Shown here: positions 1-19,730 of the stretch, in pieces
How the letters are laid out: each line of letters starts with the position of its first letter
How positions within the stretch are numbered: the stretch's first letter is position 1
The notes under the pieces: generated by a model
What the model saw: the letters and a program-made list of their open reading frames with translations, nothing else
Told to the model about the DNA's origin: nothing
Database searches by the model: none
Translations under genes and position numbers: made by a program
Assembly (NCBI GenBank): GCA_048941015.1
Contig: JBHLNZ010000054.1
Location: 1-19,730 of the forward strand
Direction of reading: 5' to 3'
Length of the DNA: 19,730 nt
Source: Promethearchaeota archaeon
GTDB taxonomy: Archaea > Asgardarchaeota > Lokiarchaeia > Sigyniarchaeales > SOKP01

Positions 1-519
1 AATTTTCCATTACTTCCTGGAACTACAAATAAAATGTTTATCAAGCTATTTAGATATTGCGTACCGAGAATTTTAGAAATTTACAGTCCAGATCTTTTAT
101 TCACACAATTAGGGGTAGATATGCATTATAATGATCCTCTAACTCAAATGGGATTATCTATATCTGCGTATAGGGATATTGCTCAAACTATGGAAACATC
201 CGCAAGAGATTATTGTCAAAATAGATGGGTTGCCGTTGGAGGAGGGGGATATTTAATGACTGTGGTACCCCGTGCATGGACCCTTTTTTTGGCAAAAATG
301 TTGGGGGTAGAATTAGAAAATGAATTACCTCCAAGTTGGATACAAGAAGTTAAAGATTCAGTTAAATATGAAGATACCCCATACTTATTATGGGATAGAA
401 ATGACAGTTCTGAAAAAGATTTACTCTCTCATCCTGAAATTGCTAAAAAAATGATCGATTATAATAATGAACTAAAATTACTTTGTGACGAAAAATATAT
501 TCCAAATCTAAAAAGCTGA
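1..519 (+). CDS. Zn-dependent histone deacetylase / AcuC-family protein, 3' part (5'-truncated by window edge)
   Basis: Frame 1 is open from base 1 (NFPLLPGTTNK-M...). Contains the HDAC-family motifs N.PL..G, QLGVDMHYNDPL and GGGGY. Confidence 0.88.
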   Translation, partial: NFPLLPGTTNKMFIKLFRYCVPRILEIYSPDLLFTQLGVDMHYNDPLTQMGLSISAYRDIAQTMETSARDYCQNRWVAVGGGGYLMTVVPRAWTLFLAKMLGVELENELPPSWIQEVKDSVKYEDTPYLLWDRNDSSEKDLLSHPEIAKKMIDYNNELKLLCDEKYIPNLKS

Positions 520-649
520 AAGCATTTAAGCTTTTAAAGAAGACGTATAGCAATTAATTCAAAATTTTATTAATTCTTATTAGTCCTTTGTTTTTTATTT
601 GAACATCTACAAATTTCTTTAAAGAGATAAAAACTTTAATAAAAACAAA

Positions 650-1468
650 TTGAAAGAGATCTCAATAGTTAGCACACCATCGGAATCTCATTTTCATAAA
701 GCAATAAAATTATTTCTCTACAAATACATCTATGAAAATAACAGTGCAATAATTGAGAGATCCTTAGAAAAATATTACGGAAATCGGATTGCAGATATTT
801 ATTTCAGGTTAAATAATGGAAAAGAAATAGTTGTTGAAGTACAAAATTCTAAAATAACAATAAGTGAAATTATTCAAAGATCAAAGGATTACAATGAAAA
901 AGGTATTTATGTATTATGGATATTGCATGGTGAGGGTAATTGTGTGGAAACATATAAATATCCTATGGATTCTTTTGGGATAAAAATTAGTTTAGCTGAA
1001 AGCTTTCTTCATAAAATGTATGGAGGCCGGGTATATTATATTAATTTAAATATTCGTAAAGATAAAGTTTCCTTATCAAATCTATTTGCTTTACATTTCT
1101 CTATACCTTTTAATAAGAACAAGAGAGGTTTCTTCAGAACTAGATATAATACGTATCTATTTCGTGATTCAAATTACACAGAAATTCATAATTGGAATAT
1201 TTTTTGTACTGAATTTTCAGGCTTTAAAATTGCGCGATTTTATGATAAAAATGTGAAAAGTCTTTTAAAGAAACGAATCGCTTCCTATTATCATATTAAA
1301 AGAGATGAATTTCACAAAGAAAAAAAATTATATAAAGCAATATTAAAGCATTTCAAAAGAAAATATAGTCTTTATTTGATACTAAATACCATTATTGAAC
1401 TAATTAATGAAAACCATATTATATTCAATTATAAAATAACTCGAAAGATTCAAAAGAAACTATTATAA
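650..1468 (+). CDS. CoiA-like PD-(D/E)xK-type nuclease domain protein
   Basis: ES.FHKAIK, RIADIYF, IVVEVQNS, RSKDY...GIYVLWI match the CoiA-family pattern. TTG start. Confidence 0.7.
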   Translation: MKEISIVSTPSESHFHKAIKLFLYKYIYENNSAIIERSLEKYYGNRIADIYFRLNNGKEIVVEVQNSKITISEIIQRSKDYNEKGIYVLWILHGEGNCVETYKYPMDSFGIKISLAESFLHKMYGGRVYYINLNIRKDKVSLSNLFALHFSIPFNKNKRGFFRTRYNTYLFRDSNYTEIHNWNIFCTEFSGFKIARFYDKNVKSLLKKRIASYYHIKRDEFHKEKKLYKAILKHFKRKYSLYLILNTIIELINENHIIFNYKITRKIQKKLL

Positions 1469-1598
1469 TATATCGAATATATGAAGTAGATGGAATTACC
1501 AATTCTAATTATTATTCCTTGGATTATTGAATTGAACTTAAATAAAATAATAACTTGGATATTAATTATTAAGAATATAAATTTGATATAAACTAAGA

Positions 1599-2234
1599 AT
1601 GAAAAAAATCTATTTAATAATTCTCATCGTCATTATAGTCGGTGTTGGATCTTTCATAACTTATATGATGTTTCGTGCTGGATTTTTCTTTAATCCAGGA
1701 AGTAGGTACGAGAGTTCTAATTTAAATTATATGGGAGTCCTTTTCGTAGCCGAATCAGACATTCATGCATTTAATGAAGGATATAGCGAAAGTGATGCCT
1801 GTCCATGGGGATTCAAACACCAAGGATTAGATTTTTTCTTTAACAACGACTCAAATGTGATTGCTGCAGCTCCAGGACAAGTTTGGGCTATTCAAAAACA
1901 TGAAAGTAGTGATGAAAATAAATATCACGTGAGAATATGGATAAGATTTAATCGTTCTACAGAGTTAGGATATAATTTTGAGCCATGGACCACATTAGAG
2001 AGCAATAGAGAATTACAGATTAGTATGTTTAAGGTAAAAGTTGGGGATTGGGTACAGAAAGGGGATGTTATAGCAGATTTTTTAAGTTGTAATGAATCAG
2101 CGCATATACACTTTGATATTGTGGAAAGGGGAAAATATTATTGCCCAGTCAAATATTTTTCAGCAGAAGGTTATACACAGATGATGAGTTTAGTTCATTC
2201 GTATCAACCTACATGGGATCTCTGTTATCCCTAA
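1599..2234 (+). CDS. Membrane-anchored/secreted M23-family Zn metallopeptidase
   Basis: N-terminal KK plus hydrophobic helix; HQGLD (HxxxD), VIAAAPGQV, VKVGDWVQKGDVIA and HIHF (HxH) motifs. Confidence 0.8.
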   Translation: MKKIYLIILIVIIVGVGSFITYMMFRAGFFFNPGSRYESSNLNYMGVLFVAESDIHAFNEGYSESDACPWGFKHQGLDFFFNNDSNVIAAAPGQVWAIQKHESSDENKYHVRIWIRFNRSTELGYNFEPWTTLESNRELQISMFKVKVGDWVQKGDVIADFLSCNESAHIHFDIVERGKYYCPVKYFSAEGYTQMMSLVHSYQPTWDLCYP

Positions 2235-2388
2235 TATTTGAATAAATAATACTTGATTATTATTCGCTAAATTTCATTTTGATTAATTTTCATTATGTGA
2301 ATTATATTTTCGTTTAATATCTAACAATTAATAATTTTATCTCTTACATATTAGATTTTCCTTTTTATCCTATGAAAATATAGATATC

Positions 2389-2396
2389 TTTATATA
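2389..2396 (+). promoter_or_regulatory. Putative TATA box for the candidate ncRNA
   Basis: TTTATATA about 30 nt upstream of the 2426-2569 stem. AT-rich context weakens the call. Confidence 0.35.
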
Positions 2397-2425
2397 GCAA
2401 AACATTCAATATATGATCAACCAAA

Positions 2426-2569
2426 AAAAGTCGGATGACCATGATATTCCAATATATTCTTATACCTAAAGCTGATGGAAATCGGCCAAAATACCTCAAC
2501 CCTTAACCCTGTTATTAGATAAATACGTCTCCTCTTTTTATAATTTAAGTATCATGGTGTCCGATTTTT
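2426..2569 (+). ncRNA. Candidate structured non-coding RNA (~145 nt), family unknown
   Basis: 2426-2448 pairs with 2548-2569 (22 bp, one bulged G, three G-U wobbles). Internal GCUGAU-GGAA-AUCGGC GNRA hairpin at 2471-2486. T-rich 3' end. Confidence 0.5.
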
Positions 2570-2710
2570 CTCCTTTCTATAAAATCATTGATTTTAAATA
2601 ATCAAGCTCAATAAATTTTATATTTCTGAAAATTGAGTTGCAAAAAGTTAAAAAAAAATAGTCTATTAATTATTAAAAGAAAAAATTAATTTTTTTAAGT
2701 TGAGGTAAGA

Positions 2711-3157
2711 GTGATTCAAACAATCCAGTTAAGTACAGGTATAGATTTAGAATTTGATGATAAGGCTCCCAACACTCTTTTCGAAATTGTTATTAGTGAT
2801 ATTTTAATCCCAAGGTACAAAGAGAATAAGGATTGGAATTTGAGTTTAAATATTATCATTGAAGAGATGAATCGGTTAATTAGTAAATATGAATTGGATC
2901 CAAAATTGAAATTAGGACTTTTAAATCAAGTAGAAGAACATTTGGATAAGGATATTGAAGAATTGACGGGGACAGCAAAGATTGAAATATTATTTCTAAA
3001 TATGGATGACTATGTAGAAGATATAAAAAAATTGATATCTGCCGGGAAAACAAAAGAGGATTTAAGAAATGATATGGCAAGATTGATTTTTCCTTTAACA
3101 TTGTTCGAATTAGGTGAATTATTTATCTATTTAGGTAAAAGGGCTTTTTTAAAGTAA
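2711..3157 (+). CDS. Hypothetical helical protein (148 aa)
   Basis: GAGGT Shine-Dalgarno just upstream of a GTG start; typical composition; no recognised motif. Confidence 0.75.
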   Translation: MIQTIQLSTGIDLEFDDKAPNTLFEIVISDILIPRYKENKDWNLSLNIIIEEMNRLISKYELDPKLKLGLLNQVEEHLDKDIEELTGTAKIEILFLNMDDYVEDIKKLISAGKTKEDLRNDMARLIFPLTLFELGELFIYLGKRAFLK

Positions 3158-3313
3158 TTAAATTTCTTATTATTTTCTCAATTTTCTCTTTTTATCATTT
3201 ACAATTTAAAATCAATGCTATAATACAATTATATTTGATCTACCATTAAGGATGTTTTGGAGTACAAAATAAATATATATGCTGTTTTATATTGGGATAA
3301 TAGAGGGATTAAA

Positions 3314-3556
3314 TTGAATCCAGAAAATAAAAAAGGAAGAAGGCCTAGATGTGATAAATGTGGAGAGAAAATTTATCCAACTTATAGAATATTTAAAAAT
3401 TATTTTTGGAGACCAATTCCTTCATATTGCCCACATTGTGGAGAAGAAATTAATTTGGACAAGAAAAAACGAGTAATGGAACATGATGACAGTCTTTACA
3501 TGATTCTATGCATTTCGGTAATCATGGTTTTTATCATAATATTAATTATTTTTTAG
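3314..3556 (+). CDS. Small zinc-ribbon protein with C-terminal transmembrane anchor
   Basis: CDKC...CPHC pairs, then hydrophobic LYMILCISVIMVFIIILIIF at the C-terminus. TTG at 3314 preferred (GAGGG upstream); ORF track start is 3257. Confidence 0.65.
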   Translation: MNPENKKGRRPRCDKCGEKIYPTYRIFKNYFWRPIPSYCPHCGEEINLDKKKRVMEHDDSLYMILCISVIMVFIIILIIF

Positions 3557-3596
3557 TTAATAATCTTGTTAAGCGGTAAGAATTAGATAATTTATT

Positions 3597-4622
3597 TTAT
3601 AAAGTTTCAAGATATTCTTTTTTTTCAGTCTCAGAGGATTTATACAATGCCAATATTAACCTTAAAACTTTTGAGCTTTCCTCGATGGTATTATAGAAGG
3701 GAATACCATCTAAAATCCAATTTCTAAAAGCTTCAATACATCCAGTTAAATATTTATTATTTTTTCCATCATTATGAAGATTAGAATGAGATATTCCATA
3801 CCATTTTAAGAAAGAAGGCCACATACAACTATACTCTAGCCTTCCTCTTTCGCCAAATAGTTCTAATTGAGCGAGATCAATTGATTCTGCTCTCATTTGA
3901 GGTTGTGGTATCATAGAACAATTTACCTGTCCAAGTTCTCCATTCTTAAACTCAATTATACCAAATCCAACATCTTCTACTTCAATATTTTTAAATTTTA
4001 AGGTTGCAATTTTTCCTATTACTGATTTCGGCTCTCCTAATGACCATATAAGGATATCCATAATATGAGATCCATGCATCAGTAATGTACCCCCACCAGC
4101 AGAACTTTTTTTCGTCCTCCAGTCTCCCTTATCGAAATAATCTAAATCTCTACTAAAATAAATATTGCAATTAAAGTAATAGATATTACCTAGAATGTTA
4201 TTATTTAAACCTTCAATCAGATTTTTGGCATTTTTATCATATCTATATTGGTAATTGAATCCAAGTTTTAAGGAGGGATATTTTTTATCTAACTTATTTA
4301 TCTCACGAGTATCTTCTAATGTTGAGGCAACTGGTTTCTCGCAAAAAGCATGTTTATTGTTTTCAAAAGCTTGTTTAATATTGAATTTATGAAAATTATG
4401 GGGAGTTGCGATATAGACAGCATCAATATCTTCATTATCATACATCTTTTGGACATCGGTATATGCGTGGTTTTTTCCGGCTATTTTTTGTGCTTTTGTG
4501 ATGTTAGCATCTGTTCCAGCAACTATTTTTATATTGCTAACAAATTTTGAAAATAACTTAAATTCCTTTGCCATTTGACCGCATCCAATAATTCCAATTT
4601 TTAAAAACTTATTTTGTTTCAA
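3597..4622 (-). CDS. Gfo/Idh/MocA-family NAD(P)-dependent oxidoreductase
   Basis: IGIIGCG Rossmann motif, IATP...H, CEKP, GFNYQYRY, GGG.L..HGSH..D. GGAGG SD; 12 nt downstream of the ThuA gene. Confidence 0.92.
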   Translation of the reverse strand: MKQNKFLKIGIIGCGQMAKEFKLFSKFVSNIKIVAGTDANITKAQKIAGKNHAYTDVQKMYDNEDIDAVYIATPHNFHKFNIKQAFENNKHAFCEKPVASTLEDTREINKLDKKYPSLKLGFNYQYRYDKNAKNLIEGLNNNILGNIYYFNCNIYFSRDLDYFDKGDWRTKKSSAGGGTLLMHGSHIMDILIWSLGEPKSVIGKIATLKFKNIEVEDVGFGIIEFKNGELGQVNCSMIPQPQMRAESIDLAQLELFGERGRLEYSCMWPSFLKWYGISHSNLHNDGKNNKYLTGCIEAFRNWILDGIPFYNTIEESSKVLRLILALYKSSETEKKEYLETL

Positions 4623-4634
4623 AGATATTCCTCC

Positions 4635-5273
4635 TTAATTTAAATCTCCTAAAACCCACTTAACAGCTCTTTTTATTATATTTCTAAAAATATCAAGATT
4701 TAATGAACGTGTTCTGTGACCTAAAGCACAAAAAAATACTTTTCCCTCTCCAAACTTTTTTATCCAAATAATAGGTTCTAGTTTTGGATCTGAATTATCA
4801 TGATAGTTTGCCTCCGCTAAGATATGAATACTACCACCAATTGAGAAATCATGACGATAGGGTTCATCATCAAAGGAAAAATCTTCTAAATCCTTCGTTA
4901 TTGGATGATCTTTATCAACTATGCTAATATCAAAAATTCCAATCTTTTTATGGCCTATAAATTTTCCCCCTAACATTTCAAAATATTTAGGATGCGCTTT
5001 AAAAGAAGCAGATGCACCATGCAATCCAATGAATCCCTTCCCACTTGAAACAAATTCAAGAATATTATTTTCTTGAGTAGGTGATAATTTTCCTTCTTGA
5101 CTAAAAAATATTGTTGTATCATATTCAAAAAACTGTTTTTCATCGAATATATCAACATCTTCATACTTATCAATGTGATAATCATCTAATATATCTTGAA
5201 AATACCTATATATTCGCTCTATTGCTGCATATCTTCCACCTAAATAGAGTAAAATTTTCTTTTTTGCCATCAT
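4635..5273 (-). CDS. ThuA-domain (trehalose utilization, class I GAT-like) protein
   Basis: FVSSGKGFIGLHGA, MLGGKFIGH, HPITKDLEDF..DDEPY, W...FGEGKVFFCALGH are typical ThuA motifs. Confidence 0.88.
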   Translation of the reverse strand: MMAKKKILLYLGGRYAAIERIYRYFQDILDDYHIDKYEDVDIFDEKQFFEYDTTIFFSQEGKLSPTQENNILEFVSSGKGFIGLHGASASFKAHPKYFEMLGGKFIGHKKIGIFDISIVDKDHPITKDLEDFSFDDEPYRHDFSIGGSIHILAEANYHDNSDPKLEPIIWIKKFGEGKVFFCALGHRTRSLNLDIFRNIIKRAVKWVLGDLN

Positions 5274-5366
5274 AGAATAAAATGTTAATTAATTTAATTA
5301 TTTTCACTCAGCTGAATTTGAATTAACAATAATTAAACTAAAAAATAAGGTAAATTCAAAAAGAGC

Positions 5367-6164
5367 CTATTTAAATTTTACAATTTCTGCTGTACGATAT
5401 AAATAATCGAAATAATAATTGGAGCCAGGACCAAATGCTATATGATCTGTGATAACTCCAAAGTAACTTAACTTTTTGAAAAAACGTTGAGTAAGGATTA
5501 TAAATGCGTCTTCTCCCTCGTCAATTACTACACAATTTCCAAAAACTTGATCTCTGCTTTTAATTTCTGAAATTGCACTGTATTCCTTAAGTAATTCTTT
5601 GAATTGCTTATCGTTTAAAGCATTCTCTTCAACAAGGATTTTAATATCTGTGACTCCCCTTGCTCTTGCTTTTTTCATATCATCATGAAATACTTCTAAG
5701 AATTCATAATCTGGAGCTACTAAATAAATAGAATTTTTTGCTAAATTAATGAGAGCTAAGCATCTATTTATACAAACATCTCTGCCTCTATGAATATAGA
5801 GGGCTATTTTGATTGGTGTATCATGTGATTGATAAATTGGAGTTAAACTTTGAATAATTTTATTTGAATGCTCGTCGAAACTATCATTATATTGCTTTTT
5901 GGCAATAACTAAAGCCTCATCAGGGGATTTAGCAAAATATCGGGATGGTCGACTCTCTTCCTCTTTAATTATCCACATTTTCTCCTTTTCAAGCTGGGTA
6001 AGGATATTGTAGATACGTGAATAGGGGACTCCAGAAGCTTCTGACAATTCACGAGCATCCATTGGACCTTTTGAAATTAAAGTGAGATAAATTGCTATTT
6101 CATAATCGGTAAGACCGATTGAACGAAGAGACTCTTTTACATTTTCCGGTATTTCCTTAGACAT
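5367..6164 (-). CDS. TrmB-family sugar-sensing transcriptional regulator
   Basis: GLTDYE..IYLTL...GP..ARELSEASGVPYSRIY.IL..L N-terminal wHTH, RPSRYFA, C-terminal effector domain. GGTGA SD at 6171-6175. Confidence 0.9.
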   Translation of the reverse strand: MSKEIPENVKESLRSIGLTDYEIAIYLTLISKGPMDARELSEASGVPYSRIYNILTQLEKEKMWIIKEEESRPSRYFAKSPDEALVIAKKQYNDSFDEHSNKIIQSLTPIYQSHDTPIKIALYIHRGRDVCINRCLALINLAKNSIYLVAPDYEFLEVFHDDMKKARARGVTDIKILVEENALNDKQFKELLKEYSAISEIKSRDQVFGNCVVIDEGEDAFIILTQRFFKKLSYFGVITDHIAFGPGSNYYFDYLYRTAEIVKFK

Positions 6165-6249
6165 AATCCTTCACCATTTATCAAAACCGTGTAATTTAAG
6201 AGGTTATAAGCATATATAAGAATTTTGTTAATTAATAAATAAAAATAAT

Positions 6250-6272
6250 TCATCATATAAAAAATATGATGA
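6250..6272. repeat. Perfect 9-bp inverted repeat (TCATCATAT-N5-ATATGATGA); possible operator or 3' hairpin
   Basis: Read directly from sequence; lies between the SECIS-like element and the likely trmB TATA box (~6212-6219). Confidence 0.5.
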
Positions 6273-6312
6273 TCAGTATGATTATTACCTTTTTCTTTAA
6301 ACCCGTGCGGGG

Positions 6313-6356
6313 TAAGTCATCATGCAACTAATTTTTTTTCGCATGGATCATCCTTA
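6313..6356 (-). promoter_or_regulatory. Eukaryote-type SECIS-like element (kink-turn hairpin) in 3' UTR
   Basis: Minus strand UAAG-GAU-GA-UC-CAUGCGA-AAAAAAAUUAG-UUGCAUG-AU-GA-CUUA: helix I UAAG/CUUA, AUGA...UGA core with tandem G.A/A.G and U.U, upper stem CAUGCGA/UUGCAUG, A-rich apical region. Confidence 0.72.
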
Positions 6357-6545
6357 AAGAATTTTTAATATTAACAACAATTTGGATATTCCAAGACAAG
6401 GTCAACCATCTCCATTAGTAGTGTCAGGCGCAAAAATATCTATTATATATATTATGATCAATACAAAAGAAATTATCAACGCAATCGCGAAAATAATTAG
6501 CAAAATTCTTTTTAATTTTTCGTTTTCTAATAATCGTGGTGTCAT
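6354..6545 (-). CDS. Candidate small single-pass membrane selenoprotein (63 aa, UGA at codon 48, UxC motif)
   Basis: MTPRLLENEKLKRILLIIFAIALIISFVLIIIYIIDIFAPDTTNGDG-U-PCLGISKLLLILKIL*. In-frame TGA at 6404-6402, TAA at 6356-6354, SECIS-like hairpin directly after, TTTTATAT box 25 nt upstream of ATG. Confidence 0.7.
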
Positions 6546-6569
6546 GATGTTAAATATTTATTTTAGTAA

Positions 6570-6577
6570 ATATAAAA
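6570..6577 (-). promoter_or_regulatory. Putative TATA box (leaderless transcript of the 6545-6354 ORF)
   Basis: TTTTATAT on the minus strand ending 25 nt before the ATG at 6545. Confidence 0.45.
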
Positions 6578-6737
6578 TTGATTGCGTCAATTCAATAAAA
6601 AATTATATTTTTAGCGTTATTAACAATAGGATTACTATTAATAAATACTATAAATAAAAAAAAGGAAATTAATTTTTTTTCTCTTTTACCGTTTCAGACA
6701 AGTTCCAAGCAATTACAGTAGCAAAGCTCAGTTTCCT

Positions 6738-7499
6738 TTAGGAATGGATATCAGTCCCACCATCAACTATGATGGTTTGTCCTGTAATGTAATTAGAGTC
6801 ACTGCTAGCAAGGAACACAACTGTCCGACCAATGTCCTCCTCGCAGTCACCGATTCGTCCGAGTGGAATTTGTGCCATTGATGCCTCATACTGTTCAGGG
6901 AAGTTCTCCTTCCACATGATCATCCCTGGAGAATTCGCGGCAGGGCAGACGACATTTACATTAATCCCTTGCTTTCCCCACTCACGAGCTGCTACACCCG
7001 TAATCGCTCGGATTGCTTCTTTGGTTGCCGAGTAGGGTGTGAAGCCCACCATCCGTTGGGTTCCGGCACCCGAAGCAAAGTTGATGATCTTACCACCCCT
7101 ATCCTTCATATGCGGGAAGCAGGCTTTCATGAAGTAGAATGTCCCCATAAGACCCGATCCCAGCGTCAAATCCCAATCCTCTCGCGTTATTTCCACAAAG
7201 GGAGTACTTGGTCGTGGAACACTTTGCGCGTTATTTACCAGAATATCAATAGCCCCATATTCGTCAATTGCGGTCTGTACAACCTTATTTACATCATCAG
7301 GTTTACTGACATCACAATTAATAGCCATCGCCTTGGCACCCAAGTCTCGCAGTTCATTAACTGTTGAGTTTGCAGTTTCTTCATTAATTTCAGCAACGAT
7401 GACGGTTGCACCTTCCTTTGCAAATGCAAGGGCTATACCTCTTCCAACGCCCTGACCTGACCCTGTTACAATGGCGACTTTATTATCCAATTTACCCAT
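6738..7499 (-). CDS. Short-chain dehydrogenase/reductase (FabG-like SDR)
   Basis: TGSGQGVG, NNAQ, YSATK catalytic motif, ITGQTIIVDGG. GGTGA SD at 7506-7510 favours ATG 7499. Confidence 0.93.
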   Translation of the reverse strand: MGKLDNKVAIVTGSGQGVGRGIALAFAKEGATVIVAEINEETANSTVNELRDLGAKAMAINCDVSKPDDVNKVVQTAIDEYGAIDILVNNAQSVPRPSTPFVEITREDWDLTLGSGLMGTFYFMKACFPHMKDRGGKIINFASGAGTQRMVGFTPYSATKEAIRAITGVAAREWGKQGINVNVVCPAANSPGMIMWKENFPEQYEASMAQIPLGRIGDCEEDIGRTVVFLASSDSNYITGQTIIVDGGTDIHS

Positions 7500-7786
7500 A
7501 ATCAATCACCTTATGTGAACTAAATATTTTTAATATTTTAATAATACTTTCTTTTTTATTTTCCTAAAAATTACTGCAAATTTTTTTTAAGAAATTATTA
7601 AATTTAAATATTATACAATTTGGTATAAAGTGTAGAATTAGATTAATTAGAGTTAACTTTCTTTAAATTCTCTATAACTTTATTAAAAGTAAAGGGAGAT
7701 AGACTTTTTTAAGATATAAATTGATTCATCAACAACACTATGTATATTTTTGACTTCCAACTAGTGCGAATATATTTTAAATTTTA

Positions 7787-9403
7787 TTAAAAATATTTTT
7801 TTATAAATTTCTTACGATAAATTTCAGGATCATTAGTGTTTCTTAGTATATAATCTTCATATTTCTTATACAAATTTAGCATATCATTATATAATCTTTT
7901 ATAACCTTTAGAAGGTTCAATGAATGTGCTTTCTTGGGAATTTAAGAAATTTATAATAACATGAGACCAGCTTTTTTTTTCTCCGATATAATCGTGATAA
8001 GATTTCGCAGATCGTAGAGCCGCTCCTAAAGCTGCGGAATTAGTTGTGTCAAAATGCCGTATTGTTGTTCCAAAAATGTCTGAAGCAACTTGCAATATTT
8101 CTCTATTAGCTGAACCTCCCCCTGTGGCATATATCTCTTTTGGCTTTTCCTTAATCCACTCTGAATGCAATCTCATAGATAAAAATTGTGCTTCAATAAT
8201 AGCTCTGACGTTTCCTTCAATATCAGTTTCATCGAATCCAAATCTGAATACTTTCGGTTTTAATACCGGAGGGACAATTTCAGGAAAAAAATAAGGAAGC
8301 ATGATCTTACCATAGTTTCCAGGAGGTGTGCTTTCTAAAATTTTAGAGAAATTATCCCATGTAAGGTCTCCTTTTATTTTTTCCCTTGCGAGAGAACCGT
8401 TTTTATAGCATATTAAGCTCATATAATCTCCTGTTGGAGCTATAAAAACATGTCCTTCTCCCTTCAAATCTAGATATAGATTCTTCATATAACTAAAATA
8501 GGTATCACTAGTACCAAGGCTAATTGCAGCCTTTCTTTTCTCAATTAGACCTACACCAATTAAACTATTAGGATTATCTCCTGACCAAGGTAAAAGTATC
8601 GTATTTTCGGAGAGATTATATCTTTGAATGAAATAAGGAGAAATCTTCCCTATAACATCATAAGATTGTGTAAGAAGAGGCAATTTTTGTTTTAAATCTG
8701 GAGCAGTCGCTTCTAAAGCACCATCGTCCCATTTTTTGGTTCTAATATTCATTAAATTCATACCCGCGCCATCTCCATGATCTATAGGTGAATTTTTACC
8801 CAATAAGATTGAGGAGAGAAAAGAACTTACAAGATGGATTTTTGAAGTAGAGAGATAATGATCAGGATCTTCTTGATAAAATTTGCGGATCTGAGGTCCA
8901 GAAAATCTCTCAAATGTATCAGAACCAGTCAATCTTATTATAGCCTCCTTACCACCAAGTGCATTGCGAATTTCCTCACATTGTTTAGTTGTGCTTGAGT
9001 CCATCCAAATTGGACTAGTGTTTCGACTAAAAGCATCTTTTAATTGGCTTGTTATTGTTCTATCCAGATTTAGATTAATGAGATTTTCTTCAAATTTTTC
9101 ATTTACGTAAACAGTTCCATGTTGCTGACCAGAACCTGATATTGCTTTGATATCTTTTAATAAAAGCTTAGTTTTCTGCAATCTTTTAAAAAATAATTCT
9201 AATGCATCAACCCACATTAATTGATTTGAATGAACTACTTTACCTCCATCTGAAATATAAACCCCATTTTGAGTATTATAATGGGGTAATTCTTCATCAA
9301 AGATTATACTCTCCTTATAAACAATAGAATGAGAATGAAAATCTATCAAAATACCTGTTAAACTCTGAGTAGAACAATCCAAACCTAGAAAATATTTAGC
9401 CAT
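7787..9403 (-). CDS. FGGY-family carbohydrate kinase, eukaryotic-type D-xylulokinase-like
   Basis: LGLDCSTQS, ISGSGQQHG, SPIWMDSSTTKQC, ERFSGPQIRK, GDNPNSL, SLGTSDT, YKNGSLARE, ATGGGSAN. Confidence 0.88.
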   Translation of the reverse strand: MAKYFLGLDCSTQSLTGILIDFHSHSIVYKESIIFDEELPHYNTQNGVYISDGGKVVHSNQLMWVDALELFFKRLQKTKLLLKDIKAISGSGQQHGTVYVNEKFEENLINLNLDRTITSQLKDAFSRNTSPIWMDSSTTKQCEEIRNALGGKEAIIRLTGSDTFERFSGPQIRKFYQEDPDHYLSTSKIHLVSSFLSSILLGKNSPIDHGDGAGMNLMNIRTKKWDDGALEATAPDLKQKLPLLTQSYDVIGKISPYFIQRYNLSENTILLPWSGDNPNSLIGVGLIEKRKAAISLGTSDTYFSYMKNLYLDLKGEGHVFIAPTGDYMSLICYKNGSLAREKIKGDLTWDNFSKILESTPPGNYGKIMLPYFFPEIVPPVLKPKVFRFGFDETDIEGNVRAIIEAQFLSMRLHSEWIKEKPKEIYATGGGSANREILQVASDIFGTTIRHFDTTNSAALGAALRSAKSYHDYIGEKKSWSHVIINFLNSQESTFIEPSKGYKRLYNDMLNLYKKYEDYILRNTNDPEIYRKKFIKKYF

Positions 9404-9503
9404 GTTTTTTTAAATTATTTCTTAAATGATGATTATTTTTTATATTCAATAAATATTAAATGGAATATAATTTCTTTTCAAATCAAAATATAATTAAAAT
9501 TAT

Positions 9504-9893
9504 GTGTTTATTTTGGACGATATAAAAAAATTTATTGAAGAATTAGGAATCACGTCATTTGAATCCAACATGAAAATTGCTAGCATCGCAGTAGTGTCTG
9601 ATTCCGGAGATTTAGTATATCAAACTAATAATTGGGATCTTACCAATCAAACAGATACTATCTTAAATGTGATGAATGGAGAACGAACATTTGTTTTAAA
9701 TACTTATAATTTTTCAGTTTTAGAAAATAATCCTGAAGGGATTGTTGGAGCTAATGATAGTGGAATGGGTTACATAATATTCGCTCCTTTTCAAGGAGGT
9801 ATATTAGTATCATATGCAATGCCTAAAGCAGATCCAATCAAAGCGTTATATTTCCTTAAAAATTATGCCATAAAATTGAATGGGAAATTATAA
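9504..9893 (+). CDS. Asgard (Loki-type) profilin
   Basis: 129 aa. IAVV...G..VYQTNNWDL, VLENNPEGIVGAN..GMGYII, ILVSYA.P.A.P resemble Lokiarchaeal profilin as recalled (IAIIG..G..ITQTENWNI...IVENTEERKIGTN..GKGHVL). Confidence 0.75.
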   Translation: MFILDDIKKFIEELGITSFESNMKIASIAVVSDSGDLVYQTNNWDLTNQTDTILNVMNGERTFVLNTYNFSVLENNPEGIVGANDSGMGYIIFAPFQGGILVSYAMPKADPIKALYFLKNYAIKLNGKL

Positions 9894-10247
9894 ATATATC
9901 TATTAGCAATTTTGCGATAATAGTATATATAAATACTCATAAAATTTAAGATCAATTTGATTATTGTTTTTGAATTCTTTTAACAATAAATTTATAATTT
10001 TAATATTAAAATTATTCCATTCAATAATTTTTATGCAAACTTGTAAAATTGTTGTCTAGTTAATAATAGGATGTAAATTTAAAATGTTTTTTTTTAAACA
10101 TTAGGTTACGATACTTGCAAAAAATTTTTGAATTTCATAATGTTATCGAAAATTTTAATTATAAATATGCACATTATGATAATATAAAAGTAGTTTTTCA
10201 AAAATTAAAAAAATTATATATCAAAATTTCAAAGGTAGAAATGTAAA

Positions 10248-10667
10248 ATGGATGTTATTGATATAAAAATTTTAGAAGAACTGAAAGCAAATAGTCGAAT
10301 TTCTTTTAATGATATCTCAACCCACGTTGGTAAGACAGAAGCAACAGTTAGAAGACGTGTTAAGAAATTAGAAGAAGATGGGATTATTAAAAAATATACC
10401 ATCGAATACACAATCAATTCGAAGCCAAAAACTAGAGCAACAGTAAAAATTGAACCTGACTTTAAGGAGATTAAGGGTATTTTAAAGGAATTGATAGAAA
10501 TTGAGGAGATTACCGATATTTGGCGCTTAAGCGGAGATTGTGGTCTTTTTATTAAAGTTGAAATCCCATCGATTGAACAATTCAATCCCTTAATTGAAGA
10601 GAAGATCTCTCAAATAAAAGGCGTAAAAATAATGGAAACTTGTTTTATAACGGATATTATTAAATAA
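10248..10667 (+). CDS. Lrp/AsnC-family transcriptional regulator
   Basis: DVIDIKILEELKANSRISF.DIS..VG.TE.TV.RRVKKLEEDGII HTH; LSGDCGLFIKV C-terminal RAM domain. Confidence 0.93.
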   Translation: MDVIDIKILEELKANSRISFNDISTHVGKTEATVRRRVKKLEEDGIIKKYTIEYTINSKPKTRATVKIEPDFKEIKGILKELIEIEEITDIWRLSGDCGLFIKVEIPSIEQFNPLIEEKISQIKGVKIMETCFITDIIK

Positions 10668-10800
10668 ATCATTTTCTTTTATCTTTTTAAATTGAATTAC
10701 TTTATTTTTAAATAGACAGAATTTTCCATTTTTAATTTATAAGCCATTTAATAATAAAGGCTGTTTCTATATTTTAATTATAAAAAAACAGTTGTTTTAC

Positions 10801-11295
10801 ATGGTTATTAAAAAAGGAGATATTATTAAAGTCGAATATGAAGGTCGATTAGAAGATGGGACCATTTTTGACAGCACGGATTTGAATGGTGGTTCTGCTT
10901 TAAAGTTTGAAGTAGGGGCAGGACTTATTATTCCTGGATTTGAAAAATCTGTTGTTGGGAAGAATGTTGGTGAAGAATTTGAAATTGAAATAGAACCAAA
11001 TGAAGCTTATGGAGAAATTGACCCTATATTGACTCAAACAGTAGGTAGAGATCAAATTCCAGAGGACTTGAATAAGGATATCGAACCGGGTATGATGCTT
11101 CGAGTAAGTGATCCGAATGGAAATTATTCTATAGCATGGATTAAGGAAGTGGATGATGAATTTGTTACAATAGATTTGAATCATCCACTCGCAGGAAAAA
11201 AATTAACTTTCAAGATTAAAATTCTAGAGACAGGCTGCGAACCAGATCCTCCTGGAGCAGGATGTAGTTGTGGATGTGGACATGACCACCATTAA
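10801..11295 (+). CDS. slyD: FKBP-type peptidyl-prolyl isomerase, SlyD-like, with Cys/His-rich tail
   Basis: YEGRLEDGTIFDS, IIPGFE, EAYGE, DLNHPLAGKKLTF; tail GCSCGCGHDHH. Confidence 0.9.
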   Translation: MVIKKGDIIKVEYEGRLEDGTIFDSTDLNGGSALKFEVGAGLIIPGFEKSVVGKNVGEEFEIEIEPNEAYGEIDPILTQTVGRDQIPEDLNKDIEPGMMLRVSDPNGNYSIAWIKEVDDEFVTIDLNHPLAGKKLTFKIKILETGCEPDPPGAGCSCGCGHDHH

Positions 11296-11459
11296 AAGAA
11301 GAATTATTTTATTCTACTTTCTAATTTTTTAAACATGTTTATACTATTTTTTTAAATATTTATAAGCAAGATACATTAAATTTACGGCAAATTTTCCTAA
11401 AAATAAATTAATTTATTTATTTTCATAGATTTTTATAATTATCATTTTATCGCTATAAC

Positions 11460-12785
11460 ATGAGCTACAAATTTACAAAAGAAGAATTGGAAGAGCTGTT
11501 AGTGGATTATAATAAAATCGCACTCAAGGAGCTCAATCTTCCTTCTCAGGTCTGTATTTGGGATGAAACTCTTAGAGATGGAGAACAAAGTCCAGCTGTA
11601 TATCTTACCTTAGATGAGAAAATCCATTTAGTAAAACTCATGGATGAAATAGGCGTTAAATTAATCGCTGTAGGTTTTCCAGCAGTTTCTGAATCTGAGA
11701 AGAATATAGTTAAAACGATTGTAAATGAAGATTGTAAGCGAGCCACAATTTTAGGAATCGCAAGACCAAAGAAAGAAGATATAGATGCATGTATAAGTGC
11801 TGATTTAAGTGAGATTGTTGTCTTTATGCCAGTCTCTCCAATATTTAGGAAAACCTTAAAAGAAAGTCCAGAAGAACAACTAGAAAAAATTGATAGTGCG
11901 ATTCATTATGCGAGAGATAATGGTTTAAAGGTAAACTGGGTATCAGAAGATGGAACACGCTGTGATTTTAATCATTTAAAGAATGTATTTCAAACTGCTA
12001 TAGAAGCGGGAGCAGAAAGAATTGTCCTTGGAGATACTGTAGGAATATTAACTCCTCACTCAACATCATATATGATTAAGAAAATTAAAGAGGAAGTTAT
12101 TAAACCTTTAAAGATTGAAATACCTATCGGAATTCATACACATAATGACTTTGGTTTAGCAGTTGCTAATACGATTACTGGTGTATTTGAGGGATGCAAA
12201 TATCCTCACACATGCATAAATGGCTATGGTGAAAGGGCAGGAAATGCAGCATTAGAAGAGGTTGCTACAATTTTAGAAAGGATGGGAATAAAAACAGGTA
12301 TTGATTTAACGAAGTTACCAGAATTAAGTGCATTTTGTGAAGAGTATTTTTGTAAACCTCTTTCTCAATATAAACCAATTGTTGGGGAATATGCTTTTTC
12401 TCATGAATCAGGGCTTCATATTGCAGCAATATTAGCCCATCCATTGACTTATGAACCTATAAATCCGCGTATGGTTGGAAGACGAAGAAAATTTTATTTA
12501 GGTAAATTTTCTGGATCTAAATCAATTCTTCACGCTCTAAGACAAAAGATAAAAGTTTTGGATTTAGATATTCCTGAAGAAATCATAAAAAAAATCGTTA
12601 CAGAAGTTAAAAAGAAGCATGAGGAAACCTCTAAAGAAGAATTAAAAAAATCATTTTTCATAATAAAAGAGGAACTTAAAAAGATTACAAAAGGAGTAGG
12701 AGATAAAGAGTTTTTTGAAATCGTTAATAAATATGCTCAACCCTATGTTCCTGATGATTTTAAACCAAAAAATCAAGAATCATAA
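11460..12785 (+). CDS. DRE-TIM metallolyase, homocitrate/isopropylmalate/citramalate synthase family
   Basis: DETLRDGEQ, GFPA, DTVG, HTHNDFGLAVAN, GYGERAGNA.LEE, HESGLH. No obvious C-terminal LeuA regulatory domain. Confidence 0.9.
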   Translation: MSYKFTKEELEELLVDYNKIALKELNLPSQVCIWDETLRDGEQSPAVYLTLDEKIHLVKLMDEIGVKLIAVGFPAVSESEKNIVKTIVNEDCKRATILGIARPKKEDIDACISADLSEIVVFMPVSPIFRKTLKESPEEQLEKIDSAIHYARDNGLKVNWVSEDGTRCDFNHLKNVFQTAIEAGAERIVLGDTVGILTPHSTSYMIKKIKEEVIKPLKIEIPIGIHTHNDFGLAVANTITGVFEGCKYPHTCINGYGERAGNAALEEVATILERMGIKTGIDLTKLPELSAFCEEYFCKPLSQYKPIVGEYAFSHESGLHIAAILAHPLTYEPINPRMVGRRRKFYLGKFSGSKSILHALRQKIKVLDLDIPEEIIKKIVTEVKKKHEETSKEELKKSFFIIKEELKKITKGVGDKEFFEIVNKYAQPYVPDDFKPKNQES

Positions 12786-12787
12786 AA

Positions 12788-14200
12788 TTATAATAAATTT
12801 TTGATTTCATCAATTCTTTCTTGAGTTTTCTGTATATCTGCTTTTATTTGACCTATTCTTTTATCACGAGCCTTTTTATTAATTTCTCCTGCTTTAAGCT
12901 TTTTTTCAACAAGATTCATTAAATTCCTATAAGAATTTAATTTGCTTTTTAAAACTTCGCTTTCTGCTTCTAAATCCTTTCTTTTGATTTTTGATTTTGT
13001 CTTTAATTTGGGAAGAGGTTTCAACTTTACTTCTCCTTCAGTTCGAGGAAGACCTATAAAATTCTTTTCTTCCTTATCTTTAAAACTTTCTGGTTTTGGA
13101 GGTAAATCTGTGAGGACTGGTTCGGGTGCTGATGCTAAATCCAAAAAATCGTATAGTGGAGTCGGTTTTGAATCGGGAATAATTTGTTTATTGGAAGTAT
13201 CCGCTAGATTTGAGCCTTCAAAAGTACTTGTTACGTGAGATGCTGGATTTGAAAGCTCAATGATTTCTTTATCGGAAGCTTCTGTAGCTTTAATCAGTTT
13301 ATCAATAGTATTTTTAATCATATCTATTTGGTTTTGAAATATTTTTAAAAGTTCCATCAATTCGCTTTTTTTTGAAATTTTCATTGAAAAATCTATATCT
13401 ATCTTTTTTCTTTCATATGTTGCTGAATTATTAGAAGAGGTTGGATATCCTGTTGTTTGCGAATAACTGTAAGCATCTGGAGGAGTAACTTCAGGAATTC
13501 TACCACTAGTTCTCAATTCCATCCGATAATCAGAAACCAACCAATTAAATATATTGAAAGTTAAATTAGGATGTTCTTCATAATTGAAACCTCCACCAAC
13601 TTTATCTCTAAACATTTCATAACTCCCTATTGCACATACTCTTCCTTTTTCCGGTTCAGTAGTACATATTAAAGGAGTTGAAATCGGCTCAGAAGTATCA
13701 TTTGAGGAGGCAATTGATATTGCACTACCCATTATGCTGAGGGAGCATCCTGAACGGTAGCAGATTGAGGAGATTCCAGTTGTAATTGGATGTGGCGGAA
13801 CAAATGATGTAATTATTGGCATGTTTTCCATTCCTAAATTATATGATTCATCTAAAACTTGGTCATTTTCAAAAATTATTCCAAAATTTTGACTTAATTC
13901 ACTTAAATTACTATTTCGTCCTTTATCTCCCCCTGCATGAGATAATAATAATAATCCACCACCATCTTCTTTTACCCAACTCATAATCTCAGTGATTTCC
14001 ATTGATGATATTTTAGCAAAATCAGGACACACAAAAACTAAAATATCATATGGTTGTAAAGAATTTTGGGTAACTGGTGTTTCTAAAAAGTTATAGCAAA
14101 TGAAGTCATTTGCATTTAAAAAATCCCTTAATTCTGTAAGATTTTCATCGATTTTACCACGTGGTTTATGAGCAATATCAAAAGCAACATTATATGGCAT
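12788..14200 (-). CDS. GIFT (GldG/IFT52-like) domain protein with low-complexity linkers and coiled-coil C-terminus
   Basis: YDILVF.CP....S..E...I..WV..GGGLLLLS.AGG......N.SEL..NFGI.FEND.V; Y.SGCSLS; GRVCAIGSYEMFRD...NIFNWL. No signal peptide. ATG 14200 preferred over TTG 14206. Confidence 0.72.
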   Translation of the reverse strand: MPYNVAFDIAHKPRGKIDENLTELRDFLNANDFICYNFLETPVTQNSLQPYDILVFVCPDFAKISSMEITEIMSWVKEDGGGLLLLSHAGGDKGRNSNLSELSQNFGIIFENDQVLDESYNLGMENMPIITSFVPPHPITTGISSICYRSGCSLSIMGSAISIASSNDTSEPISTPLICTTEPEKGRVCAIGSYEMFRDKVGGGFNYEEHPNLTFNIFNWLVSDYRMELRTSGRIPEVTPPDAYSYSQTTGYPTSSNNSATYERKKIDIDFSMKISKKSELMELLKIFQNQIDMIKNTIDKLIKATEASDKEIIELSNPASHVTSTFEGSNLADTSNKQIIPDSKPTPLYDFLDLASAPEPVLTDLPPKPESFKDKEEKNFIGLPRTEGEVKLKPLPKLKTKSKIKRKDLEAESEVLKSKLNSYRNLMNLVEKKLKAGEINKKARDKRIGQIKADIQKTQERIDEIKNLL

Positions 14201-14356
14201 AATCAATCATCATTTCTTTAAATTATTTTATTAATATAATCAAAATCTTATTTTTATTTATAATTATTTGAATCGTCCTATTACTTATAATATCTTTCTA
14301 TCCTATTATAATTATTTAAAATTCTTAAATTTCAATTTGCTCTTAATTATTTATAT

Positions 14357-15454
14357 TTAATAGCTACTCTTATCTCCAATAATCAAAGAATCTTTACTAA
14401 TGTTTTCAATTTTTACGCTACTTCCAATAATAGAATTTTCGCTTATCATATTTTTTAAATCTGCATTTTCTTCTATTACGCAATTTTCTAAAATGCAGTT
14501 CGAAAGAAAAGAATTTTTTCCTATTGAAACATAGGGTCCAATAACAGAATGAATAATTTTAGAATTTTCTCCAATATTTACTGGATTTTTTATATAAGAT
14601 CTTTCCACTGTTATATTTAAGGCGTGAAAGTCTTCTTTTTTAGTATAAAATTGTTCTAATAAAAATTTATTACCGTTTAGTAATTCAGAAGGTCTCCCAA
14701 AATCTAATATTCCTTTTTTTAACTTGACTGCTGCTATTTTAAAACCAGAATTTACTAAGTCTTGTAAACTTTCAGTTAAATATATTTCTTTTGAATCTTC
14801 AGTCCTTTGGTCTAAATATTTGCTTATATTATTGAATAAAGCATGAGTAGTAGTATTAGAAAATGCGTATATTCCAGCAATAGCTAAATTGGAAATATAT
14901 TTTTTTGGTTTTTCTACTAATTTTTGTATAATTGAGTTTTTATTTACAGATACAACACCATATGAATTAGCATCTTCTTTAGGAACCTCCATCACAGTAA
15001 TGATTCCATCTACATCGGATTCATAATATCGATACATTATATATGAATAATCATCGATAGGGAGCATATCTGCTAAAAAGATTAAAGATCCTTCTCTTTT
15101 ATCTTCCTCATTACTACTGATCGTTATTTTCTTGAAATTATCTTTTGCGAGGTAAACAGCGTCAGCTAATCCCCAAAAAAAAGGAACATCATCATTCCAA
15201 CCACGAGGTATTTGCTCCTTAAAGGTTAATTTAAATTTATTATTATAATTTTTTCTAACAAAATCCATGATCTGGCGTTTCTTATAACCAACTATTAGAA
15301 TTAATTCGGTATTATTATCAAAAGTATCACAAAATTTATCTAAAATATGTTCTAAAACAGTTTTTCCAGCTACATGTATAGATGTCTTTGGTTTACTTAA
15401 AGTAAAAGGTTTCAATCTGGAACCTATTCCCGCACAGGGTCCTATAATCTTCAT
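14357..15454 (-). CDS. Sugar-1-phosphate nucleotidyltransferase (long form, with C-terminal hexapeptide repeats)
   Basis: AGIGSRLKPFT..KPK, YGVV, LVEKP, AGIY, EIYLTE, DFG; C-terminal left-handed beta-helix-like repeats. Confidence 0.9.
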   Translation of the reverse strand: MKIIGPCAGIGSRLKPFTLSKPKTSIHVAGKTVLEHILDKFCDTFDNNTELILIVGYKKRQIMDFVRKNYNNKFKLTFKEQIPRGWNDDVPFFWGLADAVYLAKDNFKKITISSNEEDKREGSLIFLADMLPIDDYSYIMYRYYESDVDGIITVMEVPKEDANSYGVVSVNKNSIIQKLVEKPKKYISNLAIAGIYAFSNTTTHALFNNISKYLDQRTEDSKEIYLTESLQDLVNSGFKIAAVKLKKGILDFGRPSELLNGNKFLLEQFYTKKEDFHALNITVERSYIKNPVNIGENSKIIHSVIGPYVSIGKNSFLSNCILENCVIEENADLKNMISENSIIGSSVKIENISKDSLIIGDKSSY

Positions 15455-15488
15455 TTTTTTTTATTTTAATTTATCTCTTTTATTTTGA

Positions 15489-16265
15489 TTAATAAAATTT
15501 GGATTTATCAGAATCAAAAACTCTTTGTAAATAAGCAAATAGTAAATCAAGACCATGTTCCTCTTTAATAGTACATGGAATTAATTCAGTAGTAGAACCT
15601 AATTGAATAAATACGTCGGATATCAACATAGATAATTCCCTTATTAATCCACTCTCACGTTGGCTTGTAGAATCTTCTAATGCTCTAAAATCTTGGCTCC
15701 AGTTAACAATCATATCAATTTGATCTTCATCTATTAAATCACATTTCGATAAGATATTGATCTGGGGAATTTGTTTAAATCTAAATTGTACTGAAGCTGC
15801 TAAAAGAAGAGTAGATATGAATCCGTTTGGTCGAAGAACAAAATTTGAATCAAAAAGGAAGGATACTGATCTTTGAATTGAACCGAATCCCAATGAACTA
15901 GCAATTAATGGCCCCGTTTCTCTAAATGCAAATAATTCAAGTTGTCCTGCTGTATCAACAAATATCCAATCGGGATTATATTCATCAATCTCATCTTTAA
16001 TATCATCTAAAAAATTCACCATTAAATCAGATGCCAAGATCATAGCTCCATTTGGACCTAAACTATATTCTGTCATGACTTCTTCTAATATAATATAATC
16101 GCGAATATCGATATCTGGAGAATAAGATAATATTTTCGCACCAGGATCTAAATTCAAAGTAATTGCTGTAATTTCAGGATCTCTATTTATAACATAATCT
16201 TTAAGTAGTCCAGTTAAAGTAGATTTTCCACTCCCAGCAGTCCCAATGAAATAATTAAGTAATAT
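15489..16265 (-). CDS. GPN-loop GTPase (archaeal GPN family), probable non-canonical ATA start
   Basis: GTAGSGKST P-loop lies upstream of the ORF-track start (16157) in the same open frame; NLDPG, LGPNGA, DTAGQLE, SKCD motifs. Confidence 0.9.
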   Translation of the reverse strand: MLLNYFIGTAGSGKSTLTGLLKDYVINRDPEITAITLNLDPGAKILSYSPDIDIRDYIILEEVMTEYSLGPNGAMILASDLMVNFLDDIKDEIDEYNPDWIFVDTAGQLELFAFRETGPLIASSLGFGSIQRSVSFLFDSNFVLRPNGFISTLLLAASVQFRFKQIPQINILSKCDLIDEDQIDMIVNWSQDFRALEDSTSQRESGLIRELSMLISDVFIQLGSTTELIPCTIKEEHGLDLLFAYLQRVFDSDKSKFY

Positions 16266-16382
16266 TTTGATTAACCTCTATTAAATTATTTTACCTCATT
16301 TATAAATACACAAAATATTCGAAAATAATTAAAATATTATTATTTATCTAAAAGAAAATTAAGATGGTCGAGTTTATAATAA

Positions 16383-17357
16383 TCATTTCGGTTTCTTCAA
16401 CTTTTCTAGAGAAAGCTCTTGTTCTTGTTCTTTTTTGATTCTCTGAATCTGATTTTTTATTGCTTGTTCTTCTTTTTTTTTTAAATCTTCTTCATTTAAT
16501 GTTAGTGCTTTTAATTCTGTTTCTGTCATTGGTTTTAAGATATTTTTGATACTAAATCCTGAATGTTCTTCAGTGGATTTTTGAAAGATTGATTTCATTT
16601 CTTTAATTACTAATATTTTTGCTGAGGATGCTGCTCCTTGAATTAAACTTTGACCTGAAGGTGGTCTTTTAATCCTCTCAATACCACCCCCTTGTGTACT
16701 TTTAATGATAGGAACAGGAGGAAACTGATTGTTATTATTAAATGACATGTTTTTCAATATAACGGCTAAATTCTTTAATTGTTCTTCAATATTTTTTAAA
16801 GTCTGATTATTTTCGCCTATCATAGAAATTAGAGTTCCTTCATCAGAAATATTCTGAATTTTCTGTTTTTCATACACAAAAGTTCTTTTTGTTTCTCTTT
16901 TTTCTGAATCAGTCTTAATTTCTTCAAAAATCTTTTCTTGAGTATATGTTGTTTTAAGATTATTCTTTAAACTTAAGTCTTCAAACTTATAGCCTGCGTA
17001 ACAATCATCATTATGAACAATTTCAGAGATATTAAAATTTTCTCTAAAAGGATATTCTATACGCTTCCCACTATGCAAAAAAATCATCAATCTCAAGATC
17101 TTTATTTGTAGATCATCATAAATATTAACTAAGTCAAGATCTATAGAAAATGATAAGAAATTCTCAGAATGATATATGTTTTTAATAGATATTAAATATG
17201 GAGGTTCTTTATAAAGAAGTTCTGGTTTTGAGATTTCAAATTGAAGATTTAAGCGTTGAATCGAATATGGAAGAATTATAACTTGTTCTTCCTCATTCTT
17301 TTTGAATTCTAAAAATAATTTTTGCTGATCGTCCCAAAATATTTGGAACAATTCCAT
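16383..17357 (-). CDS. Hypothetical protein with predicted coiled-coil and Pro-rich segments
   Basis: 324-aa open frame with ATG start; no recognised family. Confidence 0.75.
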   Translation of the reverse strand: MELFQIFWDDQQKLFLEFKKNEEEQVIILPYSIQRLNLQFEISKPELLYKEPPYLISIKNIYHSENFLSFSIDLDLVNIYDDLQIKILRLMIFLHSGKRIEYPFRENFNISEIVHNDDCYAGYKFEDLSLKNNLKTTYTQEKIFEEIKTDSEKRETKRTFVYEKQKIQNISDEGTLISMIGENNQTLKNIEEQLKNLAVILKNMSFNNNNQFPPVPIIKSTQGGGIERIKRPPSGQSLIQGAASSAKILVIKEMKSIFQKSTEEHSGFSIKNILKPMTETELKALTLNEEDLKKKEEQAIKNQIQRIKKEQEQELSLEKLKKPK

Positions 17358-17471
17358 TTTGAGTTATAACCCTTATATTTTAGCTTAAATCTTGCAACAA
17401 GATTATTTTAATATATGGATCAAACGTTATCTTTAAAATGTAGCGAGTTTAAAAAATTAATAATTTTCAAA

Positions 17472-17858
17472 TTATATTTTTCTCAATCTAGATAAATAAT
17501 AGACAGGTTTTTTCAATTTATTCTCAAAATAGTCTATCTCTTCTCTTGATTGTTCACCAATATAATTATCTACATCAAGAACTAAAATTGATTCTTGATC
17601 GAGTAATTTTTTCAAAGCAATTTCTTGAAGTTTAGCCCATTCATTTGGAGAAAAAATGTCTTTATTCAATAAACCGTCAACAGAGCATATTGAAACAATT
17701 TTGTTGTAAATTATTTGAAGGATTGATTCTATTTTAATAAAATATTCTTTTGCTTTTGTTATAGATCCAACTAAATATACCTTGTTTTCCTTAATTTTAT
17801 TAAAATCATAAATTTCGAATTCTTCTAAGAAAGTATTTGTTAACCTTTTTTTATTCAT
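17472..17858 (-). CDS. Nucleoside 2-deoxyribosyltransferase-like (DUF4406-like) small Rossmann-type protein
   Basis: KVYLVGS N-terminal strand; ESILVLD..NYIGEQSREEI.Y......KPVYY. ATG 17858 preferred over GTG 17894. Confidence 0.55.
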   Translation of the reverse strand: MNKKRLTNTFLEEFEIYDFNKIKENKVYLVGSITKAKEYFIKIESILQIIYNKIVSICSVDGLLNKDIFSPNEWAKLQEIALKKLLDQESILVLDVDNYIGEQSREEIDYFENKLKKPVYYLSRLRKI

Positions 17859-17894
17859 AATATTAATTAACTCTCGATTATATTTAATCCTCAC

Positions 17895-18719
17895 ATGAAA
17901 TTGGACTCCGTTTATTTGTCTGACAACTTAGAGTTCTTAAGAAGTCTAGAAGATAATTTTATAGATTTAATTTATATTGATCCTCCCTTTTTTAGTGGAG
18001 TTGATTATAAAGAATTTTCTGATTTGTGGAAATCTTTAGAAGAATATCTAAACTTTATGGAATTAAGAATAAAAGAAATTTATCGTGTGTTAAAGGATAC
18101 TGGAAGTTTCTATATTCATTGCGATGCAAATGCTGTTTTTGATCTAAAAACCTTATGTGATAAACTCTTTGGAAAGAATAATTTTCGAAGAGAAATTATT
18201 TGGAATGTTGGGAGTGTTTCAGGTTTTAAAAGCCAAGTCAGAGGATGGGTCAGACAACATGATAATATACTATATTACACGAAATCAGACAAATTTACTT
18301 TTAATAAGCAATACACACCCTATAAAGAAGAATATATAAAAAAAATGTTCCGTTATAAGGATGAAAAAGGACGTTTATACAGAAAAAGACGGGGTGGAAG
18401 ACAGTATTTAGATGAAAAACCCGGTAATTTAATAGGAGATGTATGGACCGATATTATGGGTGATGTTTGGAATGATATATATTCCTTTCAAACCCGTACA
18501 AGGTCAAAAGAGTATTTAGGTTATCCTACTCAAAAACCAACAGAATTACTTGAAAGAGTAATTTTAGCATCATCAAATAAAGGAGATTTAGTCGCCGATT
18601 TCTTTTGTGGGACTGGAACGACATTATTGGCAGCAAAAAAGTTAAAAAGGAAATGGATTGGAGTAGATAGTAATCCTAAGGCAATAGAATTATGTAAAAA
18701 AAGATTAAATATCATTTAA
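17895..18719 (+). CDS. Site-specific DNA methyltransferase (N6A/N4C, beta class), orphan
   Basis: DLIYIDPPF (motif IV) precedes YPTQKP and DFFCGTGTT (motif I), the beta-class order. Confidence 0.92.
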   Translation: MKLDSVYLSDNLEFLRSLEDNFIDLIYIDPPFFSGVDYKEFSDLWKSLEEYLNFMELRIKEIYRVLKDTGSFYIHCDANAVFDLKTLCDKLFGKNNFRREIIWNVGSVSGFKSQVRGWVRQHDNILYYTKSDKFTFNKQYTPYKEEYIKKMFRYKDEKGRLYRKRRGGRQYLDEKPGNLIGDVWTDIMGDVWNDIYSFQTRTRSKEYLGYPTQKPTELLERVILASSNKGDLVADFFCGTGTTLLAAKKLKRKWIGVDSNPKAIELCKKRLNII

Positions 18720-18764
18720 AATAATTTTATTCAAATTAATTTTCAATAGACAAATGTGATAATA

Positions 18765-19115
18765 ATGGATAATAAATTCGCTTTATTTGCATTTAATGGA
18801 GATCCTATGTGTTTTATTCATGTTATTCTTAATGCGTTAGATCTTAATGAAAAAGGCTTTGAAGCAAAAGTTATTGTTGAAGGTTCAGCAACGAAATTAG
18901 CTGGTCAATTTGAAGATAAGAAAAACCCTTTTTATGATAAGTATCAAGAATTAAAAAATTCAGGTTTAGTAGATTGTTTTTGTAAAGCTTGTAGTAGTAA
19001 GATGGGATCTTTATCAGAAGTAGAAAAGCTAGGATTTCCTACTTGTTCAGAGTTAATGGGACATCCAGCAATGTCAAAGTACCTTGAAGAAGGATATACT
19101 ATAATAACATTTTAA
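18765..19115 (+). CDS. DsrE-like small redox/sulfur-relay family protein
   Basis: FNGDPMCFIHVILNALDL, VIVEG.ATK, CFCKACS, GHP.M..Y.EEGY.IITF. ORF track start GTG 18756. Confidence 0.7.
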   Translation: MDNKFALFAFNGDPMCFIHVILNALDLNEKGFEAKVIVEGSATKLAGQFEDKKNPFYDKYQELKNSGLVDCFCKACSSKMGSLSEVEKLGFPTCSELMGHPAMSKYLEEGYTIITF

Positions 19116-19154
19116 TTAAAAGATTTTTCAATTAATAAACGAAGAAAAAAGTAA

Positions 19155-19532
19155 TTATTTTCTAATTTTAATTTCTTTGATACCTAACCACTCTTTTGCT
19201 TCATTAAGAGTAGATACTATTTTTCTTTTTGGAGATTGAGCTTTCTCTAAAATAAATTTAAATTCTTTACCTAATGGGGGATTATTGGAAATTAAAAAAG
19301 CAGATCTATAGAGCTTTTCATTATCCCTCTTTAAAAGATTTAAAATGCTCTCTATTGACTCTATTTTTAATAAAATAGCATCAGTAATATCAACAATTAC
19401 TTTTAGGTTACTTTTGATATCTTTTGTCAAATCTTCAAATTCTTTAACAAAATTTTCAGCAATTAATGGAGGAAATGTTCCAATCGCTTTTATATAGAAA
19501 GTAGTATCGTCAAGTTTTTCAATTTGGTACAT
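19155..19532 (-). CDS. STAS/SEC14 (SpoIIAA-like) domain protein
   Basis: VIVDITDA, RSAFLIS and terminal TLNEAKEWL pattern; 125 aa. Confidence 0.6.
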   Translation of the reverse strand: MYQIEKLDDTTFYIKAIGTFPPLIAENFVKEFEDLTKDIKSNLKVIVDITDAILLKIESIESILNLLKRDNEKLYRSAFLISNNPPLGKEFKFILEKAQSPKRKIVSTLNEAKEWLGIKEIKIRK

Positions 19533-19701
19533 TTAACATTTATCTCTTTTTTATTTAATTAAATTATAGATAAACTGGATTAATAAATATTTTACATTTA
19601 ACCCTATGTAATTTAGGAATATGATATGATGATAAACATAATTTTAAATATCTGCAGTTTCTTATTTGAAATAAAATGATACACTAAAGAGTTGAGATTT
19701 T

Positions 19702-19730
19702 ATGGGAAAAGAGAAAGAGAAAGATAAAAA
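19702..19730 (+). CDS. Possible 5' start of a CDS running off the window (MGKEKEKDK...)
   Basis: ATG at 19702 followed by a purine-rich open frame; too short to verify. Confidence 0.3.

Follow-up and report, generated by a model that had tools for sequence, protein, structure and literature searches.

Positions ~2420–2572 on the plus strand of the window (the whole 19,730-nt stretch of Promethearchaeota contig JBHLNZ010000054.1 analysed here) almost certainly constitute an independent gene for a structured non-coding RNA of ~145–150 nt. In this RNA, a clamp helix, P1, closes a large open multiloop from which two hairpins, P2 and P3, project. The element sits within a 476-nt gap between open reading frames (2235–2710), in agreement with the intergenic placement made in an earlier note on this DNA. 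The gap is flanked by an M23-peptidase-like ORF (1599–2234) and a 148-codon ORF (2711–3157), and the window contains no tRNA. The parts of the gene are as follows.

2380–2396, plus strand: promoter, palindromic AGATATCT (BRE position) followed by TATA box TTTATATA (2389–2396)
2426–2448, plus strand: P1 5′ arm, lower helix AAAAGUCGGAU, bulged G2437, upper helix ACCAUGAUAUU with the near-invariant CCAUGAU
2452–2469, plus strand: J1/2, invariant single strand AUAUAUUCUUAUACCUAA with the first AUACCU copy
2471–2486, plus strand: P2 hairpin, GCUGAU-GGAA-AUCGGC
2490–2516, plus strand: J2/3, invariant single strand AAUACCUCAACCCUUAACCCUGUUAUU with the second AUACCU copy and the tandem AACCCUU-AACCCU (2498–2510)
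2517–2530, plus strand: P3 hairpin, AGAU-AAAUAC-GUCU, present in the single-sequence fold
2531–2547, plus strand: J3/1, conserved CCUCUUUUU, then a variable A/U-rich stretch
2548–2569, plus strand: P1 3′ arm, AGUAUCAUGGUGUCCGAUUUUU, with a U5 run at its end, probably the terminator

The two ends of the RNA pair on the plus strand (2426–2448 with 2548–2569) over 22 bp with a single bulged G at 2437, exactly the terminal pairing that the earlier note had described. All three non-Watson–Crick pairs of P1 are G–U on this strand (2430–2565, 2436–2558, and 2447–2549), and the one U–G pair of P2 follows the same rule, so that the claim of G–U at every such position holds. The proposed GNRA-capped inner hairpin is also present at 2471–2486, with GCUGAU and AUCGGC paired beneath a GGAA cap. 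Folding of the plus strand yields −33.1 kcal/mol (z = −4.63), which none of 200 dinucleotide shuffles equals, while for the minus strand z is −0.72 and 47 of 200 shuffles do as well. This strand-specific fold, together with covarying stems and conservation across the family, bears out the proposal of a plus-strand structured RNA as opposed to a DNA inverted repeat. The interior of the molecule is poor in G, with 4 G per ~85 nt of loop outside P2, and the end of P3 (GUCU) and the start of J3/1 together read CUCCUC, a motif resembling an anti-Shine–Dalgarno sequence.

The gene appears to carry its own start and stop signals. An upstream sequence element and a downstream T/C-rich tract had both been noticed before, and they correspond to TTTATATA at 2389–2396 and to a T5 run with a C/U-rich tract at 2565–2578. 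The elements TTTAAATA/TTTATATA lie at equal distance upstream in all homologues aligned, with the TATA box ~30 nt before P1 and the palindromic AGATATCT just 5′ of it, and in every homologue P1 is succeeded by a T-run or T/C-rich tract. We infer that transcription starts near 2420, given the distance customary between TATA box and start site in archaea. A UGUC(A/C)YRKGAAAA block is conserved along with AGATATCT immediately 5′ of the TATA box (window 2355–2396 and the aligned upstream regions); they may mark where a regulator binds or where transcription of the preceding gene terminates.

The source assembly (3.59 Mb, 95% complete) contains one full-length copy of the element, and BLASTN finds one copy, at 66–95% identity, in nearly all of 36 congeneric genomes. 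A covariance model, R1, was built and then run against 151 genomes of the order. It matches 110 of 131 genomes of the same family, spread over 12 of its 13 genera and almost always once per genome, and none of 19 genomes from three sister families, a set that includes single-contig genomes of 4.4 and 6.0 Mb. When 400 genomes of the phylum were scanned with a two-part motif, 93 of 134 family genomes and 2 of 265 others were positive; the backward-pattern control produced ~30 matches over the 400 genomes. Wider homologues by motif were therefore rejected: of the two outside matches, the one examined is coding sequence, and two matches do not exceed the control rate.

A further scan, covering one genome per species across all prokaryotes, returned 85 records, namely 84 archaeal metagenome-assembled genomes (MAGs) and one contig labelled as a bacterium; a search of viral contigs found no copy of the RNA. 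Most of the 84 MAGs are labelled Promethearchaeota or Promethearchaeia, a dozen bear other Asgard labels (Thor-, Hod-, Odin-, and Hermodarchaeota), and ~14 are named 'uncultured archaeon' only. The remaining record (L205, DATKTW010000080.1), deposited as 'Candidatus Nanopelagicaceae bacterium', carries the Lokiarchaeial RNA; the contig, 6791 nt long, is identical with G011:C80 and is thus probably mis-binned or mislabelled. One locus (L104, G082:C389) holds two tandem full-length copies, at 1975–2141 and 2451–2616, ~300 nt apart. Genome G081 has divergent copies at two loci (L097 and L098), which have lost part of the AACCCU tandem and of the CCUC motifs.

The earlier note had recognised no RNA family here, and a run of the window against Rfam 15 concurs, with no family matching at the gathering threshold. 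At E ≤ 10 over 2200–2750, Rfam yields only chance matches (cHP, 14 bits; SurA, 11 bits). Several known RNAs were considered and set aside. The source genome has its own SRP RNA on contig C45. Of the 36 congeners, 26, among them the nearest (G032), have RNase P RNA at another place; the source assembly itself has no RNase P RNA match, which looks like an assembly gap. A Y RNA was rejected because PF05731 (TROVE/Ro) was not found in the source genome (95% complete) and no Y RNA match appears in Rfam at E ≤ 10. A C/D box or H/ACA guide was likewise rejected: by inspection of the alignments, no conserved CUGA lies opposite the UGAU of P1, the P2 loops vary (GGAA, GAAA, UAAG, CCCG), the 3′ tail is UUUUU/UUUACU rather than ACA, and no snoRNA family in Rfam matches.

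Comparison of homologues supports both the helices and the strand. P1 and P2 form in 27 of 27 homologues, each folded alone. RNAalifold on the raw MAFFT alignment lost P1a and P2 owing to indels, and single-sequence folds and a model-guided alignment were used instead. In the model-guided alignment, 80% of P1 cells are paired, as against 38–48% when the partner is slid by 1–3 columns; 12 pairs have changes on both sides, and the covariation score is reached by 0 of 500 shuffles. Because this alignment is fitted to the model, the independent single-sequence folds weigh more. Across 29 distinct homologues, the pair cells of P1 and P3 contain 75 G–U against 27 A–C, an excess that lends support to the plus strand. 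P2 is swapped in relatives for other perfect hairpins (AGCC-GAAA-GGCU, GAGUC-UAAG-GACUC, CCGC-CCCG-GCGG, and GCCG-UUAAAU-CGGC). P3 is paired in 100% of cells, with U–G changed to U–A in 10 sequences, and divergent genera keep its AGA/UCU stem with a loop of varying length.

The strands that join these helices, AUAUAUUCUUAUACCU and AAUACCUCAACCCUUAACCCUGUUAUUAGAUAAAU, are invariant. Across 27 members of the genus, AUAUAUUCUUAUACCUAA (2452–2469) and AAUACCUCAACCCUUAACCCUGUUAUUAGAUAAAU (2490–2524) form invariant columns, and CCUCUUUUU is conserved, not strictly invariant. Even the most divergent genera retain UAUUCUUAUACC, which has three matches elsewhere in the source genome, about the chance level; the 13-mer AACCCUU-AACCCU (2498–2510) is found once in that genome. 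Sequence is also conserved inside P1, in the near-invariant CCAUGAU/AUCNUGG, where one position is often unpaired (U opposite A, G, U, or C; column pair 28/218). In genus g20, both P2 and one AUACCU copy are missing and UAUUCUUAUACCUCAACCCUUAACCCU runs uninterrupted, which reduces the core to UAUUCUUAUACC plus AACCCU(G/A)UU(A/G)UUAGA. Genus g24 has two divergent copies with some CCUC motifs lost.

P2 is flanked by a direct repeat of AUACCU (window 2463–2497; the relevant loci are L095, L096, and L099). Since g20 lacks the hairpin together with one of the repeats, P2 may go back to an old insertion that duplicated its flanks, or recombination between the AUACCU repeats may have removed it there. 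The boundaries of P2 misfit bulge–helix–bulge (BHB) geometry, with 2–3 of 4 pairs.

In ~25 of 111 matching genomes, the gene is longer, at 181–221 nt. Introns of ~30 nt, one or two per gene, are present in about a quarter of species; the gene at L100 has two, and the source-genome copy has none. We retrieved 26 insertions and tested each by the canonical BHB rule, under which a 4-bp central helix pairs the end of exon 1 with the 3′ part of the intron and the cut follows the second base of each 3-nt bulge (bioRxiv 10.64898/2026.10.13.758758). At the boundaries that restore the invariant sequence, the central helix has 4 of 4 pairs in 19 of the 26 insertions and 3 of 4 in the other 7, whereas only 2–4% of controls with the 3′ boundary slid or the intron shuffled reach 4 of 4. 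The insertion is exactly 30 nt long in 20 of 26 cases. About 10 insertion sites are used, equivalent to window positions 2462–2516, all of them in the invariant strands and none in P1 or P2. The sites that fall in each strand are listed here.

2462/2463 and 2463/2464: intron sites of relatives in J1/2
2497/98, 2499/2500, 2504/05, 2505/06, 2506/07, 2511/12, and 2515/16: intron sites of relatives in J2/3

By this geometry, the insertions in relatives place the RNA among those that carry BHB (tRNA-type) introns, and the transcript of intron-bearing relatives is very likely spliced, by the tRNA splicing endonuclease, to the invariant sequence. The lineage has heavily interrupted tRNA genes (bioRxiv 10.64898/2026.10.13.758758). 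ARAGORN reports only 19 tRNAs in the source genome (G000; 95% complete, 3.6 Mb), 7 of them with introns, a result consistent with such interruption; many tRNA genes of this genome are probably hidden by multiple or non-canonical introns. The literature searched, in which subscription journals are thinly covered, contains no such RNA and no BHB introns in small regulatory RNAs.

Taken together, the sequence features are best explained, tentatively and at a little under an even chance, by a promoter-bearing RNA, spliced in intron-bearing relatives, that would act in trans by base pairing through its G-poor loop. In such a mechanism, P1 would serve as a stabilising clamp, and the exposed invariant strands would contact other RNAs, with UACCUC, UACCUA, CUCCUC, and AACCCU pairing to purine-rich sequences such as Shine–Dalgarno regions. 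In intron-bearing species, the precursor would be cut by the tRNA splicing endonuclease and then religated to the invariant sequence. The loop motifs UACCUC, UACCUA, and CUCCUC resemble the anti-Shine–Dalgarno end of 16S rRNA, GAUCACCUCCU, and the conserved 16S end of the source genome is located on contig C101. The layout of clamp and loop is compatible with a trans-acting RNA that pairs by several short seeds.

A search for an extended antisense target found none beyond chance in the source genome or in 16S/23S rRNA; the best non-self duplexes are interrupted. The best rRNA site, in the 3′ part of 23S, scores z = −3.1 in G073 and −1.6 in the source genome; as the site differs between genera, it was not accepted as a target. 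Short Shine–Dalgarno-like seeds are beyond judgement by computation alone. With no extended target found, we infer the function, and base pairing as the mode of action is a possibility that we hold a shade less firmly than the composite reading above. Against it, ~60 invariant unpaired bases exceed a typical seed and would fit a protein or ribonucleoprotein (RNP) surface equally well, and the g24 copies dispense with some CCUC motifs.

An RNP scaffold or protein sponge, in which the invariant strands and CCAUGAU/AUCNUGG would bind proteins much as Y RNA, 7SK, or CsrB do, would accommodate nearly as well the long invariant stretches, the motif repeats, and the conservation inside P1. This alternative is unlikely overall, and it is the strongest of those weighed. 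It would account for ~60 unpaired invariant bases with their recurring short motifs (two AUACCU and two AACCCU), for sequence conservation inside a helix at which one position is often unpaired, and for an RNA abundant enough to give a contig in each of the four metatranscriptomes examined; the lack of an RNA target also speaks for it. Weighing against it, no TROVE/Ro protein was found in the source genome and no partner gene is linked to the RNA: the downstream genes vary and are often convergent, and the 148-aa neighbour often lies far from the RNA and occurs also in a sister family that lacks it. A more specific proposal, an abundant housekeeping RNA of one Asgard family that would be spliced by the tRNA endonuclease, perhaps circularised, and form the core of an unknown RNP, is improbable.

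The 148-aa protein (2711–3157) is mostly helical, shares 62–88% identity across the family and 32–40% in the sister family, and matches no Pfam or NCBIfam family; it constitutes an orphan family at the level of the order. Its gene is limited to Loki-type archaea, occurs also in the sister family without the RNA, and often lies far from the RNA, and it was rejected as a partner on these grounds. In the largest genus, the genes downstream of the RNA vary and are often convergent. The sole steady neighbour is an upstream HDAC-family gene, with a CoiA-like nuclease gene often intervening before the RNA; in four sister-family genomes, the surroundings of the HDAC gene contain no homologue of the RNA, even with filters off. 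An M23-peptidase-like gene (1599–2234) stands between the CoiA-like gene and the RNA in this genome, G032, and G036 only, and elsewhere the CoiA-like or HDAC gene is directly upstream of the RNA.

Sequence libraries offer a view of the transcript in relatives. Runs with words from the invariant core number 19, of which 16 are recorded as RNA, and come from 18 studies. Four metatranscriptomes, from four studies, each yield one contig of 141–162 nt, close to the length predicted for the RNA. These contigs are <90% identical to the window and so derive from relatives. Their matches are confined to the RNA, extending from 2426/2440 to 2539/2546 of the window. In contig X14, CGGAAAAU 5′ of the match reads as the relative's own sequence, and the 3′ tails of X14 and X15 read ..AUCAUGUUUUCCGAUUUUUCC, the relative's 3′ arm and U-run. 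Other unmatched tails match Illumina adapter sequence (TCTTCCGATCT, then AGA...). The window flanks outside 2426–2546 have no contig cover and were not counted toward transcript ends. We read the contigs as a discrete small RNA in relatives; as evidence of transcription they are strandless, and some DNA can be present in RNA libraries.

Contig X9 (141 nt, depth 20.9; window span 2440–2556) joins the 3′ arm of P1 to its 5′ arm at a shared CAUG, with ..UGAAUAUCAUG running directly into AUAGUAAAAUAUAUUCUUA. At 141 nt it is 30 nt longer than a 111-nt circle, as expected of a cyclic unitig at k = 31. The junction could be a circular isoform or a template switch by reverse transcriptase in the palindromic AUCAUGAU. 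A reading built on the former takes P1 as a processing stem and the working form as circular or end-trimmed, ~111 nt long, with the invariant loop; it concerns the mature form of the RNA, not its function. Both the direct passage from 3′ arm to 5′ arm and the length of X9 fit a circle, and archaeal ligases join small RNAs into circles when the two ends sit in a terminal stem (PMC9014305). We nevertheless regard it as rather improbable, for X9 is the one contig with this junction, whose 4-nt repeat (CAUG) sits inside a palindrome, a setting in which reverse transcriptases are known to switch templates artefactually. The contigs of the three remaining runs are linear, with tails past the match, two of them reading through the 3′ arm of the lower stem; P1 has no 3-nt bulges and is therefore not a BHB site; and metagenome contigs searched for the permuted order yielded 77 matches, none with the RNA core and consistent with chance only.

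A small-protein gene or a type I toxin-like fold-back, with its start locked in the stem, is very improbable. The AUG in P1 (2442) does lie within the nearly invariant CCAUGAU and opens a 21-codon frame in the window, but the frame over the invariant bases is not maintained (frame 2 in 19 species, frame 1 in 16, frame 0 in 2), some AUG frames have only 3 codons, and some species have ACG or no AUG. Not even third positions vary: all bases are invariant, unlike in an evolving coding region.

Least probable, with next to no weight, are two further readings. The stretch AACCCUUAACCCU, at 1.86 copies of a 7-nt unit, could pass for the template of a telomerase-like RNA, being an invariant, single-stranded tandem repeat with a hairpin alongside; yet an AACCCTT array (3 units, 1 mismatch allowed) occurs in none of 135 family genomes, nor in the source genome, the RVT_1 reverse transcriptase was not found in the source genome, and AACCCUUAAAACCCU disrupts the register in one divergent copy. 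A MITE or other DNA inverted repeat, suggested by the 22-bp terminal inverted repeats, is countered by one copy per genome, a single copy with none dispersed in the source genome, and G–U pairs that favour one strand, and a cis-acting leader of the 148-aa gene, which follows on the same strand after 141 nt, in synteny within the genus, by the intervening U-run terminator and by other genera in which that gene is kilobases to hundreds of kilobases off or the neighbour is convergent.

Asgard archaea have hardly been explored for non-coding RNAs. The RNA described here is under extreme sequence constraint, and it appears well expressed, with relatives assembled from sediment and wetland metatranscriptomes. 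About 10 intron sites outside tRNA would provide a compact test bed for the arrival and persistence of BHB introns, and the substrates of the archaeal splicing endonuclease would extend to a small non-coding RNA. The partner, once found, could reveal a lineage-specific layer of RNA function, either translation control or a new RNP, in organisms related to the ancestor of eukaryotes. Were the housekeeping proposal true, it would represent a prokaryotic spliced RNP-core RNA, akin to the Y, vault, and sn-type RNAs of eukaryotes, among the closest relatives of eukaryotes. The alignment and covariance model would support a new Rfam family.

Four known systems invite comparison. With a telomerase template, the RNA shares a single-stranded, C-rich 7-mer in 1.86 copies, an adjoining hairpin, and a terminal stem, but the Loki family is without matching DNA repeats (135 genomes) and the source genome without a reverse transcriptase. 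The earlier note had loosely likened the element to Y RNA or 6S-like architectures, and the architectural resemblance stands: Y RNA (RF00019) and bacterial Y-like RNAs also have a long, bulged end stem, a pyrimidine-rich loop, a 3′ oligo-U, and a length of ~100–150 nt. The likeness ends there, with no Rfam match at E ≤ 10 and no Ro/TROVE gene in the source genome. In Y RNAs, conservation resides in the Ro-binding portion of the stem, whereas in the Loki RNA it is the loop sequence that is invariant.

Some archaeal trans-acting sRNAs, such as sRNA154 and sRNA162, carry C/U-rich, anti-ribosome-binding-site loops. The Loki RNA has in common with these two RNAs of Methanosarcina mazei its own promoter, a U-tract terminator, a length within 100–250 nt, and exposed pyrimidine-rich CCUC strands. 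It differs from them in an invariant stretch far longer than a seed, in its presence at about one copy per genome throughout a family, and in the tRNA-type introns of that family, which are unreported for regulatory sRNAs in the literature searched. The introns themselves follow the pattern of the established archaeal BHB hosts (tRNA, rRNA, and cbf5 pre-mRNA), with the same 4-bp central helix and a predicted cut after the second bulge base. In contrast to those hosts, the Loki host is a small non-coding RNA, in which ~10 sites are packed into ~55 nt and the intron is nearly fixed at 30 nt.

What the first reader, a model, noticed from the sequence alone, without database searches (positions are those of the whole stretch)
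6354..6545. Hidden 63-aa membrane selenoprotein candidate (G-D-G-U-P-C) missed by ORF calling
Seen: the minus strand has a TATA-like box, ATG 6545, a basic N-terminus, a ~22-residue hydrophobic helix, a polar linker, then GGT-TGA-CCT-TGT (G-U-P-C) and 13 more codons to TAA 6354. A SECIS-like hairpin starts at that TAA, with its core about 50 nt from the UGA. Established: Lokiarchaeota decode Sec with eukaryote-like 3'-UTR SECIS elements; Sec usually sits near a resolving Cys; eukaryotic SELENOK/SELENOS are small single-pass membrane proteins with Sec in a Gly-rich context near the C-terminus. Inference: this is a small membrane redox selenoprotein unlike the classic archaeal Sec enzymes (HdrA, VhuD/U, Fdh, SelD). 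The SelK/SelS resemblance is architectural only, not shown homology. Novelty against published Asgard selenoproteomes is unverified.
Basis: partly seen in the sequence, partly recalled or inferred. Interest (0 to 1): 0.93.

Follow-up and report, generated by a model that had tools for sequence, protein, structure and literature searches.

The report
New small membrane selenoprotein, Lokiarchaeia
An unannotated 63-codon gene in this Loki-type (Asgard) archaeon almost certainly reads an internal stop codon as selenocysteine. It founds a fast-evolving family of tiny one-helix membrane proteins that is absent from the published archaeal selenoprotein lists I read.

Summary
On the minus strand the ORF starts at ATG 6545, has TGA at codon 48 (6404-6402, motif G-D-G-U-P-C) and stops at TAA 6356-6354. 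Two bases later comes a hairpin with exact lokiSECIS geometry: AUGA, 9-nt stem, 11-nt A-rich loop ending AG, 9-nt stem, GA.

The genome has tRNA-Sec, SepSecS, a PSTK-like gene, a Sec-containing SelD and a SelB-like factor.

Homologues occur in 37 of 42 genomes of the genus and in at least five other genera of the same family. All 56 distinct copies I inspected carry TGA at the aligned position, and 55 have a strict SECIS 43-121 nt downstream. The SECIS helices covary. No Cys-for-Sec form turned up in two protein-library searches. Public records hold only 47-aa stubs cut at the TGA.

Charge bias predicts an N-in/C-out topology, which puts the Gly-rich Sec(-x-Cys) loop on the outer face of the membrane. 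The function is inferred to be a tethered selenol/thiol redox centre or a soft-metal site.

Homology to SELENOK or SELENOS is not supported; the resemblance is architectural only.

The residues after the Sec codon are weakly constrained apart from the Cys.

Earlier notes of this scan describe similar tiny membrane selenoproteins on other DNA (e1-5570552, e1-5393445, e1-5051596).

The parts
6546..6580 (-). AT-rich upstream region with a TATA-like TTTATATT (about 6576-6569), 24-31 nt before the ATG. It is a possible archaeal promoter for a leaderless or short-leader mRNA.
   Evidence: Read from the sequence. Upstream regions of the homologues are all AT-rich with varied TATA-like runs. This is not discriminating in 29% GC DNA, so it is inference only.
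6354..6545 (-). Selenoprotein ORF of 63 codons plus TAA: ATG 6545-6543, Sec codon TGA 6404-6402, stop TAA 6356-6354.
   Evidence: Homologues with the same layout occur in 37 of 42 genus genomes and in other genera. The part before the Sec codon has a coding signature: differences at codon positions 1/2/3 are 456/232/531.
6507..6545 (-). Residues 1-13, the basic N-terminal segment (4 K/R), predicted to be cytoplasmic.
   Evidence: across 56 members the median is 4 K/R on the N side (mean net charge +2.6) against a net -1.4 in the 12 residues after the helix.
6441..6506 (-). Residues 14-35, the single transmembrane helix.
   Evidence: Hydrophobic run. AF2 models a helix over residues 9-38 with pLDDT about 87-90.
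6405..6440 (-). Residues 36-47, an acidic/polar linker ending N-G-D-G (N-G-G-G in most homologues).
   Evidence: Alignment A1: G45-G47 are at least 90% conserved. AF2 models a loop with pLDDT about 50.
6402..6404 (-). UGA read as selenocysteine (residue 48).
   Evidence: It is the only invariant column in A1 and A3. It is TGA in all 56 distinct members. It lies 53 nt upstream of the SECIS AUGA.
6396..6398 (-). Cys50 (TGT), the likely resolving partner in the U-x-C motif.
   Evidence: A Cys lies within +1 to +4 in 45 of 56 members and is encoded by both TGT and TGC. Six others have a Cys 2-3 residues upstream instead.
6357..6395 (-). Residues 51-63, a short hydrophobic tail. It is weakly constrained and also acts as the spacer between the UGA and the SECIS.
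   Evidence: AF2 models a helix over residues 50-62 with pLDDT about 60. There is no codon periodicity in close pairs: 150/161/160. The tail is absent in one genus, where the protein ends G-G-G-U-G or G-G-G-U-C, yet the UGA-SECIS spacing is kept at 43-45 nt.
6293..6361 (-). Complete SECIS element, a three-way junction. Lower helix 6361-6354 pairs with 6300-6293 and includes the TAA stop. The rest is AUGA 6351-6348, upper stem 6347-6339 / 6327-6319, apical loop 6338-6328, GA 6318-6317 and third-arm hairpin 6313-6301.
   Evidence: The geometry equals the lokiSECIS of Mariotti 2016. Covariation on A2: 92% of cells paired and 8 of 15 pairs with compensatory change, against 31-52% paired in slid controls. 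A third arm was found in 39 of 55 members and a closing helix in 40 of 55. The same third arm follows the HdrA-VhuD SECIS elements of this genome. Model R1 scores this site at 76 bits and also finds the HdrA-VhuD elements on C44, C131 and C137.
5367..6164 (-). Context: a TrmB-family regulator gene directly downstream on the same strand.
   Evidence: It is present downstream of the small gene in all 48 loci fetched from the genus, at 75-83% amino-acid identity where full-length. Pfam TrmB and TrmB_EBD_N match in a near relative. It does not accompany the family in other genera.

Best explanation
This is a real selenoprotein gene that gene callers cut at its UGA.

Recoding (about 0.9 likely). 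The mRNA carries a Loki-type SECIS that begins 2 nt after the TAA stop. It has a kink-turn AUGA/GA core, a 9-pair stem and an 11-nt A-rich loop, plus a side hairpin and a closing helix. The SECIS recruits the archaeal/eukaryote-type Sec machinery of this genome, so that the UGA 53 nt upstream is read as selenocysteine.

Product (inferred from sequence). The product is a 63-residue single-pass membrane protein. A basic N-terminus stays in the cytoplasm and one helix spans the membrane. A flexible acidic, Gly-rich loop then presents Sec48-Pro-Cys50 at the outer face. A short, poorly conserved hydrophobic helix follows; it probably lies in or on the membrane and also provides the UGA-to-SECIS spacing.

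Chemistry (inferred, about 0.4 likely). The Sec/Cys pair works as a membrane-tethered selenenylsulfide redox couple at the cell surface, acting as a thiol/disulfide exchanger or peroxide scavenger, in the manner of the flexible Sec-bearing C-terminal tails of thioredoxin reductase, SELENOK and SELENOS. That comparison rests on my own recall of those proteins.
For: Machinery: SepSecS at 474 bits with tRNA-Sec next to it, a PSTK-like gene, SelD with an in-frame TGA and a SelB-like factor on the same contig as SepSecS.

SECIS: the geometry and loop sequence are identical to a HdrA-VhuD SECIS of the same genome. There are 7 strict hits against 0.3 expected. Covariation supports the fold. A covariance model built from the family retrieves the HdrA-VhuD elements.

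Conservation: a TGA-bearing homologue is found in 37 of 42 genus genomes and in genera g18, g20, g27, g28 and g29. TGA is invariant in 56 distinct copies, while TAA makes up 74% of ordinary stops. A Cys lies near the Sec in 51 of 56 copies, with synonymous codon use after the TGA. The frame stays open up to the SECIS, and the spacing is 51-60 nt within the genus. A decayed copy has lost both ORF and SECIS.

Topology: charge bias and the AF2 helix-loop-helix model.
Against: - No Cys-containing homologue was found anywhere, so the usual Sec/Cys alignment test cannot be applied.
- Apart from the Cys, the residues after the UGA show no codon-position constraint.
- There is no expression, 75Se or mass-spectrometry evidence.
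- On function: neighbouring genes differ between genera and suggest no partner.
- No DsbD/CcdA or VKOR-type relay that could recycle an outward-facing redox centre was found in this 95%-complete genome.
- Five members have no Cys near the Sec.
Confidence: 0.8

Rival explanations
1. The gene and the recoding are the same, but the outward-facing selenolate, with its neighbouring Cys and acidic residues, is a binding site for a soft metal or metalloid (Ni, Co, Zn, Cu, Cd, Hg) rather than a redox couple. It would capture, hand over or sequester the metal at the membrane surface of a sediment anaerobe.
For: The linkers are acidic, and one subfamily has runs of 5-6 Asp before a C-x-x-U motif. No external thiol-redox relay was found. 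Three members give a weak below-threshold match to the FeoB-associated Cys-rich membrane protein family, which has a helix plus a Gly/Cys tail (E 0.14-0.18). Sec occurs in metal-handling proteins such as MerT-like and HgcB families (Haft and Gwadz preprint).
Against: No metal transporter or metallochaperone is a conserved neighbour. The Pfam match is far below the cut-off. Most known selenoproteins use Sec in redox catalysis (my own recall).
Confidence: 0.25
2. The UGA is an ordinary stop. The product is a 47-residue membrane peptide ending in G-G-G, and the downstream hairpin is a kink-turn RNA with another role, such as a terminator, a protein-binding site or part of the TrmB leader.
For: The tail after the UGA lacks codon periodicity. 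Hairpin stability is not above shuffles. Public gene calls stop at 47 aa.
Against: TGA is used in all 56 copies although it is only 14% of stops in long ORFs. A Cys is conserved just after the supposed stop, with TGT/TGC alternation. The hairpin has the exact size, motifs and third arm of the SECIS elements behind HdrA-VhuD in the same genome. The element follows the family into genera where TrmB is not the neighbour.
Confidence: 0.05
3. The ORF is a selenium-sensing leader. Whether the UGA is decoded or terminates controls expression of the TrmB-family regulator downstream, and the peptide itself has no function.
For: Within the genus the small gene always lies about 180-250 nt upstream of the TrmB-like gene on the same strand (all 48 loci).
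Against: In other genera the family has other neighbours. The helix region is under coding constraint, which a pure leader would not need. A conserved AT-rich promoter-like block lies between the SECIS and the TrmB start.
Confidence: 0.05

Closest known systems
Lokiarchaeal selenoprotein genes with a type I lokiSECIS / Asgard eSECIS-like element (VhuU, HdrA-VhuD, Prx-like; Mariotti 2016 PMC4989117; Huang 2024 PMC11227280)
   Same: 3'-UTR SECIS with AUGA...GA, a 9-nt stem, and an 11-nt loop that starts with A's and ends AG. The same host lineage and machinery. The apical-loop sequence is identical to the SECIS behind a HdrA-VhuD pair in this genome.
   Different: The protein belongs to none of the seven reported Asgard families. 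It is a 63-residue membrane protein with no fold-level or sequence relative and no Cys form. Its UGA lies only 53 nt from the SECIS.
Eukaryotic SELENOK (Pfam SelK_SelG, PF10961) and SELENOS
   Same: Small single-pass membrane selenoproteins with Sec in a flexible Gly-rich segment near the C-terminus. One genus of this family ends P-P-P-N-G-G-G-U-G, with Sec penultimate, much like the SELENOK C-terminus as I recall it. Both use a kink-turn SECIS in the 3' UTR.
   Different: No sequence match at E <= 10 for 30 members. The predicted topology is opposite: Sec outside here, cytosolic in SELENOK and SELENOS (my recall). The linker is about 10 residues rather than about 50. Most members have a resolving Cys 2-4 residues after the Sec.
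FeoB-associated Cys-rich membrane protein (PF12669)
   Same: A tiny protein with one N-terminal helix followed by a Gly/Cys-rich tail.
   Different: Only 3 of 20 genus members and 1 of 10 others match, at E 0.14-0.18 and far below the 27-bit cut-off. This family has Sec, and no FeoB neighbour was seen among the neighbours I annotated.
Prokaryotic proteins with a C-terminal Cys-Sec tail (the Campylobacter/Helicobacter KCU-star DUF466 family, SaoC; Haft and Gwadz preprint 10.1101/2022.07.06.499078)
   Same: Sec at or next to the C-terminus beside a Cys, routinely cut off in databases at the UGA.
   Different: Those are bacterial and soluble and use an in-ORF bacterial SECIS. This family is archaeal, membrane-anchored and uses a 3'-UTR kink-turn SECIS.

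Membership tests
Selenoprotein gene decoded through a lokiSECIS (Asgard type I eSECIS-like) | In-frame UGA conserved among homologues | tested here: met
   TGA at the aligned codon in all 56 distinct copies; it is the only invariant column.
Selenoprotein gene decoded through a lokiSECIS (Asgard type I eSECIS-like) | 3'-UTR hairpin: AUGA, 9-nt stem, 11-nt loop starting with A's and ending (A)G, 9-nt stem, GA | tested here: met
   Exact match at 6351-6317 with 7 of 9 pairs. Found in 55 of 56 family members. Definition taken.
Selenoprotein gene decoded through a lokiSECIS (Asgard type I eSECIS-like) | Structure supported by compensatory changes | tested here: met
   8 of 15 pairs have changes on both sides; 92% of cells are paired against 31-52% when the partners are slid. 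The closing helix differs in sequence between genera but still pairs.
Selenoprotein gene decoded through a lokiSECIS (Asgard type I eSECIS-like) | Sec machinery in the genome (tRNA-Sec, PSTK, SepSecS, SelD, EFSec) | tested here: met
   The PSTK-like and SelB-like hits are below the curated cut-offs of models built on other lineages.
Selenoprotein gene decoded through a lokiSECIS (Asgard type I eSECIS-like) | Cys-containing homologues aligning with Sec | tested here: not met
   None in the 5.8-billion-protein word-indexed library or in the exhaustive search of 1.84 billion representatives. All hits stop at the TGA or read it as W. This is a usual supporting criterion for gene prediction, not a requirement for Sec decoding.
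Selenoprotein gene decoded through a lokiSECIS (Asgard type I eSECIS-like) | Coding conservation downstream of the UGA | tested here: inconclusive
   A Cys is conserved within 4 residues in 45 of 56 copies with synonymous codons, and the frame stays open to the SECIS. But there is no codon-position periodicity in the tail.
Selenoprotein gene decoded through a lokiSECIS (Asgard type I eSECIS-like) | Selenium actually incorporated | not testable with these tools
   Needs 75Se labelling or mass spectrometry.
SELENOK / SelK_SelG (PF10961) and Selenoprotein S | Sequence match to the family profile | tested here: not met
   Neither family appears at E <= 10 for 20 genus members or 10 members of other genera.
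SELENOK / SelK_SelG (PF10961) and Selenoprotein S | Sec-bearing tail on the cytosolic side of the membrane | tested here: not met
   Charge bias predicts N-in/C-out, which places the Sec outside. This is a prediction only. The SELENOK/SELENOS topology is from my own recall.
Rfam SECIS_1 (eukaryotic SECIS, RF00031) | Match to the covariance model | tested here: not met
   No SECIS family was reported for 6230-6430 even at E <= 10 or at gathering score. The Loki stem is shorter than the eukaryotic one.
FeoB-associated Cys-rich membrane protein (PF12669) | Score above the Pfam gathering cut-off (27 bits) | tested here: not met
   Best score is 12.9 bits, E 0.14.

The most novel reading that the evidence does not exclude
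This family would be the archaeal counterpart, by descent and not only by analogy, of the eukaryotic single-pass membrane selenoproteins SELENOK and SELENOS: a 'selenol on a membrane stick' that already existed in the Asgard lineage. It would then be one of a whole hidden layer of Sec-only microproteins in Lokiarchaeia that homology-based selenoproteome surveys cannot see.
Probability: 0.1. Interest if true: 0.92.

Novelty: new variant of a known kind. Interest (0 to 1): 0.78.

Why it matters
Published Asgard selenoproteomes were built by homology to known families. They list seven families, all soluble redox enzymes or their subunits, and state that no eukaryote-type selenoprotein was found.

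This gene shows that the lineage also encodes Sec in tiny membrane proteins. These have no Cys relatives, are cut to 47-aa 'hypothetical proteins' in every database record I saw, and evolve much faster than their neighbours: 25-41% identity against 75-83% for the adjacent regulator.

Three things follow.
- Archaeal Sec use is wider than known, and the counts of Asgard selenoproteomes are underestimates.
- The family gives 55 natural variants of one short SECIS-UGA unit, with a defined minimum spacing of 43 nt, for studying how the Loki SECIS works.
- The origin of small membrane selenoproteins such as SELENOK becomes a question that can be put to experiment in cultured Lokiarchaeia.

Tried and rejected
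- Rfam, at gathering score and at E <= 10: no SECIS family matched, only chance-level C/D-box snoRNA hits that share the kink-turn letters.
- Hairpin stability against shuffles: uninformative.
- Pfam and NCBIfam on 30 members: only below-threshold matches of the 'basic stretch plus helix' type, such as ETRAMP and Sigma_reg_N.
- Search for Cys forms: the rows that the genome search marked 'no stop inside' looked like candidates. Ten such loci that I fetched (L097-L106) all turned out to carry the TGA just beyond the aligned part.
- The 87-aa and 73-aa database proteins are TGA=W read-throughs, not Cys forms.
- Gene neighbourhood as a guide to function: conserved inside each genus but different between genera (MFS transporters, ARMT1-like phosphatase, NUBPL-type ATPase, ferredoxin, ribophorin I, PGK). 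No partner emerged.
- DsbD/CcdA and VKOR as recycling partners: not found.
- Co-occurrence with the Sec machinery: SepSecS is in 146 of 154 genomes of the order, so it does not discriminate.
- A double-glycine leader or cleaved signal peptide: considered and rejected, because the hydrophobic run is 22-30 residues long and one genus has only one residue after the Sec.

Full report
**1. The observation**

Reading the minus strand gives the following:
- ATG at 6545-6543.
- A 13-residue basic N-terminus.
- A 22-residue hydrophobic run.
- A polar linker ending N-G-D-G.
- TGA at 6404-6402, then CCT TGT (Pro-Cys).
- 13 more codons and TAA at 6356-6354.

Ordinary ORF listing ends the gene at 47 aa. 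Two bases after the TAA the strand reads ATGA, 9 nt, 11 nt (seven A then TTAG), 9 nt, GA (6351-6317).

Mariotti et al. 2016 define the lokiSECIS by four features: AUGA before a 9-bp stem, an 11-nt apical loop whose first five bases are mostly A, a conserved G (usually AG) at the loop end, and GA after the stem. The hairpin fits all four. It forms 7 of 9 stem pairs, and the two unpaired positions sit next to the core.

**2. Is it more than chance?**

The genome is 29% GC, so AT-rich hairpins are cheap, and the fold is no more stable than shuffles. The strict pattern, however, occurs 7 times in the 3.59-Mb assembly against 0.3 expected from ten second-order Markov simulations.
- Three of the seven hits lie just after HdrA-VhuD gene pairs that themselves contain in-frame TGAs.
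- One of those three has the same 11-nt loop as the window's element.
- All the genuine-looking elements, this one included, are followed by a short side hairpin and are closed by pairing between the 5' flank and the sequence after that hairpin. An earlier agent of this scan had noted this third arm (e1-5793908).

**3. Sec machinery**

The assembly holds:
- SepSecS at 474 bits.
- tRNA-Sec at 61 bits, 70 nt away from SepSecS.
- A PSTK-like gene.
- SelD with one in-frame TGA.
- A SelB-like factor 3.4 kb from SepSecS.

**4. Relatives**

A translated search of 60 related genomes found about 30 small frames with exactly one TGA. The DNA just after them, which is the SECIS, is 72-83% identical.

Twenty genus orthologues align with Sec as the only invariant residue. 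G45-G47 are at least 90% conserved, and the motif is N-G-G-G-U-x-C, or U-P-S-T-C / U-P-N-I-C.

Searching with the profile of that alignment gave this distribution:
- A TGA-bearing copy in 37 of 42 genomes of the genus.
- Weaker TGA-bearing hits in five further genera of the same family.
- Nothing convincing in the three sister families of the order.

I fetched 40 of the weaker or doubtful loci. Every one has a basic N-terminus, one helix, a Gly-rich stretch and a TGA, and nearly all also show a lokiSECIS. This includes all ten that the tool had listed as having no internal stop.

The variants are informative:
- One genus ends P-P-P-N-G-G-G-U-G or -U-C, with Sec penultimate.
- Others have C-G-U-G-G, C-L-P-U-G, or no Cys at all (G-G-U-P-G-A).
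- One subfamily has a poly-Asp run, C-x-x-U-K-R and a longer C-terminal extension of about 45-55 residues.

Counting distinct copies, 56 of 56 have TGA at the site. Of these, 45 have a Cys within four residues after it, 6 have a Cys 2-3 residues before it, and 5 have none.

In long ORFs of this genome TAA is 74% of stops and TGA 14%. The family's own terminators are TAA 36, TGA 17 and TAG 2.

**5. The SECIS**

On the gap-free 79-column alignment of 20 elements:
- 92% of cells form standard pairs, against 31-52% when the partners are slid.
- 8 of 15 pairs show compensatory changes.
- No shuffle reaches the observed covariation score.

With the SECIS helix constrained, the minimum-energy fold gives the third arm in 39 of 55 distinct elements and the closing helix in 40 of 55. 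The closing sequences differ between genera (CCGAA/TTCGG, CCCAGG/CTGGGG, CTTTAA/TTAAAG).

A covariance model built only from this family scores the window at 76 bits. It also finds the HdrA-VhuD elements on contigs C44, C131 and C137, plus two elements behind other unannotated small ORFs.

The distance from UGA to AUGA is 43-121 nt, and 51-60 nt within the genus. In the genus where the ORF stops one codon after Sec, the spacing is still 43-45 nt. A second TGA used as the true stop lies within 5 nt of, or inside, the AUGA in 14 of the 17 such copies.

In genome G032 the syntenic copy has lost the helix region, is out of frame and lacks the AUGA half of the SECIS. A divergent intact copy with its own SECIS sits elsewhere in that genome.

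**6. Coding evidence**

Among 58 close pairs, the region before the Sec codon shows the expected pattern: differences at codon positions 1/2/3 are 456/232/531. The tail after it does not (150/161/160; 57 synonymous against 308 replacement codon changes).

So, apart from the Cys, the tail is barely constrained as protein. Codons just after the TGA do vary synonymously: Pro uses CCA/CCT/CCG/CCC, Cys uses TGT/TGC and Gly uses all four codons.

My reading is that the conserved unit is the anchor plus G-G-G-U (plus a nearby Cys). The tail is tolerated hydrophobic sequence that also fills the required spacer.

**7. What the protein looks like**

The N side of the helix carries a median of 4 K/R (net +2.6). 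The 12 residues after the helix are net -1.4. By the positive-inside rule this puts the Sec loop outside the cell.

AF2 with the family alignment gives helix 9-38 (pLDDT about 88), a loop over 39-49 (about 50) and helix 50-62 (about 60).

The protein evolves fast: 25-41% identity within the genus, against 75-83% for the TrmB-like neighbour in the same loci.

**8. Context**

In the genus the gene order is FGGY kinase, small gene, TrmB-family regulator, ThuA, Gfo/Idh/MocA oxidoreductase. The SDR gene at 6738-7505 is peculiar to this genome.

Other genera place the family among unrelated genes. I therefore treat it as a stand-alone gene and reject the idea that it is a leader for TrmB.

**9. Function (inference)**

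The conserved features fit two roles: a selenenylsulfide redox centre and a soft-metal site. These features are a flexible Gly-rich segment, Sec, a Cys two to four residues away in most members, an acidic linker and an outward orientation.

I favour redox (about 0.4). Sec/Cys pairs in flexible tails are the recurrent design of thioredoxin reductase, SELENOK and SELENOS (my recall), and Sec is most often catalytic. Metal binding is the main rival (about 0.25). It is helped by the poly-Asp subfamily and by the absence of DsbD/CcdA or VKOR in this genome.

**10. Comparison with what is known**

The recoding apparatus is the published lokiSECIS system, so this is a member by every structural test.

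The protein is not in the five families of Mariotti 2016, in the seven of Huang 2024 or in the 2026 review. Two full-text searches found no report of it.

Pfam and NCBIfam give nothing above threshold, and SELENOK and SELENOS do not appear at E <= 10.

Two protein-library searches return only stubs that end at the TGA, or TGA=W read-throughs. Sources name them 'hypothetical protein' from Lokiarchaeota, Promethearchaeota or Hermodarchaeota MAGs.

**11. Earlier notes of this scan**

Follow-up agents have described similar tiny membrane selenoproteins on other DNA:
- A two-helix hypervariable family in another Loki-type genome (e1-5570552).
- A three-helix one in Helarchaeales (e1-5393445).
- A bacterial one-helix G-G-G-U-G family that does have Cys forms (e1-5051596).

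I could not compare sequences with those. My own searches found no Cys form for this family.

**12. Verdict**

The gene is a real, unannotated selenoprotein of a new family restricted, among the genomes searched, to one family of Lokiarchaeia. The recoding mechanism is well supported; the chemistry is inferred.

Noticed in passing
G000 contig C32, minus strand, SECIS AUGA at 3082 (outside the window): A frame of about 185 codons carries a G-C-U-U motif (two adjacent in-frame TGAs). It ends in a TGA that is part of the AUGA of a SECIS-like element with a 12-nt loop. Model R1 scores the element at 32.5 bits.
   Followed up: partly
G000 contig C20, minus strand, SECIS AUGA at 3819 (outside the window): A 37-residue zinc-ribbon-like ORF (C-x-x-C ... 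C-x-x-C) ends K-U followed at once by TAA. About 40 nt later comes a full lokiSECIS with a third arm (57.5 bits with R1). It may be a protein with Sec as its last residue.
   Followed up: partly
G000 contig C31, minus strand, SECIS AUGA at 43579 (outside the window): A frame of about 75 codons with a C-x-x-C motif and five in-frame TGAs runs into a lokiSECIS. Earlier readers linked it to a merA neighbour (e1-5794042, e1-5794043).
   Followed up: no
L038:1493-1610 (G032 contig C59, the syntenic slot between kinase and TrmB): A decayed copy of the family. The N-terminus is recognisable, but the helix region is deleted, the frame is shifted and the AUGA half of the SECIS is gone. The same genome keeps a divergent intact member (C-L-P-U-G) on contig C51.
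   Followed up: partly
L133, L134, L139 (genus g28): The C-x-x-U-K-R subfamily, which has a poly-Asp linker and a longer C-terminal extension, sits in a conserved block after a ribophorin-I-like gene and a Trm112-like gene. In two of the three loci a family-4 glycosyltransferase gene follows. This may link it to N-glycosylation at the membrane.
   Followed up: partly
window 6215-6242, minus strand: An AT-rich block containing the palindrome TTAATTAA lies about 50-80 nt upstream of the TrmB-like start. It is conserved in many genus loci and is probably the TrmB promoter or operator.
   Followed up: no
window 6738-7505, minus strand: The short-chain dehydrogenase gene between the FGGY kinase and the small gene has no counterpart in the 48 related loci. 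A near relative (L141) has a DUF1295/PEMT-like gene on the other strand at that place, so this slot is variable.
   Followed up: partly
P0002, P0003, P0076 (public protein records): A few database entries for this family were translated with TGA read as Trp. This produces 73-87-aa read-throughs that run across the SECIS. Most other entries are about 47-aa stubs, some with extra residues from an upstream start; all end at the TGA.
   Followed up: yes
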